Positions 1 through 64,000 of a stretch of DNA of 64,000 bases are shown here, piece by piece. A program made the position numbers and the translations under genes. Every line of letters starts with the position of its first letter. The stretch's first letter is position 1. This stretch comes from a virus (lineage: Duplodnaviria; Caudoviricetes), in IMG/VR virus record IMGVR_UViG_3300023283_000076, positions 96,001 through 160,000 of that record. The stretch is one strand, 5' to 3'. The notes under the pieces are model-generated. The model was not told the DNA's origin. It made no database searches and saw only the letters and a list, made by a program, of their open reading frames with translations.

Positions 1-22
1 TTCACTAATCGGAGAAACTTAC

Positions 23-301
23 ATGTCTGTCGAAATTGTTAACGAACGTTTCATGGTTTGTGTTGATTGCGCTATGTTTATTGCCAACGATGATCTTAGT
101 GGGCTCGATTACCATTTTCTCTCCGATGAATCTGAACAGCGTGAAATCGCTATCCGCAACGGTGTTCAATATCAAAACGATCAAGATAATCATATTGTTA
201 TGGGAAACTCTGATGATGATATTGAATTTTCCAAAAGCCCTTGCAATTGTTGTGGCGATCATTTACATGGATATCGTTATCATGCAGTTTTACTTAAATA
301 A
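23..301 (+). CDS. Early hypothetical protein, Cys-rich (possible Zn-binding)
   Basis: ORF with GGAG RBS; CVDC and PCNCC motifs. Confidence 0.75.
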   Translation: MSVEIVNERFMVCVDCAMFIANDDLSGLDYHFLSDESEQREIAIRNGVQYQNDQDNHIVMGNSDDDIEFSKSPCNCCGDHLHGYRYHAVLLK

Positions 302-318
302 GAAACATTCCTACATAT

Positions 319-456
319 AAATGAAAATCATTTTCATTTGGCAATGAGAATCATTTTCAATATCAAAAATGATAGCCATTCTCATTTGACAATAAAAACC
401 ATTCTCATTTGACAATAAAAACCATTCTCATTTGACAATAAAAACCATTCTCATTT
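319..456. repeat. Six tandem 21-bp Fur-box-like elements at about 23-bp period
   Basis: Boxes at 319, 342, 367, 390, 413, 436; first is a perfect 10-1-10 palindrome AAATGAAAAT-C-ATTTTCATTT; last three are identical CAATAAAAACCATTCTCATTT. Confidence 0.8.
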
Positions 457-648
457 GACCTTATCTCGATTCAACCCTAGATGGTATCATATAACACCTG
501 TAAATACAAAGATTTTTTTTTATCCTATTTTGGTACCTTTATCATATGCTGATACCTTTGTCAATACCCTAAAGAAAATATAATCAAAATCTATCAATCC
601 ATCAGAGTTCATGCACAAATCGGATTTACAATTATTTTCAAAAATCGG

Positions 649-677
649 TTGACGGATTGAGCATGTTGCTGTATGAT
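649..677 (+). promoter_or_regulatory. Sigma70 early promoter
   Basis: TTGACG-N17-TATGAT, followed by leader ACATTCACTGATA and an RBS. Confidence 0.85.
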
Positions 678-710
678 CGGACTCACATTCACTGATAAAG
701 GTAAATTGTT

Positions 711-1019
711 ATGCTAAAGATTGAACAGGAAATGATTAACGCCATTCAAAACAAGCGCAATTGGAGGTTCGGTAATACTTCGGTCGAATACTTGCCCGAG
801 ATTGTTACACCTATGCGGGCACGTATTGAAATGGCAAAAGTTTATCTTTACAGTAACTGTATTGCCACTTATTCTTATCATGATAATACAGCTACTATCG
901 TTCCCAGCACGCTTGTAGAATGGCCTACTGTTACAACCTTTTCTCGCCTTCGTGCTCTTGGACTTGATCCTAAATCGGAACTTAAGAGAATTGCAAATAA
1001 CATACAAGATGCAGCATGA
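711..1019 (+). CDS. Early hypothetical protein
   Basis: ORF behind promoter and AAGG RBS. Confidence 0.75.
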   Translation: MLKIEQEMINAIQNKRNWRFGNTSVEYLPEIVTPMRARIEMAKVYLYSNCIATYSYHDNTATIVPSTLVEWPTVTTFSRLRALGLDPKSELKRIANNIQDAA

Positions 1020-1174
1020 AAAACAATTACCGCAAGTTAACCAAGAAACAATGGTATGACCTTGGCGGCTTCGCCAATCCATCATTGTTTCGTCGTGACC
1101 GTAGCAGGGGCTGGCAATACTATCAAGATATGGACCACCCTGCAAGTAATCATAACTATAGTGAATAAAGAATC

Positions 1175-1197
1175 GGGGCTTCGGCCCCCTTTCTTTT
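1175..1197 (+). terminator. Rho-independent terminator
   Basis: GGGGC-TTCG-GCCCC followed by T-rich tail. Confidence 0.85.
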
Positions 1198-1274
1198 ATC
1201 CTATTCTAGAACCTTTACCATACAATCAAAACAGTGTCAACCGATAAACGAAATAATTTATTTTTAAATAAGTA

Positions 1275-1302
1275 TTGACTCCTCCAAAAATACCAGTATA
1301 AT
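1275..1302 (+). promoter_or_regulatory. Sigma70 early promoter
   Basis: TTGACT-N16-TATAAT. Confidence 0.8.
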
Positions 1303-1333
1303 TGTTTACATCATTTCAACAAGGGAAATAGCT

Positions 1334-1636
1334 ATGGAAAATGTAAAGTTTGCTGGCTTTGATTGTACCGTTGAATTTGCCACGTACTCGAATGGACGTA
1401 CCGCTATTCAGCTTCGTGATGCAAACGATGGCCAGCCAATTGCCACCGCAACAGTCAACCTTCCCGATGAACCGATGGCTGAGGATGAGGTTGCTATCAA
1501 GAACTATAGCGAAAACTCTGGCATGTTAGATATTTTAATAGACACTGGAGTGATTGCCAGCCCGCATCGTGAAATCCCTAGCGGCTTCGTCACCATACCA
1601 GTCTGCGCCCTTCTGGTCAATCCAAATCAATCCTAG
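1334..1636 (+). CDS. Early conserved phage hypothetical protein
   Basis: ORF with own promoter and terminator; NGRTAIQL...ATATVNL...IKNYSEN pattern. Confidence 0.8.
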   Translation: MENVKFAGFDCTVEFATYSNGRTAIQLRDANDGQPIATATVNLPDEPMAEDEVAIKNYSENSGMLDILIDTGVIASPHREIPSGFVTIPVCALLVNPNQS

Positions 1637-1723
1637 TCAGTGAATGGTCTAGGTGGGCACGGGAAACCGTGCCCTTTTTTATCCTATTCTAAAACCTTTA
1701 TCATATCTTCATTCTAATGTCAA
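1629..1723 (+). repeat. 95-bp direct repeat, copy 1 (copy 2 at 2064-2158)
   Basis: 93/95 identical; contains terminator GGGCACGG-GAAA-CCGTGCCC-T6 and the intergenic module. Confidence 0.95.
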
Positions 1724-1746
1724 GAAAAATAATTTAAAATTTATTC

Positions 1747-1774
1747 TTGACACTCTCAAAAATATCTGTATAAT
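1747..1774 (+). promoter_or_regulatory. Sigma70 early promoter
   Basis: TTGACA-N16-TATAAT plus ACATTCACTGATA leader. Confidence 0.85.
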
Positions 1775-1806
1775 AGAATGTACATTCACTGATAGGAATA
1801 ACATAC

Positions 1807-2043
1807 ATGAACACTCTCAAGAACATTTCATTAGATCGAGATACTATTTTAATGGAACACGGATATGATCCGAATGATCCTACCTTGCAGGTGCATGTTA
1901 GTGTATCTGAAATTGAACCTAACCCTGATGGCAATGAAGATTATCTCATCGATGGTTCTAGTGTCACTACATCATCAGAACTTATCGACGGCCGTCAAAA
2001 TGATGTTGATCTGAATATCGAAATTTTCCGAGAACCGCATTAA
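1807..2043 (+). CDS. Early acidic hypothetical protein
   Basis: ORF flanked by the 95-bp direct repeats; AGGA RBS. Confidence 0.75.
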   Translation: MNTLKNISLDRDTILMEHGYDPNDPTLQVHVSVSEIEPNPDGNEDYLIDGSSVTTSSELIDGRQNDVDLNIEIFREPH

Positions 2044-2063
2044 GTATCGGCTCCAATCAGTTT

Positions 2064-2158
2064 AATCCTAGTCAATAAATGGTCTAGGTGGGCACGGGAA
2101 ACCGTGCCCTTTTTTATCCTATTCTAAAACCTTTATCATATCTTCATTCTAATGTCAA
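2064..2158 (+). repeat. 95-bp direct repeat, copy 2
   Basis: Near-identical to 1629-1723. Confidence 0.95.
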
Positions 2159-2202
2159 CCCTTCAACCCAAAAAATTTCTTACAAATAATTATTAAAAAC
2201 CC

Positions 2203-2230
2203 TTGCACTTTCCCGAAAAATCTTTATAAT
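2203..2230 (+). promoter_or_regulatory. Sigma70 early promoter
   Basis: TTGCAC-N16-TATAAT. Confidence 0.75.
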
Positions 2231-2264
2231 AGATTCTAACATCAACTGAAAAAGGATAGTAGGT

Positions 2265-2999
2265 ATGCCAAGTCAAGAAATCGTCGAAATTTTCCGCAAT
2301 CATGGCGTGAACATCACCGCTGATGATTCCAGTATGAAACTGGTCAAAGCGTTGAAAGAAGAAAATCCCGCAACACTATGGCCCATGCTTGAAGAGTTTA
2401 CTAACAACAAGCCTATCGGCCTCGATGGCTGTAACGAAACAATGCATCACTATACATTGCAATATGCCCTCGTAAGAGCATTTGAACAAAATCGTGATAG
2501 CATCACTCAAGACGATTTAGATGCTGCTCGTGAAGATGCTGCCAAATTAGCAGAATCCCTTTCTCATGGTTCGTCTACTCGTGATGATGAAATCGTTCAA
2601 AATGATTCCGAAAATGAAGATAATCAGAGTAACGTTGCTAAGCCTAAGAAAACCAGAAAACGAAATCGTAATCTGTATCCCATGATCCTTTCGTTAGTCG
2701 AAGATAATATGAAAGCAACGCCTAACGAAATTCTCGAAATGGTCAAAGAACGTGATCCCGCTGCAAACGATTCAACCGTCAAGGTATACTACAGCAAGGC
2801 ACGTAATGAACTCAACTTGCCGAAAATCGGAAAACGTGGCCGCAAGGGTTCAGGTATCTATGATAAGATCAAAGCATTGATTGAAGCTAACCCGAACGTT
2901 GAACGTGCTGAAATGATCGAACGCATCGTTAACGAACTTGGAGCCAAAGTCGGTACCGCTCAAGCCTACTACAGCAAGGCAATGAAAGAATTGAGCTAA
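2265..2999 (+). CDS. Early protein with two C-terminal helical (HTH-like) repeats
   Basis: Repeats ending STVKVYYSKARNEL and GTAQAYYSKAMKEL, each preceded by a basic linker. Confidence 0.7.
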   Translation: MPSQEIVEIFRNHGVNITADDSSMKLVKALKEENPATLWPMLEEFTNNKPIGLDGCNETMHHYTLQYALVRAFEQNRDSITQDDLDAAREDAAKLAESLSHGSSTRDDEIVQNDSENEDNQSNVAKPKKTRKRNRNLYPMILSLVEDNMKATPNEILEMVKERDPAANDSTVKVYYSKARNELNLPKIGKRGRKGSGIYDKIKALIEANPNVERAEMIERIVNELGAKVGTAQAYYSKAMKELS

Positions 3000-3021
3000 C
3001 CCCTAGCTTAACATCAAAAAC

Positions 3022-3052
3022 TATTCAGGGACCATAGAACGGTCCCTGAATA
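3022..3052 (+). terminator. Hairpin terminator
   Basis: TATTCAGGGACC-N7-GGTCCCTGAATA. Confidence 0.7.
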
Positions 3053-3184
3053 TTATCCTATCCTAATGCCTTTAACTCATCATCATCATCCATTTGTCAA
3101 TACCCTAAGCAAAATATAATCAAAACATATCAATCTATCCAAATCTATAGACAAATCGGATTTACAATTATTTTCAGAAATCGG

Positions 3185-3213
3185 TTGACGAATTGACCAT
3201 GTTGCTGTATGAT
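3185..3213 (+). promoter_or_regulatory. Sigma70 early promoter
   Basis: TTGACG-N17-TATGAT; surrounding ~140 bp homologous to 559-705. Confidence 0.85.
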
Positions 3214-3245
3214 CGTACTTACATTCACTGATAGGAGAAACACAA

Positions 3246-3515
3246 ATGGAAGATATTCTCAGGGAAGAGCGATTCAACAAAATTATGGAAGCAGGAAACA
3301 ATGGCCATTTCTTTTCTGTTCGCTTCATCAAGCGGTCTAACGGTGCCGAACGCTTCATGACCTGTCGCCTCGGAGTTACAAAACATCTCAAGGGTGGTAA
3401 CAAAGCATACGACGACAAAGTTCACAAACTTGTCACCGTCTACGATGTTCAAGCCAAAGGATACCGTTGCATTCCACTGGAAAGCATCTTTGAACTCAAC
3501 GGCGAACCTATCTGA
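3246..3515 (+). CDS. Early small beta-rich (SH3-like) phage protein
   Basis: FFSVRFIKRSNG...VYDVQAKGYRCI pattern; GGAG RBS. Confidence 0.7.
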   Translation: MEDILREERFNKIMEAGNNGHFFSVRFIKRSNGAERFMTCRLGVTKHLKGGNKAYDDKVHKLVTVYDVQAKGYRCIPLESIFELNGEPI

Positions 3516-3692
3516 TAGGTTCAATCGTATCATCAAGAGGATGCGACTTGTTCGCATCCTTTTTTATCCTATCCTAATGCCTTTAACTCATCATCATTTA
3601 TTTGTCAATACCCTAAAGAAAATATAATCAAAACCTATCAATCAATAAGAATCTATAGACAAATCGGATTTACAATTATTTTCAGATATCAG

Positions 3693-3720
3693 TTGACAAT
3701 CCTGAAAATATCTGTATAAT
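3693..3720 (+). promoter_or_regulatory. Sigma70 early promoter
   Basis: TTGACA-N16-TATAAT plus ACATTCACTGATA leader. Confidence 0.85.
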
Positions 3721-3752
3721 CCTTAATTACATTCACTGATAAGGGTAACACG

Positions 3753-4640
3753 ATGAACGGAAATCAAAAGATTCACAAGATTGTAGCGCAAGCTTTCATC
3801 GACCAGATCGAAGCAGGTATGGCGGATGGTAAATGGACCGCTCCATGGGCGAAGCTTGCCACAGACTTTCCGACCAATGCCGTGACAAAGAAGGCATACC
3901 GTGGTATCAATATCTTTTCATTGTGGGGCGCTGGATTCTCATCCCCGTACTGGGCTACCTTTAAGCAATGGAAGTCAGTCGATGCCACGATCAAGAAAGG
4001 ATCAAAAGGATCATTGATCGTTTTCTGGAAAATTATCGATTCCAAGAATCAATTCGATAGTGACGGCAAGCCAAAAAAGTTTCCCTTCCTACAGAAATCG
4101 AAAGTTTTCAATGCCGATCAAGTTGATGGCTGGACCGCTCCAACACTGGAAGATCGTCCTAAGCTTTCGACAAATGAAATCCATGCCGAATGCGATGCAA
4201 TGATCGCAGCGACGGGTGCTGAAATCCAGCATGGCGGAAATATGGCCTGTTATGTTCCAAGTCATGACCGTATACTTCTTCCTGAATTCAACGCCTTTCG
4301 GGATGCCGATTCATACTATCAGACCGCATTCCATGAACTGGCACATTGGACAGGTCATGCTTCACGACTGGACCGCAACCTTTCCACCCGCTTCGGAAGC
4401 AATGCATATGCATTGGAAGAACTGTTAGCAGAACTTACAGCAGCCATTGTGGGCGTCCGTATGGGCATCGATGCTACTACCCGCATGGACCATGCAAAGT
4501 ATGTAAAGAGTTGGCTTACGGCGCTTCGTGAACAGCCAGAGTGCCTCATGCATATCGCCAGCAAGGCGAGCAAGGTAGCGGATTACCTGATCGAGGGCGA
4601 AGCAGGTGAAACCAAACAAGATCAAGCGGAAGCCGCTTGA
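3753..4640 (+). CDS. ardC: ArdC-family antirestriction / ssDNA-binding protein with zincin-like domain
   Basis: PW...PTNAVT...YRGIN...WATFKQW...VFNADQ N-terminal domain; FHELAHWTGH...RL.R...YALEELLAEL zincin motif. Confidence 0.92.
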   Translation: MNGNQKIHKIVAQAFIDQIEAGMADGKWTAPWAKLATDFPTNAVTKKAYRGINIFSLWGAGFSSPYWATFKQWKSVDATIKKGSKGSLIVFWKIIDSKNQFDSDGKPKKFPFLQKSKVFNADQVDGWTAPTLEDRPKLSTNEIHAECDAMIAATGAEIQHGGNMACYVPSHDRILLPEFNAFRDADSYYQTAFHELAHWTGHASRLDRNLSTRFGSNAYALEELLAELTAAIVGVRMGIDATTRMDHAKYVKSWLTALREQPECLMHIASKASKVADYLIEGEAGETKQDQAEAA

Positions 4641-4660
4641 TCTATCATTGATAGACTAGA

Positions 4661-4692
4661 CGAGGATGCGAATCATTCGCATCCTCTTTTTT
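4661..4692 (+). terminator. Rho-independent terminator
   Basis: GAGGATGCGAA-TCA-TTCGCATCCTC plus T run; related hairpin at about 3538-3565. Confidence 0.85.
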
Positions 4693-5358
4693 ATCCTACT
4701 CTAGAGCCTTTACCATATAACATATCGCTTGTCAATACCCTAATCCAAAAAACTGAAAACAAGTTTGGGAAATTTTGATTACCATATTTTTGAGATCTTG
4801 TCAAGGGGGTACGGGCTGTGCTAAGCAATTGAACAAAAATTAACCACTTTTTTATATAGAAAGTTTTTGAGAATTTTTGATTAGTTCTACAGGGGAATAT
4901 TAGACCCTTTTTTATTTTTTGCTATCATTTTTTATCATTTGCTATTATTTTTCACGATTTATAATAATTTGTGATTGTTTTTCATAAGTTGTGACTGTTT
5001 TTCATGAATATTGATAAACACAATTTGATTGTATAAACACAATACAATACTTTGGCATTGATTCTGCTAAACAGAATACAAGTTTCGGTTTTGTATATAT
5101 GGAAGAGGGGGGTCTTTTATATAAGGGTTTATATTATTGAAAAAATTTTCTCAGAATTTTTTTTATTACTCAGAGATTTTATATTCTGTTAGAGTTTATA
5201 AACTTTAATAAAATATTGTTTTTTAAAAAAGTATGATTTAAAACATCCGATGAATTGAAAGTTAAGTGAAATCTATGATAATGACCACAAGAATCAAGAA
5301 CTGATTCAAATGAACTAAATATTTGAAAGATCATTTCAATAGTCGTTGGAATTAACAT

Positions 5359-5727
5359 TTATTTTTTCCAGACACATTTTTCGTTATACCACTTTGCTAC
5401 TACGGTAGTTACTATAATTTTTGAATTATTTTTTACTTTACAGATAAAGAAACATGGTCCATTATTCACTACAACGAATTTACCGTAGCGTGTAAAGTTT
5501 CTATTCAGCCAGAACGGTGATTGTTCCCATTTGTCACAAATTCTTCCTTCTTTAACTTTTTCTGCAATGATTGAATTCCACATATATTTGGAAGATACTT
5601 TACTACTGTAGAAATATAATCTAAAGCGTTCCAAGAATCTATTATGTGCGTGATGTGTAACACGAATATCTTTTATATTAGCGTTTCGCACACAGTTTTT
5701 AAGAGAGGTGGTGTTTATATGTGTCAT
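5359..5727 (-). CDS. Hypothetical protein
   Basis: ORF; VTHHAHNRFLERF motif. Confidence 0.65.
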   Translation of the reverse strand: MTHINTTSLKNCVRNANIKDIRVTHHAHNRFLERFRLYFYSSKVSSKYMWNSIIAEKVKEGRICDKWEQSPFWLNRNFTRYGKFVVVNNGPCFFICKVKNNSKIIVTTVVAKWYNEKCVWKK

Positions 5728-5881
5728 TGTTATTTTTCGTTATTTTAAAAATTATTAGTTATATAATTTACGATTGGTATTATACCAATTGTTGAAGGGA
5801 TTGTCAAGCTTAAATGTTATTGATTGTAATTTGGTACTTATTGTGATATACTTATTTTAGAAATTTGTTAGGAAAAGATTA

Positions 5882-6274
5882 ATGTATAAGATGGATAACA
5901 ATTTACCTATAATTGGAGATAATTTTTCGGATAATGATTTTGGTAGAATATGTAAAGAATTATATTTATTTTTAGATGAAGAAAGTCGTGCTGTAGCGGA
6001 TGATATCGGAACTGATATTGAAAAATTTAATGTATTTTTGGCACAAATTCATCATTCTTATGGTCGTTTTTTGAGGAATGAATTTCATTTATGGAATTCG
6101 GACAATCCGATTGTATTGTGGAGTAGGGAAAAATACGGAATTGATCATGCTGATGATATTTCCAGTATTATTATTGCTGGGATAATATTTAATAAAGATC
6201 ATGAATTCAGAGATTTGGTAATTGATACATTAGTTAAGCGGTTTCATAAGCATTGGAGGATGTATGGAAACTAA
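5882..6274 (+). CDS. Hypothetical protein
   Basis: ORF behind a promoter-like AT-rich region. Confidence 0.65.
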   Translation: MYKMDNNLPIIGDNFSDNDFGRICKELYLFLDEESRAVADDIGTDIEKFNVFLAQIHHSYGRFLRNEFHLWNSDNPIVLWSREKYGIDHADDISSIIIAGIIFNKDHEFRDLVIDTLVKRFHKHWRMYGN

Positions 6275-6428
6275 AGACTTGAAGACTATAGGCGCTCTTC
6301 AGAAGGCGGTTCAATTAGCTCGTATTGCTAGTGATTGGAATTTTGATGAAGTTGAGATAGACGAAGAGATGGTTAGTATTCATGAACTAATTGAAGAATT
6401 TGAAATGGTTATTAAAGAATTTGATTGA
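6264..6428 (+). CDS. Small acidic hypothetical protein (54 aa, not in ORF track)
   Basis: GGAGG RBS; METKDLKTIGALQKAVQLARIASDWNFDEVEIDEEMVSIHELIEEFEMVIKEFD. Confidence 0.6.
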   Translation: METKDLKTIGALQKAVQLARIASDWNFDEVEIDEEMVSIHELIEEFEMVIKEFD

Positions 6429-6495
6429 AAAGCGGTAGTGAAATCAAAATAGTTATTGGAATAAATAATATTGTCAGAGTGTTCCCGTAAGATAT

Positions 6496-7716
6496 ATGAA
6501 TATATTAAAGATATTAAAAGAGATTGATGGTTTCACTTATAATGAACTATTTAATATTTTAAATGAGAATTACAAGATTGCGTTAGACAAATTTTCATCT
6601 GAAGCAAATACTGATACTATCAAGGATTATTTTTCTAAGTTTAAGGAACTGGGGAAGAAAAATTTGATTAACAAGGACATATCTTATTGGATTCCCAAGG
6701 GTTGGGAAAAATTTAAAGCGGCGGTAGATGATGCAGAAGGATATGGTAAGTCTAGGACTGAGCATAAGCGTAGTAAAAATGCGGGTAAATCTATTACTAT
6801 ACATGAAGATAATAGATGGTTGATTGTTATTCCGTTAGATAAAGATGCAAGTTGTTTTCATGGTCGAAATACTGATTGGTGTACTGCCAAGCCCACTGAA
6901 TTGCATTTTATCAAATATTTTAATGAAAACAATATAATACTAATTTATTTCATAGAAAAATCTTCTAATGAAAAATACGCAATCTCATTTAATGAAGATA
7001 ATAATCAGGTAGAATTGTTTGATAAGAATGACAAGAGCATTAGTAGAGAAGATTTTAAATCAGGCACTGGACGGGATCCTTTAGATATTGTTAATTTGGT
7101 TGAGGATGAGTATTTAGAAAAAATAAAATCTTGGAAACAGAATCAGAAACAAGAGCAAAAAGAAGCTAAAGCGGATATTATTAAATACCGAGATGGTGAT
7201 TATTTTAAAAAGGATGCTCCCAAGAATAAAATTGAACACTATTTGAGAAATTCTCGTGATGTTGATAACTTGTCCGCTTATATACGAACTTTTGGTTCAG
7301 ATAATCCAGAAGAAGACATATTGATGATGGATTCTGGACTATCTACACAAATACTTGGTGATAAGGCACCTGAAAAGGTAAAAAGGGCGGCTATTAATTT
7401 ATCTCCCCTGAATATTATGTATTTGGATAATCCATCTGAAGAGCTTCAATTGATGGGTATAAAAAGTTTATCAGGTATTCGTTCTGTTTTTAGTGATCCC
7501 AAAAAAGAAATTTCTGATAAAGTGGCGTTGGCTGCGATAGATAGATTGCGAGGAGCGTATAATGGAGAATATCTCAAAGATATATTTACTCCTTATCGAA
7601 ATTATTCTGAGGATGTTCAGATTGCAGCAGCGAAGAAATATCCAGAAAAAGCATTAAAGTATATCATAAATCCTACGGATAAAGTTAAAAGGATGCTACA
7701 ACATAAAACACAATAA
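6496..7716 (+). CDS. Probable late/virion-associated protein
   Basis: ATAAATA upstream; N-terminus MNILKILKE; GRNTDWCTA motif. Confidence 0.7.
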   Translation: MNILKILKEIDGFTYNELFNILNENYKIALDKFSSEANTDTIKDYFSKFKELGKKNLINKDISYWIPKGWEKFKAAVDDAEGYGKSRTEHKRSKNAGKSITIHEDNRWLIVIPLDKDASCFHGRNTDWCTAKPTELHFIKYFNENNIILIYFIEKSSNEKYAISFNEDNNQVELFDKNDKSISREDFKSGTGRDPLDIVNLVEDEYLEKIKSWKQNQKQEQKEAKADIIKYRDGDYFKKDAPKNKIEHYLRNSRDVDNLSAYIRTFGSDNPEEDILMMDSGLSTQILGDKAPEKVKRAAINLSPLNIMYLDNPSEELQLMGIKSLSGIRSVFSDPKKEISDKVALAAIDRLRGAYNGEYLKDIFTPYRNYSEDVQIAAAKKYPEKALKYIINPTDKVKRMLQHKTQ

Positions 7717-7836
7717 AAATATTATCTTTTTAAACTAAATAAACATTTTTTAATACAGAAAAAGGTTGATAGGTAACAGATGTCCTGATTTATGGTATTG
7801 TGACGACTATAGCTTTTTTGATTGTCGACCACGATA

Positions 7837-7844
7837 TATAAATA
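7837..7844 (+). promoter_or_regulatory. T4-type late promoter
   Basis: TATAAATA 32 bp before the 7876 ORF. Confidence 0.75.
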
Positions 7845-7875
7845 AGTTTAACATATGTAAGGCATTTTATTAACG

Positions 7876-8334
7876 ATGAAAGTTGGTATTATATTAGAAA
7901 GAGTTAACGCTGAACTAGGCATATTAACCGAAATGCCTGAAAAGGATTTAAAGGTTGTTATAAATGCTCTTGAAAAAGAATTCAAGAAATATGGGTTACG
8001 TATACATTTAACAAAGCATTTTATTAATTATGCATTACATTCGGCTGCTGAAGAGCGTAAAACGGTATCTGCTGCTGATTTATATAGAACCATAATGGAA
8101 TTTTTGAATAAGCATGGCACAAGGTTTGATGAATTTAGAAAGAGCAGAAAAAACTTCAAGATTGCTATAACCAACAAGAGAACTAATTTGACGATAAACT
8201 TAGTTATTGATTATAATAAGCCGCCTAGGGATTCGAATGTTCCATATGATGCGGCGTTACAGTCTATTATAAAGAAAGATGATTATCGTGCAGATAACAA
8301 TCCGGTAGATTTTTGGTCTAAAGTAAATGTTTAA
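7876..8334 (+). CDS. Probable late/virion-associated protein
   Basis: Late promoter; first gene of a four-gene unit. Confidence 0.7.
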   Translation: MKVGIILERVNAELGILTEMPEKDLKVVINALEKEFKKYGLRIHLTKHFINYALHSAAEERKTVSAADLYRTIMEFLNKHGTRFDEFRKSRKNFKIAITNKRTNLTINLVIDYNKPPRDSNVPYDAALQSIIKKDDYRADNNPVDFWSKVNV

Positions 8335-8347
8335 GCGGGATTAATTA

Positions 8348-9265
8348 ATGAAGATATTATTAGAATTACAACAAATAATAAATGAATCTAAAGTTCCATC
8401 TATAACATTACAACAAGCTAAAGACAATAATTTATTTGGTCCGGTATATCATGGGACTGATGAAAGTGGTCGAGATAAAATAGCCAAGGATGGGTTTAGG
8501 GTTATAATGAATCGTAAAGATGCGAGGCATGGGTATCCAGATCAGCCTTATTATGGTAGGTTACCCCCGCCCATTCATCATTTGGGATATGGTGTATATT
8601 TTACTACTGTTAAAGCCATTGGTAAAAAATTTAATGACAATTCTACAAAGGGATTGGAACAATATTATTTAGATATTCCTAATTTAGAGGTCATTAATTT
8701 TGCTGCACCTAGGACGATGATGAAATGGTGGCAAGAAAACGGATATGATTTTGATCCTTCTGTAAAGGATCGTGAAGCTGAGAGAATTCGCGCTACTAAA
8801 AAAATGACAGATAATTTAGCATCGAAATATGATGCTGTATTATTTAAAGGAAAGACAATTCACAAGGTTTTGGATGGTAATCAAATATGTGTATTTGATC
8901 CTTCAAATAAAATATACAGGATAGATAATTCATCTATTCAAGACATAGAGGTTGGTGCTAAAGTAAGATTCTCTATGGATTTGGATGAGGCCAAAAAGTT
9001 AATTTTGAAAAATATAAATACTATCCGTCAAAAAGTTAATCCTTCGGGAATGTTATCCATGGATGATATCACGGTAAGAGAAGAGAAAGATTTCTGGAAT
9101 ATAAGTAACATATTACATGTTCCCAAGGATCCCAAGAATTGGGGAACTATTATAGATTCTAGAAGTAGTCCGAAAGGATTATATAATATATCATTTGATA
9201 TTAAATGGAAGAAGGGCGGTACCAAGTTTGGTTATCTCAAGCCGATGTTAGAATTACATAAATGA
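8348..9265 (+). CDS. ADP-ribosyltransferase-like protein (ART-PolyVal-like)
   Basis: VYHGT...GYGVYFT...YDAVLF...NQICVFDP motif series. Confidence 0.7.
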   Translation: MKILLELQQIINESKVPSITLQQAKDNNLFGPVYHGTDESGRDKIAKDGFRVIMNRKDARHGYPDQPYYGRLPPPIHHLGYGVYFTTVKAIGKKFNDNSTKGLEQYYLDIPNLEVINFAAPRTMMKWWQENGYDFDPSVKDREAERIRATKKMTDNLASKYDAVLFKGKTIHKVLDGNQICVFDPSNKIYRIDNSSIQDIEVGAKVRFSMDLDEAKKLILKNINTIRQKVNPSGMLSMDDITVREEKDFWNISNILHVPKDPKNWGTIIDSRSSPKGLYNISFDIKWKKGGTKFGYLKPMLELHK

Positions 9266-9275
9266 TATATAAGCC

Positions 9276-9992
9276 ATGGATATTAAAAAACTAATTGAAA
9301 TAATTGAACCCAGAGTTAGTGATAAAAACATATCTAAAGATTTTACATCTGACGATGATAAAAAGATACAACAATCATTACAAAAGAGAGAATTAGGTTC
9401 TGGAAATTATTCTTCGGTTGCGCCTGATCGTGGTGATTCACATATGGTAAAGAAAACCTCTTATGGTTATTTAGACTCTGACAGAGAGGATCCATATTGG
9501 TTATATGTTAATCATATTATTAAAAATAAATTATGGGAGAATCCATATTTTCCTAGAATATATAAGCAGCGTAACGTGAAAGACTCTTCTGGTCATGTTG
9601 TCAAGCGTGCTCAAATGGAAAAGCTGGAACCGGTATCCGTATTATCTGATGAAGAATTGAAAGCCTTATTTCATAAAGTTTTAGGGATTTCTGACTATGA
9701 TAAATGGGCAAAAAGAACTGATAATATTGATAAGAATGTTAAAGATGTTGTAATAAATACAATATTGGATATAACGGAAGATGTCATAAAAACGGGTTCA
9801 TATAAAACATTTGCAACGTTTGCTATTGATGAATCTGATATTGATGACAATTTTAAAAGGGCATTAAATATATTATATAACTTATCTAAAACGGATAATA
9901 TATTTATGGGGCTTGATCTTTACGAGGATAATGTTATGGTTCGACGTGGTAAATATGGTTCACAATTAGTATTCACAGATATATTTGCATGA
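9276..9992 (+). CDS. Protein-kinase-like fold protein
   Basis: LGSGNYSSV G-loop, VKK, NPYFPRIY, MEKLE, DLYEDNVM catalytic loop, TD. Confidence 0.75.
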   Translation: MDIKKLIEIIEPRVSDKNISKDFTSDDDKKIQQSLQKRELGSGNYSSVAPDRGDSHMVKKTSYGYLDSDREDPYWLYVNHIIKNKLWENPYFPRIYKQRNVKDSSGHVVKRAQMEKLEPVSVLSDEELKALFHKVLGISDYDKWAKRTDNIDKNVKDVVINTILDITEDVIKTGSYKTFATFAIDESDIDDNFKRALNILYNLSKTDNIFMGLDLYEDNVMVRRGKYGSQLVFTDIFA

Positions 9993-10906
9993 AAATACAA
10001 AATATTTTTTTAACAGAAGCCATTTCTCCGATAGTGTTTCATCACACAAATTTGAGAAATTTATATGATATATTAACCAATAACAGAATAGAACTATCCC
10101 CCGGCGGTTTCACAAAAGATGTAGAAGTTCAGAAAGGTAAGGGAGGATATTTTTTATCTACTTCCAGAACTAGAACTGGAGGGTTCCATGTTACAAAACT
10201 CACCGGTGCATTAATAAAGTTAGATGGTAAAAAGCTATCGAATAATCTTGCTGGTAAAGCCATGGACTATTATCCTGATCATATGCGCCAATATAATCCT
10301 AGAGGTTTTGAACAAGAGGATCGTATATTTTCTCATAAACCTGTAATAGAAAACATTCAAAAATATATATTAAGGATTGACATTCTTATTTCCGATAATG
10401 TTGGGAGTGATATGTTTAAAAAGTATATCAATCAATTAGCATATATGGCGTATTCATTTGGAAAGAAGAATAACATTGATGTAAACATTTATGATAATAA
10501 AAAGAGTTTTATCAGTGGGTCAAATAATACGTTATCTTTTGAAGATATAAAGAAATTAAATACTAAAGACAAGACTGCCACGGAGGATAACAGGCGAAGT
10601 ATTAGTAAAAATGAATTAGATGAATTACGATTCATATATAAAGCACTTGCTTTCGATGATTTTAATAGATTATCTTCTAAAGAACAGGATACTATGAAAA
10701 AATATTTAAGATATTTTGAATCTGAAAAAAACAATCCGGGTGGTTTGATTACCACGCTTCATAACGTCACAAATACTCCCAAGGCTAAAAACATATTACA
10801 TAAAATATATGAAAAGATGAGGGGTTATGGTATAAAAAATATTAATCCTCAAAAAATTACTAAAGCCATTTATATAAAATGGAAACATATATTAGGTCCA
10901 GTTTAA
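9989..10906 (+). CDS. ADP-ribosyltransferase-like protein (tentative)
   Basis: VFHHT...YFLSTSR...EQEDRI, consistent with an H-S-E ART core. Confidence 0.5.
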   Translation: MKIQNIFLTEAISPIVFHHTNLRNLYDILTNNRIELSPGGFTKDVEVQKGKGGYFLSTSRTRTGGFHVTKLTGALIKLDGKKLSNNLAGKAMDYYPDHMRQYNPRGFEQEDRIFSHKPVIENIQKYILRIDILISDNVGSDMFKKYINQLAYMAYSFGKKNNIDVNIYDNKKSFISGSNNTLSFEDIKKLNTKDKTATEDNRRSISKNELDELRFIYKALAFDDFNRLSSKEQDTMKKYLRYFESEKNNPGGLITTLHNVTNTPKAKNILHKIYEKMRGYGIKNINPQKITKAIYIKWKHILGPV

Positions 10907-10976
10907 TTTTTTAACTTGACAATTTTTAGAATAGATACTATTATGTTACTTAATAATTGTAAAGAGGTATATTATT

Positions 10977-11219
10977 ATGGATAGTAAACAATTTAATAGA
11001 ATAAGGTCTAATGCATTAGATGAAGCATCTATGGAACACAGAAACCAAACGTTAAAAATAAATAAAATCACAAAAGAGTTAGATGAAGCGGGAGACATTA
11101 TTAATTCATTGATTGATAATTATGCGTTAAGAGAGAATGGTGTTTTTTTGCCTTATTCGAAGCAGCCAACTGAAATTCAGTCTGCGATAGATTTTGTAAC
11201 TGAGGTTACAAGTAATTAA
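10977..11219 (+). CDS. Hypothetical protein
   Basis: TTGACA/TACTAT promoter and GAGG RBS. Confidence 0.65.
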   Translation: MDSKQFNRIRSNALDEASMEHRNQTLKINKITKELDEAGDIINSLIDNYALRENGVFLPYSKQPTEIQSAIDFVTEVTSN

Positions 11220-11453
11220 GACAGGGTACAATAGTATTACGGCGAATGGAATTGGATAATATTAAAGGATATTTAATATGAAAAGAAAGCATCATGATGA
11301 AATAGTGGAAGAGAGTTATAGAGAAAAAGTTTTGGGGCCTCGGGCTAGAAATGTTGGAAAATCTAGGACTAAAAGTAAAAAGCACAAGAGGCCATCTTGC
11401 TCTATGTTACTTAAAAGTGCAATGAGAAAAGTTATGATAAAATAGTTATTCTT

Positions 11454-12164
11454 TTAGAGTTCAGATAAGTCTTTAACTGAATTTATTTTATTTTCAAACG
11501 CGACACATGCTTCACCACGATCTTTTAATAATTTTTCAAAATCTCTAAAGCGTATATACGCAATACCATGAAAGCCCCATGTAGAACCCCAAGAATTTTT
11601 AATTCTAAATAGTTCTTTATCCATATTTACGCCATTGAGAAGATATGCATGTCCTCCTGCGTTTCTTCCGGAAGGTCGTATTATATGCTGGGCACTGGTG
11701 GGATGATTCATTCCATCCGTCCATTTGGTACCAACAACCATAGGCCCCAGATATAACAAAGAATTAATAACATCATCTATAGTCTGAGCCCACCTATATT
11801 CTTTTACTATTCCCAATTTTTGAAACGTTTTGGCCCCTGCTCTAACTGTAGTTCCCTCATAATTAACGCCTTGTATATCATCATTTTGTTTAAATATTTC
11901 ATATAGTTGTGTAGTATCATATATTGGTTTTTGTCGGCCTACAATAGTATCTTGAATGACTGGACCATCTTCAAACCAATGTGACCAGCTATATGCCACG
12001 CATTCAGAACTTGCGCCCTGATTTCCTGTCCATCCATCAGCCCACCAAAATTTTTCCTTAATACTGGGCATATCAACAGTTTGTATAACTTCATTTACCG
12101 GGAAATTTAAATCCCTACTATCTTCTTTGTAAATTCTACCAAACCATGGCATTTCCTGACTCAT
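11454..12164 (-). CDS. Papain-like cysteine peptidase (C1 family)
   Basis: NQG...CVAYS, GGHAYLLNG, IKNSWGSTWG (Gln/Cys/His/Asn). Confidence 0.9.
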   Translation of the reverse strand: MSQEMPWFGRIYKEDSRDLNFPVNEVIQTVDMPSIKEKFWWADGWTGNQGASSECVAYSWSHWFEDGPVIQDTIVGRQKPIYDTTQLYEIFKQNDDIQGVNYEGTTVRAGAKTFQKLGIVKEYRWAQTIDDVINSLLYLGPMVVGTKWTDGMNHPTSAQHIIRPSGRNAGGHAYLLNGVNMDKELFRIKNSWGSTWGFHGIAYIRFRDFEKLLKDRGEACVAFENKINSVKDLSEL

Positions 12165-12198
12165 AATTCAAATTCCGTTAAGTTATTGTTTGTTGTAT

Positions 12199-12825
12199 TT
12201 ATCTCTTTTTATTTTGAGATGTTTTATATTTTGTTATGGCTTTATCATGGTTTATTTTTAATGTTTCCAACAAAGAAGCATAATCTTGTGGAAGTTCTAA
12301 TGTTTGCATTTTGAAAGTGGTCACAACATTATCTTTTTCGGAGCCGAATAAATATCTTAGATATGATGGGGTAATTTTAGGTTCATACGCTACAAAAACT
12401 ATACTACCATTTTCTAATTTATTTTGATAACTATGTGCAGCACTGAGGCGCGTGAGAACAACTTCTTTTAGATTACTTCCATTTCCGGTTCTAGCGTCAT
12501 ATGACTTTAATTTTGTTATCAAGGGATATATTTTTTTATATACTGGGGCTTTTTCAGATAATGGCTTCCAGTACGGTACGTCCATACAACGCATTAATAA
12601 AGATGTTAATTTAACTCGTGATGCTTCATGTATTCTATCTATTACAGAAGGTGATATGGTGGATAATTTATTGGCAGTAGTAACTACAATATCAACAGCA
12701 TTAACTCGCCGTTTAATTTTTTTCCATTCATTATACATTTGATTTATTATATCAATGGAATATTTAATTTCTTTATTCGCAGTTTTTTCTGCTTCCATTA
12801 AGGAAAATTCTTTAAATAGCTTCAT
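12199..12825 (-). CDS. Probable late/virion-associated protein
   Basis: N-terminus MKLFKEFSLMEA; ATAAATA-type site upstream. Confidence 0.65.
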   Translation of the reverse strand: MKLFKEFSLMEAEKTANKEIKYSIDIINQMYNEWKKIKRRVNAVDIVVTTANKLSTISPSVIDRIHEASRVKLTSLLMRCMDVPYWKPLSEKAPVYKKIYPLITKLKSYDARTGNGSNLKEVVLTRLSAAHSYQNKLENGSIVFVAYEPKITPSYLRYLFGSEKDNVVTTFKMQTLELPQDYASLLETLKINHDKAITKYKTSQNKKR

Positions 12826-12875
12826 TCTATTATAAAATACATAAATATTTTTATCTAACAGGTATTTATAGTACT

Positions 12876-13160
12876 ATGAGCACATTTAAAACACTTACGG
12901 AAGAGGAATCGAAAAAGGTTTCGGCAATTAAGCCAAAAATTTATGAAGCGGTGGCCGCTAAACAAATGAATGAAATGGTTCCTTGTGACAAAAACAACCC
13001 CGCAAACTATGGCGGGGTAAATTTCTTTTTTTATCATGACAGTAATGGATCTTACATAATGTGGGATAAGCATGTAAACGAATGGAATGAAAAAGCCATA
13101 ATGCGTGATATATATGAGCAAGAACACTACATTGCAAAGTTAAAGGGATTAGTTGATTAA
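12876..13160 (+). CDS. Hypothetical protein
   Basis: ORF with phage-like codon use. Confidence 0.6.
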   Translation: MSTFKTLTEEESKKVSAIKPKIYEAVAAKQMNEMVPCDKNNPANYGGVNFFFYHDSNGSYIMWDKHVNEWNEKAIMRDIYEQEHYIAKLKGLVD

Positions 13161-13345
13161 AGTTAAAATAATCCAATATAATCCCACTGGCCACATTATC
13201 CCTGATTGTAATGCTTCTTTAAGATCCTTAGTTTGATACAATACAATGCTAAAAGCTATAATAGTTCCAGCGGTCCATATCGCCAATAATATTAACAGTA
13301 TTGTTATAATTAATTCTAAATTCATTTATATTACCTTATTTTTTA

Positions 13346-13672
13346 TTAACTTACTAAATGTATTCCGCTAACCATTTCTCGATATTGTTTTTGTATATCT
13401 TTAGTAGGTCTAGCAGCGAACAATATATCCCTTTCATGTAAGTTGAGCATTGCATCTTTTGGGTCTCCTTCCATCATTAGACTCAGCGCATGCAAACCTG
13501 TAGCCAATTCTCCATTCTCATCTCTTTGCATTTGAATCAAGAATGGTGATGTAACCGTGAAACTATCAATATTTGATTTTTTTATTAGTTTATCTGCCAC
13601 ATCACCATCAACTTTGCATATAATTTCTGCAAAGCTAGCACTTAACTTTAATAATATTACTTCATCTTTCAT
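13346..13672 (-). CDS. Hypothetical protein (Sm/SH3-like phage family, tentative)
   Basis: ORF directly downstream of guaC with AGGAG RBS. Confidence 0.65.
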   Translation of the reverse strand: MKDEVILLKLSASFAEIICKVDGDVADKLIKKSNIDSFTVTSPFLIQMQRDENGELATGLHALSLMMEGDPKDAMLNLHERDILFAARPTKDIQKQYREMVSGIHLVS

Positions 13673-13683
13673 TTTTTTCTCCT

Positions 13684-14775
13684 TTAGTTTCCTATTGTAT
13701 TTGATTCGTTTATTGTATTATGCGTGTTATTTACTTTAATAAAAGTTGTACGTTTAGGTAGTTCTTTTATTTTATTTGCTCCCACATATGTACAGCAGCT
13801 ACGTATACCACCCAATATATCTTTAATTACAGTTTCAGTTGGTCCAGTTAATGGTATTAAAGCAGTTCTACCCTCACTACTACGATAATCTTTTAACCCA
13901 GTTCCATATTTATCCTGTGCAGTTTTAGATGACATACCATAATATACTCCATAGGTTACTGTTTTTCCATTTTCTGAAACGGTAGTTTTTTTGCAATCAG
14001 CTTCATTAGTACCAGCAAAGAATGAGCCAGACATAATAATATCTGCACCGGCACCAAATGCTTTTGCAAAATCTCCAACGTGAACACACCCACCATCTGA
14101 TATAATATGTCCCCCCAAACCATGGGCAGCGTCAGAACATGCATGTATTGCTGAAAGCTGGGGATACCCAACTCCAGCTTTCAGACGAGTGCTACATACG
14201 GAGCCATTTCCCACGCCTATTTTAACAACATCTGCTCCTGCGAAAATCAATGCTTCAGTCATATCAGGAGTAACTACATTTCCAGCGGTTATGACGGCAT
14301 TCGGAAAATCATCACGTATGCGCTTAATATGATCAACAAACTTTTCAGAATACCCATTGGCAACATCAATCATTATATTGGGTACTTCAGCGCTTAATTC
14401 TTTTCGCAAAAATGCGTTAACATCGTGGAGGATATTATAGGAATCATTATCTATGCCTATAGGAAAAAACATATGATCTAAATAATCATTAATTTTATTT
14501 TCCATTGAACGCAATTTTTTTATCCATTTATCAGTATCATGAAATTTATGTATTGTATATAAACAATTATAATTTTGTAATACATCTGCAACTCCGAATG
14601 TACCACATGTACCCATATTAGAATTCATTATTGGAATAGCGGTTATAGTCTTATTACTATGTTTAAAAGTCAATGATCGTTTAAGTGATACATCCTTTCT
14701 AGATTCTAATGCACTTCTCTTGGGACGTATCAAGACATCTGAAAAATCCAGCTTTACATCTTCTTCTATTCTCAT
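13684..14775 (-). CDS. guaC: GMP reductase
   Basis: KLDFSDVLIRPKRS, IDVANGYS, KIGVGNGSVCSTR..GVGYPQLSA, SDGG, YRSSEGRT. Confidence 0.95.
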   Translation of the reverse strand: MRIEEDVKLDFSDVLIRPKRSALESRKDVSLKRSLTFKHSNKTITAIPIMNSNMGTCGTFGVADVLQNYNCLYTIHKFHDTDKWIKKLRSMENKINDYLDHMFFPIGIDNDSYNILHDVNAFLRKELSAEVPNIMIDVANGYSEKFVDHIKRIRDDFPNAVITAGNVVTPDMTEALIFAGADVVKIGVGNGSVCSTRLKAGVGYPQLSAIHACSDAAHGLGGHIISDGGCVHVGDFAKAFGAGADIIMSGSFFAGTNEADCKKTTVSENGKTVTYGVYYGMSSKTAQDKYGTGLKDYRSSEGRTALIPLTGPTETVIKDILGGIRSCCTYVGANKIKELPKRTTFIKVNNTHNTINESNTIGN

Positions 14776-14848
14776 ATATCTTGTTCCTTTGTTGGAATAG
14801 CAATATTAATATCTTAAGCCTTTATTGTCAACATTTATACACAAATCA

Positions 14849-14856
14849 TATAAATA
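14849..14856 (+). promoter_or_regulatory. T4-type late promoter
   Basis: TATAAATA upstream of 14888. Confidence 0.75.
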
Positions 14857-14887
14857 AAGTGTAAATGAACTACAAAGGTAAGTCGAA

Positions 14888-15451
14888 ATGAGCGAACTTT
14901 ATAATATCATAACTGAATTTGATGTTAGAATGACGGATAATGAAGAAGATGATACCGAGAACACTGGACTAGATTTTGAAAAAGAATTCGGCCCTGATCG
15001 TCATGGTAAGAGTATGACAGGTGATGATGTTAATGGACGAGATGACATCGAGGGTATGGGATCATCTGAAAATGGTGAAATGTCCTTCGACAGTGACGAT
15101 GATTTTGGAATGAATTATGGTAGTAAAGACCCTGACGACAGTGAGGATTATGATAGTGAAGAAAATGATATGTTTGCTGGGGAAAAGAGAACTGATATAA
15201 CTCACAAACTTAAGCAGATGCTTAAAAATCGTGGTATGTACAAAGATCTAGAAAGTGACAACGATGGGGAAGGTAGTGAAGAGCTTCCTGATTTAGATGA
15301 TCTTGATCTAGATTTAAGTGCCGATAGCGATTATGAGGAAGATGATGAAGATCCAGATTTTGACTATAGTGCATTTTCCGATGAAAGAAAGTCAGATCCC
15401 GAATCTGATAAAGAAGATAACGAATTTAACTTCGGTCCGGGAAACAGATAA
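14888..15451 (+). CDS. Highly acidic low-complexity late protein
   Basis: D/E-rich ORF behind a late promoter. Confidence 0.75.
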   Translation: MSELYNIITEFDVRMTDNEEDDTENTGLDFEKEFGPDRHGKSMTGDDVNGRDDIEGMGSSENGEMSFDSDDDFGMNYGSKDPDDSEDYDSEENDMFAGEKRTDITHKLKQMLKNRGMYKDLESDNDGEGSEELPDLDDLDLDLSADSDYEEDDEDPDFDYSAFSDERKSDPESDKEDNEFNFGPGNR

Positions 15452-15478
15452 ATAAACATACAAAAGAGCAAAAATACT

Positions 15479-15880
15479 ATGAAAAATATTAATGTTTACA
15501 GTCTATTAGTTGAAGCTAAGGTTAATGATAATATCAATATAACTAAAAAGCAGTTCAACACTATACTCAAAGATATAAAGGAAGAAAAGGAGCTTTTTGA
15601 AACCCAATTCTCCGTTATAAATGAAGATCACAATATTGATACATCCGATATTAAAAAGGGATTCAGTAGGGCAGCAAAATCTTTGAAAGAAGCAAAAGCG
15701 CTAATTGAAGAGGCTGAAAAAAATAAGAGAAATAGTAATTTAAAGACTGCTAATGATCTTATAAAAAAAGCTCACAAGCACTTGAAATCTACTAAGAAGC
15801 TGTCTGAGAAAAATACAGAATCTTTTCATTCAGTTGTAACTATCGCTGAAAGTCTGGAGTCAGAAAGCAAAAATATATAA
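15479..15880 (+). CDS. Probable late/virion-associated helical protein
   Basis: N-terminus MKNINVYSLLVEA. Confidence 0.7.
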   Translation: MKNINVYSLLVEAKVNDNINITKKQFNTILKDIKEEKELFETQFSVINEDHNIDTSDIKKGFSRAAKSLKEAKALIEEAEKNKRNSNLKTANDLIKKAHKHLKSTKKLSEKNTESFHSVVTIAESLESESKNI

Positions 15881-15899
15881 TTTAACTATATAATTAATA

Positions 15900-15925
15900 A
15901 AAAGGGGGCGATGCCCCCTTTTTAT
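15900..15925. terminator. Bidirectional terminator
   Basis: A-run GGGGGC-GAT-GCCCCC T-run between convergent genes. Confidence 0.85.
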
Positions 15926-15944
15926 TTCCCTTTTTTATCATGCA

Positions 15945-16304
15945 TTAAAATAATTGTGAAGAGATTTCATCTGTACGTATTGATCGTCTAATTCCGTTAC
16001 CAGAGCGAAGATTGTAATATTTGGTCTTATAACTTCCCTTTTTAGCTGTGGGTTTTAAAAATTTATTTCGGCTAATAGACCAAATTTTGTTATTGGGATA
16101 CGCAATATAATTGGAATACCCCGGAATCGCCTTTGGCATAGGAACATCCGAATAACTATCTCCAGATGCTACTCTACGAACGGTGGACGGAGAGGATTTA
16201 TATTTCTTGGCAACCGCTGTAGTGCCAGTATTTTCAATGTTTACGGCGTGACGTATGTTACATACCTGATTAGTATTAAATTTTCTCATATAGTTTAACT
16301 CCAT
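15945..16304 (-). CDS. HTH plus NUMOD4-like DNA-binding protein
   Basis: SSPSTVRRVASG helix motif; IPGYSNY...NNKIWS NUMOD4-like; no HNH motif seen. Confidence 0.55.
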   Translation of the reverse strand: MELNYMRKFNTNQVCNIRHAVNIENTGTTAVAKKYKSSPSTVRRVASGDSYSDVPMPKAIPGYSNYIAYPNNKIWSISRNKFLKPTAKKGSYKTKYYNLRSGNGIRRSIRTDEISSQLF

Positions 16305-16391
16305 TAATTTAATTATATAATTTAATTATAGATCACCTATTGATCTATTTGAACCATTTTATATGTTTGAATACAATATGTCAACCTTGTT

Positions 16392-16694
16392 TTAAGTAGA
16401 TATTACAGTAATTCTATTTCCTACAAATCCACTAAATTTTTCTGCTGCTTGTATAGCAGTCCTAACTATATTCTCTCCATTTGAAACATCAATAGATTTA
16501 GTTGACATATGTTCAGATGCAACATGTAATGCACCAAGTGCGAATGACTGGCCACAACCAACACATGCAAAGGGCTCCTCAAATTCCATGACAGAGAAAT
16601 CATGTGATATGGTAAAAATATTATTTTCAAATGCTACAATGAACTCCCCGCCCGAAATTTCAGAAGCATCAGACTTTTTTATATACAAGTGATC
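16392..16694 (-). pseudogene. HslV/Ntn-hydrolase-like peptidase, 3' part (interrupted by IS)
   Basis: DHLYIKK...CVGCGQSFALGAL; in frame with 18009-18332 once the IS is removed. Confidence 0.8.
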
Positions 16695-18008
16695 TTGACA
16701 ACTCCCCTCGCTAAAGCAAGGGGATTCTTGTTTCACAGTCCTGTGCATTGCTCCATACAGGAGATTCAGTCTTATTTTGGACTCCACAAGCTAACTCCGT
16801 GTGCCCCACGGTTAAAATATTTTTAGCTGCATTAATATCTCGGTCATGTTCAACATGACACGATTCACAGCTAAATTTACGGACTGAAAGAGGCATTTTT
16901 GAATGCAAATGTCCACAACTGGAGCATGTTTTGGAACTAGGATACCATCGATTGACTTGATGGAATGTTCTGCCATACCATTCAGATTTATATTTCAGCA
17001 TGTCTACGAATGTTGACCATGCTGCATCTGAAATGGCTTTGCTCAATTTGCGGTTTTGAATCATGTTTTTAACAGCTAAGTCTTCTAATATGATCACTTG
17101 GTTCTCGTTGACAATATTAGAAGACAGTTTATGCAGAAAATCTTTCCTGCAATCAGCTATTTTAGCATGGACTCGTGCCACTTTCAGTTTTTGTTTCTTG
17201 AAGTTTTCACTTCCTTTTTGTTTCTTGCTTAAACGTCTTTGTTCAATTTTTAATTTCTGTGCATATTTTCTGGTGTTTCTCAGATTAGCAATCTTGTTTC
17301 CATTTGAATCAATCAGAAAATGTGTCAACCCAAGATCAATTCCAATCTTGTTTTGATTGACAGGTTTCAATTTCATGTCCTTCTCACCCTGAATAGAGAC
17401 GAAATATCTGTCAGCACTATCTTTTGAAACTGTGATTGAATTAATTTTTGACAAATCTAAGTCTCTTGACCATTTTATTTCTAATGGTTCTTTAGACTTT
17501 GCGATGTATAGCTTTCCGTCTTTAAAACGGAATCCACTATTGGTTAATCGAAATGATTGCTTTTTATGTCTATTTTTAAATTTTGGATATTTGGCTCTTC
17601 CCTTAAAGAAGTTAGAAAATGCAGTATCTAGATTGCGTAGTCCTTGTTGTAATGCCACATTACTTACATCATACAACCAGTCCAGTTCTTTTTTTAGCTC
17701 TGTGAGTTTTGCGCTCGTTTGATTATAATTAATTGAATTGTTATTTTGGTAATACTCATTGTGTCGGTATTCCAAAATATTGTTGTAGACAAATCGCACA
17801 CAGCCAAATGTCCGAGCGAGAAGTGTTTTCTGCTCATTGGTCGGATACACTCTATATTTGTATGCGATTTGTTGATTCAATTAATTGTTGCATATTTTTG
17901 TATTATACATCTATTTAGTAAATTTGACAAGTAGTAAATACTTTTGTCATATTATATTCTTTTAGAGTTTAACCCCTCCCTTAAGGAAGGGGTCTGTTTG
18001 TTTGGTTG
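16695..18008 (-). mobile_element. IS200/IS605-family TnpB-only element (IS1341-like), 1314 bp
   Basis: Inserted after TTGAT; left-end hairpin CCCCTTCC-TTAA-GGGAGGGG; right-end hairpin TCCCCTTGC-TTTA-GCGAGGGGA ending GTCAA; no target duplication; no tnpA. Confidence 0.93.
16711..17880 (-). CDS. tnpB: RNA-guided endonuclease TnpB
   Basis: AYKYRVYPT...FGCVRFVYN; GIDLG (RuvC-I), LEDL (RuvC-II), SSKTCSSCG/CESC Zn finger, DRDINAA (RuvC-III). Confidence 0.97.
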   Translation of the reverse strand: MNQQIAYKYRVYPTNEQKTLLARTFGCVRFVYNNILEYRHNEYYQNNNSINYNQTSAKLTELKKELDWLYDVSNVALQQGLRNLDTAFSNFFKGRAKYPKFKNRHKKQSFRLTNSGFRFKDGKLYIAKSKEPLEIKWSRDLDLSKINSITVSKDSADRYFVSIQGEKDMKLKPVNQNKIGIDLGLTHFLIDSNGNKIANLRNTRKYAQKLKIEQRRLSKKQKGSENFKKQKLKVARVHAKIADCRKDFLHKLSSNIVNENQVIILEDLAVKNMIQNRKLSKAISDAAWSTFVDMLKYKSEWYGRTFHQVNRWYPSSKTCSSCGHLHSKMPLSVRKFSCESCHVEHDRDINAAKNILTVGHTELACGVQNKTESPVWSNAQDCETRIPLL

Positions 18009-18332
18009 ATCAAATAAATCATATAAAGCTGGAACAAATGATTTCACCATATATTCCATATTATTGGTTATTACCTCAGGATCTAATCTAGGGACATTAA
18101 AATGATATTCTAGAATCTGTCCCATTCTAAATGATGTGGTATATCCAATTAATAAGGGCCTAGGATTAGCGTCAGGGTTTTTAATTGAAGTCTTATTTTT
18201 TAATTCTTTGGTAAAAATCTTTGAATGCGCGTATGATCTTTTTGCATAACTCTCTGAATCAGAATACGCAGCGATATCGTCTCCACCCATATAAATTCTA
18301 TCAATATCTTTATATGCTACTATACAAGTCAT
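18009..18332 (-). pseudogene. HslV/Ntn-hydrolase-like peptidase, 5' part
   Basis: Starts MTCIVAY (Thr2 nucleophile position); IGYTTSFRMGQILEY. Confidence 0.8.
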
Positions 18333-18618
18333 AAGTTTTCCATATTCTTTATAATAACTATATTATAATAGAATGTGAACTATATGTAAAGAACTAATCG
18401 ACTTCTCGGTCTTTAACTTCATCTTCTTCAATTTTATTTTCTATGCCACCGAAATCAGAAGAATATTTTCCTGACATTTTTTTATTAAGAACCGAAGAAT
18501 ATTTTCTTGACATTTTTTTACCGAACCCTAATAAACTTTGTATTATATTCATTTTTTGAAGTACTTTGACATAGAGCTATGTAGGTTGTAAAATATACGA
18601 AATGCTCTAAAATGATGT

Positions 18619-19185
18619 ATGAATAGAAGAATAGTAGTACTTAATTGTCCTCCTCAAAGTGGAAAGGATACTATTGCGGAAGAGTTCATTAACCGAAATG
18701 GATATACGATGATGTCTTTCAAATTTACCCTTATCAATATAGCATTAGTAATATCAAAAATACCTAAGGAAGAATGGGATGAAAGATATGTAGTGCATAA
18801 AGATTTGCCATGGGATAAATTGGGGGGATTGTCTCAACGAAACTATCTTATAAAGATAAGTGAAGAATGGGTTAAACCTGTTCACGGTAAAACTTACTTT
18901 GGTGAGTGTGTAAGAACAGATATAACAAGGCTCTCCAATAATGATAAGTTTATTTTACCGGATGGTGGATTTATAGAAGAAATAGAGCCATTATACGAGG
19001 AATTCGGACCAACATCTTTACTTATATTACAATGGGGTAGAAAAAATTGTAGTTTTGATAACGACAGTCGAGATTGGATTACCGCCTTTCCAGAAATAAC
19101 AAGAAAAGTTGATCGAGATAATGACACTACAATCGAAGATCATTATATAGCCGTAAAAGAGGTAATAGATGAATATTTTAAGTGA
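18619..19185 (+). CDS. Deoxynucleoside monophosphate kinase
   Basis: P-loop-like PPQSGKDT; RNYLIKISEEWVKP.HG..YFG; DGGF..E. Confidence 0.85.
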   Translation: MNRRIVVLNCPPQSGKDTIAEEFINRNGYTMMSFKFTLINIALVISKIPKEEWDERYVVHKDLPWDKLGGLSQRNYLIKISEEWVKPVHGKTYFGECVRTDITRLSNNDKFILPDGGFIEEIEPLYEEFGPTSLLILQWGRKNCSFDNDSRDWITAFPEITRKVDRDNDTTIEDHYIAVKEVIDEYFK

Positions 19186-19759
19186 TAGAGAAATCATAGG
19201 AGTTGATGTAGATTTAACTACGTTAAGGTCTGATATAAATTGGTGGCACTGGCTTAAAAATATGTCAGAAGATAATGACTTGCCTTATAATATTCAGGAT
19301 TATATCGATGCCGGAAACAAAGTTAGGTACAATCTTTCCAGCCATTTTCCGGCAATGAAAAACTCTAATGTACATCCCATGGATTTTTGGAGACAAGAAG
19401 GTGTTTATGATACTATACAACCTGTTGATAACGCTGTAGAGTCTATTAAAAAGTTAATGAATGTTTACAATATAGTTTTTGTAACACACAATAAAGGAAA
19501 CGGAGGGAGATCAAAATTCAATAATTTAGTTAGGCTGTTTGGAAAGGGAAATTTTGGGTATGTTGTAACAAAAGAAAAATATTTAATAAAATTGGATTAT
19601 CTTATAGACGATAGACACAGTTTTTTGAACAAATGTAATGAATTTGGAATATGCCCGATTAAAATATGTACACCGTTTATACAAGAAGAAGATCCTGAAG
19701 AACATATTGTAGAAATAGATGGATGGAAAAACATAACTAAATTATTAATAAATAAATAG
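19169..19759 (+). CDS. 5'(3')-deoxyribonucleotidase (HAD)
   Basis: IGVDVDLT and YLIDD HAD motifs. Confidence 0.8.
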   Translation: MNILSDREIIGVDVDLTTLRSDINWWHWLKNMSEDNDLPYNIQDYIDAGNKVRYNLSSHFPAMKNSNVHPMDFWRQEGVYDTIQPVDNAVESIKKLMNVYNIVFVTHNKGNGGRSKFNNLVRLFGKGNFGYVVTKEKYLIKLDYLIDDRHSFLNKCNEFGICPIKICTPFIQEEDPEEHIVEIDGWKNITKLLINK

Positions 19760-19782
19760 AACAGCATAGAAAATTTAATAAT

Positions 19783-20013
19783 ATGGCACCTATCGGAAAT
19801 TTTAGAACTATGGCATTATCTTTTAATCTTGGGAGATCAATGACTGATTCACAAAAGGAATGGTTGATTAATTGGGTGAAGTCAAATCTTTCCACGCCGA
19901 ATGAATTTGAAAAGGCTGCAACCATTGCATGGCAGTATGAGTTGCCGGAAGACGTGATAGAAAAAATTAAAAATCTTAAACCCGAAGAATCATATGACCA
20001 CGACGAATATTGA
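19783..20013 (+). CDS. Hypothetical protein
   Basis: ORF in operon. Confidence 0.55.
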   Translation: MAPIGNFRTMALSFNLGRSMTDSQKEWLINWVKSNLSTPNEFEKAATIAWQYELPEDVIEKIKNLKPEESYDHDEY

Positions 20014-20057
20014 CGGTTTTAACGTAAAGTAGTATAATACAGAAAAGTAATATTCTT

Positions 20058-21116
20058 ATGGTTAGAAAAAAATTATTATTATTTACCGACGCGTATGAAC
20101 CACAAGTTAATGGCGTTGTTACTACATTAAAGCAAACTAAAAAGCATTTGGAATGTATGGACTATGATGTTACGATAATATCACCAAATGACTTTAAATT
20201 TACTGTACCTCTACCATTTTATAATCAAATACGCTTAGCGTTTCCATCGAAAAGGAAAATATCAAAAATTGTAAAAAGTATAAACCCTGATTATATACAT
20301 ATAGCAACCGAAGGACCTATAGGATATCAAGCTTCTAGAGTTTGTCAAAAAAATAGTTTCTCTTACACAACATCATATCATACGAATTTCCCAGAGTATA
20401 TAAATCAAAAATTTTCGTTTATCTCAGAGAAAATAATAAACAAATATCTTAGAATTATACACTATAATGCCAACTGCGTATTAGTGACTACAAACTCCAT
20501 GAAGAAGAAACTACATGATAATGATATAAGCCATATTATAAGTGTATGGGGTAGAGGAGTTGATACATCTTCTTTTAAGTTCTCAAATAAGATAAAAGAT
20601 AATAATAAAATAAGACTTCTGTATGTGGGAAGGGTATCTGACGAAAAGAATATAGAAAGTTTTTTAGATATTAATCAGAAATTTTTTGTTCCTAAACTGG
20701 AAAAGATTGTTGTAGGTGATGGACCGGCACTTAAAAAATTAAAAGAAAAATATGCTGATGATCAGTCGATACGATTTGTGGGATGTAAAAAAGATAGAGA
20801 GCTAGAAAAAGAATACCAAAACGCTGATATATTTGTATTTCCATCTAAGACCGATACGTTTGGTATTGTCATGTTAGAGTCTATGGCCTGTGGTACTCCT
20901 GTAGCTGGCTATAGAGTCATGGGACCGAAGGATATTATAATACCCGGAATAAATGGTCATATTGATGATGATCTAACTATCGCAGTTTTAAAATGTGTAG
21001 ATATAGATAGGGGGACATGCTCTAATTCAATTTCATTTTTAACATGGGATGAAATAACAAAAAATTTTAAAAATATAATAGAGCATGTTACTGAAAATAA
21101 ATATGACTTATCGTAA
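20058..21116 (+). CDS. GT4 glycosyltransferase, Agt-like (glycolipid synthase)
   Basis: TDAYEPQVNGVVTTL, IHIATEGPIG, YHTNFPEY, YVGRVSDEKN, FPSKTDTFGIVMLESMACGTPV. Confidence 0.88.
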   Translation: MVRKKLLLFTDAYEPQVNGVVTTLKQTKKHLECMDYDVTIISPNDFKFTVPLPFYNQIRLAFPSKRKISKIVKSINPDYIHIATEGPIGYQASRVCQKNSFSYTTSYHTNFPEYINQKFSFISEKIINKYLRIIHYNANCVLVTTNSMKKKLHDNDISHIISVWGRGVDTSSFKFSNKIKDNNKIRLLYVGRVSDEKNIESFLDINQKFFVPKLEKIVVGDGPALKKLKEKYADDQSIRFVGCKKDRELEKEYQNADIFVFPSKTDTFGIVMLESMACGTPVAGYRVMGPKDIIIPGINGHIDDDLTIAVLKCVDIDRGTCSNSISFLTWDEITKNFKNIIEHVTENKYDLS

Positions 21117-21129
21117 TTTTGTATATAGA

Positions 21130-21399
21130 TTAATACTCCGGGAATCCTATTTCATTTAAAATTTCGTTCATTTTAAACAGACTTTCTTCATACATTACGA
21201 TTTTATCATCACTTTGATAATCTGGCAAATCTTTTTGTGTTATTGGGAATCCTGCAAGCCATATATATTCGCGGTCACCATTGTATACTATGAGTTCAGC
21301 TAAATTTCCTGTCATTTTGTCATATGCTTTTTTAACATAGTTCCCGTTGAGAAAACGATATGTTTCTAATGAAATCAAGGTATATAGATTATCGGACAT
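21130..21399 (-). CDS. Hypothetical protein
   Basis: ORF. Confidence 0.6.
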   Translation of the reverse strand: MSDNLYTLISLETYRFLNGNYVKKAYDKMTGNLAELIVYNGDREYIWLAGFPITQKDLPDYQSDDKIVMYEESLFKMNEILNEIGFPEY

Positions 21400-21598
21400 T
21401 ACTTTTAATTAATTCAAACTCTATTAATGCGTCTTCTTCGTCCATGGATTTCCAACGATTTCCTAGTATATTGATTATTTCTTTAATTTGAGCAATACTG
21501 ATTTCTTCCTTACCCGCTTCAGCTTCTGCTATATAAACTGCTAATTCGTTTAAATTTAAGTTTTTCATATGCCACCTCTATGTTTAAGATTATTTATA

Positions 21599-22096
21599 TC
21601 AGGAAAACGGGTTGTGTATTACTTTACTGTTGAACTGGCTTTCTAATTTATCTTTTATGTTTTTAATCCATTCATCCTCTATATGTCTAGCACGTATTTC
21701 AAATTTACCTCGAAGCACTAAATGAGTTTCAACCGGAACGTCTCCAAACTCGTCAAGTATAGAATACATTCTATTCCTGCCTTCGTGCCCTGAAACTTTT
21801 GCATGATCTGAGAAATCCTGTTCAAACCATCCATCTGGAATCTTTACGATAAGAAATGGAGAGCCAATTCCCTTACCAAATCTCAGTTTTTGACGTAGAT
21901 ACTCTACACTTTTTGTATCGGGTTTGAATACTCCAGTATCACTAGTTAATTTTAAAAATATAGAAGGTTTCATTTTCATGCGTTTTCCAAAATAATCTAT
22001 ATCTTGAGAGTATCCCGTAGCACCTATTCCGGTAGAAATGTTATTGTCTATTATAGGGGAATTTTGCTGTTCAAATAATATGTCAAAAATTTTCAT
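21599..22096 (-). CDS. ParB/Srx-like fold late protein
   Basis: IGSPFL and GHEGRNRM motifs; N-terminus MKIFDILFE. Confidence 0.6.
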   Translation of the reverse strand: MKIFDILFEQQNSPIIDNNISTGIGATGYSQDIDYFGKRMKMKPSIFLKLTSDTGVFKPDTKSVEYLRQKLRFGKGIGSPFLIVKIPDGWFEQDFSDHAKVSGHEGRNRMYSILDEFGDVPVETHLVLRGKFEIRARHIEDEWIKNIKDKLESQFNSKVIHNPFS

Positions 22097-22812
22097 AAAA
22101 AGGGATCCGTAAAAACAAGTTGTAAGCCATATGGTGTTCTTCTTACCATAATATTTTCTGAATGGATATCATATATCAATCCTCGTCCTCCTCTAATTGA
22201 CTTCTTTCCGGCTTGTTTTTCTTTTTTTCTAATCATTTGTAATATTTTTATCGCTTTTTTAAAAGAGTCATCAACTATTTTCAGTTTTGTTATCCCCTTA
22301 GAAATTTGCTCTATATCTTTAGCGAATCTATCAATATATGCTTTCTTTAATTCACTACTATCCAATCCAGCAGTATTTTGCATCAACGTAGGCAGCCCGT
22401 CTTGTCCAAATATTCTTTCAAATAAATGTTCAATTTCTTTAAGATTCAACTCTTTTAATGGTTCTAATTTTTCGATTTCACCACGAAACATCAAGTCTCC
22501 TGTAGAATCTTTAATCTTTTTTATACTATATACTCTAGGAAAATGAGGATTTTCCCATAACTTATATTTTATTACATAATCTATAAATGTCCAATACCCG
22601 TCTATTGTATCCATTCCGGGAACTTTAGAAGATTTTTTTACAGTGTGTGGGTCTGAGCCGGGTTTAACTGTAGAAAATCTACCAACACTCCTTCCTTTTT
22701 CTCTTTCATTTTGATCGTCTTCTACCTCCCAATCATCAGATTTAAATTTTCCTGATACCGAACGCTCTTTAGTTGAAGTTGATATTATCTCTAATAAGTT
22801 ATTGATTTTCAT
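22093..22812 (-). CDS. Protein-kinase-like fold protein, paralogue of 9276-9992
   Basis: NPHFPRVY, IEKLE, DIHSENIMVR, QLVFTDP. Confidence 0.78.
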   Translation of the reverse strand: MKINNLLEIISTSTKERSVSGKFKSDDWEVEDDQNEREKGRSVGRFSTVKPGSDPHTVKKSSKVPGMDTIDGYWTFIDYVIKYKLWENPHFPRVYSIKKIKDSTGDLMFRGEIEKLEPLKELNLKEIEHLFERIFGQDGLPTLMQNTAGLDSSELKKAYIDRFAKDIEQISKGITKLKIVDDSFKKAIKILQMIRKKEKQAGKKSIRGGRGLIYDIHSENIMVRRTPYGLQLVFTDPFL

Positions 22813-23204
22813 ATATGTAAGATATAAATTTACACAATATATAAGATATTTATAAAATATTAATTATATAATGGAGGTAGAAATAAATAAAATATATTAA
22901 ATAAAAAATTATAATGGAAGACGGTCCGGATATTTTAAATATTATAAATCTAATTACATTACTAAAAATATCGGGTTTTTTAGTAACAGCAATAGTTGGA
23001 ATTCCACTGTTCATACTTTTAGCATTTCTAATAATTATTAAAGTTGGAATACAAACAATAATTGAAGATTTCTTATCTTAGCAAAAATTATATATTTAAA
23101 TCAGTTACCTGTTATGTAGATAATACCATAATTTTTATCTCCTACGAAGAACAGACAGCGATGTCGTCTCCATCCATGTAAATTCTATCTGCTATTTATA
23201 CAAA

Positions 23205-23618
23205 TCATGATATTCTCTTATTCTCTTGCATAAATTCATCTTTTCCTATGTTTTCTTCTAAAAATATATATTTTTTGGCATATATATCTTTCCTCATGGA
23301 AATAATTATATTCTCATATGCATCCTTTATTTCATCGCCCCCATTGTCTATTTTAAACAAAAAATCATTTATGGCTCTGATGACTTTCGGTGGTGCATAT
23401 AACCAACATGTATCATAATGTAATTTATTACGCGTCTTCGCATTCAAAAACAACGGAGCGGAGCTATTACTTTCTTTACACTCTTGCAAAACCGTTAGTA
23501 TTTTAGCATAGTGATTTTCTTTATTGCGGTCTTGATCCCATAATCGTTGGCGTCGCGTATTAAACAACCACCCAGAAATTATGCCTACTGCAGACAATAT
23601 AATATTGTAATCTTCCAT
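23205..23618 (-). CDS. Hypothetical protein with N-terminal membrane anchor
   Basis: ORF with AGGAG RBS. Confidence 0.65.
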   Translation of the reverse strand: MEDYNIILSAVGIISGWLFNTRRQRLWDQDRNKENHYAKILTVLQECKESNSSAPLFLNAKTRNKLHYDTCWLYAPPKVIRAINDFLFKIDNGGDEIKDAYENIIISMRKDIYAKKYIFLEENIGKDEFMQENKRIS

Positions 23619-23696
23619 ATTAAATACTCCTTATATTTAATGATAAGGGGTATAGTATAATAGGATACAAATTATGTGTAAAGGTTTTTATGGAAG

Positions 23697-23939
23697 TTAC
23701 TTTAAGCTAGGGTACCATTTCCGTGCCATCGCTTCTGATTCAAAAGAGTCAATATGTTCTTTCTTTTCAACCTTTCCGTCGACCTCGGTATTTTTATATA
23801 CCCAAAATTCACCTACAGCTTTTTTAGGCTCCATGGTGTAATATTCTTTTTTGTTTTCCTTTTTAGGTCTGTTCTCTTCTTCAAATATTCCGGACCATTT
23901 CTTTAAAAATGATAAATCATTTTCATCTAAGTGTTTCAT
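23697..23939 (-). CDS. Hypothetical late protein
   Basis: Minus-strand TATAAATA at 23974-23981; AGGAG RBS. Confidence 0.65.
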   Translation of the reverse strand: MKHLDENDLSFLKKWSGIFEEENRPKKENKKEYYTMEPKKAVGEFWVYKNTEVDGKVEKKEHIDSFESEAMARKWYPSLK

Positions 23940-23973
23940 ATAATGTAATCACTCCTTTTAGTTTAATTACATA

Positions 23974-23987
23974 TATTTATATAAATA
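23974..23987. promoter_or_regulatory. Overlapping divergent late promoters
   Basis: TATTTATATAAATA reads TATAAATA on both strands. Confidence 0.7.
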
Positions 23988-24009
23988 TTCTTCAGTAAAA
24001 ATTAAACAT

Positions 24010-24525
24010 GTGATGGATATAGTTAATATATTAGAATCCTTTGATACTTCTCCTGTAAGCTGGAAGTGGATAAATAAAAAAGATAATAAGCATAATAGCC
24101 CATTAGCCCGAATAGCAGCATTTGTAATCGATGGCATAGAATATAAAGTCAATATAACTACAACCAATGACCCGAATGATAGAATATACGAAATAGCATT
24201 TTATATGGGAGACGACGATCAAGGCGACAATGATCGAATGACGAACACCGGAAACCAATATAAGGTTCTTTCTACTGTAATGGACATAATGGAATCGTTT
24301 ATTGTAAAGCACAAAAAGGTGATTAAAGGTATTATATTCGCAGCAAATAAACGTATATCAAAGTATGACTACGAGGAGTCTGATTCCCGTGATAAAGTCT
24401 ATAGGCGTCTAATATATAAAAATATTAAAAAACTCCCGGGTATTTGGTCAGTGACTGAAACGAACAATAAATCAGGAAACTTTATAGTTTTTCATTTACA
24501 TAACCATAATTTTAATGAACAATAG
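24010..24525 (+). CDS. Late protein, paralogue of 26203-26754
   Basis: Shared NILESF.T.PV.W, GNQYKVLSTV, R..VY.RLI. Confidence 0.75.
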   Translation: MMDIVNILESFDTSPVSWKWINKKDNKHNSPLARIAAFVIDGIEYKVNITTTNDPNDRIYEIAFYMGDDDQGDNDRMTNTGNQYKVLSTVMDIMESFIVKHKKVIKGIIFAANKRISKYDYEESDSRDKVYRRLIYKNIKKLPGIWSVTETNNKSGNFIVFHLHNHNFNEQ

Positions 24526-24564
24526 GTAATTGACATTACTATATATTAATGGTATGATATTCTA

Positions 24565-25152
24565 ATGAAAATAAAATTAAATAATAGTAAAATACAATAT
24601 TGGGTGACATCAGATATGCACCTCGGGCATAAAAATGTTATAAGATATTCTAATAGACCATTTTCTTCCGTTGAAGATATGGATAATGCCCTCATTCATA
24701 ATTGGAACAGTACAGTAGGAAAAGATGATATTGTTTTTAATTTAGGAGATTTTGCGTTTCTCAATCAAGATAAAATTATAGAAATTTTGGAATGCTTAAA
24801 TGGGGCACAATATTTTGTATATGGCAATCATGATAGGCAAATGGCATCTGACGCCGTCCAAAATTTTTGTAAGAGAACTAAAAAAATTAAGTTATTCTGT
24901 GATGTTATAGAATGTAATTACAAAAAGATTCCAATATTTATGAGCCATTATGCCCATAGAGTCTGGAATAAGCATCATCATGGTGCTATACATTTGTATG
25001 GACATTCACATGGTTCATTGCCACAAATAGGACGATCAATGGATGTTGGTGTGGATAGTAATGATATGCCTACAAATTATTCCCCTCGATCATTAGATGA
25101 TGTTGTAGAATTTTTAAACACTCAACCCATTAACAAAGCTGACCATCATTGA
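24565..25152 (+). CDS. Calcineurin-like metallophosphoesterase
   Basis: SDMHLGH, LGDF, GNHD, SHY, GHSHG. Confidence 0.9.
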   Translation: MKIKLNNSKIQYWVTSDMHLGHKNVIRYSNRPFSSVEDMDNALIHNWNSTVGKDDIVFNLGDFAFLNQDKIIEILECLNGAQYFVYGNHDRQMASDAVQNFCKRTKKIKLFCDVIECNYKKIPIFMSHYAHRVWNKHHHGAIHLYGHSHGSLPQIGRSMDVGVDSNDMPTNYSPRSLDDVVEFLNTQPINKADHH

Positions 25153-25153
25153 T

Positions 25154-25215
25154 GATTCATGTATGAGTCATTTAGAGGGCTTTTGATTTATGTATGAGTC
25201 ATTTAGAGAGCTTTT
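25154..25215. repeat. 31-bp tandem duplication between convergent genes
   Basis: GATTYATGTATGAGTCATTTAGAGRGCTTTT x2. Confidence 0.85.
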
Positions 25216-25218
25216 AAT

Positions 25219-25599
25219 TTATAATAGATCCAAAAAATTATCATTAATGGCTTTAGCAAAGTTGCTAGGTGTATCCACTATAAGGCTTCTTTTAGGTTTA
25301 TGCTCAGAGTCTATTAATTTCAACGCCTGTTCTGCTCTAAACAATTGATGTTTAAGTATGCGCGCCTGCGCCTTTTTCCGTTGTTCAAAGGATTCTAATG
25401 CTTTCTCAGGAGTGGGACAAGCGAACTTTTTTCTGGTATCAGCACGGACAAATTTTTTCTCTCCTGACTCTAATTTGATCCATGCTCCACAAGGTGTGTG
25501 TTTTATAACAGGATATTTTTTTAGCTTAATATCAAAACCTTGTACAGTCTTGAAATCTTCATATCTATACCAATATTTTCCGTCATCGAATAATCCCAT
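25219..25599 (-). CDS. Hypothetical protein
   Basis: ORF; TPCGAWI...KKFACPT..KALESF. Confidence 0.7.
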   Translation of the reverse strand: MGLFDDGKYWYRYEDFKTVQGFDIKLKKYPVIKHTPCGAWIKLESGEKKFVRADTRKKFACPTPEKALESFEQRKKAQARILKHQLFRAEQALKLIDSEHKPKRSLIVDTPSNFAKAINDNFLDLL

Positions 25600-25805
25600 T
25601 TTTTAACTCTCGTTATTATTTAAACGTTTTATAAACGTAACTATGGTGTAAAGGTCTTTCTCATTAAAATCTTTGTTAGGCTTAGGCCGAAATCTAAGTT
25701 CATTTTCAAATATGTTAATATACCCAACAGTATTTTCAAAATCGCCGTTTACAGATACAACCTCTCATCCGTAATCTCCACCCAATTCATAGAATCCAAT
25801 ATTGC

Positions 25806-26087
25806 TCATTTGTTATCCTGTTTTTGTCGTTCAATTCTATCAATTGAAGCAGCAATTAATGCCCCGGCCTTTTCTAGATTCCGAATTTTATTATCAGAGG
25901 GTTTCCACCATGAATCTGGCCATGGCCATGTGTGACCCTTTCCCGTTCCGTATATTGTGTGTCTTAAATATTCAAATGCAGCAGACTCTAATTCATTATG
26001 TTTATATTGGTTATCGTGTATACTATCAAAACCTTCTTCATTTATTTGACGGTTACGCTCTTGCTCAATTTTTTTAATTCCACTCAT
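25806..26087 (-). CDS. Conserved phage protein (ERxRQ...WPW...WWKP family)
   Basis: ERNRQINEEG...WPWPDSWWKP...RNLEKAGALIAA. Confidence 0.8.
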   Translation of the reverse strand: MSGIKKIEQERNRQINEEGFDSIHDNQYKHNELESAAFEYLRHTIYGTGKGHTWPWPDSWWKPSDNKIRNLEKAGALIAASIDRIERQKQDNK

Positions 26088-26202
26088 ATTTTTTCTCTCC
26101 GGATTATGTTATATTATATTATAAATGATTTAAAATGTAATGTCAATATTTTAAAACTTTGTTTTTTGATCTATAAATATTATAATTAATAATAGTATAT
26201 AA

Positions 26203-26754
26203 ATGTATTTTTTAAATGAACTTAACAAAATTAATATATTAGAATCTTTCAATACTAATCCTGTGAATTGGACATGGACAGAGAAAAATGATTCTAAAGA
26301 CGCTATGGGCACTATCACACCGGAAAAATACACTGCTGATTTTTCTATCGATGACCACAAATATAAAGTACGCATAGACACGGATATGCCAGTTAAGTAT
26401 GTGCCTAGTCCGCATACATATGTAGTGGTTTTTGGTTTACTCACAGGACCCAATAAAATTAATATGGATATGACGCATGCTGGCAACCAATATAAAGTCT
26501 TAAGTACCGTTATAGATATACTTAAAAATTTTATTCAGAATAACCAAAAACATATTGGAGAAATACATTTTTCTGCAGAAAAAAAGGATTTTTTTAGTTC
26601 TGATCCAACTACTGATCCAAATAGTTTTAGTAAAAACAGAGCGAACGTATATGCTAGACTGATTAAAGAAAATTTAAAAAACCTGCCCGGAAATTGGAGC
26701 TTTATACAAAAAGATCATGAAGCAGAAGTTCAATTTAAACTTATACAAAAGTGA
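26203..26754 (+). CDS. Late protein, paralogue of 24010-24525
   Basis: TATAAATA at 26172-26179; shared motifs. Confidence 0.75.
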   Translation: MYFLNELNKINILESFNTNPVNWTWTEKNDSKDAMGTITPEKYTADFSIDDHKYKVRIDTDMPVKYVPSPHTYVVVFGLLTGPNKINMDMTHAGNQYKVLSTVIDILKNFIQNNQKHIGEIHFSAEKKDFFSSDPTTDPNSFSKNRANVYARLIKENLKNLPGNWSFIQKDHEAEVQFKLIQK

Positions 26755-26766
26755 AAATTTTTAAGA

Positions 26767-27072
26767 TTAGTCAAATACTTCATCTTCCATATTTAATTTT
26801 TCTGCTAATTTAGCTAACACATCTCCGTGACATGGTAACGGATGACAAAAACAACCCAATCGTTTCCCATATAACTGTTTTACATTTGTCCTAAAGTCTG
26901 GGTCATTATTAATTCGTTTTATTGCATATTTTTCAAAGTTATTGATTCGGCTAGTTCTAGTCCCAACAGTAAACGGGTTACCAAAATAGCCATCCATACC
27001 ATGACCGGCGCGGCCAATATATACATCAAAGTCTTTATTGGTATTGATATTGACTACTGTTGTTTTTGGCAT
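26767..27072 (-). CDS. DUF4326 protein
   Basis: DVYIGR...GNPF...GKRLGCFCHPLPCHGDVL; start reassigned to MPKTT. Confidence 0.88.
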   Translation of the reverse strand: MPKTTVVNINTNKDFDVYIGRAGHGMDGYFGNPFTVGTRTSRINNFEKYAIKRINNDPDFRTNVKQLYGKRLGCFCHPLPCHGDVLAKLAEKLNMEDEVFD

Positions 27073-27146
27073 TTTATTATTATAGTATCTTAATTGTTTT
27101 TTGTCTACACATAGCATAAATAATAACGTCATCAATTTTTGTATAA

Positions 27147-27359
27147 ATGAAAATTCAAAAACTCATGGAAGTCCCAGAAAAATATATTGATGCCTATAGA
27201 TATTTTAAACGAATGTCGGCCACTCAAACAAATATGACAAGAGATGCTATTATTACTACCGTTGCTAGAATGTTTGCCATCCCAAATATTAAACATTTTC
27301 ATAGCTATGTGTTACGTATGATTGAACGTGAAAAACAGGGTTTTATGACATATAGATGA
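27147..27359 (+). CDS. Small late protein
   Basis: N-terminus MKIQKLME. Confidence 0.6.
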   Translation: MKIQKLMEVPEKYIDAYRYFKRMSATQTNMTRDAIITTVARMFAIPNIKHFHSYVLRMIEREKQGFMTYR

Positions 27360-27367
27360 TATATTAA

Positions 27368-28150
27368 TTAGTAATACTCAAGTTTTATATTTCCATGTTC
27401 ATCTTCATACAAATACGAGCAAAATTCCACCCAGCATCCACAATTTAAATATCTTATATCATCAATTATTTTGTCTTCCGCATAATGTATGTGCCCACAA
27501 ATAACGCCATCCGCATCATGTTCTGCAGCACAATTTACAACCAAATTTTCATAATTATTAATATATTGTACTGATCGTTTAACACTATTTTTCACCCATT
27601 GTGCCAAACTCCATTCCTTTAAATTAAACATTCGTCTAATTTTGTTTAGTAGTCTATTTAAGATTATAATAAGTTTATAGCTACAGTTTCCTAATGTATA
27701 TATAATAGGATACATTCTAACTAATCCATCGAACTCGTCCCCGTGAAGAATAAAAAATCTGTCACCGTTTTTTGTAGTATAAACGTCATTATATTTTATT
27801 GTTATTCCATTAAAAGTTACACCTGCGGGAGACTCTTTTAAAAATTCTTCTGATAAAAAGTAATCATGATTCCCTCTTATATACGTTATTTGCACTCCCT
27901 TGTCTGCCATACGAAAGAACTTTTTAATTATTTTTCTATGTTTAGACCAAAAAACCCTATGATTAAATCCTGTCATATCTATAATGTCACCAACAAGGAA
28001 AATTTTATTAATAATATAACCTCCCTCATTGTTTTCTAAAGATTTGAGAAATTCATATAATTTTTCATGTTGGCAATTAGGATTTCCAAGGTGAATATCA
28101 GATAACCATATAGACTCAATATGTGTATTTTTATTTTTTTCGTTTTTCAT
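27368..28150 (-). CDS. PlcP-like metallophosphoesterase (phospholipase C / UDP-diacylglucosamine hydrolase-like)
   Basis: WLSDIHLG..CQ, LVGDIID, GNHD, HGDEFD, WSLAQWVKNSVK.SV.YI..YE, DGVICGHIH. Confidence 0.85.
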   Translation of the reverse strand: MKNEKNKNTHIESIWLSDIHLGNPNCQHEKLYEFLKSLENNEGGYIINKIFLVGDIIDMTGFNHRVFWSKHRKIIKKFFRMADKGVQITYIRGNHDYFLSEEFLKESPAGVTFNGITIKYNDVYTTKNGDRFFILHGDEFDGLVRMYPIIYTLGNCSYKLIIILNRLLNKIRRMFNLKEWSLAQWVKNSVKRSVQYINNYENLVVNCAAEHDADGVICGHIHYAEDKIIDDIRYLNCGCWVEFCSYLYEDEHGNIKLEYY

Positions 28151-28232
28151 TCGTGGGCGGTCACTTGTCAACTGCTGATTTATTTATCTTCTTGTTATAG
28201 AAGTTACTATATTACAAAACAGTTACAACAAA

Positions 28233-28320
28233 TGGTGCGGATGGTGGGATTCGAACCCACAAGACCCAATCGGGCCATATGTCCCTCAAACATACGTGTC
28301 TGCCATTCCACCACATCCGC
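28233..28320 (-). tRNA. tRNA-Leu(GAG)
   Basis: Cloverleaf with long variable arm; loop TT-GAG-GG; CCA encoded. Confidence 0.95.
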
Positions 28321-28381
28321 TTGACTTTCCCCTTCATTAATGAAGGGGATTTCTAATTCATCGAAACTTACATTGTTTTTG
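28321..28381 (-). mobile_element. 61-bp IS200/IS605-type mini-element abutting the 5' end of tRNA-Leu
   Basis: TTTAT|CAAAAAACAA...AAATCCCCTTCA-TTAA-TGAAGGGGAAAGTCAA|G1 of the tRNA. Confidence 0.65.
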
Positions 28382-28396
28382 ATAAATGGGAGGGGA

Positions 28397-28468
28397 TGCC
28401 GTTGAAAGGATTCGAGCCTTTAACTTTTTCCTATCAAGGAACTGCTCTGCCAATTGAGCTACAACGGC
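28397..28468 (-). pseudogene. Degenerate tRNA-Ile(GAT)
   Basis: 6-nt anticodon loop TTGATA, C54, no encoded CCA. Confidence 0.7.
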
Positions 28469-28483
28469 AATTTATATTATTTA

Positions 28484-29050
28484 TTATCCACCCCAATTGC
28501 GCAGACGATAATCTTCATACTCTGGTTCAAGTCTATGTACCACTACACTATACATGTAAACTTCTGGATTGTCATTCCACTTTTGACCTTCTTCATGATC
28601 TAAATCCCATTCATACGCAAATCTCCATATTTCAAGAGGTTTCTTTTTAAAGTCGTCCGGCATTTCATTATCAATTTTTTGTGGAATAGATTCATTAAAT
28701 ATTCCAGTGTTAATGGCTTCCTTCTTGCCAATATTCTTCAATTTTTTGGTATCTATTGCTACACATTCTAAAGCATATCGGGCATAAGACTTTTTCATTT
28801 TAGATGATTCAATCCATTTTGGGTCTTCTTTTTTATAGAAGTCTGTATAATATTGTATTGTTTTTGTTTTGTTATTCTGAACTATTCTATATTTTTCCGG
28901 AACCCAATAATATGCATCTTTTTCCAAAGAGGGTTTCTTTTTCTTTCCCACCGGTTCTAATATAATTCTAGGTGTATTTCCAAACCTATATCGAATAAAT
29001 TTGAAGAACCTATATGGAATTTCTATAGGAAATTTTTTATTGGGGTCCAT
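28484..29050 (-). CDS. ASCH-like phage protein (tentative)
   Basis: WIESSKM...LKNI..KEAI..GI...FAYEWD...KWNDNPEVY resembles the W.PSIHMPR...W..NPWVW family. Confidence 0.55.
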   Translation of the reverse strand: MDPNKKFPIEIPYRFFKFIRYRFGNTPRIILEPVGKKKKPSLEKDAYYWVPEKYRIVQNNKTKTIQYYTDFYKKEDPKWIESSKMKKSYARYALECVAIDTKKLKNIGKKEAINTGIFNESIPQKIDNEMPDDFKKKPLEIWRFAYEWDLDHEEGQKWNDNPEVYMYSVVVHRLEPEYEDYRLRNWGG

Positions 29051-29261
29051 TAATATGCCTGTATTCTACCTTTTGGATTCTATGAGGTGGATACCACATA
29101 CCAACAGTAGTTTCTACCTTTTCAAAAACTCCTATATTTTTGATTTCATTTAATCTAGTTTCTAAAGTCAATCTACCTTGAATAATTTGCTCTTCGATTA
29201 TGGGTGCAGGTTTCCCTGTTATAAAAATTTTGAATCTTAAATATTCTCTGGTATCTTCCAT
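29037..29261 (-). CDS. Hypothetical protein
   Basis: ORF coupled to downstream gene. Confidence 0.6.
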   Translation of the reverse strand: MEDTREYLRFKIFITGKPAPIIEEQIIQGRLTLETRLNEIKNIGVFEKVETTVGMWYPPHRIQKVEYRHINGPQ

Positions 29262-29280
29262 AATATATCCTTTTTTAAAT

Positions 29281-29373
29281 TGGCGGAGGGGGAGGGATTT
29301 GAACCCTCGTGGCGTTTCGCACGCCGCACTCCTTAGCAGGGAGGCTCAATTAACCAGACTCTGACACCCCTCC
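29281..29373 (-). tRNA. tRNA-Ser(GCT)
   Basis: Long variable arm; loop CT-GCT-AA; CCA. Confidence 0.93.
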
Positions 29374-29412
29374 GATTATCTAATGATACATTATTATCGC
29401 ATAGATGTCAAA

Positions 29413-29910
29413 TTATTTATATTTTTTAAGCTTATTTTTATGCTTAATAACAAATCTACGGGCATGTGGTGCATTACTTTGTAATATTTTTATAATTTGA
29501 TTTTTTTCTTGTTTATTTTCGAGTATTTTAAAAGTAGAATCTACTTCTGCAACTCTTATTTCTTTAATGTTTTCATTATATAACAAAGATCTTGTTTGAG
29601 ATTTTAATTCACAGTCCCACATTTTTAGTGTATTTTTAATACATTTAGTGTTTGATAACATCGAACCTATTATCGGTATCAATAAACAATGCTTAACTTT
29701 CCATTTTATTTTAAATATCTCGGCGGCGATTATGGCTGCAGGGTACTTATTATTTGGATGTACTGTGATTTTAAATAAATTACCATGATATTTTTGCTTA
29801 ATATCTTTTATTTCTATCTTCAACGGACAAAAGTTATATATTAATAAATATATAATAATTACAATACCTATTCCTATTGTTGTACTAGTTACAATTAGCA
29901 TGTATTTCAT
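29413..29910 (-). CDS. Hypothetical membrane-anchored protein
   Basis: N-terminal hydrophobic segment. Confidence 0.55.
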   Translation of the reverse strand: MKYMLIVTSTTIGIGIVIIIYLLIYNFCPLKIEIKDIKQKYHGNLFKITVHPNNKYPAAIIAAEIFKIKWKVKHCLLIPIIGSMLSNTKCIKNTLKMWDCELKSQTRSLLYNENIKEIRVAEVDSTFKILENKQEKNQIIKILQSNAPHARRFVIKHKNKLKKYK

Positions 29911-29978
29911 ATCCCCTTTTTTTATCTAAATATCTTACAGTTATTAATTAATAAGGATTTAATTCATTACATTTTAAA

Positions 29979-30296
29979 ATGATTACTAAAAAAGAATTTA
30001 AACAACTATTAAATAATTTAAAAGCATCTGCTAAAAAACGTAACATCCCCTTTGAATTAACAACGGAAGACATAGATTATATAGGAATACCATTAACATG
30101 TCCAGTATTAAACATACCTATATATTTTAACAAGGGTCAACCGAAAGATAATTCGATATCATTTGACAGAATAGATTCAAGTAAAGGATATACTCGGGAT
30201 AATGTGGTAATAGTATCACACAGAGTTAATAAACTTAAATCCAATGCGGCATTCGAAGAAATGCAGAAAATATTTGAATTTTATAAAGATCTATAA
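29979..30296 (+). CDS. HNH-like endonuclease family protein
   Basis: CPVL...SFDRIDSSKGYTRDNVVIVS..VNKLK. Confidence 0.75.
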   Translation: MITKKEFKQLLNNLKASAKKRNIPFELTTEDIDYIGIPLTCPVLNIPIYFNKGQPKDNSISFDRIDSSKGYTRDNVVIVSHRVNKLKSNAAFEEMQKIFEFYKDL

Positions 30297-30343
30297 AAAA
30301 GCCCCCATCCGGGGGCTCTCGGTCGGTATAACAGAGCTAAAAA

Positions 30344-30685
30344 CTAACTAGCTCCGCATGTCCCCTCACCACATGCTCCTTCTTCATCTTCTGATTCTTC
30401 ACCACAAGATCCCTCACCGCATGATCCTTCTTCATCTGCAGATTCTTCACCACATGCCCCTTCACCACATGCCCCTTCAGAATCTTCACTATCGCCTTCT
30501 TCACCACAGGAGCCTTCACCACAAGAACCTTCCTTGTCATCTTCTGTAGCATTTAGTGGCATGCCAGTAGTCTCCGCCATGAATGGATTAACGCCATTTT
30601 CTAAACCTAGTTCCGAGGCCGATGCTACTCCTGCCATAGTGGTTAGTCCTGCTAGTGTTGCAATTGTTAATTTATTAGACTTCAT
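30344..30685 (-). CDS. HvfA-like secreted EGxCG-repeat protein (putative MNIO/DUF692 RiPP precursor)
   Basis: Signal peptide, NPF motif, eight EG[S/A/T]CG motifs in four tandem pairs; own terminator at 30297-30318. Confidence 0.8.
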   Translation of the reverse strand: MKSNKLTIATLAGLTTMAGVASASELGLENGVNPFMAETTGMPLNATEDDKEGSCGEGSCGEEGDSEDSEGACGEGACGEESADEEGSCGEGSCGEESEDEEGACGEGTCGAS

Positions 30686-30788
30686 ATTATACTTCTCCTT
30701 TTTTGTGTTTTTAACTTATCGTTCTATTAGAATGTTCATATTACTATAAAGTTCAATTAATTACCATACGTAATTATACATATGATGA

Positions 30789-31229
30789 TTAGTGAGCTAA
30801 CTTATATGGCTTTATTATATTATACAATTCCACATCCTTTTCGGTTAAATGTGGGTATGTATACATATTCAAATCCATATTATTATTATATATGGACTCA
30901 GGTAGCACAATCCCAACGGAGGTTAATGCACCATTTAATGCGCCCTTTTCCTCTGTAAAATATGCAACAGGATAATCCGTGCCTTTATTTGTATTGATAT
31001 TCAACATATTGATCAAATCTTGTAAGTTTTTCTGCGGGCCTCCGTTTAAAAGGATCATAGTTTTATCTTCTTCCATCCATCGATTAAATATTTTACTAGC
31101 CACATTACTCGTAACCTGATTATATTTGGTCGCCATCACTTGAATAACATGGGCTGCTTGTATTCCATGTTGTATGGAAGAAAGATACATGTTTCCGAAA
31201 AAATATCCTATGCAATTTTCATTATTCAT
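30789..31229 (-). CDS. Peptidyl-tRNA hydrolase 2-like protein
   Basis: NMYLSSIQHGIQAAHV...W....KTMILLNGG...F.EE..ALNGALTSVGIVL. Confidence 0.75.
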   Translation of the reverse strand: MNNENCIGYFFGNMYLSSIQHGIQAAHVIQVMATKYNQVTSNVASKIFNRWMEEDKTMILLNGGPQKNLQDLINMLNINTNKGTDYPVAYFTEEKGALNGALTSVGIVLPESIYNNNMDLNMYTYPHLTEKDVELYNIIKPYKLAH

Positions 31230-31509
31230 ATTCTAAACCTTTTATTTTAATTTCTCTATCAAGCGGTATGGTTTGACAATTAAATTCTTTTAAGACTGCA
31301 CCTTCAGCGAAAGCTATAGCCCAACAATCTTCTACCGTAAGAACAGGTGAGTTTTTGCAATAGGAATATGCGACTCTTTTATCCAGTGTAGCTCTTATTA
31401 ATGCTTGAATGATTGCTTGTTCCGGTGTTTTCTTTGATGGATCTATAAACGTTTGATATATAAGATAAATATAACCAGATTCTTCAGTATTTAAATTTTC
31501 TTTGGTCAT
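31222..31509 (-). CDS. Hypothetical protein
   Basis: ORF in operon. Confidence 0.55.
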   Translation of the reverse strand: MTKENLNTEESGYIYLIYQTFIDPSKKTPEQAIIQALIRATLDKRVAYSYCKNSPVLTVEDCWAIAFAEGAVLKEFNCQTIPLDREIKIKGLEYE

Positions 31510-31780
31510 TTTTTCTTACCCAATTTACGAATACCATTAGCTTATCATGAGATCTTAATTTTGTCAAGTTATTATATTCTTTAGCTAAATCCTTGTTCGA
31601 TATAAATTTATGGATAGCCCCGTGACAATCATGGCAAATAAAAATTTTGTTATTCTTCATTTCTTCAAGAGTAAATGTTTTTTTACACCATTTTTTGTTG
31701 TGCATTTCCTTTGGTATAAGATGGTGTTCCGTAAGTTCTAAATTACGTTCACATAATTCACATTTTTCCATTGATGGCAA
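31484..31780 (-). CDS. Small HNH protein
   Basis: CELC...TEHHLIPK...ICHDCH.AIH. Confidence 0.8.
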   Translation of the reverse strand: MPSMEKCELCERNLELTEHHLIPKEMHNKKWCKKTFTLEEMKNNKIFICHDCHGAIHKFISNKDLAKEYNNLTKLRSHDKLMVFVNWVRKNDQRKFKY

Positions 31781-31946
31781 CTATCCTTTCCTTTAAAATT
31801 AGTAACTATTGGACCGTGGTAGTCGGTCGATACACTATCCATGGGAAGAATTCATGGGCAGGCTGCATTAAACTATTAAAACTCGTTATCATACAATTTC
31901 TTCAACTTTGTGAAAAGCGGGGGAGGCAGGCCCCCGCTCAGTATTT

Positions 31947-34019
31947 TTATACAATATATTCACTACTAATTTCCGTTATATTCATCGGTGTAATATCACC
32001 TTCGAACAATCCAAATATAGTATCTGCCTTTTCTGGATGGACTAAAGTTCCATTACGAGCCTTAACATGCATCATGAAAAGATCATATAAGCTTACTTTA
32101 TTATTGATAGAAAGCATTGCTTCAACCACATCACGTATTGATGCTGCGTTGCTATTAACATTGTTAGGTAGCTCGCCAAATGCATCTGCATGTGACATGT
32201 CTGTCCATATAATTTCTCTTGTTTTAATATCAAAAATTACCGGCATGGCGCTTGTACTATCAAAATTTAAATCAAGCTTGCATTCGACAGTTTTAGGATC
32301 GTAAACTTCATTACTGTCAGGTTTTGATCTGCTCATCCAACCAATGAAGCAAGTATCGTGTTCTGCAAAAGTATACCCGGAGAATACCATCACATTCATT
32401 GCAACATATCTTATACCAGAGCTACGAGCATTTTCGATATCGATATCAACAAATTCACTAGCACCATGTGGCGCTCTGGTTATATCACCTGAATGATACA
32501 GTCCAGACCTCGGCGATCTAATATTACCATACCAAATCTTGTCAACAACTTTAAAGTTTTTATCAAACAATGTTGCGCTCAAGTCAATATCTAGCCCTAC
32601 CCAATACAAAAACAGGCGTATAGTGTTTGTTTCTTCATCCCCAAAAGGAAAACGAGTTCCTCTCGCTGCCGAATGTGTACCATCACTAGCGCTTCTTTGC
32701 TGAGAAGGGATGGGGCATCTTTCTAATGCTGGATCAACATATACATTACCCAAGTTTTCCAGACTAGAAAATCTGTTGATTAGTGTCTTGGATATTCCAG
32801 TTACAAGAGTATTAACTACTTTTTCGGGGAGAGCATCCTGTCCACTAATTAATTCAGCCCTTTGAATGTTCCCTTTAGGAAACACTACTCTCTTCGTGGT
32901 ACTTTTGCTTCTAGTTGCAAAATGACCTTTCAACTGTAGAAGAACTTTGGTTGAAACACTATCAGCCACAGATATAAATTTGTTTGCAACAATTATCTGA
33001 TTCCTTTCGGCACCAGCCATCCTCAATAGATGATCCAATCTACGCGCAAAGTCGCCGGGACGGGTTACTAATAGCTTAGTAGCCTTAACCGGATGACCAG
33101 ACGCCAATTGCCGCTCAACTTTAGTGCTAAAAGTTTCCACACTTTCGTTTTCACGTAATGGTTTGATGGCATCATATACTTTCTTGGAGTAGTCTCCAAC
33201 ATGCAAAGAGTGCGCCAACTTAATCCACTTTCCACTATGTCTTACAAGATCTTCTCTATTGATGACAGATTCTAATCCTTTAACAAGGATTCGCCTTTCT
33301 GGTCTTTTGAAATTCTTGAATTTAGTGTTGTCTGCTAATGAAACATCACCACCGGACATATGTGTGGCAATACGCAACACATCGTTGGGGTTCTTAACCA
33401 GTTCATTGATTGGAATTCCATTTTCTACCATGTATGCACCAATAATACACAGATTTTCCTTGAACGGAATTGTTTCCGGAAATACGAGATTTCCGTAATG
33501 TTGCAAGAACCATTCAATGATTTCCTTATCTGTACTAGATACAGAATCGTTTGATGCCAATATCTTTGTAAATATTGATGCAAACTCGTCTTCTGTCGCA
33601 AGTCCCAGAGTTCTAAACTTCACATTTTCAAATGCGAATTCTCTAGGAAGTTTTTCATAATCAGGCTTCCAGTAACCGTAACTCCAATAATGCATGATAG
33701 CGTTCAAAAACAATTCCAAATCACTGGCTTCGATAACCTGACGAGGGAAATTCGGATACATTGGTTTATGAACTACATTATCGCCTTTCAACTCTTTCAA
33801 TGTTTTAACTAATACTGCTGAAAGGTCTCCTAGCATATGATCTGGAAGCTCTGAGATCACTTTTAAGAGATCTTCATCCATCATATAACCTAGGCCCATG
33901 ATATTGGCTTGAAGGGTCATGGCCTTTGCTGTAATCTGTCCCGTTGGACTCTCACTGCGCAGGTGCGCAGGTATAACTACTTTTTCTAGCTTTTTGATAG
34001 CTATTTCTGTCTTATTCAT
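31947..34019 (-). CDS. ROT/TROVE-like helical-repeat protein with C-terminal TerD domain (690 aa)
   Basis: PMYPNFPRQV, RPGDFARRLDHLLR; TerD-like DIDLSA...HSGDIT.AP.GASEFVDID; start reassigned to MNKTE after an AGGAG RBS. Confidence 0.75.
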   Translation of the reverse strand: MNKTEIAIKKLEKVVIPAHLRSESPTGQITAKAMTLQANIMGLGYMMDEDLLKVISELPDHMLGDLSAVLVKTLKELKGDNVVHKPMYPNFPRQVIEASDLELFLNAIMHYWSYGYWKPDYEKLPREFAFENVKFRTLGLATEDEFASIFTKILASNDSVSSTDKEIIEWFLQHYGNLVFPETIPFKENLCIIGAYMVENGIPINELVKNPNDVLRIATHMSGGDVSLADNTKFKNFKRPERRILVKGLESVINREDLVRHSGKWIKLAHSLHVGDYSKKVYDAIKPLRENESVETFSTKVERQLASGHPVKATKLLVTRPGDFARRLDHLLRMAGAERNQIIVANKFISVADSVSTKVLLQLKGHFATRSKSTTKRVVFPKGNIQRAELISGQDALPEKVVNTLVTGISKTLINRFSSLENLGNVYVDPALERCPIPSQQRSASDGTHSAARGTRFPFGDEETNTIRLFLYWVGLDIDLSATLFDKNFKVVDKIWYGNIRSPRSGLYHSGDITRAPHGASEFVDIDIENARSSGIRYVAMNVMVFSGYTFAEHDTCFIGWMSRSKPDSNEVYDPKTVECKLDLNFDSTSAMPVIFDIKTREIIWTDMSHADAFGELPNNVNSNAASIRDVVEAMLSINNKVSLYDLFMMHVKARNGTLVHPEKADTIFGLFEGDITPMNITEISSEYIV

Positions 34020-34104
34020 CTTCGTTCTCCTGAAGTAAAGTGGAAGAACCATTTTCTTCCGTAGCCTCAAAGCACCGGCCCATCCGGTCTTTTAGAGTAA
34101 AATT

Positions 34105-34172
34105 GTCGGTAAGTTAAAGAGCTACGTTTTTTCCGAGAGTAAAAATTAGAAGGATGCTCTTTTATAGCCGAC
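34105..34172 (-). ncRNA. Conserved RNA stem element, copy A (leader of the TROVE/TerD gene)
   Basis: GTCGG-CTATA-AAAGAGC-ATCCTTCT...GCTCTTT-AACTTA-CCGAC; homologous to copies B and C. Confidence 0.7.
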
Positions 34173-34181
34173 TAGATGCGT

Positions 34182-34210
34182 ATACTAACACCATTGGTGA
34201 CTGATGTCAA
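34182..34210 (-). promoter_or_regulatory. Sigma70 promoter starting just before element A
   Basis: TTGACA-N17-TAGTAT with TG extension. Confidence 0.75.
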
Positions 34211-34216
34211 CTCTTT

Positions 34217-34534
34217 TTAGAGTTTTTGTTCCATAATAATTTTATCATTATATAAATCATACCATATGTTGTTTTTTAATACTAGGCATATTTCTTCAGG
34301 ATGATATATAAATGTGGATTTCCATACATCATCCTTTTCTGTAAATTTATTAATTTCTTTAGCACATTGCGAGTTTTCTACTAATATTCTATCTTCATTA
34401 TTTTTCGTAATAGTATTCTTAACGGGTATGTTTTTATTATCAGTATTATTGTTGCTGCCCGCACTCTCGGCTATTAGATATAAGAAAATTATGAAAGTTA
34501 TTATTGTTATTATTAAACCGTCTTTTATATTCAT
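34217..34534 (-). CDS. Hypothetical membrane/secreted protein
   Basis: N-terminal hydrophobic helix. Confidence 0.6.
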   Translation of the reverse strand: MNIKDGLIITIITFIIFLYLIAESAGSNNNTDNKNIPVKNTITKNNEDRILVENSQCAKEINKFTEKDDVWKSTFIYHPEEICLVLKNNIWYDLYNDKIIMEQKL

Positions 34535-34571
34535 AGTATTTGTTTTATTATTATTTTATAGTATATTTATT

Positions 34572-35309
34572 TTATGTCCATAATGCATGTCTTACTTTTA
34601 CTAATCTTACTAACATTCTATCATCTTCTTCTTCCCATTGTGTTTCTAATCTAGTCATTTCATCACAATATTTTTCGAATTCTACATACTCTTGTGTGTT
34701 TTTCCATTCTTCTGAAAACATAGAAAAAAATGATTCCCGTTCTGGCATTTCAGGACACTCTGGTTCTATTCTATTAGGGCGTATTTTGGTATACCATAGA
34801 TACAGTTTTAATATTTCTTCTGCATCTTTAGATTGTACTGGGCTTTCATCACCTAAGCTAATTTCCCAGCGAAGGTGCTCCAACCCAAATTCCTTATGCC
34901 TATTTTTATTAAAACGTAAAAAACGTGGTAGGAATCTTTTCCATTTTAAAAATTCTTTCTTTTTTTCTTTTGTGTCAAATACGCAATTCATATGTGCGCA
35001 TTCTTTCTCTACATAATCTACTAATAATGAAAAACATCCATGAAACATTAATTCTGGGGCATCATGATACCTGCGGGGTAAACCTGTTTTAATTATATTA
35101 GGTGCAGAAAAAAAATATTTTATTGAATTTAAAACATCATTCTTGAACCATTTAATACGATTTATGGCGGCAATATGGGGGCCGTTTTCTACTAAAAAGT
35201 ATCTTATGGGGGCATTTTCTTTGAATTCTTTACGAAACTTACCCCATCCCTCCATGGTTTCCGCTTCTGGAGGATAATAATTCATCCATCTATTAATTTT
35301 TTTAAGCAT
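34572..35309 (-). CDS. Conserved phage hypothetical protein
   Basis: 245-aa ORF; DDRMLVRLVKVRHALWT C-terminus. Confidence 0.75.
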   Translation of the reverse strand: MLKKINRWMNYYPPEAETMEGWGKFRKEFKENAPIRYFLVENGPHIAAINRIKWFKNDVLNSIKYFFSAPNIIKTGLPRRYHDAPELMFHGCFSLLVDYVEKECAHMNCVFDTKEKKKEFLKWKRFLPRFLRFNKNRHKEFGLEHLRWEISLGDESPVQSKDAEEILKLYLWYTKIRPNRIEPECPEMPERESFFSMFSEEWKNTQEYVEFEKYCDEMTRLETQWEEEDDRMLVRLVKVRHALWT

Positions 35310-35379
35310 ATTATTTATCTCGTGTGTTTTTTGGGATTATAACACAAAAAAAAGACACCGTCAAGGGTGCCTTTTTTAT

Positions 35380-35456
35380 TGGTCGGACTGACAGGATTTG
35401 AACCTGCGACCACACGGCCCCCGACCGTGGGCTCTACCAAACTGAGCTACAGTCCG
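35380..35456 (-). tRNA. tRNA-Pro(GGG), atypical C33
   Basis: C1:G72; loop TC-GGG-GG; CCA. Confidence 0.9.
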
Positions 35457-36203
35457 TTAACGATGTTCTGGGTTTTCAGCTTTTTTATTTCTTCCCTCAA
35501 ACTCTTCTAAATTATTTCCTTTGTTGGGTATTCCACCGTTTTCTTTTAACATTCTGGCAAAGTGTATAAGATTCCATGCCATAAATTGAGAAGTCTTTTT
35601 AGTGTATTCATTATCCAATCCTGCACCGTCATCTCCGTATGATTTTCCGGGTCCAATTTCTCCTATCCATCCAGTGTCTACTTGTGGTGGAATTGTATAT
35701 CCAATATGACCTAAAGAATATAGTATACTTTTGGCACAGTTTTTAACTCCATCTTCGTTCCCTGTTATAACACATCCAGCAACTTTGCCATAATAAATGT
35801 ATTGACCCTTATCGTTAGTTTGACCACTCATAGAATACAATCTTTCCATGACTCTCCCCCATATAGAGCTAGGCTCTCCTAACCAAATAGGTGAACCTAT
35901 AACTAATATATCTGCTTTATTCACTTTTCCCTCAAAGAATTTGGGCCAATCATCTTTCTTAGCTCCATGTTTTGTCATATCTGGGAAGGTTCCCGGAGCG
36001 AAATCATACTCTACGGCTCTAACTTTTTCAACTTCGATACCCTCGGATTTATATATTTTTTCTTGTTCGTTGAAAAGTCTTTCAGTATGTGATCTTTTAT
36101 TATCCGATTTTAATGAACAGTTTATGAATAATACGTTCATCTTTTCTTTTGATTTGGCTTCAGTTAAATTCTTTATGCCTGTTACTTTAGATAGATCCAT
36201 CAC
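35457..36203 (-). CDS. Flavodoxin-like NAD(P)H-dependent FMN reductase
   Basis: LFINCSLK...SHT, ADILVIGSPIWLGE, GKVAGCVITGNEDG. Confidence 0.88.
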   Translation of the reverse strand: MMDLSKVTGIKNLTEAKSKEKMNVLFINCSLKSDNKRSHTERLFNEQEKIYKSEGIEVEKVRAVEYDFAPGTFPDMTKHGAKKDDWPKFFEGKVNKADILVIGSPIWLGEPSSIWGRVMERLYSMSGQTNDKGQYIYYGKVAGCVITGNEDGVKNCAKSILYSLGHIGYTIPPQVDTGWIGEIGPGKSYGDDGAGLDNEYTKKTSQFMAWNLIHFARMLKENGGIPNKGNNLEEFEGRNKKAENPEHR

Positions 36204-36231
36204 GGCGCATCCTTATTCTAATTTATTTATT

Positions 36232-36759
36232 TTAGCATGTTAAGTTTTTTACAATTTGATCAAGATATTCCCGGTTTTGCAGCTTTTTTTGTTGTTCCAT
36301 TTCATATTTAAATTTTAGTATATAATTATGGAAGTAAACGAGATGGGGTAAATATTTTTCATCATATATTTCTAGGTCATATGTAGGATAATTGCCGCCA
36401 TTATAATCCATATTTATTTTAAGTATTTCTATTTTATCCATAAAAATTTTAAAATTGTAATCATTTGGATACAATTCCACTTTATTAATAGTAAATAGGC
36501 TGAAACCAATGGACCAAACTTTTCTATGGTGGGCTAGCCTAAATTCATTAAAACCGTGTAAATATTCGAATAACGTAGAAATTAAAAATTTTGGATTTCT
36601 TCTATCAAAATAAGTCTGAACAAAAAAGGTAGCTAATGCTCCTTCCCTTCGTATTTTATCTAATTCTTCTTCTTTAAAACAAAAATCGTTAATCATGCGT
36701 GTTACGGTTGGGTCAGTTTTTGGTTCTTCTCTTTTCTTTTTTGTAAATATATTAAACAT
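36232..36759 (-). CDS. Hypothetical protein
   Basis: ORF. Confidence 0.6.
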   Translation of the reverse strand: MFNIFTKKKREEPKTDPTVTRMINDFCFKEEELDKIRREGALATFFVQTYFDRRNPKFLISTLFEYLHGFNEFRLAHHRKVWSIGFSLFTINKVELYPNDYNFKIFMDKIEILKINMDYNGGNYPTYDLEIYDEKYLPHLVYFHNYILKFKYEMEQQKKLQNREYLDQIVKNLTC

Positions 36760-36799
36760 AATTAATTTTCTACGCTTCTTTTGCTCTATCTAGTGCCTT

Positions 36800-37024
36800 T
36801 TAACATTTGTTACAGGTATAATCGATATCAGCTTTATTATCGCAAAAGTCACACAGTGTAATGTTATTGTTATTAGCTCTGTTGAGTCTATCTGCGGCTT
36901 TATATAGACTTTTAGTCGTTACCGCTGTAAAAGGAAATGGGGTGCGTCCCCATACTATATGGTTAACTACTTCATCTGAAGGAGTTTTTTTCATTGCTTT
37001 TCCTACTATTTCTTTAGCGTTCAT
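36800..37024 (-). CDS. Small Cys-containing hypothetical protein
   Basis: WGRTPFPF; CDFC...CNKC; GAGG RBS. Confidence 0.7.
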   Translation of the reverse strand: MNAKEIVGKAMKKTPSDEVVNHIVWGRTPFPFTAVTTKSLYKAADRLNRANNNNITLCDFCDNKADIDYTCNKC

Positions 37025-37187
37025 AATTTAAATACCTCTTTAATAAGTCTCCTGAAATCGTGTTACAAATGCAAGAGATTAATCTTGCTAACTCCACTGG
37101 TCGAAAGTGCTAAAACCCCAGTTTCATTGTCATTACATACCCTCGATTTCCCTGACGCACTTCATCTTCGGTTGGAGACTTGGGAAA

Positions 37188-37547
37188 TTAAATATCTATT
37201 CTTCGCAATAACTCAAGTAAACTATTATTTATAGAATATATCTCATTTTGGATATATCTAAGTTTTAGAGAAACATTAGAGTCATTATGTGTTTCATCAT
37301 TTTTTTGATCTTGTTTCTTTTGTTCTTTATTTATGTCAGGAATCAGTATATCATTCAGACTATTATATAATTCATCTCTAATATCAGCTAGGTGTTCCAC
37401 TTGTTCTGTCAGATGTGTGATATTCACTGTGATAGAACACGCATCTTTATCTTCTGGAGTGTCTCCATAGGATATGGTTCCCTCAAACGCTTCGGCTTGT
37501 GTTGGTTTTTGTCTATAGGTTTTTTTTGTTAAATCATTTTCATTCAT
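37188..37547 (-). CDS. Hypothetical coiled-coil protein
   Basis: ORF with AGGA RBS. Confidence 0.65.
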   Translation of the reverse strand: MNENDLTKKTYRQKPTQAEAFEGTISYGDTPEDKDACSITVNITHLTEQVEHLADIRDELYNSLNDILIPDINKEQKKQDQKNDETHNDSNVSLKLRYIQNEIYSINNSLLELLRRIDI

Positions 37548-37680
37548 ATTAAAATATCCTTAATTTATTTTTCTTGCGAATGTTCTTTCTTTTATGACCT
37601 GCACTAATTAATCTCGATATCGTTCAGAAAGCATATATGTAAAAATTTAGATAGGGTGCATATTAAAACTTTCTTACATT

Positions 37681-37905
37681 TTACTTTAAGCTTCTAGCTA
37701 GAAGCTCACCGTTTTCTTGGTCGCTAAATTTATCCCATCCTGAACCTGTTCTAATTTCCATAGATTCAACTAAATCTATAGATTGAACATGGTTAGCTAA
37801 CTCTTCTCTATAATGCTGCTCAGTTTCATCTTCAAAGGGTTCACGGAATTCATGGACCCTTGCTGCAGATTTTAGTGCCTTCATATTTGGAAAATTCATT
37901 GGCAT
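37681..37905 (-). CDS. Hypothetical protein
   Basis: Own TTGACA-N17-TATTAT promoter and AGGAG RBS. Confidence 0.7.
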   Translation of the reverse strand: MPMNFPNMKALKSAARVHEFREPFEDETEQHYREELANHVQSIDLVESMEIRTGSGWDKFSDQENGELLARSLK

Positions 37906-37971
37906 TTTTATTTCTCCTTTTATTAGCGTGTAAGGGTATAATATAGTAATCGTGGAGAGATGTCAAGGGGG

Positions 37972-38047
37972 TGGTGGCGATAGTAGGACTTAAACCTACG
38001 ACCTCTTCCGTATGAAGGAATTGCTCTGTCAACTGAGCTATATCGCC
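37972..38047 (-). tRNA. tRNA with CAT anticodon (elongator Met, or Ile2)
   Basis: Loop TT-CAT-AC; G1:C72; CCA. Confidence 0.88.
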
Positions 38048-38058
38048 ATTTTAAAAGT

Positions 38059-38134
38059 TGGTGCGCAACCCAAGCCTCGAACTTGGAACCTTTCGATTAT
38101 CGGTCGAATGCTCTGCCAATTGAGCTAGTTGCGC
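38059..38134 (-). tRNA. tRNA-Ile(GAT), atypical C33
   Basis: Loop CC-GAT-AA; CCA. Confidence 0.9.
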
Positions 38135-38159
38135 AGGTTTCGTGTATTTGTTTATTTAT

Positions 38160-38323
38160 CAGACAAAGAGAAGACCTCTTCTTTAACGCAGCTAAAAATA
38201 TATTAACCTTCGGGCAGACGGAGCTAGCTTGTGGAGTCCAAAATAAGACTGAATCTCCTGTATGGGGCAATGCACACGACTGTGAAACAAGAATCCCCTT
38301 GCTTTAGCGAGGGGAGTTGTCAA
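38160..38323 (+). mobile_element. 164-bp internally deleted derivative of the TnpB element, retaining the omegaRNA/right-end region
   Basis: TTTAT|left-end-like CAGACAAAGAGAAGACCTCTTCTTTAA fused to ~136 nt near-identical to the tnpB 3' end and right end, ending GTCAA. Confidence 0.88.
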
Positions 38324-38534
38324 TGCTACTAACAGGCGGGAATATATGCCATACTACACTCCGGGGGCAGCTTCTTTAAAAGCTTTTTCAAAGTTTTTTG
38401 ATAGGGATTCTATAAGTTCTTCTTTTTCTTCTAAAAACTTTTTGTATTTTTCTTTCAGTTGATTATCCATAGTCCAGATTTCTTATTAAGTTGCAACATG
38501 ATACAGTAAAATAAGTATATTGTCAAGGGGGAAT

Positions 38535-38610
38535 TGGAGCGGCTAAGGGGAATCGAGCCCCTGACCTCAACTTTGGCAAAGTTGCGCTCTACCTACTGAG
38601 CTATAGCCGC
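38535..38610 (-). tRNA. tRNA-Gly(GCC)
   Basis: Loop TT-GCC-AA; C54; CCA. Confidence 0.92.
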
Positions 38611-38615
38611 ATATA

Positions 38616-38813
38616 TTAAACATATATCTTATCGTTCTTTTCTTCTTCTTTTAAAATATCATAAACAGAAAGCGGAGATCCTGAATTTTTTAGATTTTGC
38701 TCCATTACGCCAATAAAATCCGTTATATGATCATCCGGTATAGAATGGACAAATTTTCTAACTCTGTTCTCTGCTTCCATACGCTTTTTAGTGCTCGTAT
38801 CTGCTATATGCAT
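38616..38813 (-). CDS. Hypothetical protein
   Basis: ORF. Confidence 0.5.
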   Translation of the reverse strand: MHIADTSTKKRMEAENRVRKFVHSIPDDHITDFIGVMEQNLKNSGSPLSVYDILKEEEKNDKIYV

Positions 38814-38860
38814 AATCGTAAATCCGTTGTTTTTGTATTTTTCATATAATATTTATACAA

Positions 38861-39169
38861 TTATGTGATAGAGTATGAAAAAAATGGAAGGAATACGGGG
38901 AATTGAACTCTTATACTGATATCCCGGAGTTTGAATCCAGTTTCCAGCCATTTTGCGATAACTTCTTCGATAGAACCGCCATGCATTTCAGCATCACACC
39001 CCCCAGCTAAATCAAGACACCGTATAACCCAACAAGTCCCATCAGTATCTAATCGCTCTTTAGGGCCCACATATATTTTACCAATTTCTTTATGCGGACG
39101 CCAGTATGCTCCACTAGGGTGGATTGTATCCCCGTCTTTTACATCTGGAATCTTACCACAAAGGGGCAT
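38861..39169 (-). CDS. Hypothetical protein
   Basis: ORF; overlaps a possible tRNA remnant. Confidence 0.5.
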   Translation of the reverse strand: MPLCGKIPDVKDGDTIHPSGAYWRPHKEIGKIYVGPKERLDTDGTCWVIRCLDLAGGCDAEMHGGSIEEVIAKWLETGFKLRDISIRVQFPVFLPFFSYSIT

Positions 39170-39271
39170 TATTTTAATTTAATATGTTGTTTATTCATTT
39201 AATTCACCTGTTGTTTATTTTCATATTCGAAAAATACGGTCCGCTGAATTTCTGGCCCTTCCGTAAATAAT

Positions 39272-39384
39272 TGTGCGCTCTAACTGCTTTAACCGCTCGC
39301 CACACCCACGAGCTTCTGGTCTTGGCCACACCACTAGCCTCAAGGATTCAGGTTTAGCGCACACTACTACAATCCTTTGTTCGA
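39272..39384 (-). ncRNA. Candidate pseudoknotted ncRNA, copy 1
   Basis: Homologous to 44587-44698 with compensatory changes in three helices. Confidence 0.75.
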
Positions 39385-39427
39385 TAAACTGCAATGGTTA
39401 CTATATCATCTTGTAACAACATTTGCA

Positions 39428-39500
39428 AGTAGTTTGTCAGGATTTGAACCTACGAATGCGGACTCCGAAGGCCCCGCTGCATTTAATTGCCCGAGGTACT
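39428..39500 (-). pseudogene. Degenerate tRNA-Arg(TCG)-like remnant
   Basis: CT-TCG-GA loop and GGTTCAAATCC T-loop; acceptor stem unpaired. Confidence 0.45.
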
Positions 39501-39759
39501 AAATCTTTCCATTCACAATCAATCTGAACATAAATTCACTTACATTCACATGTATATTTACTTTTGGTTGCATTAAAGAAAAATCTAAAAGTTCACAAAA
39601 TTCTTTAATAGATCTTTCTGCGTATTCTGTAAATGTTCCTTCCGTGCCGTCCATTTTTATATAAGTAGCTTCTATATCATCTAAATGTTTTAGACGTTCA
39701 ATAGCCCTTTTTTTAAATTGTAAAATGCTTGATTGCGATGTTAATGTTATACTATTCAT
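39499..39759 (-). CDS. Hypothetical protein
   Basis: ORF with AGGA RBS. Confidence 0.6.
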   Translation of the reverse strand: MNSITLTSQSSILQFKKRAIERLKHLDDIEATYIKMDGTEGTFTEYAERSIKEFCELLDFSLMQPKVNIHVNVSEFMFRLIVNGKI

Positions 39760-39844
39760 TTTGTATATCCTATTTTTAAGGATATTATAACATGAATATA
39801 TTTTATTTGCAATGTTTTACTGTATTGTGCCGTTTATGCTAAAT

Positions 39845-40528
39845 TCAAATCGTTTTCCACCAATCTATTGAATTATATTTTTTTGTTTGGGTTATATGAT
39901 TGTTTTTATATTTTTTATACAGTGTTTCATTAAACGTTTTAATCGGCTTCAAGTAGCCTTTTTTATGTGCTACTACTATTCTTTTTTTGCCTTGTTCTGC
40001 GGCTTGAGCCGATACTAATATGTCGTCCATATAATAATAGCCAAATTTATTTATGTCTATTATTATATTGTTAGTGTTCCAGCAACTAACGCCGTTTCCT
40101 ATAACTTCCACTTCTCTATCTTTACAGTTTTCTGCGTTAAAATGATAATATTCTTTATAATCTCTAAAATAATTTTCTATCTTTCTTTCCTTTGGAAATT
40201 TTCTTCCATGGTATGAAACAATTACGTTATCATTGTACTCGTTTAATTTTTTTATACTATAATTTACGTATCCTGCTGGATAAAGTATATCATCATCTAT
40301 ACAAAAATAATACTCATTTGGACTGGTTGCCCAAAAAACCTTTCCACTAGATTTTAGATCAGCGCCTTGATATGTGTATATTTTGTCTCTTTTGAATTCG
40401 TTTGGTATAGATTTGAAATTATTGAGATATAATCTAATATATGATACTTGATTATATATTGAGTTTAATACTTTGGTGGCACTATATAATCTTTCTGGAA
40501 CAGTTGCCATATTAGCAGATATTTTCAT
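39845..40528 (-). CDS. GT-A fold glycosyltransferase
   Basis: MKISANMATVPER, YFCIDDDILYP, MDD; start reassigned. Confidence 0.78.
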   Translation of the reverse strand: MKISANMATVPERLYSATKVLNSIYNQVSYIRLYLNNFKSIPNEFKRDKIYTYQGADLKSSGKVFWATSPNEYYFCIDDDILYPAGYVNYSIKKLNEYNDNVIVSYHGRKFPKERKIENYFRDYKEYYHFNAENCKDREVEVIGNGVSCWNTNNIIIDINKFGYYYMDDILVSAQAAEQGKKRIVVAHKKGYLKPIKTFNETLYKKYKNNHITQTKKYNSIDWWKTI

Positions 40529-40529
40529 G

Positions 40530-41147
40530 TTATTTGTATAACCCCTTTTTATGTCCAACACCTATTCCGGGTCTACCCGGATACCCCTTAATTCCTATGA
40601 CACCGCCATTATAAGGATATATTTTTTTATTTCCTTTAAATTTTTGCCAAAGCTTATAATCTAGTGATGTAGTTTGGCACAATACTTTTTTAAAATCCTC
40701 TAAAGCCTTTCCTTTCATAGCGGTTGAGCACAGGCTTGCGTGTTTTTTATTTCCCATGCATTTTTCAGATCCATCGAGATGCCTGTATACACTTGGAGCT
40801 TCTCCTACGAGATCATTGATTTGTAACCACTGGTTGCATTGTTTTAACCACCATGAGGCATATTTATCATCATCTTCAACTATGATGACACGTGTTCCTT
40901 CGATATGCTTCAAACCTTCTTTCAGGTTTCTGGCTTGTGTATTTTTGCCGGGGCTCCATAATGGTTTTGGTCTTATATGTAGGATTTCCCAATCTTTTAT
41001 GGTGGGGGTTTCCATCGATTCAGGACCATCATCTACGATAACCCATTTTACGGGACCTGTATATTCTTGAGCTTTCATATACTCTACACAATTAGAAAAT
41101 GCTTCAGGTCTTGCTCCTGTGGGAGTTATAATATTTAATATTTGCAT
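40530..41147 (-). CDS. GT2-like glycosyltransferase
   Basis: IITPTGARP..F, IVEDDDKY. Confidence 0.72.
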   Translation of the reverse strand: MQILNIITPTGARPEAFSNCVEYMKAQEYTGPVKWVIVDDGPESMETPTIKDWEILHIRPKPLWSPGKNTQARNLKEGLKHIEGTRVIIVEDDDKYASWWLKQCNQWLQINDLVGEAPSVYRHLDGSEKCMGNKKHASLCSTAMKGKALEDFKKVLCQTTSLDYKLWQKFKGNKKIYPYNGGVIGIKGYPGRPGIGVGHKKGLYK

Positions 41148-41161
41148 TATTTAAATTTCGA

Positions 41162-41797
41162 TTAGTTTGTGTCACTGTTATTACTTGAAAATAGCTTAAA
41201 TTCTGCGAAACTTGTTTCTTTGGGATTAGAGCCCTTTTCGAATGAAAATGGATTTTTCCAACTGCATATCAAATTAAATTCTTTTGCATTTTCTGAAATC
41301 CAATCAGTATATTTACGATGACGTACATGTACCGGTCCGTCTGATCTGTTATAATCAGATGAATATATTAATACTAAACGTTCCGACGCATCAAAAAGAT
41401 TTCTCATGTATCTATGAAATGTATCATCTTCAACTAAATGAAATATTACATCTAAAGACAATACGAGTGGAGATTTTAGTGTTTTAATAATTGGATCAGA
41501 GTAATGAAAAAACCTCCAGTTTTTTTTACACTCAAACATTTTATTGCAATGAGATACTGCCTCTTGAGAAACATCGATTCCTATATATTTTTTAAATTTA
41601 AATTTTGCGCATTGATTTCCATCACCTGAACCAAATTCGATGGCGTCCGATATTTTATATTTAGATGATAATTTATTTATTGTTTTCGCTTTATATTCAG
41701 CGAGTCTACCATATGACCCGGCTCCAGAATTTCCGCCCGTTTTATATCTGTGTTCCCAGTATGATGCACTTACAAAATTTTTATTTTTATTGTTCAT
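41162..41797 (-). CDS. Class I SAM-dependent methyltransferase
   Basis: YWEHRY..GGNSGAGS; IEFGSGDG; YIGIDVS; SLDVIFHL. Confidence 0.88.
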   Translation of the reverse strand: MNNKNKNFVSASYWEHRYKTGGNSGAGSYGRLAEYKAKTINKLSSKYKISDAIEFGSGDGNQCAKFKFKKYIGIDVSQEAVSHCNKMFECKKNWRFFHYSDPIIKTLKSPLVLSLDVIFHLVEDDTFHRYMRNLFDASERLVLIYSSDYNRSDGPVHVRHRKYTDWISENAKEFNLICSWKNPFSFEKGSNPKETSFAEFKLFSSNNSDTN

Positions 41798-41798
41798 T

Positions 41799-42620
41799 TT
41801 ATATTTCTATAAATTCTCTCGGTTTTATATTAACCTTTTGTGGTTTTTCGTAGTATCCATTTGTTTCTCTGTTTTTAATTTCAGTAGCATATTTAATTCG
41901 CATAGGTGACCGTGGGTTGGTTTCTTTGTTTTGCGTCAATGAATTTGAATGAATTCTTCTATAAAATAGGGGGGTGCTTATTTTACTTATCTTAAATATT
42001 TTTTCACTTCTAAAGCAAAAATCACTATCTGCTCCGCATCTCCATTCTTCAAACCCGCCCAATATATCATGGACTTCTTTTCTATGACAACCTACGCCAT
42101 CGGCGACTTTGGGTTTAATAATCCCCTGATTGGGATATGTTCCATTGTTATAATTATAATATTTTACCTTACATATGTCATAGCCCTCTTTCATCTTACT
42201 ATCGATAACTGACATCATATTTTCTTTCATGTGATCATCACTATCAAAAAATAAAATCAAAGGATAACTTGCCATTTGTAATAGAGTATTGCGTATTATA
42301 TAAGGACCATAATTATTTTTAAAATAATATATTTTTAAGTTTTTATATGAATCTTTTATTTCAGTAGCTTTTTTTAACGTTAAATCACATGCATCAATTC
42401 CCAATAATATTTCATATTTAACGTTATTATTATTATTATTGAATAGTGTTTGATTCTTAATAGAACGTAAACATTCATCTAAAAAGTCTTGCGCCTTGTA
42501 GGCTGGAATTATTATTGTATAGTTGTTGTTTGTGTTACTTTCTAAAGAGGTATTTTTATTTGCTGATTTACGACTTTTTTGATTAATGTGCAGCTTTTTT
42601 TTAAGGTCTTTGGATAACAT
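41799..42620 (-). CDS. GT2 glycosyltransferase
   Basis: IIIPAYKA..FLDECL, FFDSDD, LGGF..WRCGAD. Confidence 0.88.
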   Translation of the reverse strand: MLSKDLKKKLHINQKSRKSANKNTSLESNTNNNYTIIIPAYKAQDFLDECLRSIKNQTLFNNNNNNVKYEILLGIDACDLTLKKATEIKDSYKNLKIYYFKNNYGPYIIRNTLLQMASYPLILFFDSDDHMKENMMSVIDSKMKEGYDICKVKYYNYNNGTYPNQGIIKPKVADGVGCHRKEVHDILGGFEEWRCGADSDFCFRSEKIFKISKISTPLFYRRIHSNSLTQNKETNPRSPMRIKYATEIKNRETNGYYEKPQKVNIKPREFIEI

Positions 42621-42643
42621 TGTTAAAGTAACTTATTATGATA

Positions 42644-43354
42644 CTATTTATGATTTACTATTGAAAAATAACTAGAAAACGGTCTTTTTTCACGAGGGTA
42701 TTTTTTATTTTTTTTACGTTCATATTCTATAACATTTATACCATTTTTTTGGGTATATTTCCACAAGGTATAGTTGAAAGATAGTTGATCTCTTTTACTT
42801 GGGAGTTTCATATAATCTTTATACCATTCAGAAAATAGATTATAACAATTTACGCTTTTTCTGGATATAACCAACACACCTGTTTCATTTAATCCAGCAT
42901 TTCTGGGATAATTAATACTTTTAAGTATATTAATATGTTTATTTACAATCATCGGGGTTTCTTTTTTTAATTTTATTATTTCTCTTGCTTCATCATATAT
43001 ACAATTCCTATCAGGGTGTTGGCCAATCATTAGATCATGTTCTTTTGGATCAAAATTAAATTCTTTTATGAATTTATTTAAATCATCTGTAATTTCCATA
43101 TTACCATCTATACATATACATATATCATAAGTTTCAGGTATATATTTTGAATACTGCATTACTATAGAGTTGGCCTTCCTTTTAGGACATTTTATAAATG
43201 TATCGTCCACATGAATTGGTTTAATGTTCCATGTAGCCGATTCAATATCGCTATCGGTAACACATATGTGATCCCAGCCGGGGCTTATTGTTTTTGGTTC
43301 AATTATGTGATCATAATTTCCAGTTATATAGGTTAATACGCATCTATTGTTCAT
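42644..43354 (-). CDS. DUF616/MUCI70-like glycosyltransferase
   Basis: TYITGNYD, ICIDGN, HPDRNCIYDEA, RDQLSFNY. Confidence 0.8.
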   Translation of the reverse strand: MNNRCVLTYITGNYDHIIEPKTISPGWDHICVTDSDIESATWNIKPIHVDDTFIKCPKRKANSIVMQYSKYIPETYDICICIDGNMEITDDLNKFIKEFNFDPKEHDLMIGQHPDRNCIYDEAREIIKLKKETPMIVNKHINILKSINYPRNAGLNETGVLVISRKSVNCYNLFSEWYKDYMKLPSKRDQLSFNYTLWKYTQKNGINVIEYERKKNKKYPREKRPFSSYFSIVNHK

Positions 43355-43514
43355 TAAATTTTTTTTGTTTTTTATTTATTTCCTCTATTTCTTCTAAACA
43401 TAGACCACAACATGTGGCTGCACCTGTTTGTATTATGACGCTTAAAATATCTCCATGGTGAAGGTGCTGTTTTATTTCATCCTCTGTTATTGCGTTGCAA
43501 ACACATATATACAT
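43344..43514 (-). CDS. bfd: Bacterioferritin-associated ferredoxin-like [2Fe-2S] protein (56 aa, absent from ORF track)
   Basis: MYICVCNAITEDEIK...GAATCCGLC; starts 2 nt after the epimerase stop and overlaps the next gene. Confidence 0.85.
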   Translation of the reverse strand: MYICVCNAITEDEIKQHLHHGDILSVIIQTGAATCCGLCLEEIEEINKKQKKFNEQ

Positions 43515-43515
43515 T

Positions 43516-44478
43516 TTAAGTATAATATCCTTTATACCATTTTATAAAATTATGTATTCCAGCTTCTATATCTACTTTTGGGCTATGGTTTATGATATTT
43601 TTTATTTTTGATAGATTCGCATGAGTTATGCGCATTTCCTCTATATTCTCTGGCAATATTTTTATATTAGCTCGCTTGTTTAGATTTTGTTCTATAAGTT
43701 TAATAACATCCATTAGATAAATTGGAGTTCCATTAGAAATATTATATATTTCATATGGTATGGAACCTTCTGGTATTTTGGTTAATATTTGACATATTAT
43801 ATTAACTGCATCATCAATGTATGTGAAATCTCTATATTGATTTCCATTATTATACACTTTTATTTGTTTATCAGATAGAATACTTTTAGTAAATTTATGC
43901 ATTGCCAAATCCGGGCGCAACCATGGTCCATATATAGAAAATAGGCGTAACCCAGTAGTAGGGATATCATACATATTACTATAAACATGTGCCATCAATT
44001 CATTAGATTTTTTTGTCGCCCCATATATTGATATTTGTTTATCCGTGTTGTCTTCTTCATGGAATGGTGGAGTATTATTGTTGTATACCGCACTGGAAGA
44101 AGCATACACTAAATGTTTTACTTCATATTCTTTCATTACGTCTAATATGTTCATAAATCCTGAAATATTGTTGTCAATTACTTCTTCAGGATGCTTCGTA
44201 GAATATCTAACACCTGCTTGTGCCGCTAAATGTACGATATAGTCTATTGAATTTTTTTCAAATATTTTTTTGAGGTCTTGGGTATTTCTTATATCAATTT
44301 TTTTAAAAATAAAATTTGAATTTAAGCTAATTATATCTTTTACTCTATCGCGTTTAAGATTTTGGTCATAATAAGAATTTAAATTATCTATCCCTATTAC
44401 GTTAATATTTTTACGTAGTAATGCCTTACATAATGAATGCCCGACGAATCCTGCAACACCTGTTATTAACGTATACAT
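43516..44478 (-). CDS. NAD-dependent epimerase (UDP-glucuronate 4-epimerase-like)
   Basis: GVAGFVG, HLAAQAGVRYS, YGATKKSNE, RDFTYIDD. Confidence 0.92.
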   Translation of the reverse strand: MYTLITGVAGFVGHSLCKALLRKNINVIGIDNLNSYYDQNLKRDRVKDIISLNSNFIFKKIDIRNTQDLKKIFEKNSIDYIVHLAAQAGVRYSTKHPEEVIDNNISGFMNILDVMKEYEVKHLVYASSSAVYNNNTPPFHEEDNTDKQISIYGATKKSNELMAHVYSNMYDIPTTGLRLFSIYGPWLRPDLAMHKFTKSILSDKQIKVYNNGNQYRDFTYIDDAVNIICQILTKIPEGSIPYEIYNISNGTPIYLMDVIKLIEQNLNKRANIKILPENIEEMRITHANLSKIKNIINHSPKVDIEAGIHNFIKWYKGYYT

Positions 44479-44586
44479 ATATACCCATACACCTTTTTTA
44501 AAATTATAGCGTATCTACTATACGAGGTTAAAGATATTTATGTCAAGGAAAACATGATATCCTTTTATTATTTGTAACAAAAACAT

Positions 44587-44698
44587 ATGCGTCCTAACTG
44601 CTTTAACCGCTCTCCACACCAAAGAGCTTCGGGTCTTGGCCACACCACTAGCCTCAAGGGTTCAGGTTTGACGCATCCTACTACAACCCTTTGTTCGA
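44587..44698 (-). ncRNA. Candidate pseudoknotted ncRNA, copy 2
   Basis: See copy 1. Confidence 0.75.
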
Positions 44699-44839
44699 AA
44701 AATCTTTTTTATTTATAATAACATCTTTAAAGGTGAAATGCGAACAATATATTATTATATGTCTGATTTATTGGAGATTTATATTTTCAATTTTTAATTT
44801 TTATAAATATATACGAAATACTTACACGGAGTAATAGTT

Positions 44840-45370
44840 ATGAAAAAATATATATTTACAATATTGGCTGGATTATTAATATCATCATCTGTCGTTTCTC
44901 AAGATGTCTCAGATGCGGGAATATGGAGTTCATCTGATGATAGTTTTCAAGGATTTAATTTTGTTCCTGTAGGTGAAACCGTTTTCGCAAATGAATCTCT
45001 TATTGTGTTTTGGTACACATATGATGAAAGCGGTAATCAGGTTTGGTTTATAAGTGATAATGTTGAAGCAAATCCCTCGGGCAACTATCAACGAGTCGAC
45101 ATATTCAACCCTATTTGTTCATTTAGAGTTCTTTCTGATGAATGTTCAGCAGGGGATCCTGTCGGGGTTATTGATATTTCTAAAGAATTAACTGGTACAT
45201 TTGATGTGCGTTTCGCAATAGATGAAAGCGTCGGTGATTTTAGTGCTGAATGTGACCCTAATGTCCTAGATCCTAGAGTAAGCCCAGCACCGCCTGAATT
45301 ACCCGAAGAGTTTGAATGTCAGGGAGAACTTACTTTAGAACGCATAACACCGAAAGCTGTTTTAGATTAA
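44840..45370 (+). CDS. Late secreted protein with signal peptide
   Basis: TATAAATA at 44802; Sec-type signal; G.W...QG...FWYTYD..GNQ.W beta-domain; CxC-type cysteine pairs. Confidence 0.8.
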   Translation: MKKYIFTILAGLLISSSVVSQDVSDAGIWSSSDDSFQGFNFVPVGETVFANESLIVFWYTYDESGNQVWFISDNVEANPSGNYQRVDIFNPICSFRVLSDECSAGDPVGVIDISKELTGTFDVRFAIDESVGDFSAECDPNVLDPRVSPAPPELPEEFECQGELTLERITPKAVLD

Positions 45371-45397
45371 TTAAATAATTCTGCGGTTCTGTGCCAC

Positions 45398-45480
45398 TGG
45401 GGTGCAGGACCGGAGTCGAAGCGGCATTTTCAGAGCCCGCAACCCCACGCTTTACCAATTAAGTTAAGTTAAGCTATCTA
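45398..45480 (-). pseudogene. Degenerate tRNA (GCG at the anticodon position)
   Basis: D-loop and T-loop recognisable, CCA present, 5' acceptor strand replaced by a TAACT duplication. Confidence 0.45.
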
Positions 45481-45543
45481 GACTATAGTTTATACGCCAT
45501 ACCGTATATTTTCATTTTATGCGCTATAACGTATATTTAAAAA

Positions 45544-45619
45544 TGGCAGGTGTGCAAGGATTTGAACCCTGACCAAGAAATTTGGAGTTTCCTATGCTAC
45601 CAGATTACACCACACACCT
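45544..45619 (-). tRNA. tRNA-Trp(CCA)
   Basis: Loop CT-CCA-AA; CCA. Confidence 0.93.
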
Positions 45620-45629
45620 ACAATTAATA

Positions 45630-45704
45630 TTCTTGGAAAGTTGAAAAGCTGTTTAGTTGAGTAAAAGTCAAATGTATAGAAGGATGCTTTTCTATGGCCA
45701 AGAA
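45630..45704 (-). ncRNA. Conserved RNA stem element, copy B
   Basis: TTCTTGG-CCATA-GAAAAGC-ATCCTTCT...TTTTACTC...GCTTTTC-AACTTT-CCAAGAA. Confidence 0.72.
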
Positions 45705-45713
45705 ATTTTAAAA

Positions 45714-45790
45714 TGGTTGCGAGGGTGGGACTTGAACCCACACATAGAAGGTTATGAGCCTTCCAATCTACCAATTGATGTTACCTCGCG
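45714..45790 (-). tRNA. tRNA-Met(CAT), initiator-like
   Basis: C1:A72 mismatch; loop CT-CAT-AA; lacks the three consecutive G:C anticodon-stem pairs. Confidence 0.85.
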
Positions 45791-45821
45791 TCCGTATAAC
45801 TATTTATCATTAAATTAAAAA

Positions 45822-45983
45822 ACAGGTAATTTAAAAAGCTTTTTAAATACCGCTGCTCTACCAATTGAGCTACCAGCGAACCAAAAAATTCATTATACAT
45901 AAACTCTTTGGTTCGCTGGGCAGGACTCGAACCTGCAACCCACGGTTCCCATATTATTAGAAGGATGCCTTTTTATGGCCTGT
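45822..45983 (-). ncRNA. Conserved RNA stem element, copy C, enclosing a circularly permuted tRNA module (YrlA-like)
   Basis: T-arm half precedes D-arm half; acceptor TCGCTGG/CCAGCGA closed by an extended hairpin; anticodon stem continues into the A/B/C stem. Confidence 0.8.
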
Positions 45984-45995
45984 AATTTTTATTTA

Positions 45996-46217
45996 TCATA
46001 TCTTACTATGTTTCTTCCATGTTGTCAAATGACTTTTCGCTGAGAATAATCTGTTATTATATCTTGGTGCCATTATATTAATATGGTGCAATGAATCCCT
46101 AATGTATTTTGTCATAACTTCTGGGGCCTCACATGCACAAAACTCTAAAATCTCACATTGGATTTCATCGATGGCTTCATCGAAATTAAGCGGATTATCT
46201 TCTCCTCTGCTATCCAA
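45996..46217 (-). CDS. Hypothetical protein or fragment
   Basis: ORF; EILEFCACEAPE. Confidence 0.45.
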   Translation of the reverse strand: MDSRGEDNPLNFDEAIDEIQCEILEFCACEAPEVMTKYIRDSLHHINIMAPRYNNRLFSAKSHLTTWKKHSKI

Positions 46218-46288
46218 ATTTTCTACCTGATGATTATATTTTTTAACTTTCCGTAAATTCTTTGGCGGTTTTCATTTTATTAATCTTC

Positions 46289-46528
46289 TTATTTTGTGAT
46301 ATGTTTTACTGCCCACATGACTGCTTCTTCAATTTTGGTTTTAGCTAGTGACAATTCTCTAGAGTCGCCAACGGTATCAATAAGATTATGGAACTCTAAA
46401 CCAGCATCTTTGATACCCTTCATGAGTTGTTTTTCTTTATCAGAAAGAACTCTATATTCATGGCGCATAACGTTATTGGTAGTCCATTCGTCTCGTGTAT
46501 AATCAATTATTTCGTCATCTTTAAACAT
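46289..46528 (-). CDS. Acb2/Tad1-like cyclic-nucleotide sponge candidate (79 aa)
   Basis: YRVLSDKEKQLM..IK...SRELSLAKTKIEEAVMWAVK; start reassigned to MFKDD after a GAGGA RBS. Confidence 0.7.
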   Translation of the reverse strand: MFKDDEIIDYTRDEWTTNNVMRHEYRVLSDKEKQLMKGIKDAGLEFHNLIDTVGDSRELSLAKTKIEEAVMWAVKHITK

Positions 46529-46554
46529 TATCTTATCCTCTTGGTTGTAAAAGT

Positions 46555-46642
46555 TGGCGGAAGGGGAGGGGGTCGAACCCACACCGCTATTTCTAACGGG
46601 ACACCTTTCCAAGGTGCTTGATACACCAGTTTCCGCCCTTCC
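46555..46642 (-). tRNA. tRNA-Ser(GGA)
   Basis: Long variable arm; loop TT-GGA-AA; short D region; CCA. Confidence 0.8.
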
Positions 46643-46884
46643 TTTATTAACTCATTCAATATCAGCATTTGTAATATTTTTTAATTTTGGTACAGCATAT
46701 TCACATTCATCTTTTAATACTGCTATTGTTACATCATCAATATTTCCTTGGCATAGTCTACAGTGAATGGCAGCGATGCTTGCCTTTAATTTTTTATTTT
46801 CTTCAACAGAATCTGACATGTTTATTCCTATAAAGTGTTTATGCGCATAATAGTATAATATTTACGTTGGTTTGTCAAGTTATT

Positions 46885-46957
46885 TGGCGCTCCGAGTAGG
46901 ACTCAAACCTACAAGGCGGGACTTAGGAGGTCCTGCTGCGCTTCTGTCGCCCGGAGC
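46885..46957 (-). tRNA. tRNA-Arg(CCT)
   Basis: Loop CT-CCT-AA; atypical D-arm; CCA. Confidence 0.72.
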
Positions 46958-47039
46958 AAAAGCTTTTATTAAATGGCAAAATAGTTTAGTTGCAGTTCTT
47001 CTATAATGCATCGGCATTCGCCAGTTTTTACTTTTAAAT

Positions 47040-47114
47040 TGGTGGGTCTGGAGAATTTCGAAATCTCGACCTATCCGTTAAGAGCGGATTACTCTGCCTC
47101 TGAGTTACAGACCC
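47040..47114 (-). tRNA. tRNA-Lys(CTT)
   Basis: Loop CT-CTT-AA; CCA. Confidence 0.93.
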
Positions 47115-47116
47115 GT

Positions 47117-47193
47117 TGGTGGAAGTAGTGGGATTTGAACCCACGACCCTCTGCTTGCAAGGCAGATGCTCTCCCGGACTGAGCTATACCCCC
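47117..47193 (-). tRNA. tRNA-Ala(TGC)
   Basis: G3:U70; loop CT-TGC-AA; CCA. Confidence 0.95.
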
Positions 47194-47216
47194 GAAAATT
47201 TTGTAAACCAAAAAAT

Positions 47217-47414
47217 TCATAGAGAATCCTTGATTTTTCTGATGGCTCCTATCATAGAAGTAATTTCATATTTCTTTATACTTCGAGATTCTGTAATAAT
47301 GTCATCTAGAATTTGTTTATCTATATTTTCTTTTATGTTGTTTGCTATTATATATTCTATTTCATCTTCTATTTTTTTTATAGTCGTATTTATGGCCGTA
47401 TTATCTTTATTCAT
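47217..47414 (-). CDS. Hypothetical protein
   Basis: ORF coupled to upstream gene. Confidence 0.55.
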   Translation of the reverse strand: MNKDNTAINTTIKKIEDEIEYIIANNIKENIDKQILDDIITESRSIKKYEITSMIGAIRKIKDSL

Positions 47415-47416
47415 TT

Positions 47417-47698
47417 TTAAATCACATCTTTATAAGCTGGTAGAGGGACTAGTTTACCATTTTCGATAGTGAATTTTAAATCTATATACTCTCCGTCTTC
47501 ATCTGAAGGACCAGTGCGATATGCTCTATCGCTAAATGCTGTATATACAATATTATTGCCTTCTTTATCCTTCCCTCTCACTATAAATACGGGTGGCATA
47601 GAATGGTTGGTAATAGTATCACCAATTTCTAATTCTTGTGGTAGACCATGTTGTATATCATACTTCTGATTTTCTTTTAAGATTTGCGTCAACTTCAT
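47417..47698 (-). CDS. Probable late protein
   Basis: N-terminus MKLTQILKE. Confidence 0.65.
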   Translation of the reverse strand: MKLTQILKENQKYDIQHGLPQELEIGDTITNHSMPPVFIVRGKDKEGNNIVYTAFSDRAYRTGPSDEDGEYIDLKFTIENGKLVPLPAYKDVI

Positions 47699-48136
47699 TT
47701 TATAACCCTCGTAACTTTATTAACTTTCTCAGAGTATTTATCCCAATATGTTATTTGTTCTTTTTTCATGGTGGAGTAGTCTCTTTAACCGTTATTGTTA
47801 TTCCGCTCCAGCATCCACACCCTATAAACTGATCTATATCGACTCCAGATATTTCATAATATGTGTCTTCATCATTTTCATTGTGGATATGAATTGTAGC
47901 TGGGGACTTGATGTGACATCATATATCCCTCTTCATTCCCTTCACGAGTACTACCAATTTCTTTATCTACGTGTTCTAAATATTGTATAAACTCTCTAAA
48001 TGTTGGATGTTTTTGTATCATATAATATTATGTTTTTTAAATAATGGTGTCGGAAATGGGATTGTACCCATATTTCTCCCCTTCGGTGTTTTGCTGCTCT
48101 TGTAGAAAAGTATAACATAACATAACTCTACCTAGA

Positions 48137-49018
48137 TTATTCAACTGGTAACGAAAGATTTAAAAGATGTACATAATTTTCGACCCTAGAAAAATCGGGA
48201 TCATTGTCTTTACGCTCGAAATCGTCCAAGGTAACTATGTTGAAGTGAGCATTTCCATGATCATCCATAATTTTGTCAATACCTACAATAATACTTGAGT
48301 CCGTACTACTACCGACACCATTATAGAGCAGTATTGCATTGCAGTCTTTCGACTCTTGTTCTCTTATAATATTGAAACGGGCGGTTGAAAACACTCGCAG
48401 GTGATTGTTTATAGTAAACTCATATCTAAGAAATACATCAAGCGAATTTATTTCATCCAGATGATTTTCGCGCTCTATCTGTCCAAAATTCTGATCCCGT
48501 AATATATCTACTGTTCTCCAGTCTACAATCAAAACATTACCAGAACCGCGTCTCGACTGCATCCCTATACGAGAACTTGCAGCATTTATAGCGGCCTCAG
48601 TATTGACTTTTGATAGTTGGTAGATGCCGTCCTCCGGTGTATGGGCCATAGTAAATATTGTCCGCAATATTTCATCAACATATACTCTTTTAATTTTAGT
48701 TCTAGTAGAATTCGTTTCCAAATCAAATTGCTCTGCGGTTGATGATGGTAGCAAGTGACTTTTTGGTTTATTGGCTGTCGATACTATTTCTAAATTTAAT
48801 CTGTTTTCATTCTCATTATCGTTTTGATAAGTTAGTGCAAAAGCTGTTTTATGGTTTGCCGACACTTGACACCCTACTAATACGCTAAACATATAAAACA
48901 TTTTAGCATATTCATTTAGAGAAGTTTCTGAAATCTCGGGATGTGTTTTAAGAAACTCTTCTTTTACACTGTTAATATAACTGTCACGATTTTCTTTTGT
49001 ACGATATGAACTATTCAT
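48137..49018 (-). CDS. Divergent T4 gp23/gp24-like capsid protein paralogue
   Basis: AINAASSRIGMQSRRGSGNVLIV resembles the gp23 IA..TRRG.GN.II motif. Confidence 0.55.
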   Translation of the reverse strand: MNSSYRTKENRDSYINSVKEEFLKTHPEISETSLNEYAKMFYMFSVLVGCQVSANHKTAFALTYQNDNENENRLNLEIVSTANKPKSHLLPSSTAEQFDLETNSTRTKIKRVYVDEILRTIFTMAHTPEDGIYQLSKVNTEAAINAASSRIGMQSRRGSGNVLIVDWRTVDILRDQNFGQIERENHLDEINSLDVFLRYEFTINNHLRVFSTARFNIIREQESKDCNAILLYNGVGSSTDSSIIVGIDKIMDDHGNAHFNIVTLDDFERKDNDPDFSRVENYVHLLNLSLPVE

Positions 49019-49080
49019 TATTATATTCCTTATATATAGTAAATACTATAATAGATTGTTGGTGTGTTAATGTCAATGGT

Positions 49081-49192
49081 GGATTGAGTGGCTAGTCAGT
49101 GGGAGCTACTCCACCTTATCTGATTGCTTCCCTTCGGCTCGATCATCCTGAATATTATTCAGGCTATAGCTCTTCCAGACTGAGTTACGTAC
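49081..49192 (-). ncRNA. Candidate structured RNA with tRNA D-arm-like 5' end and Y-RNA-like motifs
   Basis: TAACTCAGTCTGGAAGAGC; CCTGAATA/TATTCAGG hairpin; GCCGAAGG; GACTAGCC. Confidence 0.35.
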
Positions 49193-49201
49193 AATTTAAT
49201 T

Positions 49202-49276
49202 TGGTACCCCCGGAGAGATTCGAACTCCCGCGTTTATGGTTCGTAGCCATATGCTCTTCCGCTGAGCTACGGGGGT
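49202..49276 (-). tRNA. tRNA-Arg(ACG)
   Basis: Loop CT-ACG-AA; CCA. Confidence 0.93.
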
Positions 49277-49284
49277 AAAATTTT

Positions 49285-49716
49285 TTAATATATTTTTCTA
49301 CTATTTCCATTACACAACTCTTTTACACGTTTAGTATCGTTGAGATATGCGTTACAATATTTAATTATCATACGTGCATGTTTTTCATTTACCATGCAAC
49401 AATTCCAATGACCTCTTCGATAATCAAAACCAAATACATATCTAATGGCAACCCATATTCTTTTAAAAAACCCTAGATATGGGGACAATTGCAAATTAAA
49501 TGTAAGTTCTGGTAATGGCGGATACTTGTTAGGATCATCCGCATCTTCTTTAGTAAAAAGTTCTATATCATCATCATAATATGCCACCAGCATTGCATGT
49601 TCTGGGTTGTGACATTCACAATGTACATAAAAACTTTTAAAAGAATCTTGTGGGGAAGTATACAACTTAAGATTGCCTACGTTTTCATTTTCTTCTTCAT
49701 TCATAATCATCTTCAT
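49285..49716 (-). CDS. Hypothetical protein
   Basis: CECHNPEH motif; GAGG RBS. Confidence 0.7.
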   Translation of the reverse strand: MKMIMNEEENENVGNLKLYTSPQDSFKSFYVHCECHNPEHAMLVAYYDDDIELFTKEDADDPNKYPPLPELTFNLQLSPYLGFFKRIWVAIRYVFGFDYRRGHWNCCMVNEKHARMIIKYCNAYLNDTKRVKELCNGNSRKIY

Positions 49717-49876
49717 TCTTAATTTCCTCTAAGTTTATATTTTTATACGACACTATTTTGGCATTGCGTTCTTTATTTGTATTTAACCAGCTACCAAATA
49801 TAAAATATTCTGTTCCCTTCTTAGATGATACTTCTATTATAATAACCCAACCATCTGGTATTATGTTCATTCATTT

Positions 49877-50077
49877 TTATTTTTCATCTCTATTGGCGGC
49901 AATAAGTCCTATAATATAACCAATAATAACTGGACCCCCAAATGATAACAACTGGACCCATTGGGGAATATCAACTCCTATTCCGACTAAGAATAATAAT
50001 ATTGATAATATTAGACCTATTATGGCCCCTCCAGCTATTCCTACTACAATAAAAAATCCTGAAAAAAGTGGTTTCAT
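49877..50077 (-). CDS. Small membrane protein
   Basis: Two hydrophobic segments. Confidence 0.7.
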   Translation of the reverse strand: MKPLFSGFFIVVGIAGGAIIGLILSILLFLVGIGVDIPQWVQLLSFGGPVIIGYIIGLIAANRDEK

Positions 50078-50151
50078 ATTTTTACCCTTTTATGTTTTGT
50101 TATATATTAATATATTTAAGGATATTTGTCAATATATTTCTTGAAATATGG

Positions 50152-50227
50152 TGGAAGGGGTGGTCAGATTCGAACTGACTTCACGAGGGTCAAAGCCTCG
50201 TGGCTCAACCATTTGCTCTTCACCCCC
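50152..50227 (-). tRNA. tRNA-Gln(TTG)
   Basis: Loop CT-TTG-AC; G1:U72; followed by a second encoded CCA. Confidence 0.9.
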
Positions 50228-50238
50228 TGTCGTTAAAT

Positions 50239-50314
50239 TGGCGGGAACTTCAGGTTTCGCGCCTGACCCTCTGAGGCTTCAACTCAGCGCTTCCACTAGG
50301 TTAGCTTAGTTCCC
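50239..50314 (-). tRNA. tRNA-Phe(GAA)
   Basis: Loop TT-GAA-GC; T-loop CGCGAAA; CCA. Confidence 0.9.
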
Positions 50315-50575
50315 ATATTATTTTTTATTTTTCATAAATGGAAGTGTGTGTATCTGTCGAGCTTTATCTTAAACTTCTTTAACCGTTGCACCATTAATAT
50401 TGAATGTATGAAATTTCCCTGCACTATCTTTATGGCTCAGAGTTGCATATACGCTATTCATGTCCGGATTAATATTGATTCTAGGGCGAATGTTCATATT
50501 AACCAGATGTAACTCTTTCATTTCTTCTATCAAATTTTTATTTTCCATTAGTAATCCTAATTTTATGTGTGATTA

Positions 50576-50890
50576 TTATATTATGTTAAATAGTAACGTT
50601 TTTACTTTATTAGTGTTAACGTGAACTCTATATCGAATACTGTCCTGTTCGCACAAATATTTAACAATAACATCTTCCTTATTGAATGCCATCGCGCTGG
50701 GTCCAAGGTTGCCTATAACAGCCGTATAAATTTTCACGGGATCATATTTGCCGTCCTCGATAGCATACGATTGTATTAGGGGACACTCCCTAGAAAATTC
50801 TGTACTGTTGACTGGGACTATTGTAGGATACTTAGCGGTGTCAAATAGAGCTTTACACAAATAATTAACTATTTCTATGATTGTTGTCAA
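50576..50890 (-). CDS. Hypothetical protein
   Basis: ORF. Confidence 0.5.
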   Translation of the reverse strand: MTTIIEIVNYLCKALFDTAKYPTIVPVNSTEFSRECPLIQSYAIEDGKYDPVKIYTAVIGNLGPSAMAFNKEDVIVKYLCEQDSIRYRVHVNTNKVKTLLFNII

Positions 50891-50940
50891 TCATAGTATA
50901 TTATGCTATATTAATTATTTTTTCGTATCAAGTTTAAAAT

Positions 50941-51016
50941 TGGCGGAACCGAACGGCATCGAACCGATATCCCCCGGACTGACAACCCGGTACTTTACCA
51001 ATTAAGCTACGGCTCC
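50941..51016 (-). tRNA. tRNA-Asp(GTC)
   Basis: Loop TT-GTC-AG; CCA. Confidence 0.93.
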
Positions 51017-51434
51017 GTACTTATTCTTTCTCTTGTCACAACAACTTCATATATTATTAGTATAATATTCATTTAAATGTTCTTTCATTTAAATGTTCTT
51101 TGGCCCATACGACTTTTGCCATAGATTGTTTAGTTCCTTCACTGAAAAATCCCAGAACATCCATTTCGCGCTGTGCTTCTTTAATTAACCTTGGCTCTAA
51201 CTCTCCAACTAATTTTTCGACCATTCGCGTTTCGTCATTCATTTAAATATTCCATATATTAAAATTTTTGTATTAAGTTTACAATGATTTTTCTATGTTA
51301 TCATATTATTTCCAATAAGAGGCTGCTCCCCACTACGGCGCATTTAACCTGTATTGTGTCATCATTCTCATTTCTATAGAATGATCTAATCACTATTAGT
51401 GAAGATTACAACAGGCACCTCTTCTTCTTTTAAT

Positions 51435-51505
51435 TGTGGAGCTACGGGGTAACGATCCCCGCCATCGTGATTGCAAATCACAAGTCTGTCCCATACAGCA
51501 ACCCC
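51435..51505 (-). pseudogene. Degenerate tRNA-Ala(TGC)
   Basis: G3:U70 and TGC loop, truncated D region, 3' end ACA. Confidence 0.55.
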
Positions 51506-51562
51506 ATTACTATCTAACAATGATACCCCAACAGATCAATATTGTCAAGGTGTTTTAAAAAA

Positions 51563-51640
51563 TGGTGTCACTGACGCGATTCAAACGCGCATCTCCGAGA
51601 TTGAAAGTCTCGTGTTCTATTTCATTTAAACTACAGTGAC
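51563..51640 (-). tRNA. tRNA-Glu(TTC)
   Basis: Loop CT-TTC-AA; CCA. Confidence 0.92.
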
Positions 51641-51840
51641 AAAAAACTGCATAAGTAAAGCATGCATTTACATACTTTCTTATACAACCTTTCGGGATGG
51701 TGACGCATCCCGAATATCGTCACCATCCCATCTTACATCGTATTTTTCATTCTACAAAAAGAATTCCATCCACGATTCCGCCCATTTATTTTTTATAGTG
51801 CTGATGGGGTCTCGTTCCCTCTTGCACTGTTCTTAAGCAT

Positions 51841-51870
51841 AAAAAAGGCAGCTTCTTAGCTGCCTTTTTG
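51841..51870. terminator. Bidirectional terminator
   Basis: AAAAAAGGCAGC-TTCTTA-GCTGCCTTTTT. Confidence 0.88.
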
Positions 51871-51895
51871 TCTATTTCTTGGGAGGTTATTTCAT

Positions 51896-52078
51896 CTATC
51901 CCTTCCAACCTTCAGACAAAAAGGCACTATTAGACGCTTTCGCATCAAAAAAGCGCTCAGGTTGCTGTTCTTCATGCGTAATTTCTCTTACGCCTTCACT
52001 AATTTTAGTTTTTTCATTAAATGAAGTCATTTTTATTTCTTTTTTATCCTTGTTATATTTATTTATGTTCATTTTCAT
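51896..52078 (-). CDS. Small protein ending SEGWKG (third ORF of a peptide operon)
   Basis: TAATG overlap with upstream ORF; followed by terminator. Confidence 0.6.
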   Translation of the reverse strand: MKMNINKYNKDKKEIKMTSFNEKTKISEGVREITHEEQQPERFFDAKASNSAFLSEGWKG

Positions 52079-52167
52079 TAAATCTGTGTGGGTTTACTAT
52101 TTATGACAACACCCGGTTTTATAATAGAACCAATTGGTCCATCACCTGTTGGATCTATACTAATCAT
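52078..52167 (-). CDS. 29-aa peptide MISIDPTGDGPIGSIIKPGVVINSKPTQI (not in ORF track)
   Basis: ATGA overlap upstream, TAATG overlap downstream. Confidence 0.5.
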   Translation of the reverse strand: MISIDPTGDGPIGSIIKPGVVINSKPTQI

Positions 52168-52301
52168 CCTAACCAGCCCTCTCGGGAGATACCGCCCCAT
52201 CCTTCATTAGTGGCTCCAAGACCTGATCCGTGTTCAATTCCAGCCACGCCGGTGTCATCATTAATGACCTTATGCCCGTCAATAATTATATCTATACTCA
52301 T
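52164..52301 (-). CDS. 45-aa Gly-rich peptide ending REGWLG (not in ORF track)
   Basis: Behind a TTGACA-N17-TAGGAT promoter near 52326-52354. Confidence 0.55.
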   Translation of the reverse strand: MSIDIIIDGHKVINDDTGVAGIEHGSGLGATNEGWGGISREGWLG

Positions 52302-52380
52302 AATTTATCTCTTTTAGTTTCGTATATCCTATCACGTTTATTTATGGTTGTCAATACTTTTTTGACAACTTTTTTGAATT

Positions 52381-52456
52381 TGGAGCGGCTAATCGGGCAC
52401 GATCCGATAACCTGATGCTTGGAAGGCATCTGCTCTACCAATTGAGCTATAGCCGC
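52381..52456 (-). tRNA. tRNA-Gly(TCC)
   Basis: Loop CT-TCC-AA; CCA. Confidence 0.93.
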
Positions 52457-52517
52457 ATTTAAATCTATTTATATATTTTACAATGTTTAAATTGTTTTGT
52501 CAAATATAATATTAATT

Positions 52518-52793
52518 TTAACCAACATAGTCAGCGAATCTTTCGGCAGACAATTTCGCATCATCTAAATTTTTAATGGTTTTGGTGCCATGTTTATTAT
52601 ATGGCGTGCTATCATCTCCATATTTAGGATCAAATATTTTATCACCTACTTTAAAACCCGCGACTGCACGATGGGACCAACCATACCATATTCCCTTATC
52701 TTCGTCAAGGCCAGTAGGCCCTTTTCCTCTTTTAGTAATATTATATTTTTTTAAAATGTCTTTAGTAGATTCAGATAGCTGTCGTAATTTCAT
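52518..52793 (-). CDS. Probable late protein
   Basis: Start reassigned to MKLRQLSE; TATAAATA upstream on the minus strand; WYGWSHRA motif. Confidence 0.7.
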   Translation of the reverse strand: MKLRQLSESTKDILKKYNITKRGKGPTGLDEDKGIWYGWSHRAVAGFKVGDKIFDPKYGDDSTPYNKHGTKTIKNLDDAKLSAERFADYVG

Positions 52794-53020
52794 TAAAATC
52801 AAGTTTTTATTTTTTTTTTTATTTAAGTATTTATAATTTGACATTATCCATTTAACACCAATAAAATTACTAAGCCTTAGATAATCATATATTGAAAATA
52901 TTAATATAATTTCTTGGGGACAAATATGTATCATTATTTAACTTCTTCTTAAAGTGTATACTGCTTCGGGTTTATCTTCAGACAACTTTAATATAGCAGA
53001 TGTTTCCGTATCGTTTACTG

Positions 53021-53536
53021 TTAATCTATACATTTTTTAAGCTCCCTATAATCATTAATATTACTTAGATTCAATACTGGGATATTGTAATCCCACGCTA
53101 TTCTGATCGCTTGGCCAGTTCCACCAGAGTCTTTGCCATCGTGCGTATAGCATATCACAAAATTAGTAGGGTTGTCAAGAGCCTTTCCAAAAATTTGCAT
53201 AACGTTTCGTGCCATCAATCGTTTAACATATCCAGATAGATTTTTATAATTCGGATGATATTTCTCGGCTATATTAAATGCATTGTCTGGTATATTTGAT
53301 ATGATCAAATTAGTTCGATCTTTCCATTTTCCACCATCCTTTTCAGATGCTACATATATCTCGGCAGAGTGTTGCGTTTTAGATTTCATAGCGCCCTGTA
53401 TAAACGCCGAATCCGCGCCTCTTGCCCCACCGCTGCGCAGTATATGATTGTTTTTAGCAAACTCGTGCCCTAACTTATTCATAAAGGATAATATATTAGG
53501 AGGAGTTTCTCTAGAACCTATTCCGGTGTATACCAT
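53021..53536 (-). CDS. DprA/SMF-like (SLOG) protein
   Basis: YTGIGSRETP, LRSGGARGAD, SGGTGQAIRIA. Confidence 0.85.
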   Translation of the reverse strand: MVYTGIGSRETPPNILSFMNKLGHEFAKNNHILRSGGARGADSAFIQGAMKSKTQHSAEIYVASEKDGGKWKDRTNLIISNIPDNAFNIAEKYHPNYKNLSGYVKRLMARNVMQIFGKALDNPTNFVICYTHDGKDSGGTGQAIRIAWDYNIPVLNLSNINDYRELKKCID

Positions 53537-53550
53537 TTAATTGGTTTAGT

Positions 53551-53790
53551 TCAAGAAAAGAATATGGGATGTACTTTTTCATCACATATCATACATTCAA
53601 TTTCATTAATCGGAATAGCTTTTATGTTATATACCGACGGGTTATTTCCTAAAAATAATTGATATCCTTCCAATGTCATATTTGTAACTTCAAACTTTTG
53701 TTTATTTCTTTTGATAGAAAAGTTACCATTTTCAAGTGGAAACGGTTTTAGTGAAAATGCTTGTGGATAAAATTTTGTTTTTTCAGTCAT
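53551..53790 (-). CDS. Hypothetical protein
   Basis: ORF in operon. Confidence 0.55.
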   Translation of the reverse strand: MTEKTKFYPQAFSLKPFPLENGNFSIKRNKQKFEVTNMTLEGYQLFLGNNPSVYNIKAIPINEIECMICDEKVHPIFFS

Positions 53791-53793
53791 ATG

Positions 53794-54078
53794 TTATTTC
53801 CTTTTTTGTTTATGTTTTTCTATTGATATGATATCAGATCCTACTGTCTCTTGCACGATTTTTTCTTTTTTTGGCTTTTTTGTTTTTTTTACTAATCTGG
53901 TGTTTTCTTGATGCTGTTGTATAAAATTTGAAACTTGATCGTCTGGTATTCCCATCATTATAGCGATTGCATACGGTTCTATTGCTTGAGACAATGATAA
54001 TATTTCTTTTTTATCTAAGCATAATTGTATACCATTAAATTTTATTAAATGTTTAATCATAGAGTTTATCCTTTTCAA
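53794..54078 (-). CDS. Hypothetical protein
   Basis: ORF in operon. Confidence 0.5.
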   Translation of the reverse strand: MKRINSMIKHLIKFNGIQLCLDKKEILSLSQAIEPYAIAIMMGIPDDQVSNFIQQHQENTRLVKKTKKPKKEKIVQETVGSDIISIEKHKQKRK

Positions 54079-54883
54079 AGTTTTCCTTTGTTATTGAACT
54101 TGCACGTTCTATTATCTTAGACGTATTCATGCCATACCAACCAGATGTTGCGAACGAGTTTAATTCTATTATTTTTGGTCCGTTATTAGTCATCGCAATA
54201 TCTATTGCATATAAATCATATGGTTGCCATTCAGTATTTTCTATTATGTCTTCTACAAACATAAAAGCGCATTCGTCTGTATTTTGATCAATAGTAATCT
54301 CATCATTTACAATATAGCGTGAATGGTCGATAATTTTACGATTTCCTATAATGAACCTAGATTCCTCGTAAATATGCTTATATGTCGATATCAAAATCAT
54401 AGATTTTTTTGATATATTATATAATTGTTTTATAGCATTTAATTCTTGTACGATATCTTTTTTATGAATTATACATCCTGTGAATGATTTGTTTCCACTG
54501 GCCGGTCTAAAAAACAGCCTATTTTTATTGAAAAGTTCATAATAATATTTTGGTTTAGACATTAAATTTGAAAATGTAGAATATATATGATCTTCGTTTA
54601 AATATTGTTCAAAATCGGTTCCGAATAATGACATGTATACATTAGTATTAAAACTCTGGTTATCAAAATAGCACCCATAAAAATTTTGCATATTATGAAC
54701 CGTATTCAATGAGCCGTATACTATTACTGGTTCTACAATAGATGATAGCTCTTTTTCCATTTTCCCTCGTAAAAATGAAACATAATCAAATTCAAAATAT
54801 TTTATTTTAAGATTTTTAAATTCTTGCGCCGGGATTTTATTGTCTTCAAATATATTTCTATCTACAATCCATTTGGTGCTCAT
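54053..54883 (-). CDS. ATP-grasp protein (R2K/DUF4343-like)
   Basis: FFRPASGNKSFTG, ESRFII, YAIDIA...KIIELNSF..SGWY. Confidence 0.82.
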   Translation of the reverse strand: MSTKWIVDRNIFEDNKIPAQEFKNLKIKYFEFDYVSFLRGKMEKELSSIVEPVIVYGSLNTVHNMQNFYGCYFDNQSFNTNVYMSLFGTDFEQYLNEDHIYSTFSNLMSKPKYYYELFNKNRLFFRPASGNKSFTGCIIHKKDIVQELNAIKQLYNISKKSMILISTYKHIYEESRFIIGNRKIIDHSRYIVNDEITIDQNTDECAFMFVEDIIENTEWQPYDLYAIDIAMTNNGPKIIELNSFATSGWYGMNTSKIIERASSITKENFEKDKLYD

Positions 54884-54949
54884 TTGTTATATGTTCCTTT
54901 ATGTATACCGATAGGCTTATTCTATCGCCATTTAATTTAAATGTCAACC

Positions 54950-55450
54950 CTATTTTGAGGCCATGGCCAGATATTTCCAAAATTTATCAGGTTCAACTTC
55001 TAAATATATGTATTCTCGTTTAACTCTAACCCAAAAGGACCTGCTGCCGTTTTCTCTAAAATCAATATCTAAGTGCATCATAGGCCCGGGCTGGTTTACA
55101 TTTCTTTTAGTATCTAAATATACACCTATCCCACCCCAATTCGTATTTTCAACTGCCTTGACCCAACAGTCTCGCACGTCACCCGTGGGAAATACGTCTA
55201 CGGCTTTTCCTTGTTTCCCAGTTTCTAAATCTACAAAATGTCTGCTAGTTTTAGATCCATCTGTGCGTATTAATCCTCGTGGGTGCTGTGATGGTATGAT
55301 TGCTTTCCCGTGTTCTTCTCTTAAATCATCCAAATTTGATATAACACGATAATTTACGAATTTAAGTTCTTCTGGGTTAAGCCATTCATCCACGCTAAAA
55401 TGTTCAGCGTATCCTTTTTTGATGAAATCGTATGCATTAGTGTAATTCAT
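54950..55450 (-). CDS. Peptidase M15-like (possible endolysin)
   Basis: SRH...AVD...GGIGVY...MHLD Zn-ligand pattern. Confidence 0.75.
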   Translation of the reverse strand: MNYTNAYDFIKKGYAEHFSVDEWLNPEELKFVNYRVISNLDDLREEHGKAIIPSQHPRGLIRTDGSKTSRHFVDLETGKQGKAVDVFPTGDVRDCWVKAVENTNWGGIGVYLDTKRNVNQPGPMMHLDIDFRENGSRSFWVRVKREYIYLEVEPDKFWKYLAMASK

Positions 55451-55862
55451 TCAATGTTTCCCATAATTTTTTATATGTATTTTCAATTATTTGTATACCG
55501 TTTTTGTTATCAACTATATTTCTAAACTCTTCTAATTTTAAGTTGATATCTTTTTTAAGAAGTGTTAGGCCATCATCATCTATATTAAATTGACCGTCTT
55601 GGAAATTCTTTTTTCGATTGTTTATTTTAACCTCAAATTCTACAATACGCTCATTCTCATTATTCTCTATATTATAAGTTACACTAAGAGTTTCATCTTT
55701 TTTAAATAACCAATTTTGTATTTGCAATTCCCCACTAACCACTGTTTTTAAAGAAAGATGTTCTTCATACCCAAATATTATTATATACCCATATTCGCCT
55801 TTGGGGTATACTGTATGAGTGACTGGAGGGTCAAATATTTCTAATATTGAATTTAATTTCAT
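55437..55862 (-). CDS. Probable late protein
   Basis: Start reassigned to MKLNSILE. Confidence 0.6.
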   Translation of the reverse strand: MKLNSILEIFDPPVTHTVYPKGEYGYIIIFGYEEHLSLKTVVSGELQIQNWLFKKDETLSVTYNIENNENERIVEFEVKINNRKKNFQDGQFNIDDDGLTLLKKDINLKLEEFRNIVDNKNGIQIIENTYKKLWETLNELH

Positions 55863-55893
55863 TTTTCTAACACTGTTATTGTGTATATATTTA

Positions 55894-57006
55894 TTATAAA
55901 TCAAAACCTTTAAACGCAGTTGAATCTACACTCTTATCTATTTCTCCGACAACATATGAACTTATCTCAGTTTCTTGTGGGGCAACTTGTCGTTCCTTTC
56001 CCGCAATCCAACTTTGAGTCCACGGTAACGGATTAGCTTGTGAAACTTTATATGGACTCTCTAAGTTTACTGCCCGCATTCTTTTATTTGCTATCCATTC
56101 AATATATTGTTTTAACAGTTCTGCATTTAGCCCTATCATGGAGCCATCTTTGAATAAATATTCTGCCCAATGTTTTTCTTGATTTACCGCATCTTGAAAT
56201 AACTTAATAGACTCTGTATCGGTTTCTTTTTTTATTTTTTCATAATCTGAGTCGTCTTTTGGGAGCGTATTCAATAAAAATTGTGTGAACCCTAAATGTA
56301 AGTTCTCGTCTCGGGCTATAAATTTTATTATTTTAGCGTTTCCTTCCATTTTATTATTCTCTGCAAATGCCCATGAACATGCGAAACTTATATAAAATCG
56401 TATACCCTCAAGAATATTAACGGACATTAATGCCATCCAAAGGGCCTTTTTATGTAAATACTTAGTATATTTTTTATCATATCCATTAACGGCGGTATAA
56501 TTATTAAATTCTATGAGTTTATCATAATATAAGCTTATGTCTTTTGCGCAATCAACTATCTCTTCAATATTATTAATTTCATCGAAAACTTTCGATGGCT
56601 CAGATAATACATTACGTATCAAATGTGTATATGATTTATTATGTATTCCTTCTACAAATGACCATGCTTCTATAAACGTTTCAACTTCAGGTAACGTTGT
56701 TATAGGAAGAAATGCTAAATTAGGAGACCTTCCCTGAACAGAGTCTAATAAAATTTGTCTCTTCAAATTAGACAAGAAAATGTGTTTTTCATGTTCAGAT
56801 AAGTCTTTAAAATCTTTCGCATCCCGTGTCACGTCTACTTCTTCGGGTCTCCAAAAAAAGCTCATCTGTTTTTCATACATTTTAAGAACCCTATCATATT
56901 TCACCTCATCATATCGGGCAATAGTAACCCCATCATTTTCATTGTCAAGGAAAATGTTACATTTTTTATGAGATTTTTTATTTTTTACGTTATATGATTT
57001 GTTCAT
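55894..57006 (-). CDS. nrdB: Ribonucleotide reductase class Ia beta subunit
   Basis: FFWRPEE, LDSVQGR, E.IH..SY, LEGIRFY.SF, RDENLH, VAPQETE. Confidence 0.98.
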   Translation of the reverse strand: MNKSYNVKNKKSHKKCNIFLDNENDGVTIARYDEVKYDRVLKMYEKQMSFFWRPEEVDVTRDAKDFKDLSEHEKHIFLSNLKRQILLDSVQGRSPNLAFLPITTLPEVETFIEAWSFVEGIHNKSYTHLIRNVLSEPSKVFDEINNIEEIVDCAKDISLYYDKLIEFNNYTAVNGYDKKYTKYLHKKALWMALMSVNILEGIRFYISFACSWAFAENNKMEGNAKIIKFIARDENLHLGFTQFLLNTLPKDDSDYEKIKKETDTESIKLFQDAVNQEKHWAEYLFKDGSMIGLNAELLKQYIEWIANKRMRAVNLESPYKVSQANPLPWTQSWIAGKERQVAPQETEISSYVVGEIDKSVDSTAFKGFDL

Positions 57007-57019
57007 TTATTTTTTCTCC

Positions 57020-59344
57020 TTATAATATACAAGAATCACATTCCTCTTCTTCTACTATTTTATTATCATTTTCGTTTATGTTTTCATTATTTTCATTGGT
57101 TTCGTTATCAAAACTATCTGTTGCACCATCATAGGTATTATGATAGTACAGCAATTTTCCACCGTGTTTATAATATATTAATACTTGTTTTATAAGTTCT
57201 TGCATGGGTATTTTGTTATCTGGATAATTTTCTGGATTAATGCTGACATTTGTAGATATAGCTTGGTCTACATATTTTCCTATAATACACATTATATTCA
57301 AATATCCGTCAGGTGATTTTTGGTCCCATAGAAGATCATATTTATTTTTTAATCTATGTATTTCAGGTACAACTTGTTTGAGTACACCATCCTTGGATGA
57401 TTTTTCAGATACTAGTGCTCTTGGCGGTTCTACTCCATTAGTAGCGTTAGCCAATTGACTTGATGATTCACTCGGCATTAATGCCATTAGAGTAGCGTTG
57501 CGTATACCATTAGCTTTTATATCCTTTTTTAAACCTTCCCAATCCATTTTGGGGTTCATTTTAATGAGATTATCTACATCTTTTTTACGGCTCTCCCATG
57601 GAAATATTCCTTGTCCGTATTTTGTTTCTTTCCATAATTTACACGGGCCCTTTTCTTTGGCTAATTCTGCTGACGCCTTTATGAGATAAAAAGACATTGC
57701 TTCCATATACTCATCTATTTTAGAAAAGGCAGAGTCATCATATTTCATATTATTTTTAGCAATAAAATATGCTAAATTTATAATTCCAACACCTAACGTT
57801 CTAAATTCTTGTGTCGAAAGTTCTGCTTGTATCATGGGGTATTGTTGATATGAAAGAAGTTCATCTAATGCCCTGACTGCTAAGTTACATGGTTTCTCAA
57901 AATCTTCTGGTTTCTTTATATTTCCCCAATTAATTGCAGATAATGTACATAACGCAATTCTTCCAGTTTCATCTGATAAGCTATTAAATGGTTTTGTAGG
58001 TAATGTTATTTCACAACATAAATTACTTTGTTCTATCGGATGTTTTGTTTGGTCGAAAGATGATTGATTATTACAATGATCTATATTTTGAATATATATT
58101 CTTCCAGTAGATGTTCTTTCGTCTATGATATTACTAAACACTTCTATTGCAGGTAAACTATATTTCATTTTTATTTTTCGACTACGTTCATATTTCTCAT
58201 AAAGCTTTTCAAAATTATCATTATCTCCAGAGTAAAATGCGTCCATTAAATCAGGAACTTCATGGGGGCTAAAGAATGTTATCTTTTCACCTTCTATTAA
58301 TCTTTTATATGCTAGTCGGTTTAATTGTACTCCATAGTCCATATGGCGAACGCGATTTTCCTCGACGCCCTTATTATTCTTTAAAACTACAAGATTCTCA
58401 AATTCATAATGAAAAAATGGATAGTAGACTGTAGCAGCGCCACCCCTTACGCCACCCTGACTGCAGCTTTTTAATGCTGCATGGAAATATTTTAAAAAGG
58501 GTACTACTCCTGTATGTTTTATTTCTCCATTTCTTATTTTAGAACCTATGGCTCGAATTCGTCCAACATTAATTCCTATTCCCGCCTTTCTCGACACATA
58601 ATTGACTATTGAAGATGCAGTAGCATTTATACTATCTAAACTGTCGTCGCTAGAAATAAGTACGCAACTACTAAATTGTTTTGTAGGTGTTCTCACTCCA
58701 GCCAATATTGGTGTGGGGACAGATATATCCCAATTACTCAATGCATCATAATAATCTTTTATGTAATTCATTCTGGTTTCTTTAGGATAATTATGAAAAA
58801 GTGTTGCGGCTATCAACAGATAAGTCATTTGCGGTGTTTCGTAATATTCACCTGTTACTCTATTTTGGACTAAATATTTTCCTAGCATTTGTTTCATACC
58901 AGCATATGAAAAATTATAATCTCTATCATGTTTAATTATTTTATTCATTCTAGACCATTCTTCATTACTGTACCAATCCATTAATTCATCTGTGTAATAT
59001 CCAACAGCAATATTATGTTCCACCAGCTTTCTAACAGGCCACGGTTCTATTGTTCCATACACCTCTTTTCTTAAATTAAAATTTAATAATTTGGCCGCAA
59101 CATATTGATAATTGGGATATTCTTCAGATATCAAATCTGCAGAGGTTTTTGTAAGAGTTTTATGTATTTCAGTTGTACTTATATCATCAAAAAGTTGTAA
59201 TTCACTTTTAAGCTCTATTTCTGATATTGAAACACCAGAAATTTCTTCACAGGCCCACGTAAGAATTTTATGTATTTTATCTAAATCCAATCTCTCCCGA
59301 GTGCCATCTCTTTTTATCACATTTACATTGCTTTTTTCGTTCAT
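57020..59344 (-). CDS. nrdA: Ribonucleotide reductase class Ia alpha subunit with ATP cone
   Basis: VIKRDG, PTPILAGVRT, QFSSC, SNLCCEI, MPSESSS, C-terminal CDSC. Confidence 0.98.
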   Translation of the reverse strand: MNEKSNVNVIKRDGTRERLDLDKIHKILTWACEEISGVSISEIELKSELQLFDDISTTEIHKTLTKTSADLISEEYPNYQYVAAKLLNFNLRKEVYGTIEPWPVRKLVEHNIAVGYYTDELMDWYSNEEWSRMNKIIKHDRDYNFSYAGMKQMLGKYLVQNRVTGEYYETPQMTYLLIAATLFHNYPKETRMNYIKDYYDALSNWDISVPTPILAGVRTPTKQFSSCVLISSDDSLDSINATASSIVNYVSRKAGIGINVGRIRAIGSKIRNGEIKHTGVVPFLKYFHAALKSCSQGGVRGGAATVYYPFFHYEFENLVVLKNNKGVEENRVRHMDYGVQLNRLAYKRLIEGEKITFFSPHEVPDLMDAFYSGDNDNFEKLYEKYERSRKIKMKYSLPAIEVFSNIIDERTSTGRIYIQNIDHCNNQSSFDQTKHPIEQSNLCCEITLPTKPFNSLSDETGRIALCTLSAINWGNIKKPEDFEKPCNLAVRALDELLSYQQYPMIQAELSTQEFRTLGVGIINLAYFIAKNNMKYDDSAFSKIDEYMEAMSFYLIKASAELAKEKGPCKLWKETKYGQGIFPWESRKKDVDNLIKMNPKMDWEGLKKDIKANGIRNATLMALMPSESSSQLANATNGVEPPRALVSEKSSKDGVLKQVVPEIHRLKNKYDLLWDQKSPDGYLNIMCIIGKYVDQAISTNVSINPENYPDNKIPMQELIKQVLIYYKHGGKLLYYHNTYDGATDSFDNETNENNENINENDNKIVEEEECDSCIL

Positions 59345-59454
59345 TTTTTTCCTTTGTGTTATTATTGTTTATGGGTAATCGCTATTTATTTCAAAAACCG
59401 TAGTAAAACCAAAATGCCTTATTAAACATAATTTTAATCATATATTCCCCTTAT

Positions 59455-60003
59455 CTAACTTGACATAATCATTTTTAATAATGTTGAATAGTCTGGATGC
59501 TTACTCTTCTTGACCGCATAATAATATGGAATATTATAAAATATTATTTCATTTTCCGAGAAAAGCGCATTTTCTAAATTCTGTTCAGTTTGTTTATATG
59601 AATACTCGATCATATCCTTAAACGTATCTTTTACATTAATAGTATCCATGGTTGTTTTTAACCGATCATATATTTTCATGTATTCTTTATGATAATCAAT
59701 ATCTGGATTATATAAAAACTTATATCCATTTATTGGAAATACGTAAAATTTAGGTTTATCTGATATATTCTCTGAAGAATGCGGACCATTACAAAATATT
59801 GATCTTCTATGAATATTTTTATATTCGTCTTCAAAAGCTTCATCGAACAGCGTAGAAAAATTATCTTTTATTTTTTTCTTTCTAACTTTAACCCTCTTTA
59901 CAAAACGACCATCGAAATATAGACTTTTTTGAGCATAATTTCCCTTAGATTCCTCTATGAAGTTTGAACACTCTGTTTTTATTTTATGTAATATATTGCT
60001 CAT
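59455..60003 (-). CDS. Probable late protein
   Basis: Divergent late-promoter site near 60004-60016. Confidence 0.65.
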   Translation of the reverse strand: MSNILHKIKTECSNFIEESKGNYAQKSLYFDGRFVKRVKVRKKKIKDNFSTLFDEAFEDEYKNIHRRSIFCNGPHSSENISDKPKFYVFPINGYKFLYNPDIDYHKEYMKIYDRLKTTMDTINVKDTFKDMIEYSYKQTEQNLENALFSENEIIFYNIPYYYAVKKSKHPDYSTLLKMIMSS

Positions 60004-60049
60004 ATTTTTATAAATAATTTCACTTAAGTTCTGTAATTATTATACATGC

Positions 60050-60682
60050 ATGACAGAAACAATTAAAGACTTTGAAAAAGATGTTTCTGGGAAAGATATT
60101 TATCTTATTGGTGGGGGCACATCTTTTAACCCTGTTAATCATATACCATTGCTCCCTAAATCTCAAGTTATTTGCATAAATTCTGCGTTAGAAGATTTTG
60201 ATACCTGTTTGGCTGCCGTCTGGTTTGATGATTCTTGGATGAAAAAAAACATAAAACTATTAAAGGAAAAACGTCACCAATATGGTATAAAATTTAGTAG
60301 AAAGAATAAAAGATTATACACCAATGAAAGTCATGATTATATAGAACTTTTTAATTCTAGTACTAAAGATTTTAATGTTAAACGAGAAAAATATGACGTG
60401 TGTGGCAACAATACAGGTGCTTGTACTATCCACCTTCTTGATCAGTTAAAGACCAAAACAATATATCTGTTAGGCTTTGATTGCCGAGAAGAAAATGGAA
60501 ACTCTCATTATCATAATAGATATGGAAAATATGTTAAACAAAATTCTTTTAATAGAAGTTTTCTTCCTAATTTCGAACAATTGGCAAAACATATAACACA
60601 TTCTAGAGTGGTTAATTTATCTGAAAATACTAAAATAAAAAGTTTTAAACAGGGCAGAATAGAAAGTATTTTAAAAGTATAA
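60050..60682 (+). CDS. MAF/DUF115-like (GT29-like fold) sugar transferase candidate
   Basis: IYLIGGGTS, VICINSA, NTGA..IHLL, IYLLGFD, HYH; TATAAATA at 60009. Confidence 0.7.
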   Translation: MTETIKDFEKDVSGKDIYLIGGGTSFNPVNHIPLLPKSQVICINSALEDFDTCLAAVWFDDSWMKKNIKLLKEKRHQYGIKFSRKNKRLYTNESHDYIELFNSSTKDFNVKREKYDVCGNNTGACTIHLLDQLKTKTIYLLGFDCREENGNSHYHNRYGKYVKQNSFNRSFLPNFEQLAKHITHSRVVNLSENTKIKSFKQGRIESILKV

Positions 60683-60709
60683 ATAGCTATATCAGGTTAT
60701 TTTATTTTA

Positions 60710-63550
60710 ATGGCAACAATACGATATAAATGCGACTCGTGCCTTCGAGAAATTGAATTATTGGAAAATAAGTCAGGTTTGACAACTCTATCCAATTGTA
60801 TTATAACTGAAAATTGCCGGGGTACATTATTTAGACAGCGAAGAACAAACCGATTACGTGTTGATACTAAGCAGAACATTATTAATCTAGAAGAAAATTT
60901 GCTGGACCGAAGAGAACGAAAAATATTTTTTCCCTTTTCCAAAAGTATCCCCTCCAAGCGTTGGGTAATAAATCATAATTTAGGGTCGTTTCCGGCAGTG
61001 TCAGTATTTGTTGAAATTGACGGCGGGACAAATATACGAGAAGCAGATAAATCTGAGTATATTAGAAAAGATATCAATAAAAATACTTTAGATATTTTAT
61101 TTGATAATAACCAAACAGGTAAAGTACATGCAGTATCTAGAAGTATTTCTGAACAAGATATCCCGCAAACTACATTTTTAGAAGATTCCATAAACATATC
61201 TCCTAATGGAACTCTTACTATTGCAGTTTTATCAAAAGCGTTCGGTAATGTTTCTACTGATATTGAAAACCCAATAAATGTAAAATTTGATGTATCATTA
61301 AAAGAGCCAAATGAAGAAGAGGTTTTTTGTATTGAAGAATTTAACGGCGGTTCACAATCACCATGGGCAGATTATCCAGCAATATCTTTCAGAAAACGTA
61401 GGAACTATATTGTTAAAGTTGCAAACTTGTTAGATCTTAAAGTGATACAAGAAAGATATGATTCTTTAAAAGACATTCCAGAGCTAACGGAATTTAAGTT
61501 TAATGGTATCAGTTATAATGGGTCTTCCTTTATGCCAATAAGATCTAAAAATGCTATATTGTTGCTTTCTTCGCCTCCGTATACCAAATCTGATAAAATA
61601 GTAGATCGAATCATAGATTTAGGGGAGCGTAATGTTCAGGAAAATGGGAAAAAATATATATTTTCAGGGGGTGAATTGTTGGGGTTAAATGATGATATCG
61701 AGACAGTTTATCCACCAATAGAAGAAGATGATATTCTTATACGCACGGATAATACTTTTGGGCCTACTCCTACTCCTCCCCCCACCGTAACGCCAACGCC
61801 ATCAGTATCTGCGAGTGTAACACCCACCCCAACGCCATCGATATCTGAGAGTGTTACTCCTACACCTAGTCCGACGCAGAGCAGTGGTTTCACTCCTACA
61901 CCAACATCTAGTCCGACGCCCAGTCCGACGCAGAGTAGTGGTTTCATTCCTACGCCCACGCCGACGCCGACACCAAGCGCCGAAGGGGTGTTAACCATAG
62001 ATGCTGCTAGTTCCGACGAAAAATCGTTGTCGTTAACATTGACCTCTCAAAGTCCTTTTGGGATCGCGTTCAGCCCTGATACCACTAAATTATTCATGGT
62101 TGGAAGTGACGAGGATGTAATGCAGTACAGTGTGGGTGATATTAACGACATCTCAACATTTAACTTTGACGAGTTAAAATTAAATGTACTTGATACAATG
62201 GTTGATCCGACAGACCTAGTTTTTTCTCCAAACGGGGATAAAGTATTTTTGATGGATCGTGACAATATATACCAATATTCTCCAGTTGATCCTAACAACG
62301 TAACTACATGGACTTACGATGGGTTATCGTTGGGGGTTTCAGCCGGTGCTAGAGGATTGACATTTTCTCCTGATGGGACAAAACTTTTTGTTGTGGGAAT
62401 CGCAACAGATAGTATAGAACAATTTAATATACCTAATGCAAGTGATATAACGACATGGTCAGATGATAATCTTAGCCTTTCGGTTGCGGCTCAAGAAGGC
62501 TCTCCCAATGCGGTGACATTTTCTCCTGACGGAACTAAAGCTTTTGTTTCTGGTTCTTTTTCTGGTTCTGCGTTACAGTATTCATCCTCTAATTTAAACA
62601 ATGTTTCAGAGTGGACTTACGACGGTGTTGCTTTTTCGATGAAATCAGAAATATCTACCCTACAACATATTATGTTCTCTCCGAGTGGTACAAAAATATT
62701 TGGGTTAGGAAATCAAGTAGATACTAATATAGATGGACTATTCCAATATGACGCAACGTTTCCTACTGATGCGTCTACTTGGAGCTATGATAATCTATTT
62801 TTCACCATGGGAGACATAACGTCAACTGCTAAAGGAATAGAATTTTCACCTGATTCATCTAAAATGTTCTTGGTCTCATCAAATAAAAATACTATATTAC
62901 AATTTTCTGTTCCAAATCCCAAGGATGTGGAAACTTGGAAATATGATGGTGTGTTTTTACCATCCGTTGAAGCACGTATGAGAACGATACGCTTTTCACC
63001 AGATAAATCAAAAGTATTTGTTTTAGGGGTAGATGGTGATGCAATTAATCAATATACTCCAATTGACCCAAATGACGTTACGTCATGGATATATGATAAT
63101 GTTAGTTTTTCAGTTTCCGCCCAAACTACTGAGCCACAAGATTTGTTTTTCTCTGCCGATGGTAGTAAGCTTTATGTTCTTGAAAGCAACACCGATTTCG
63201 GCAATGCAAGAAGAATTTTCCAATATTCTTCACCAGATGCAAATGATGTAACAACATGGTCTTATGATGGGAAAACGTTTCCACTTTTCGAACAAGATTC
63301 GTTCCCAACCTCTATCTATATACCAAAAAATGGAAATAAATTATTTATGTTAGGGTTGTCTACCGATGCAATTCATCAATATACTACGTTAGATAATAAT
63401 GATGTAGATACATGGTTTTATGATCAGGTAGTATTTTCTCTGCCATCGGGCAGTCAAAATGGGATGACATTTTCTCTTGATGAAACTAAATTTTTTATAG
63501 TAGATGATTTGAATACTAACGATAATATAACGCAATATTCAACATTCTAA
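60710..63550 (+). CDS. Virion structural protein with Pro/Thr/Ser linker and beta-propeller repeats
   Basis: TATAAATA at 60678; W.INHNLG..P.V motif; PTPT linker; repeated FSPDG.K.F...QY. Confidence 0.85.
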   Translation: MATIRYKCDSCLREIELLENKSGLTTLSNCIITENCRGTLFRQRRTNRLRVDTKQNIINLEENLLDRRERKIFFPFSKSIPSKRWVINHNLGSFPAVSVFVEIDGGTNIREADKSEYIRKDINKNTLDILFDNNQTGKVHAVSRSISEQDIPQTTFLEDSINISPNGTLTIAVLSKAFGNVSTDIENPINVKFDVSLKEPNEEEVFCIEEFNGGSQSPWADYPAISFRKRRNYIVKVANLLDLKVIQERYDSLKDIPELTEFKFNGISYNGSSFMPIRSKNAILLLSSPPYTKSDKIVDRIIDLGERNVQENGKKYIFSGGELLGLNDDIETVYPPIEEDDILIRTDNTFGPTPTPPPTVTPTPSVSASVTPTPTPSISESVTPTPSPTQSSGFTPTPTSSPTPSPTQSSGFIPTPTPTPTPSAEGVLTIDAASSDEKSLSLTLTSQSPFGIAFSPDTTKLFMVGSDEDVMQYSVGDINDISTFNFDELKLNVLDTMVDPTDLVFSPNGDKVFLMDRDNIYQYSPVDPNNVTTWTYDGLSLGVSAGARGLTFSPDGTKLFVVGIATDSIEQFNIPNASDITTWSDDNLSLSVAAQEGSPNAVTFSPDGTKAFVSGSFSGSALQYSSSNLNNVSEWTYDGVAFSMKSEISTLQHIMFSPSGTKIFGLGNQVDTNIDGLFQYDATFPTDASTWSYDNLFFTMGDITSTAKGIEFSPDSSKMFLVSSNKNTILQFSVPNPKDVETWKYDGVFLPSVEARMRTIRFSPDKSKVFVLGVDGDAINQYTPIDPNDVTSWIYDNVSFSVSAQTTEPQDLFFSADGSKLYVLESNTDFGNARRIFQYSSPDANDVTTWSYDGKTFPLFEQDSFPTSIYIPKNGNKLFMLGLSTDAIHQYTTLDNNDVDTWFYDQVVFSLPSGSQNGMTFSLDETKFFIVDDLNTNDNITQYSTF

Positions 63551-64000
63551 ACACTAAATGGATATTTTATAGCTGGATGGGGATCGTAATCCTCTAAGGA
63601 AAAATCATCTACAGTAATATTATTGTTTTCTAATTCTTCTAAAGATTTAACGTCAGGTATTTTTAATATCGGTGATTTTTTGGGTTCTCTAGTTAATTGT
63701 TCCTTGAATAATTCGAATTGATCTTCGTATATATGAATATTGTTCATAAAATGATTAAAGGTTCCAGCTTTTAATCTCGTAATGTTGGCGACCAATTTTA
63801 ATAATAAACAATAACTTGCAATATTAAATGGTATGCCAATGGGAAAGTCACATGACCTTTGATAAAGCGTTAAATCAAGATGCTCGCCTACTATACTAAA
63901 ATTATATAGTAAATGACACGGAGGGAGCGCCATTTTATCTAAATCCGATGGGTTCCAATGGGTGACAATCAATCTTCTATTGTCATTACCTTTTTTAAGC
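63547..64000 (-). CDS. thyA: Thymidylate synthase, C-terminal part (runs off window)
   Basis: RRLIVTHWNP, MALPPCH, YQRSCD..GIPFNIASY, HIY. Confidence 0.97.
   Translation of the reverse strand, partial: LKKGNDNRRLIVTHWNPSDLDKMALPPCHLLYNFSIVGEHLDLTLYQRSCDFPIGIPFNIASYCLLLKLVANITRLKAGTFNHFMNNIHIYEDQFELFKEQLTREPKKSPILKIPDVKSLEELENNNITVDDFSLEDYDPHPAIKYPFSV

Follow-up and report, generated by a model that had tools for sequence, protein, structure and literature searches.

Gene-less minimal elements of the IS200/IS605 type are known from two settings: the PATE-like elements of G. stearothermophilus (Meers et al., PMC10055086) and the stand-alone omegaRNAs of OMEGA systems, which are mobilised and work in trans with a compatible effector (PMC10691335). 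IS605 derivatives that carry omegaRNA scaffolds but no genes have thus already been described (PMC10055086, PMC10691335), and the mini-element considered here is built alike. As in PATEs, a left end, an omegaRNA scaffold and a right end follow one another with no ORF, and both TnpA and TnpB would be needed in trans. However, PATEs keep both end hairpins and are mobilisable, whereas the left-end hairpin of the mini-element is halved, the element is present in one copy only, and its insertion site belongs to a class unlike that of the co-resident TnpB. With the stand-alone omegaRNAs of OMEGA systems (PMC10691335), it shares an effector-less scaffold, a flank of its own and an effector encoded in the same genome; in comparison, it is a presumably immobile locus of doubtful TAM compatibility. 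The scaffold follows the plan of the ISDra2 TnpB-omegaRNA and of solo-tnpB elements of the IS1341 type (stems 1-4, a pseudoknot with the 3' end, ~116 nt; PMC10097598), a likeness that extends to the TCAA right end and to the TTGAT site used by the resident element, while the mini-element descends from a TTAT-type sibling. ISDra2 requires a scaffold of 116 nt, and residue K76 of its TnpB reads the -3 base, a G (PMC10097598). In IS608, the choice of cleavage site is made by a four-base guide that lies 5' of either hairpin (PMC3201880); this rule predicts both sites here, the difference being that the mini-element lacks an intact left hairpin, the one bound by TnpA.

The window, i.e., the whole 64,000-nt stretch of DNA that was analysed, corresponds to positions 96,001-160,000 of a linear virus record of 270,653 nt that is 79% complete. 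The record contains a T4-type gp23 capsid gene and 48 tRNA calls, and the T4-type late box ATAAATA is enriched upstream of its ORFs (51 in sense vs 8 in antisense orientation); the phage is also present in the samples SRR23862446 and JGI 3300022725. This T4-like phage contig hosts both a tnpB element and the mini-element, whose features in the window are as follows.

16695-18008, minus strand: solo-tnpB element resident in the phage (1314 nt), interrupting an HslV-like gene behind TTGAT (18013-18009)
37972-38134, minus strand: tRNA-Met and tRNA-Ile; the mini-element lies 25 nt upstream of tRNA-Ile and antisense to it
38159-38153, minus strand: T4-late-type ATAAATA box, the tRNAs' own late-type box
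38155-38159, plus strand: TTTAT, left cleavage site/TAM of the mini-element's parent, in host DNA outside the element and predicted by AAGA
38160-38186, plus strand: left-end stub of a TTAT-type IS605/IS1341 element, laid out as the left ends of L017, L013, L016 and the resident
38183-38186, plus strand: TTAA junction, a microhomology that the loop of the left-end hairpin shares with the 3' region of tnpB at 141 nt from the right end
38207-38323, plus strand: omegaRNA scaffold, 117 nt, with an ISDra2-like structure covarying in 10 relatives and a layout assigned by analogy (PMC10097598)
38209, plus strand: private G>T breaking a stem-1 pair (G in 9/9 relatives)
38277, plus strand: private G>C by which stem 3a loses its inner pair (8/8 aligned relatives have G)
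38324-38343, plus strand: right flank, which could serve as a guide; ordinary phage DNA of the intergenic space that separates tRNA-Ile from a 38-codon ORF
38498-38526, minus strand: strong promoter of the sigma70 type (11/12), from which transcription would cross the mini-element on the antisense strand

The resident element displays an intact left-end hairpin with the guide CAGA and the site TGAT. Its tnpB (17880-16711, minus strand) encodes all three RuvC acids (D182, E266 and D348) together with the signature Y70/N74, and differs from ISDra2 in having Asn-Val at the position taken to be that of K76-F77. The HslV-like peptidase gene split by this element (window 16392-18332) regains a single open frame upon its removal in silico. 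The tnpB promoter (TTGTCA-17-TATAAT, 17930-17902, minus strand) is a strong one of the sigma70 type, and a late-type (C/A)TAAATA box is nested inside it, as in several relatives, which suggests an adaptation of the element to phage transcription. No tnpA was found in the contig.

The mini-element spans 164 nt (38160-38323, plus strand) and consists of a left-end stub of 27 nt, which meets an IS605/IS1341 3' end at TTAA. The longest inverted repeat of the window pairs this 3' end with that of the resident (16695-16835 vs 38183-38323; 141 nt, 94% identity, blastn E 3e-58), with eight substitutions over the 141 nt, seven of them within the final 136 nt. At the right end, the guide GAAT, the subterminal hairpin and the cleavage site TCAA of an IS200/IS605 element of the IS1341 type are all present, the hairpin and GTCAA being identical to those of the resident. 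The stub is made of an 11-nt linker, the guide tetramer AAGA (38171-38174) and the 5' arm and loop of the left-end hairpin; the 3' arm of that hairpin, the promoter and the tnpB ORF are deleted, so that a broken tnpB tail is left and no protein-coding gene. The halved left hairpin has a DNA fold of -2.6 kcal/mol (z -0.5), against -6.7 for the resident, and as only its 5' arm and loop remain, TnpA should be unable to move the mini-element. A short hairpin in the stub was considered as a replacement left end and rejected, being weak and burying the guide tetramer. The mini-element is single-copy in the contig, and neither the contig nor the collections searched yielded a further copy that would speak for mobility; by covariance model, the genome holds two omega scaffolds, the resident's and this one. 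The right flank begins at 38324 with TGCTACTAAC... The original prediction had described a 164-bp element fused at TTAA, with about seven substitutions over ~136 nt and an intact hairpin and GTCAA, preceded by TTTAT rather than TTGAT and followed by a new flank; its coordinates are confirmed on all these points. The segment which it called left-end-like is a real left end, reduced to the hairpin 5' arm and loop, and is not a copy of the resident left end.

The parentage of the mini-element can be read from this left end. The left-end rule relies on an exact pairing order between the guide tetramer and the cleavage site, and with it the tetramer upstream of the left hairpin correctly predicted the site in 17 of the 18 left ends examined. 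In the mini-element, AAGA located 5' of the hairpin arm predicts TTAT, and TTAT is present 11 nt upstream. Because the guide predicts this site independently, the boundary at 38160 is exact; because it predicts the element's own TTTAT site, the parent was a TTAT-type sibling and not the resident TTGAT element. Judged by its guide, the TTTAT before the mini-element is the native site of a different parent and not a product of drift, and the candidate explanation of a resident copy with a mutated TAM was rejected on the same match between left-end guide and TTAT. The left end of the S-type relative L017 is similar to the stub, and the 5' part of the scaffold shows three differences from the S-type L020 vs six from the resident. 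Five of the eight scaffold differences between mini-element and resident are variants seen in full-length relatives, among them a compensatory change from G-C to C-G in stem 1. Gene conversion with the resident was also considered (6/46 vs 2/95 differences, Fisher p 0.015 with a breakpoint chosen post hoc); it is possible and unneeded, since the whole family is mosaic.

The mini-element is probably what a deletion left of an IS605/IS1341 tnpB element, a stranded remnant devoid of genes. As read from the DNA, a TTAT-specific sibling entered the region upstream of the tRNA-Ile/Met pair, taking TTTAT as its site, with a transposase that must have acted in trans, since none was found in the contig. 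About 1.15 kb would then have been lost between the TTAA of the left-end hairpin loop, the parent's loop sequence being taken from that of the resident, and the TTAA near the 3' end of tnpB, and with this deletion the ORF and the promoter would have gone, along with one half of the hairpin. Deprived of the left-end hairpin, the remnant could not be excised and, deprived of the promoter, it would produce little or no omegaRNA; it would thus stay in place and drift, and the two stem-breaking substitutions would have arisen during this drift. If the resident is taken to represent the parent, all of its TTAA sites precede stem 1, and any TTAA-mediated deletion would thus keep the scaffold without selection. 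As a relic, the mini-element is of little importance.

Whether the resident TnpB could use the flank of this remnant as a second guide depends on its TAM specificity. Among 17 related elements, the TnpB residue that we take to align with ISDra2 K76 tracks the -3 base of the insertion site, as counted over fetched loci whose sequences are non-independent:

Asn, -3 G, 5/5: resident, L036, L037, L040, L041
Ser/Ala, -3 T, 5/5: L021, L025, L027, L028, L032
Cys/Phe, -3 C, 5/5: L013, L022, L024, L030, L031
Tyr, -3 A, 1/1: L016
Phe, one case not assigned to the residue/base pattern: L014

The close TnpB relatives are 76-87% identical, and more distant ones also differ at the K76-equivalent residue. 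The residue, the left-end guide and the insertion site change together (N with TGA-, S/A with TTAT, C/F with TCAT and Y with TAAT). Of more use than the relic itself, this series of closely related TnpBs from phages (76-87% identity; TGAT, TTAT, TCAT and TAAT) provides a natural TAM code open to testing, which a limited literature search did not find stated. Engineering data agree in part with the pattern: K76S, K76A and K76C are listed as opening TTTAT, and K76N is absent from the variants listed (PMC13639567).

The original prediction was that of one TnpB with two guides, directed against relatives that lack either insert. In such a model, an expressed mini-element would load the resident TnpB and its second guide would direct the cutting of co-infecting relatives without the insert, resulting in RNA-guided homing or interference. 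If it worked in this manner, phages would have in this locus a minimal multi-guide weapon against one another. A full-length scaffold that is 94% identical to the resident's, with an identical right end, and the presence of all three RuvC acids in the resident TnpB are in line with this model, and stand-alone omegaRNAs have been reported to be used in trans (PMC10691335). Against it, TTTAT followed by the mini-element's flank is the exact site that the model requires, and its -3 T does not fit the resident, whose Asn-type TnpB falls in the -3 G class, which is indirect evidence of incompatibility. Any RNA loaded on the resident TnpB would serve an enzyme predicted to require -3 G; the resident enzyme therefore probably ignores the TTTAT empty site and leaves it uncut. 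In a second reading, the mini-element would be a hitch-hiking guide of no use to the resident: a Ser/Ala TnpB of the TTAT type, brought in by the host or by a co-infecting sibling, would load it and drive its homing. The site of the mini-element fits the S/A-type TAM; such TnpBs, with 76-87% identity and near-identical scaffolds, exist in related phages. However, none is encoded in the contig, a transcript would still be required and the mini-element bears marks of decay; this second reading has a low probability.

These marks of decay lie in the scaffold, whose parts are otherwise all in place: stem 1 with its pseudoknot loop (38207-38221), stems 2 and 3, the right-end hairpin (38295-38314) and the GTCAA end. 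The original prediction had raised the worry that a 5' truncation removes essential scaffold, which proved inapplicable: stem 1 starts 24 nt inside the stretch shared with the resident and 117 nt from the right end, so that 117 nt are kept where ISDra2 needs 116. Loss of the scaffold by truncation was accordingly rejected. Over 10 relatives, 95.7% of the cells of the ISDra2-like structure are paired, with eight compensatory pairs, as compared with 40-48% in slid controls; Rfam contains no model for the scaffold. While the mini-element's scaffold is still 94% identical to the resident's, variable stem 3b included, and complete in length and pseudoknot, it has a broken pair in each of stems 1 and 3a. 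Of the 139 cells that make up stems 1, 2 and 3a in 10 scaffolds, just two are unpaired, and both belong to the mini-element. Predicted stem-1 pairing is 0.0 in the mini-element vs 0.7-1.0 in the other nine, and is regained once 38209 is set to G in silico. The stem-breaking substitutions are a hint of drift and no proof of loss, two substitutions being of low statistical power and the other scaffolds being also under coding constraint; they count against a second guide, although a single mismatch may be tolerated or rescued by protein binding.

Transcription of the mini-element raises a similar doubt. Its own promoter is deleted, no plus-strand sigma70 match above 8/12 was found within 400 nt, as compared with 11/12 for the resident promoter, and no plus-strand late box was found in 37000-38700. 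A single plus-strand sigma70 match of 9/12, located 600 nt away, is at chance level. The caveat attached to the original prediction, i.e., an orientation antisense to the tRNAs and no clear plus-strand promoter, is thus borne out, and it weighs against the two-guide model; a plus-strand omegaRNA may still arise by read-through or from a non-consensus promoter. The position of the mini-element between the strong minus-strand promoter (38526) and tRNA-Ile, and the GC-rich hairpin that it adds there (45% GC vs 33%), could also speak for retention through an influence in cis on the minus-strand transcript, by attenuating or processing the precursor of tRNA-Ile/Met, or through a role as a TnpB-titrating decoy. 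However, neither strand yielded a terminator-like site at this locus, the tRNAs have their own late-type box, and there is no sign of conservation; such a role is very unlikely.

Evidence of targets or of relatives with the empty site was also sought. Exact 16-nt guide matches occur in three contigs, all of them ending at 16 nt and devoid of a TAM. TT(G/T)AT followed by a 12-nt seed occurs in nine contigs; as these matches lie in unrelated DNA and do not extend into the guide, they were treated as chance. The search of phage and contig collections for the guide beside the TAM, which had been proposed along with the original prediction, thus gave no TAM-adjacent match beyond chance, and no self-target with up to four mismatches was found for either guide. 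No relative with the mini-element's empty site was found, which counts against the two-guide model; isolate phages match the region only at the tRNAs, and a search via the neighbouring ORF retrieved no related tRNA region. The absence of targets and empty sites is weak evidence, because close relatives are scarce in collections: the viral contig collection and the GTDB genomes contained no close relative of the tnpB or the scaffold. A gene-less, full-length scaffold with a new flank, of a kind for which trans use is published (PMC10691335, PMC10055086), is hence what stands of the original prediction, while its inference of two guides for one TnpB is improbable given a TTTAT site set against an Asn signature (-3 G, 5/5), two breaks in core stems and no targets. 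For an orphan scaffold beside a tnpB, the left-end guide, the insertion site and the TAM residue should be checked before it is called a second guide. At another locus, a syntenic phage carries an S-type tnpB (L015:9870-11186) where the site is empty in the present record (208944-208949); this empty site reads TCAT and not TTAT, and its flank shows mismatches with the guide, which is what escape or drift would be expected to produce.

Comparable loci exist in relatives. A second gene-less mini-element (L018:2330-2616), cut by the contig end, has a left hairpin, a promoter-like region and an intact stem 1. The same contig carries a tnpB without a visible left hairpin and with Tyr at the third RuvC acid (L018:353-1535). 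Judged on these parts, the L018 mini-element is a better candidate for a stand-alone guide, located beside a nuclease-dead TnpB; with its intact stem 1 and promoter-like region, it indicates that scaffold retention recurs, which counts against the remnant reading of the present mini-element. That lytic T4-like phages keep stripped omegaRNA loci as extra TnpB guides for homing or interference between phages, the present one being served by a TAM-relaxed resident or by a TTAT-type TnpB borrowed from a co-infecting sibling, is unlikely. A right-end-only remnant of ~65 nt from which most of the scaffold is gone (L007:2469-2535, minus strand) shows that right-end debris of this kind occurs; the sample that contains it also holds a full element (L014).

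The record itself has an unusual architecture. An inverted duplication of 68-93% identity relates its positions 1-46 kb to 52-102 kb and extends into window positions 1-6700, with a tandem repeat near its centre and a doubled tRNA cluster; the first 102 kb probably arose through the joint assembly of two related strains of phage. By extension, the tnpB element and the mini-element could stem from different phage genotypes and share no system, the duplication resembling two joined strains. However, both elements lie beyond the duplicated region (112.7 and 134.2 kb), and an independent Logan contig (L006) confirms the mini-element's right end and flank at 100%; a mixed origin of the two elements is extremely unlikely. 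A possible structured RNA is present on the minus strand of the window as two intergenic copies that are 86-89% identical (39265-39388 and 44579-44702), with a compensatory outer stem, weak fold z-scores (-1.5 and 0.7) and no Rfam match. Finally, window positions 297-459 and 515-4743 contain 23-nt tandem repeats in which the motif ATCATTTTCATT is abundant, as well as a promoter-like repeat family of 58 to 146 nt located upstream of small genes.

Follow-up and report, generated by a model that had tools for sequence, protein, structure and literature searches.

A two-copy structured RNA under selection at the edges of a glycosylation island in an XacN1-related jumbo phage

The window analysed here, a stretch of 64,000 nucleotides from an uncultured jumbo phage, carries two copies of an element that represents a genuine, previously undescribed structured RNA family of a narrow clade of XacN1-related jumbo phages. 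Its RNA fold is under selection, because the two copies are separated by five compensatory pairs and no broken pair, the changes in a close relative are all compatible with wobble pairing or fall in unpaired positions, and the closing helix has covaried in a distant member. We think that the element is a discrete, stable small RNA or the scaffold of a ribonucleoprotein, a reading to which we assign a probability of about 0.45, slightly short of even odds.

Results

Both copies lie on the minus strand (Table 1). Their aligned 113-nt cores (39272-39384 for copy 1 and 44586-44698 for copy 2) agree at 100 of 113 positions and differ at 13, and their flanks are unrelated. As a direct repeat (D1) the copies span 39265-39388 and 44579-44702, and there are two of them in the 270-kb genome. 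The conserved block starts at UUUNUCGAA and ends directly after the closing helix P1; the GC content of the element is 52%, as against 25-40% in the flanks.

P1, which is 7-11 bp long across members, leads into an invariant 4x4 internal loop in which AAAC stands opposite UUAG, beyond which come an invariant 3-bp helix, CUG/CAG, and a three-way junction with two hairpins, each bearing a GGUGU loop. A 7-bp pseudoknot joins the 5′ leader to a junction strand in the two closely related phages, and in the close copies the pseudoknot (10-16/39-45) and P1 (25-31/108-114) are interleaved. Candidate functions considered for the loops were rejected: a Shine-Dalgarno mimic, since this phage uses AAGGAG as its Shine-Dalgarno sequence and shows no enrichment of GGUGU ahead of starts, and a UGGU loop binding the 3′-CCA of tRNA, which is missing from some loops.

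Ten of the 13 differences between the copies make up the five compensatory pairs, all of them as the first-pass annotation had claimed. Three are in P1 (GUGCGCU/AGCGCAC in copy 1, AUGCGUC/GACGCAU in copy 2), one is in a hairpin (GCUCG/CGAGC and GCUCU/AGAGC, respectively) and one in the 5′ pseudoknot (AAGGAUU/AAUCCUU and AAGGGUU/AACCCUU). When 13 random substitutions were placed on a fixed 32-pair structure, at least five compensatory pairs arose in none of 1,000,000 trials (simulated chance <1e-6), and no pair was broken in 0.26% of trials. In a looser simulation, in which 84 candidate helices offered 370 possible pairs, at least five arose in 40 of 200,000 trials. The pseudoknot is supported by one double change, and P2, P3 and P4 are predicted helices in which the four known sequences show no variation. 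The segments that the same annotation had called invariant linkers are indeed invariant between the copies and recur nowhere else in the window or in the 270-kb genome, but describing them as mere linkers does not hold, since helices P2, P3 and P4 lie inside them.

Table 1. Features of the element and its surroundings (positions in the window)
Feature	Position	Strand	Remarks
Copy 1 of the RNA	39272..39386	minus	model R1, 151 bits
Copy 1, 5′ leader and pseudoknot strand AAGGAUU	39377-39371	minus	
Copy 1, P1	39362-39356 with 39279-39273	minus	
Copy 1, junction AAAC	39355-39352	minus	
Copy 1, P2	CUG 39351-39349 with CAG 39286-39284	minus	
Copy 1, pseudoknot strand AAUCCUU	39348-39342	minus	
Copy 1, hairpin P3	39339-39324	minus	
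Copy 1, bulged hairpin P4/P5	39321-39291	minus	
Copy 1, UUAG	39283-39280	minus	
A/U-rich tail AAUUAUUUA directly past copy 1 P1	39264..39272	minus	identical in L269; UUUUU here in L273
Promoter-like TTGCAA-17-TATAGT, TG before it	39400..39428	minus	9/12; ends 14 nt upstream of copy 1 conserved block
Gene module downstream of copy 1	38861..39197	minus	mini-ORF and ORF102
Copy 2 of the RNA	44586..44700	minus	model R1, 148 bits; architecture as copy 1
Copy 2, pseudoknot	44691-44685 with 44662-44656	minus	
Copy 2, P1	44676-44670 with 44593-44587	minus	
Tail AUGUUUUUGUUAC past copy 2 P1	44573..44585	minus	U5 tract 3 nt after helix
Promoter-like TTCGCA-18-TATTAT, TG before it	44715..44744	minus	9/12; ends ~15 nt upstream of copy 2
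Near-consensus promoter-like TTGACA-18-TATAGT between copy 2 and epimerase gene	44517..44546	minus	11/12
Glycosylation island between the copies	39499..44478	minus	
NAD-dependent epimerase/dehydratase	43516-44478	minus	in the glycosylation island

Relatives and distribution

Extra members were sought with neighbouring proteins as anchors, and this collection of homologues, a check proposed in the first-pass annotation, yielded two: an orthologue, L269, and a distant member, L273. Four distinct sequences, three of them close, are now known, all from three related phages (the source phage, L269 and L273). The L269 element (9213-9329) is 95% identical to copy 1, compared with about 81% for the adjoining DNA, and every change between the two is wobble-compatible or unpaired. 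In L273, six of the seven P1 pairs are altered on both sides, with the junction strands AAAC-CUG ... CAG-UUAG identical; this member, too, has two hairpins capped by GGUGU loops, its tail is U5, and the minimum-energy fold has the same architecture (z = -4.9). A possible 6-bp equivalent of the pseudoknot could be due to chance, and the L273 junction strand AAGACUU has two potential partners, the leader and a strand further downstream, so that alternative folds are possible. Because MAFFT misaligned the 3′ half of L273, we used a CM-based alignment, A4, in which its inner hairpins are left as insertions.

Wider searches returned no further member. Blastn of the element against 50,697 GenBank phages gave chance matches of 26-32 nt only, and motif scans of IMG/VR (24-mer, 16-mer, 15-mer, stem-degenerate and three-anchor junction patterns, with model R1 run on the loci that they picked out) gave chance or coding matches only. 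One metagenome pattern scan produced 31 loci and zero CM matches, and one pattern scan of GTDB genomes a single match, inside coding sequence. The whole XacN1, Xoo-sp13, CM1, RsoM2USA and LR745208 records contained no match to model R1 or the junction pattern; three IMG/VR fragments from an 87%-related phage do not span the region. Loci anchored on TerD (L272, L274-L276 and L291-L295) added no member, the junction motif was found neither in 80 IMG/VR TerD loci nor in 50 other TerD-carrying IMG/VR records (7 Mb in total; 12 records reach a completeness of 90% or more), and ORF102, used as an anchor, had no homologues and led back to the same phage.

The earlier failure to recognise a known family is borne out: an Rfam 15 gathering scan of the window reported tRNAs only, neither copy had a true match at E<=10, and at that threshold both copies and L273 drew only chance matches of snoRNA/miRNA type, far below the family thresholds. 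The proposal of a functional non-coding RNA outside known families is therefore supported by the compensatory changes, the 52% GC content, conservation of 95% as against about 81% in adjoining DNA, P1 covariation in L273 and the lack of an Rfam match. The more specific roles proposed in the first-pass annotation, those of a ribozyme, a processing element or a protein sponge, are candidates only.

Genomic setting

Besides the epimerase gene, the island between the copies comprises ORF56, a TOD1/MUCI70-like glycosyltransferase, a GT2, a methyltransferase, a second GT2, a 238-aa ORF and ORF86. In all three phages in which the head of the glycosylation cassette is visible, its 5′ end bears a copy of the element on the same strand: copy 2 lies upstream of the epimerase gene, the L269 copy upstream of ORF89, tRNA-Ser and glycosyltransferases, and the L273 copy upstream of ORF240 through GT61. 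Copy 1 precedes ORF102, which is unrelated to sugars. The mini-ORF of this module (9 codons, Shine-Dalgarno AGGUGA) ends in UAAUG, overlapping the ORF102 ATG, and in L269 the same mini-ORF start opens a single 89-aa ORF. A co-oriented ORF with a Shine-Dalgarno sequence follows every copy at 50-110 nt. The element sits among tRNA genes and other small RNAs of the same strand, and over 250 nt separate it from the nearest upstream tRNAs. Y-like RNAs and 48 tRNAs are encoded in the genome as a whole.

A U-rich tail follows P1 in all four sequences, with U5 in copy 2 and L273 and poor U tracts in copy 1 and L269; the copy 1 tail is possibly a 3′ end or a weak terminator tract. A hairpin downstream of copy 1 was rejected as a conserved terminator, its pairs being broken in L269. 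The 9/12 promoter-like matches upstream of the two copies are not above shuffle expectation for an AT-rich region, and neither L269 nor L273 had an equivalent scoring site ahead of the element.

When L269 was compared with the window by blastn, homology broke at 39388 and at 44705/44594, the edges of the element, and the module formed by the element and ORF102 lies on opposite sides of the island in the source phage and in L269. The breakpoints are consistent with the suggestion that the copies served as recombination sites; they demonstrate mosaicism, but not that the element caused it. Judged by its 95% identity, copy 1 is the orthologue of the L269 element and copy 2 a more diverged paralogue or xenologue, probably brought in by mosaic recombination together with the epimerase end of the island.

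Discussion

We propose that the element gives rise to a discrete and stable small RNA of about 115-130 nt; the results above show the fold, the selection on it, where the element occurs and where it sits in the genome, and from the sequence we infer its transcription, its ends and the kind of partner it may have. It would be transcribed from its own weak promoter, or within co-oriented transcripts of tRNAs and small ORFs, and P1 with the U-rich tail would mark the point where it ends or is trimmed. As a scaffold, it may use the internal loop and the two GGUGU loops to contact a complementary RNA or a protein, perhaps a dimeric one. The element resembles a stable RNA because of its 52% GC content, its tRNA and small-RNA neighbours on the same strand and the U-rich tails after P1, and it resembles a discrete unit because the conserved block has unrelated flanks and its edges are also where homology to L269 breaks off. 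Also pointing to a discrete RNA are the near-consensus promoter that separates copy 2 from the epimerase gene and the position of copy 1 before a gene that is not concerned with sugars. The position at the cassette head, together with a co-oriented ORF within 50-110 nt, fits a cis-acting leader equally well.

Such a leader is the main rival to a discrete small RNA, although we regard it as somewhat doubtful. It would be an attenuator or riboswitch, with P1 and the U tract as terminator and the three-way-junction domain as the binding site for a ligand or protein, or a processive antitermination RNA like put or EAR, which would carry RNA polymerase through the long sugar operon. The same-strand copy that opens the glycosylation cassette at its 5′ end in three of three phages is what such a leader would predict, as are the U5 after P1 in L273 and copy 2, the alternative pairing of AAGACUU in L273 and the ORFs with Shine-Dalgarno sequences 50-110 nt downstream. 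However, an 11/12 sigma-70-like promoter intervenes between copy 2 and the epimerase gene, copy 1 heads ORF102 and no sugar genes, and in copy 1 and L269 the tail is a poor U tract. The conserved block stops at P1, beyond which we found no conserved antiterminator, expression platform or alternative hairpin, and no Rfam riboswitch or EAR matched at E<=10. A more specific proposal, that the element represents a novel class of regulatory RNA and gates the glycosylation cassette, is unlikely in our view. Here a three-way-junction aptamer whose P1 doubles as the intrinsic-terminator stem would sense a metabolite such as a nucleotide sugar, or else a protein of the phage or its host, and so decide whether transcription runs on into the sugar-modification genes, with the 5′ pseudoknot tuning the switch.

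The surrounding small RNAs suggest other roles. The element might be an accessory RNA of the neighbouring Y-RNA-like system, which consists of a 701-aa TerD-like protein and 'handle' RNAs, serving for instance as its second ligand or as a regulator of that particle. In three of three phages the distance to the TerD-like gene is 5-10 kb and handle RNAs lie around the element, and the element's leader AAGGAU could pair with AUCCUU of the handle motif. This role is improbable: the element has no handle motif, and its absence from the 50 other TerD-carrying records and the 80 TerD loci, as well as from L274, L275 and L291-L295, means that it does not co-vary with the TerD-like protein. We consider quite improbable a self-cleaving ribozyme or processing signal that would cut polycistronic transcripts of tRNAs and small ORFs in the manner of theta (HDV-like) ribozymes, which are known beside phage tRNAs (PMC10879173). 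The location in tRNA arrays and the interleaving of pseudoknot and P1 (A-B-A′-[hairpins]-B′), a nested double-pseudoknot topology, recall HDV-like ribozymes, but only 7 nt (AAACCUG) are available where the HDV P3/L3 hairpin must lie, no tRNA lies directly upstream of the element, the pseudoknot has no clear counterpart in L273 and no Rfam ribozyme family matched at E<=10. Nor is there a hammerhead core (CUGANGA/GAAA): at the junction the sequences have CUGAAUC, CUGAACC or CUGAAAA, and core positions 8-9 are never GA. Strongly disfavoured, finally, is the idea that no RNA fold is selected at all and that the element is merely a recombination or cassette-boundary repeat of the PeSL kind, or a small coding gene. 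Synteny does break at the edges of the element, and the element and ORF102 do lie on opposite sides of the island in two phages; yet a repeat acting at the DNA level would not be expected to show five compensatory pairs and zero disrupted ones, and each genome has only two copies. As for coding, the first-pass statement that no ORF covers the element is not strictly true, for a 57-aa ORF starting with TTG (39221-39394) overlaps copy 1, and its frame is open in the three close copies. A small protein-coding gene was nevertheless rejected, since nearly all substitutions in that frame are non-synonymous and the L273 element has stops in all six frames.

Jumbo phages contain many orphan non-coding regions. 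To our knowledge, very few non-tRNA structured RNAs encoded by phages have a defined fold, and fewer still a function. The element offers unusually clean evidence of a selected fold from very few sequences, its position at the head of glycosylation cassettes is reproducible, and it is a documented case of a structured RNA at the joints where a mosaic island has recombined. Its invariant internal loop and twin GGUGU loops look like binding surfaces. If the element is a trans-acting RNA or a component of a ribonucleoprotein, it would be a new player in phage-host RNA biology; a role as a cis-regulator would make it a rare example of phage glycosylation genes controlled by RNA.

Comparison with known systems

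The T4 RNAs rnaC and rnaD (species 1 and 2) are similar in being stable, non-coding RNAs of 119-139 nt, encoded on the tRNA strand within the tRNA cluster of a large myovirus. The element shows no likeness to either in sequence or fold, and homology was rejected on that basis: rnaC has a tRNA-like T arm, neither RNA has the AAAC/UUAG junction or GGUGU loops, and the T4 RNAs directly abut tRNA genes.

PeSL motifs, the composite promoter-terminator motifs of T4-like phages, are short conserved non-coding modules that border variable gene cassettes (PMC2839356, PMC4122927). Homology between related phages breaks at these motifs, where cassettes are exchanged, and the same is seen at our element. 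PeSLs, however, consist of a small stem-loop and a promoter and occur in many copies next to small ORFs, whereas the element is a 113-nt multi-helix, pseudoknotted fold with compensatory selection and two copies; the early promoter of PeSLs is conserved, unlike the promoter part of the element.

With HDV-like and theta ribozymes the element shares the phage tRNA region and, in its close copies, an apparent interleaving of helices, but it lacks a P3/L3 hairpin, offers no position for the catalytic C of J4/2 and is not immediately 3′ of a tRNA. Handle RNAs of the Y RNA/YrlA type share its neighbourhood, its strand and a closing helix with a conserved internal loop resembling a protein handle. 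Their motif, ATAAAAAGRGCATCCTTCTAAT, occurs at about 34145, 45675 and 45956; membership of the element in this three-copy family was rejected, since ATAAAAAGRGCATCCTTCTAAT is absent from it and its distribution is not tied to the TerD-like gene of about 690 aa.

The processive antitermination RNAs EAR (eps-associated RNA) and put of phage HK022 are about 70-120 nt long. EAR contains a pseudoknot and resides in polysaccharide (glycosyltransferase) operons, and putL and putR are two diverged copies within one phage. The element differs from both in ending in a helix and a U tract, an arrangement that is terminator-like rather than antiterminator-like.

Structure of the duplicated RNA

A repeat search found a single long direct repeat in the window, within which the two copies of the element align on the minus strand without a gap over ~113 nt between unrelated surrounding sequences. 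The conserved block opens with UUUNUCGAAC and closes 2-3 bases past the closing helix, and its G+C content is 51-52%, versus 25-40% for the 300 nt on its flanks. Copy 1 and copy 2 differ at 13 positions of the 113-nt core, 10 of which fall, as both partners, in five base pairs. P1, the closing helix, holds three of these (columns 25-114, 30-109 and 31-108 of alignment A2); the distal hairpin has one (78-88), as does the pseudoknot of the leader AAGGAUU with the internal strand AAUCCUU (14-41). None of the 32 proposed pairs is broken by a substitution. When 13 random substitutions were placed on copy 1, with the share of transitions kept equal, five compensatory pairs never arose in 1,000,000 trials and all pairs stayed intact in only 0.26%; a more generous null, counting any of 370 pairs in 84 possible helices, gave at least five in just 40 of 200,000 trials. 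Because five compensatory pairs are so rare under both nulls, the duplicated RNA with compensatory changes reported in the first-pass annotation is confirmed in every detail. Selection on the fold is strongly supported.

Four sequences define the common anatomy: the two copies, an orthologue on a related-phage contig (L269) and a distant homologue on another contig (L273). All have P1 (7-11 bp), a 4x4 internal loop AAAC/UUAG, the inner helix P2 (CUG/CAG) and a three-way junction bearing two hairpins with RGGUGUR loops (GUGGUGUGG and GGGUGUGG in this genome, AAGGUGUAG and UGGGUGUUA in L273); a U-rich tail, AAUUAUUUA, AUGUUUUUG or UUUUUAAUU, follows P1. The 7-bp pseudoknot between leader and junction occurs in the three close sequences and is supported by one double change. 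A possible equivalent in L273 is a 6-bp pairing of leader and junction (UAAGUU with GACUUG), but the same junction strand also makes a 7-bp local stem there. The linkers first described as invariant are so, but they are not mere linkers, since P2, P3 and P4 lie inside them; as these helices do not vary among the sequences, covariation says nothing about them.

Homologues and family assignment

With Rfam 15, cmscan at the gathering score returned only tRNAs from the window, and at E<=10 either copy, and likewise the L273 homologue, gave only sub-threshold snoRNA and miRNA noise; no known family fits the RNA. Direct nucleotide searches retrieved no relatives, whether in GenBank phages, in five pattern scans of IMG/VR, in one metagenome scan or in one GTDB genome scan; reads of the source study revealed a related strain whose copy differs slightly and has other surroundings. 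Homologues were reached through two protein anchors, a TOD1-like enzyme and a TerD-like protein. The nearest homologue of the former sits on L269, a 32.9-kb JGI contig whose TerD-like protein is 90% identical to that of this genome and which carries one copy of the element (141 bits with R1, our covariance model). This copy has six core differences from copy 1, three of which exchange a pair and a wobble (U-A to U-G, C-G to U-G, U-G to U-A), the rest being unpaired. The element is 95% identical between L269 and copy 1 and the enclosing 442-nt block 84%, so that the adjoining DNA is about 81% identical.

On L273, a 242-kb JGI contig with a TerD-like protein of 59% identity, R1 matched at 18.6 bits (E 0.02, filters off). 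Six of the seven aligned pairs of its P1, AGAGAAUAGCC/GGCUAUUCU, are changed and all still pair, the strands AAAC-CUG-AA and CAG-UUAG are letter-identical to the copies here, and each of two inner hairpins has a GGUGU loop; the minimum-energy fold recovers P1 and P2, the internal loop that separates them and both hairpins (z = -4.9 versus shuffles). In 3 Mb of fetched DNA, a descriptor of both junction strands and at least six P1 pairs matched nothing beyond L273 and the copies already known; with exact junction strands and nine P1 pairs, we estimate ~1e-4 chance matches in that much sequence. No further member was found in other TerD-anchored contigs, in XacN1-like genomes, in 50 whole TerD-carrying IMG/VR records (7 Mb; 12 at least 90% complete) or in 80 TerD-like loci from IMG/VR. 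The family is real, structured, apparently undescribed and narrow in distribution, and its presence is not tied to that of the TerD-like protein.

The handle RNAs are a separate Y-like small-RNA family near the TerD-like gene. Their motif, ATAAAAAGRGCATCCTTCTAAT, is absent from the element, which was rejected as a member; the AUCCUU core of the motif is complementary to the element leader AAGGAU. Around the TerD-like gene in more distant phages (contigs L274, L275 and L291), RNA ligase (PF09414), NADAR, ART-PolyVal, Acb2/Tad1-like and DUF4326 genes recur, which suggests an RNA-repair and anti-defence neighbourhood.

Genomic setting

The source record (270.6 kb, 79% complete by CheckV, 33% G+C) holds 48 tRNA genes, 17 of them in the window, and just these two copies of the element. 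It encodes a portal, a large terminase and a 978-aa head-tail adaptor, whose 43% identity to the adaptors of Xanthomonas phages XacN1 and Xoo-sp13 places the genome, by sequence, among XacN1-like jumbo myoviruses, as a distant member. The genome also has, outside the window, tRNA arrays (Leu-Leu-Leu, Tyr-Pro-Arg, Val-Thr, Met, Lys and others) repeated in inverted orientation, which indicates a large diverged inverted duplication. One tRNA in the window has an undetermined two-base "anticodon" (ga) according to ARAGORN and is a normal tRNA (58 bits) according to Rfam; its anticodon loop may be odd.

Around the element the minus strand is the coding strand, with many small ORFs. The island between the copies encodes an NAD-dependent epimerase/dehydratase, a TOD1/MUCI70-like glycosyltransferase, two GT2 glycosyltransferases, a methyltransferase and two ORFs without matches. 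A tRNA-like remnant lies immediately upstream of copy 1. It consists of a GC-rich, UUCG-looped hairpin and, after it, a T-arm-like GUAGGUUCAAAUCCUGA; ARAGORN and Rfam both report no tRNA at this site, where a class-II tRNA may have decayed to its 3' half. Copy 1 is followed by a nine-codon mini-ORF (MNKQHIKLK) with a good SD, whose terminal UAAUG overlaps the start codon ATG of ORF102; in L269, one 89-aa ORF runs from the same start. Either the gene is frameshifted or split here, or the mini-ORF and ORF102 are a pair coupled in translation.

Coordinates of the element and neighbouring features (window positions unless a contig or the genome is named)
Feature	Position	Strand	Remark
Element copy 1	39272-39384	-	
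Element copy 2	44586-44698	-	
Direct repeat	39265-39388; 44579-44702		
Element, L269	9213-9329		
R1 match, L273	105-228		
ORF102	38861-39169	-	
Mini-ORF	39168-39197	-	
89-aa ORF, L269	9401-9670		
tRNA-like remnant	39430-39500	-	
ORF176	44840-45370	+	176 aa
TerD-like gene	31947-34052		701 aa
Handle RNAs	about 34105-34172, 45640-45700, 45822-45983	-	one with tRNA-like insert
Handle motif	~34145, 45675, 45956		three copies
tRNA, anticodon (ga)	28394-28469	-	
tRNA-His and tRNA-Ser(UGA), L269	8884-8959, 9680-9770		flank its element
Inverted tRNA arrays, genome	16-38 kb; 56-82 kb	-; +	
L269 match, block A	46028-45398		
L269 match, element and ORF102-like gene	39388-38948		
L269 match, island	43517-39508		
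Ends of L269 homology at element edges	39388; 44705 and 44594		

Mosaicism at the cassette

In the REARRANGEMENT comparison (blastn against the window), L269 runs from block A to the element with an ORF102-like gene, then tRNA-Ser, the island, and sequence matching 38911 onwards. This genome runs from block A through ORF176, copy 2, a near-consensus promoter with the epimerase gene, and the island, to copy 1 with ORF102 and again 38911 onwards. Homology stops exactly at the element edges, identity to L269 falls to 68% at the TOD1 end of the island, versus 79% for the rest, and copy 2 is equidistant from copy 1 and the L269 copy. The simplest reading of this layout is mosaic recombination, in which a more distant relative, with the element at the head of its cassette, would have donated the segment from ORF176 through copy 2 and the epimerase to TOD1. 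The element heads the cassette in L273, and in each of the three phages a copy marks the 5' end of a co-oriented glycosylation cassette; this genomic position is suggestive. ORF176, the sole plus-strand ORF nearby, begins with a signal-peptide-like sequence and matches no Pfam family; because it is missing from L269, we count it as part of the presumably imported segment. The tRNA genes flanking the L269 element are missing at the matching place here, and tRNA content therefore turns over at the same joints.

Discussion

Two readings of the element fit the data. The one we prefer, to which we give a probability of about 0.45, is that it acts as a discrete small RNA. Its conserved unit ends exactly at P1 and the tail, its G+C content is high, and its neighbours include tRNAs and other small RNAs; an 11-of-12 promoter-like site between copy 2 and the epimerase gene, and a gene unrelated to sugars after copy 1, point the same way. 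The invariant internal loop and twin GGUGU loops would then be the putative sites of contact with a partner, protein or RNA. Both copies are preceded by promoter-like sites, which are weak, and no equivalent was scored upstream of the element in L269 or L273, so the RNA may share a transcript with the tRNA array and then be processed. The constant place at the head of a sugar cassette could instead reflect a cis-acting leader, whose ending of helix and U-tract could terminate transcription and for which L273 offers possible alternative pairings; we regard this as possible but less likely.

The other explanations seem to us improbable. A role as accessory RNA in the Y-like system is unlikely, and one as ribozyme or processing element slightly more so, the HDV P3/L3 and the hammerhead core both being absent. 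Least credible is a mere repeat or small ORF: the first-pass annotation saw no ORF over the element, and although a 57-aa TTG ORF does overlap copy 1, in a frame open in the three close copies, coding is not supported by the substitutions, almost all of which are non-synonymous in that frame, and the L273 homologue has stops in all six frames.

As a discrete small RNA, the element would recall T4 rnaC and rnaD, which share its tRNA and small-RNA setting without homology to it. Promoter-terminator (PeSL) cassettes are gene-exchange sites of T4-like phages (PMC4122927). Like them, the element sits at probable cassette-exchange joints; unlike them, it has a large RNA fold under selection and occurs in two copies only.

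What the first reader, a model, noticed from the sequence alone, without database searches (positions are those of the whole stretch)
45630..45704. Stand-alone copy B of the stem sits between two tRNAs like a tRNA-sized gene
Seen: 75 nt bounded by tRNA-Met (10 nt away) and tRNA-Trp (11 nt away), with a perfect 7-bp closing helix and no downstream ORF to regulate. Inference: tRNA processing would release it as a discrete small RNA, which argues the motif is a trans-acting ligand and not only a leader element. The YrlA/YrlB pair is a precedent for one Y RNA with and one without a tRNA module.
Basis: partly seen in the sequence, partly recalled or inferred. Interest (0 to 1): 0.6.

Follow-up and report, generated by a model that had tools for sequence, protein, structure and literature searches.

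The report
Handle-type small RNA in tRNA array
The 75-base stretch between two tRNA genes of this uncultured jumbo phage is a full member of a large, apparently uncatalogued family of small folded RNAs that travel with a Ro60-shaped protein, and its place in a tRNA slot suggests it is cut out as a free RNA, much like the second Y RNA (YrlB) of bacteria.

Summary
At 45630-45704 on the minus strand, a 75-nt element with a perfect 7-bp closing helix lies 9 nt after tRNA-Met and 10 nt before tRNA-Trp. No ORF follows it.

It is not a chance hairpin. A covariance model built only from 65 copies in other phages scores it 60.4 bits (E 1.7e-13). The window holds three copies:
- A, which carries a YrlA-like permuted tRNA module.
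- B, this finding.
- C, the leader of a 690-aa gene.

The family has 184 unique copies in my set and 96% pairing with heavy covariation. In phages and bacteria it sits on the same strand beside that gene.

The protein has a TerD C-terminal domain. Its helical N-terminal domain has Ro60 as its two best structural matches (Z 9.2 and 9.0). Pfam TROVE does not detect it.

Family copies abut tRNAs 6 times more often than chance, and 6 are sandwiched between two tRNAs (0.05 expected). Many lie downstream of the gene or far from it. The trans-acting reading is therefore supported, but expression and binding are untested.

New here: B's loop holds a weak tRNA-Lys(UUU)-like anticodon hairpin, and such hairpins are enriched 13-fold in the family.

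This scan has already noted the same RNA-protein system on this genome and on other genomes.

The parts
45630..45704 (-). Copy B: 75-nt handle-type small RNA (the finding)
   Evidence: R2 (built from 65 non-window copies) scores it 60.4 bits, E 1.7e-13, over the full model.
45698..45704 (-). 5' strand of the outer (closing) helix, UUCUUGG
   Evidence: Pairs perfectly with 45630-45636. The outer helix covaries across the family.
45630..45636 (-). 3' strand of the outer helix, CCAAGAA
45693..45697 (-). 5' internal loop CCAUA (family consensus C-Y-A-U-R)
45686..45692 (-). 5' strand of the inner helix, GAAAAGC
   Evidence: Pairs with 45643-45649. All 7 inner-helix pairs show double-sided changes across the family.
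45677..45685 (-). Conserved single-stranded AUCCUUCUA (family consensus UUCCUUCUA)
45657..45671 (-). Possible cargo: UUGA-CUUUUAC-UCAA, a tRNA-Lys(UUU)-like anticodon hairpin with a 4-bp stem
   Evidence: Signature Y-U-NNN-R-N. It costs +1.0 kcal/mol, so it is not predicted to form unaided. Real phage tRNA-Lys loops are all CUUUUAA.
45643..45649 (-). 3' strand of the inner helix, GCUUUUC
45637..45642 (-). 3' internal loop AACUUU (family consensus N-R-M-U-Y-U)
45714..45790 (-). tRNA-Met(CAU) directly upstream, CCA encoded, 9-nt spacer to B
   Evidence: ARAGORN. Rfam tRNA 50.4 bits.
45544..45619 (-). tRNA-Trp(CCA) directly downstream, 10-nt spacer. RNase P cleavage at its 5' end would set B's 3' boundary.
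   Evidence: ARAGORN. Rfam tRNA 57.9 bits. The cleavage is inferred.
45822..45983 (-). Copy A: the same handle carrying a permuted, anticodon-less tRNA module (YrlA-like), first in the same transcription unit
   Evidence: Rfam YrlA 43.6 bits, E 3.5e-8, below the gathering score of 69. R2 gives 42.0 bits with a 112-nt insert.
46000..46028 (-). Sigma-70-like promoter TTGACA-17-TAAGAT, probably driving A, tRNA-Met, B and tRNA-Trp
   Evidence: 10 of 12 matches. No other minus-strand site lies between A and B. Strict promoters are about 12-fold enriched upstream of family copies.
34105..34172 (-). Copy C: handle RNA in the leader of the partner gene, with its own TTGACA-17-TAGTAT promoter
   Evidence: R2 72.3 bits. 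Promoter.
31947..34019 (-). Partner gene: 690-aa protein with a Ro60-like helical N-terminal domain and a TerD C-terminal domain

Best explanation
Copy B is a functional, module-less member of a large Y-RNA-like 'handle' RNA family. The partner of this family is a roughly 690-aa protein with a Ro60-shaped N-terminal ring domain and a TerD C-terminal domain. B is probably transcribed from the promoter at 46028-46000 as part of one precursor: copy A, tRNA-Met, B, tRNA-Trp. RNase P cutting at the 5' end of tRNA-Trp, together with 3' maturation of tRNA-Met, would free an RNA of about 75-95 nt whose ends are protected by the 7-bp closing helix. The two-helix handle, with its conserved internal loops and UCCUUCUA stretch, would be the protein-binding part. 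The 36-nt loop would be the variable part. The free RNA then acts in trans as a ligand, regulator or adaptor of the protein, in a system tied to tRNA/RNA repair. Shown here: the structure, family membership, covariation, genomic linkage to the protein, the tRNA-array context and the repair-gene neighbourhood. Inferred: transcription, excision, protein binding and function.
For: Family membership was tested independently of the window: R2 gives 60.4 bits, E 1.7e-13. The structure is real: 96.3% of cells are paired, and 317 cells show a double-sided change against 89.5 in shuffles (0 of 500 shuffles reach it). Slid controls pair at 40-51%. A, B and C differ by compensatory changes and have no mismatches. 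Linkage to the protein: nearly all 132 hits in 65 viral loci lie on the gene's strand, directly upstream or downstream of it. All 22 bacterial loci that have upstream DNA carry 2-5 tandem copies. The motif is not only a leader, because 18 short copies lie downstream and 8 lie more than 1 kb away. tRNA context: 17 of 184 copies lie within 30 nt of a same-strand tRNA (2.7 expected) and 6 are sandwiched (0.05 expected). Examples are L066 (Lys|copy|Pro), L051 (Ile|copy|Val), L108 (promoter, copy, 15 nt, tRNA-Trp) and L189 (module copy, plain copy, 5 nt, tRNA-Leu). The promoter lies upstream of A, with no promoter-like site between A and B and no terminator-like site in the scanned 45200-46300. Protein: a TerD fold at the C-terminus (Z 12.4; Foldseek). 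The N-terminal domain's two best matches among 48,161 chains are Ro60 proteins: 2nvo at Z 9.2 with 250 residues aligned, and 9l5y at Z 9.0 with 230. All other matches align about 100 residues. Repair neighbours in bacteria: two RNA ligases, an HD+AAA_33 kinase-like protein, RNase T and a nucleotidyltransferase. Precedent: M. smegmatis YrlA and YrlB are processed from a single precursor, and each studied species has one Y RNA with a tRNA module and one without (PMC4201824).
Against: There are no transcript, end-mapping or binding data. The phage is uncultured and I could reach no close relative, so B's own conservation between these two tRNAs is untested. B lies 11.6 kb from the protein gene, whereas most copies lie within 1 kb. 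Pfam TROVE does not detect the protein, and a sequence profile finds no Ro60 in the PDB. Z of about 9 is middling for helical repeats. The Ro60-binding motif of known bacterial Y RNAs (GNCGAAN0-1G) is absent. The fold z-score of B alone is only -2.7.
Confidence: 0.65

Rival explanations
1. Cis-acting tag on the tRNA precursor. B is not meant to be released. While still part of the precursor, it recruits the Ro60-like/TerD protein to the neighbouring phage tRNAs, to chaperone, protect or quality-control them or to time their processing.
For: B has tight spacing of 9-10 nt to both tRNAs. Family copies are strongly enriched next to tRNAs. The partner gene itself usually sits inside tRNA arrays. 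Ro60 is known to bind misfolded non-coding RNA precursors (background in PMC4201824).
Against: Most copies (167 of 184) are not next to a tRNA. Bacterial loci have tandem copies with no tRNAs between them. tRNA processing would separate B from its neighbours anyway.
Confidence: 0.15
2. Neutral duplicate or spacer. B is a relic copy of A or C that landed between two tRNAs. After processing it is degraded and has no role.
For: B has no orthologue that I could examine. The loop is A/U-rich and predicted to be unstructured. B is far from the partner gene.
Against: Both helices are perfect (7+7 bp) and every conserved single-stranded position is kept, even though the loop and helix sequences have diverged completely from A and C through compensatory changes. 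A decaying copy should show mismatches. The sandwiched arrangement recurs in unrelated phages.
Confidence: 0.07
3. Riboswitch-like or attenuator leader controlling a downstream gene.
For: Copy C and 23 other short copies lie within 120 nt upstream of the partner gene. A mini-handle-like hairpin overlaps that gene's ribosome-binding region.
Against: For B there is no downstream ORF on its strand, only tRNA-Trp and then a convergent gene. No terminator-like site was found.
Confidence: 0.03

Closest known systems
YrlB / Yrn2-type Y RNAs (the module-less second Y RNA bound by bacterial Ro60/Rsr; Chen et al. 2014, PMC4201824)
   Same: A small RNA whose 5' and 3' ends pair into a stem with an internal loop. 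It is encoded on the same strand as, and co-transcribed with, a tRNA-mimicking sister RNA (YrlA-like copy A). It has a pyrimidine-rich single-stranded stretch. The partner protein is ring-shaped and Ro60-like by structure, and the locus is tied to RNA-repair genes.
   Different: There is no Rfam hit for B. The handle motif is GGCYAUR...UUCCUUCUA, not GNCGAAN0-1G. Pfam TROVE does not recognise the partner, which carries TerD where Ro60 has a vWA domain. B sits in a tRNA slot 11.6 kb from the protein gene.
YrlA (Rfam RF02553)
   Same: Copy A of the same handle matches it at E 3.5e-8. The overall plan is the same: outer helix, internal loop, 7-bp inner helix. The 3' internal loop AACUU resembles the model's AaAcUuG.
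   Different: B lacks the whole tRNA-like module that defines YrlA. Even A is below the gathering score (43.6 against 69 bits).
Stable small RNAs processed out of tRNA operons, for example the T4 tRNA-cluster 'species 1 and 2' RNAs (rnaC, rnaD) and E. coli 3'ETS-leuZ (from my own knowledge, not checked here)
   Same: A non-tRNA RNA sitting in a tRNA transcription unit and released by the tRNA-processing nucleases.
   Different: Those RNAs have no known dedicated protein partner or conserved handle. No sequence or structure similarity was tested.
Handle RNAs carrying anticodon-arm 'cargo', noted earlier in this scan on other phages (e1-5712900, e1-5839764)
   Same: The same kind of handle, a size of about 60-75 nt, a location in tRNA clusters, and a loop that may present a Lys(UUU) anticodon hairpin.
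   Different: In B the hairpin has only 4 bp, has C38 instead of A38 and is not thermodynamically favoured. These are unpublished AI notes, not established families.

Membership tests
Y RNA / YrlA-YrlB (Ro60-bound RNAs) | Match to an Rfam Y-RNA model (RF02553 YrlA, RF00019 Y_RNA) | tested here: not met
   cmscan of 45200-46200 at E<=10 lists no Y-RNA family over 45630-45704. Only copy A hits YrlA (43.6 bits, gathering score 69).
Y RNA / YrlA-YrlB (Ro60-bound RNAs) | Ro60-binding motif GNCGAAN0-1G (bacteria) or GGUCCGA (animals) near the 5' end | tested here: not met
   B reads GGCCAUAG at that place and the family consensus is GGCYAUR. The motif definition comes from PMC4201824.
Y RNA / YrlA-YrlB (Ro60-bound RNAs) | 5' and 3' ends pair into a stem interrupted by an internal loop or bulge; size about 80-130 nt | tested here: met
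   A 7-bp outer helix, a 5/6-nt internal loop and a 7-bp inner helix. B is 75 nt, slightly short.
Y RNA / YrlA-YrlB (Ro60-bound RNAs) | Encoded near, and on the same strand as, a Ro60/TROVE (PF05731) gene | tested here: inconclusive
   PF05731 was not found in the phage or in 5 bacterial genomes that carry the system. However, the partner's N-terminal domain has Ro60 as its two top structural matches (Z 9.2 and 9.0). A sequence profile against the PDB finds no Ro60.
Y RNA / YrlA-YrlB (Ro60-bound RNAs) | Physically bound and stabilised by the protein | not testable with these tools
   Needs RIP, EMSA or a Northern in a strain lacking the protein.
Handle RNA family of the Ro60-like/TerD protein (uncatalogued; defined here by models R1 and R2) | Two-helix handle with conserved loops C-Y-A-U-R and N-R-M-U-Y-U plus UUCCUUCUA | tested here: met
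   R2, built without window sequences, gives 60.4 bits, E 1.7e-13, over the full length.
Handle RNA family of the Ro60-like/TerD protein (uncatalogued; defined here by models R1 and R2) | Helices supported by covariation | tested here: met
   96.3% paired; 11 of 12 pairs show double-sided changes; covariation score 0.994 against 0.185 in shuffles. The alignment was fitted to the model, which favours the structure. Slid controls pair at 40-51%.
Handle RNA family of the Ro60-like/TerD protein (uncatalogued; defined here by models R1 and R2) | Same strand as, and close to, the partner gene | tested here: inconclusive
   Same strand and same genome, but 11.6 kb upstream. Most copies lie within 1 kb. 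Loci were fetched with only 10-kb flanks, so remote copies are under-sampled.
tRNA | Cloverleaf with acceptor, D, anticodon and T arms | tested here: not met
   No ARAGORN call and no Rfam tRNA hit over 45630-45704, even at E<=10.
Anticodon-arm-cargo subclass of handle RNAs | Hairpin in the variable loop with a 7-nt loop Y-U-NNN-R-N on a stem of 5 bp | tested here: inconclusive
   The loop CUUUUAC fits the signature, with anticodon UUU. The stem has only 4 bp and forming it costs +1.0 kcal/mol. The subclass itself is real: 25 of 122 copies against 1.9 expected.
Cis-regulatory leader (riboswitch or attenuator) | Lies in the 5' UTR of the gene it controls | tested here: not met
   tRNA-Trp follows after 10 nt, with no minus-strand ORF before a convergent gene.

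The most novel reading that the evidence does not exclude
B is a purpose-built decoy or sensor. The handle docks it on the Ro60-like/TerD protein, and its loop displays a tRNA-Lys(UUU)-like anticodon arm. tRNA-Lys(UUU) is the classic target of PrrC-type anticodon nucleases. Sister copy A displays the rest of a tRNA body. The particle would then bait, sense or help repair damage from host tRNA-cleaving defences. That would make this RNA family a programmable 'tRNA-part display' system used in the phage-host fight over tRNAs.
Probability: 0.2. Interest if true: 0.85.

Novelty: new variant of a known kind. Interest (0 to 1): 0.62.

Why it matters
Ro60/Y-RNA particles are among the few conserved non-coding RNPs shared by animals and bacteria, and their bacterial roles are still poorly understood. 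This finding points to a parallel, widespread RNP that has no Rfam or Pfam model and that I did not find in the literature searched. It has a different handle and a TerD domain in place of vWA.

Copy B is the cleanest argument that the RNA acts in trans. It has no gene to regulate, it occupies a tRNA slot, and it keeps every family feature.

The construct is small enough for a direct test, because the promoter-A-tRNA-B-tRNA unit is about 500 nt. If the loop really presents tRNA parts, the system would add a new mechanism to the phage-host conflict over tRNAs. That would fit the Acb2/Tad1 and Tad6 anti-defence genes lying in the same tRNA region.

Tried and rejected
The contigs of the 90% and 86% identical proteins P0002 and P0003 could therefore not be fetched, and B's orthologues were not examined.
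- A single-protein scan of viral contigs found nothing, and so did blastn of the A-B region against GenBank phages.
- A first pattern scan used one N too many and returned irrelevant hits plus L066. It was corrected.
- The metagenome pattern scan gave 107 loci. None is close enough to be syntenic for B; the best DNA match was 73% over copy A only. Several pattern hits (L067, L069, L078, L080, L084, L087) have no 3' partner and look like chance matches in coding DNA.
- Pfam TROVE was absent from the phage and from five bacterial genomes with the system. A sequence profile of the N-terminal domain against the PDB gave only noise. Foldseek on the full model found only TerD.
- I tested the idea that A (tRNA body) and B (Lys arm) are two halves of the phage's own tRNA-Lys. 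A's D and T arms do not resemble the phage's tRNA-Lys(UUU), so I rejected it.
- The G+C-rich stretch after tRNA-Trp could be a hidden or intron-bearing tRNA, but ARAGORN finds nothing with introns or at lowered thresholds.
- Whether the conserved UCCUUCU pairs with Shine-Dalgarno-like sequences or with the neighbouring tRNA-Met anticodon stem (which shares CCUUCUAU) was considered but not tested. It is left as speculation.

Full report
**1. Observation**

The window is bases 96001-160000 of a 270,653-bp IMG/VR virus record, a jumbo phage. All 17 tRNA genes in the window are on the minus strand.

Read on that strand, the order is:
- tRNA-Met(CAU), 45790-45714, with encoded CCA
- a 9-nt spacer
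- the 75-nt element, 45704-45630
- a 10-nt spacer
- tRNA-Trp(CCA), 45619-45544

The element closes with seven perfect pairs (UUCUUGG/CCAAGAA). It also has a second perfect 7-bp helix (GAAAAGC/GCUUUUC). An internal loop (CCAUA on the 5' side, AACUUU on the 3' side) separates the two helices.

No minus-strand ORF follows it. The next feature is tRNA-Trp, then about 170 nt of non-coding DNA, then the end of a convergent gene.

**2. It is a real RNA family member, not a chance hairpin**

The 23-nt core (GGCYAUA, six helix bases, CAUCCUUCUA) occurs three times on the minus strand, against 0.00 expected:
- Copy A at 45822-45983. It carries a 127-nt insert that Rfam recognises as the tRNA-like part of YrlA (43.6 bits, E 3.5e-8, below the gathering score of 69).
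- Copy B, this finding.
- Copy C at 34105-34172, in the leader of a 690-aa gene.

The three copies have entirely different helix sequences that still pair perfectly.

I fetched 65 viral loci that encode homologues of the 690-aa protein. A first model, R1, found 132 hits. Nearly all lie on the gene's strand, directly upstream or downstream of it.

On 65 non-window copies, 96.3% of cells pair. There are 317 cells with a double-sided change against 89.5 in shuffles (0 of 500 shuffles reach it). Shifted-register controls pair at only 40-51%.

Model R2 was built from those 65 copies only. With filters off it scores C at 72.3 bits, B at 60.4 bits (E 1.7e-13) and A at 42.0 bits. The next hit in the window scores 14 bits. 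The rest of the genome has no further copy.

The family consensus is: NNNGG, C-Y-A-U-R, a 7-bp helix, UUCCUUCUA, a variable loop ending in UA, the 7-bp helix return, N-R-M-U-Y-U, CCNNN.

**3. Classes and positions**

My own structural scan found 184 unique copies: 132 in viral loci and 52 in metagenome loci.

| Class | Viral loci | Metagenome loci |
|---|---|---|
| Short loop ('plain') | 78 | 28 |
| Extended | 29 | 11 |
| With tRNA module | 16 | 5 |
| T-arm only | 9 | 8 |

Mixed arrays are the rule. L016 has module copy, plain copy, leader copy, then the gene. L189 has four copies in tandem ending 5 nt before tRNA-Leu.

Of 65 short copies whose position relative to the gene is known:
- 23 are within 120 nt upstream, the leader position
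- 16 are 121-1000 nt upstream
- 18 are downstream
- 8 are more than 1 kb away

In bacterial genomes (Planctomycetota, Lentisphaerales, several Gammaproteobacteria, Verrucomicrobia and others), all 22 loci that include upstream DNA have 2-5 tandem copies before the gene. An RNA that comes in tandem sets of different classes, and also lies behind the gene or far from it, is not simply a leader.

**4. tRNA-array context**

B is the only short-loop copy in my set that is sandwiched between two tRNAs, but the arrangement itself recurs. Of 184 copies, 17 lie within 30 nt of a same-strand tRNA, against 2.7 expected from random intervals in the same loci. Six are sandwiched, against 0.05 expected.

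Examples:
- L066: tRNA-Lys | module copy | tRNA-Pro
- L051, L052 and L054: tRNA-Ile | T-arm copy | tRNA-Val
- L004: tRNA-Met, 1 nt, plain copy
- L079 and L068: tRNA-Lys, 4-5 nt, plain copy
- L108: promoter, plain copy, 15 nt, tRNA-Trp

The window has a promoter-like site (TTGACA-17-TAAGAT, 10 of 12 matches) at 46028-46000, just upstream of A. No other minus-strand site lies between A and B, and there is no terminator-like site. Strict promoters occur within 70 nt upstream of 15 of 182 copies, against 0.7% of random positions, and usually end 4-10 nt before the handle.

The most economical reading is a single precursor: A, tRNA-Met, B, tRNA-Trp. tRNA processing would free B from it. That step is inferred. 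The precedent is M. smegmatis YrlA/YrlB, which are processed from one precursor (PMC4201824).

**5. The partner protein**

Pfam sees only a weak TerD match (E 0.012). PHROGs places the protein in an unannotated family. It has at least 1,612 homologues, a few of them named 'TerD family protein'.

The AlphaFold model of the whole protein (pLDDT 84) has a clear TerD C-terminal domain (Foldseek; VIA Z 12.4). I then folded the N-terminal 430 residues alone (pLDDT 82.5). Their two best matches among 48,161 PDB representatives are both Ro60 proteins:

| Match | Z | rmsd | Residues aligned |
|---|---|---|---|
| D. radiodurans Rsr (2nvo) | 9.2 | 4.7 Å | 250 |
| Thermus phage phiLo Ro60 (9l5y) | 9.0 | 4.3 Å | 230 |

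Every other match aligns only about 100 residues.

This is a structural resemblance of moderate strength. Pfam TROVE finds nothing in the phage or in five bacterial genomes that carry the system. A sequence profile finds no Ro60 in the PDB. 'TROVE-like' is therefore reasonable and 'TROVE' is not shown.

In bacteria the gene is flanked by two RNA ligases, an HD+AAA_33 kinase-like protein, an RNase T-type exonuclease and a nucleotidyltransferase. This echoes the rsr-yrlBA-rtcBA repair operon.

**6. A new detail in B**

Earlier notes of this scan on other phages (e1-5712900, e1-5839764) describe handle RNAs whose loop presents an anticodon arm, so I tested this.

B's loop contains UUGA-CUUUUAC-UCAA at 45671-45657. 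This is a 7-nt loop with U33, anticodon UUU and A37, on four Watson-Crick pairs. All 18 genuine tRNA-Lys(UUU) genes in the fetched loci have CUUUUAA, and one has the same UUGA/UCAA stem.

Across the family, 25 of 122 short copies have a hairpin with the anticodon-loop signature, against 1.9 ± 1.4 in shuffles. With stems of at least 5 bp the figures are 12 against 0.7. Of all 7-nt-loop hairpins, 36% carry the signature against 7.7% expected. The recurrent anticodons are GUU, UGG, UUU and UGA.

So the subclass is real. In B, however, the arm is weak. It has four pairs, C38 instead of A38, and forming it costs +1.0 kcal/mol. I give it roughly even odds.

**7. Mechanism and rivals**

Best explanation (0.65): B is a functional, excised, trans-acting handle RNA, the YrlB-like partner of copy A, and a ligand of the Ro60-like/TerD protein in a tRNA/RNA-repair setting.

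Rivals:
- A cis-acting tag that brings the protein to the neighbouring pre-tRNAs (0.15).
- A neutral duplicate that is degraded (0.07). Perfect helices maintained by compensatory change argue against it.
- A leader or attenuator (0.03). The gene map excludes this for B.

**8. Comparison and novelty**

B works like YrlB or Yrn2, but it fails two tested membership criteria of Y RNAs: an Rfam model match and the GNCGAA motif. The protein criterion is inconclusive. B is therefore best described as a member of a sister system, not of the Y-RNA family proper.

Four literature searches found no description of a TerD-linked RNA or of a TROVE-TerD protein. The jumbo-phage survey PMC7824862 mentions TROVE proteins and TerD proteins only separately.

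The same RNA-protein pair has already been noted by this scan on this genome (e1-5367712, e1-5367718) and on others (e1-1091115, e1-5886401).

This report adds four things:
- The independent membership test of B.
- The statistics on tRNA abutment.
- The position census that argues against a leader-only role.
- The anticodon-arm test.

**9. Limits**

Alignments fitted to a covariance model favour its structure. My structural scan fixes part of the UUCCUUC motif by construction. Loci carried only 10-kb flanks, so remote copies like A and B are under-counted.

Noticed in passing
window 34031-34069 (-): A short hairpin between copy C and the start codon of the 690-aa gene looks like a loop-less mini-handle (R2 14.2 bits, E 0.43). 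It ends just upstream of the GGAG ribosome-binding site. It may be an autoregulatory operator for the protein.
   Followed up: no
window 45385-45470 (-): A G+C-rich structured stretch after tRNA-Trp, at the end of the same transcription unit. It gives a weak partial Rfam tRNA hit (18.6 bits), but ARAGORN finds nothing, even allowing introns. Its nature is unexplained.
   Followed up: partly
window 45714-45790 (-): The tRNA-Met next to B has a C1-A72 mismatch at the top of the acceptor stem (alignment), the hallmark of bacterial initiator tRNA. The 3' strand of its anticodon stem shares the 8-mer CCUUCUAU with B's conserved loop.
   Followed up: no
window 46289-46612 (-) and 52518-52934 (-): Anti-defence genes lie inside the tRNA region: an Acb2/Tad1 hairpin-domain protein (E 1e-20) directly upstream of the A-B unit, and a Tad6 Thoeris inhibitor (E 4.5e-15).
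   Followed up: no
window 28394-28469 (-): ARAGORN calls a tRNA with a two-base anticodon ('ga'), and Rfam tRNA scores it 58 bits. It may be a tRNA with a 6-nt anticodon loop or a mis-called one.
   Followed up: no
G000 about 16-38 kb (-) and about 64-82 kb (+), outside the window: The tRNA sets there are mirror images, with identical anticodon arms: Lys-UUU; Leu-UAA/CAA/UAG; Tyr; Pro; Arg-UCU; Cys; Val; Thr. This suggests a large inverted duplication or an assembly artefact.
   Followed up: no
L065:9330-9820 (+): An HNH endonuclease-like ORF is inserted between a handle RNA copy and the partner gene. L218 also has an HNH gene just upstream of its RNA ligase.
   Followed up: no
L203:3992-11600 (Aliikangiella coralliicola): A complete repair-like operon surrounds the handle RNAs and partner gene: HD protein, nucleotidyltransferase, RNA array, partner gene, RNase T, RNA ligase, HD+AAA_33 kinase-like protein, second RNA ligase. 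This is a culturable host in which the system could be tested.
   Followed up: partly
window 27368-28171 (-): A calcineurin-like phosphoesterase (Metallophos, E 1e-10) sits beside the tRNA-Leu / odd-tRNA pair. It is a possible RNA end-healing enzyme.
   Followed up: no
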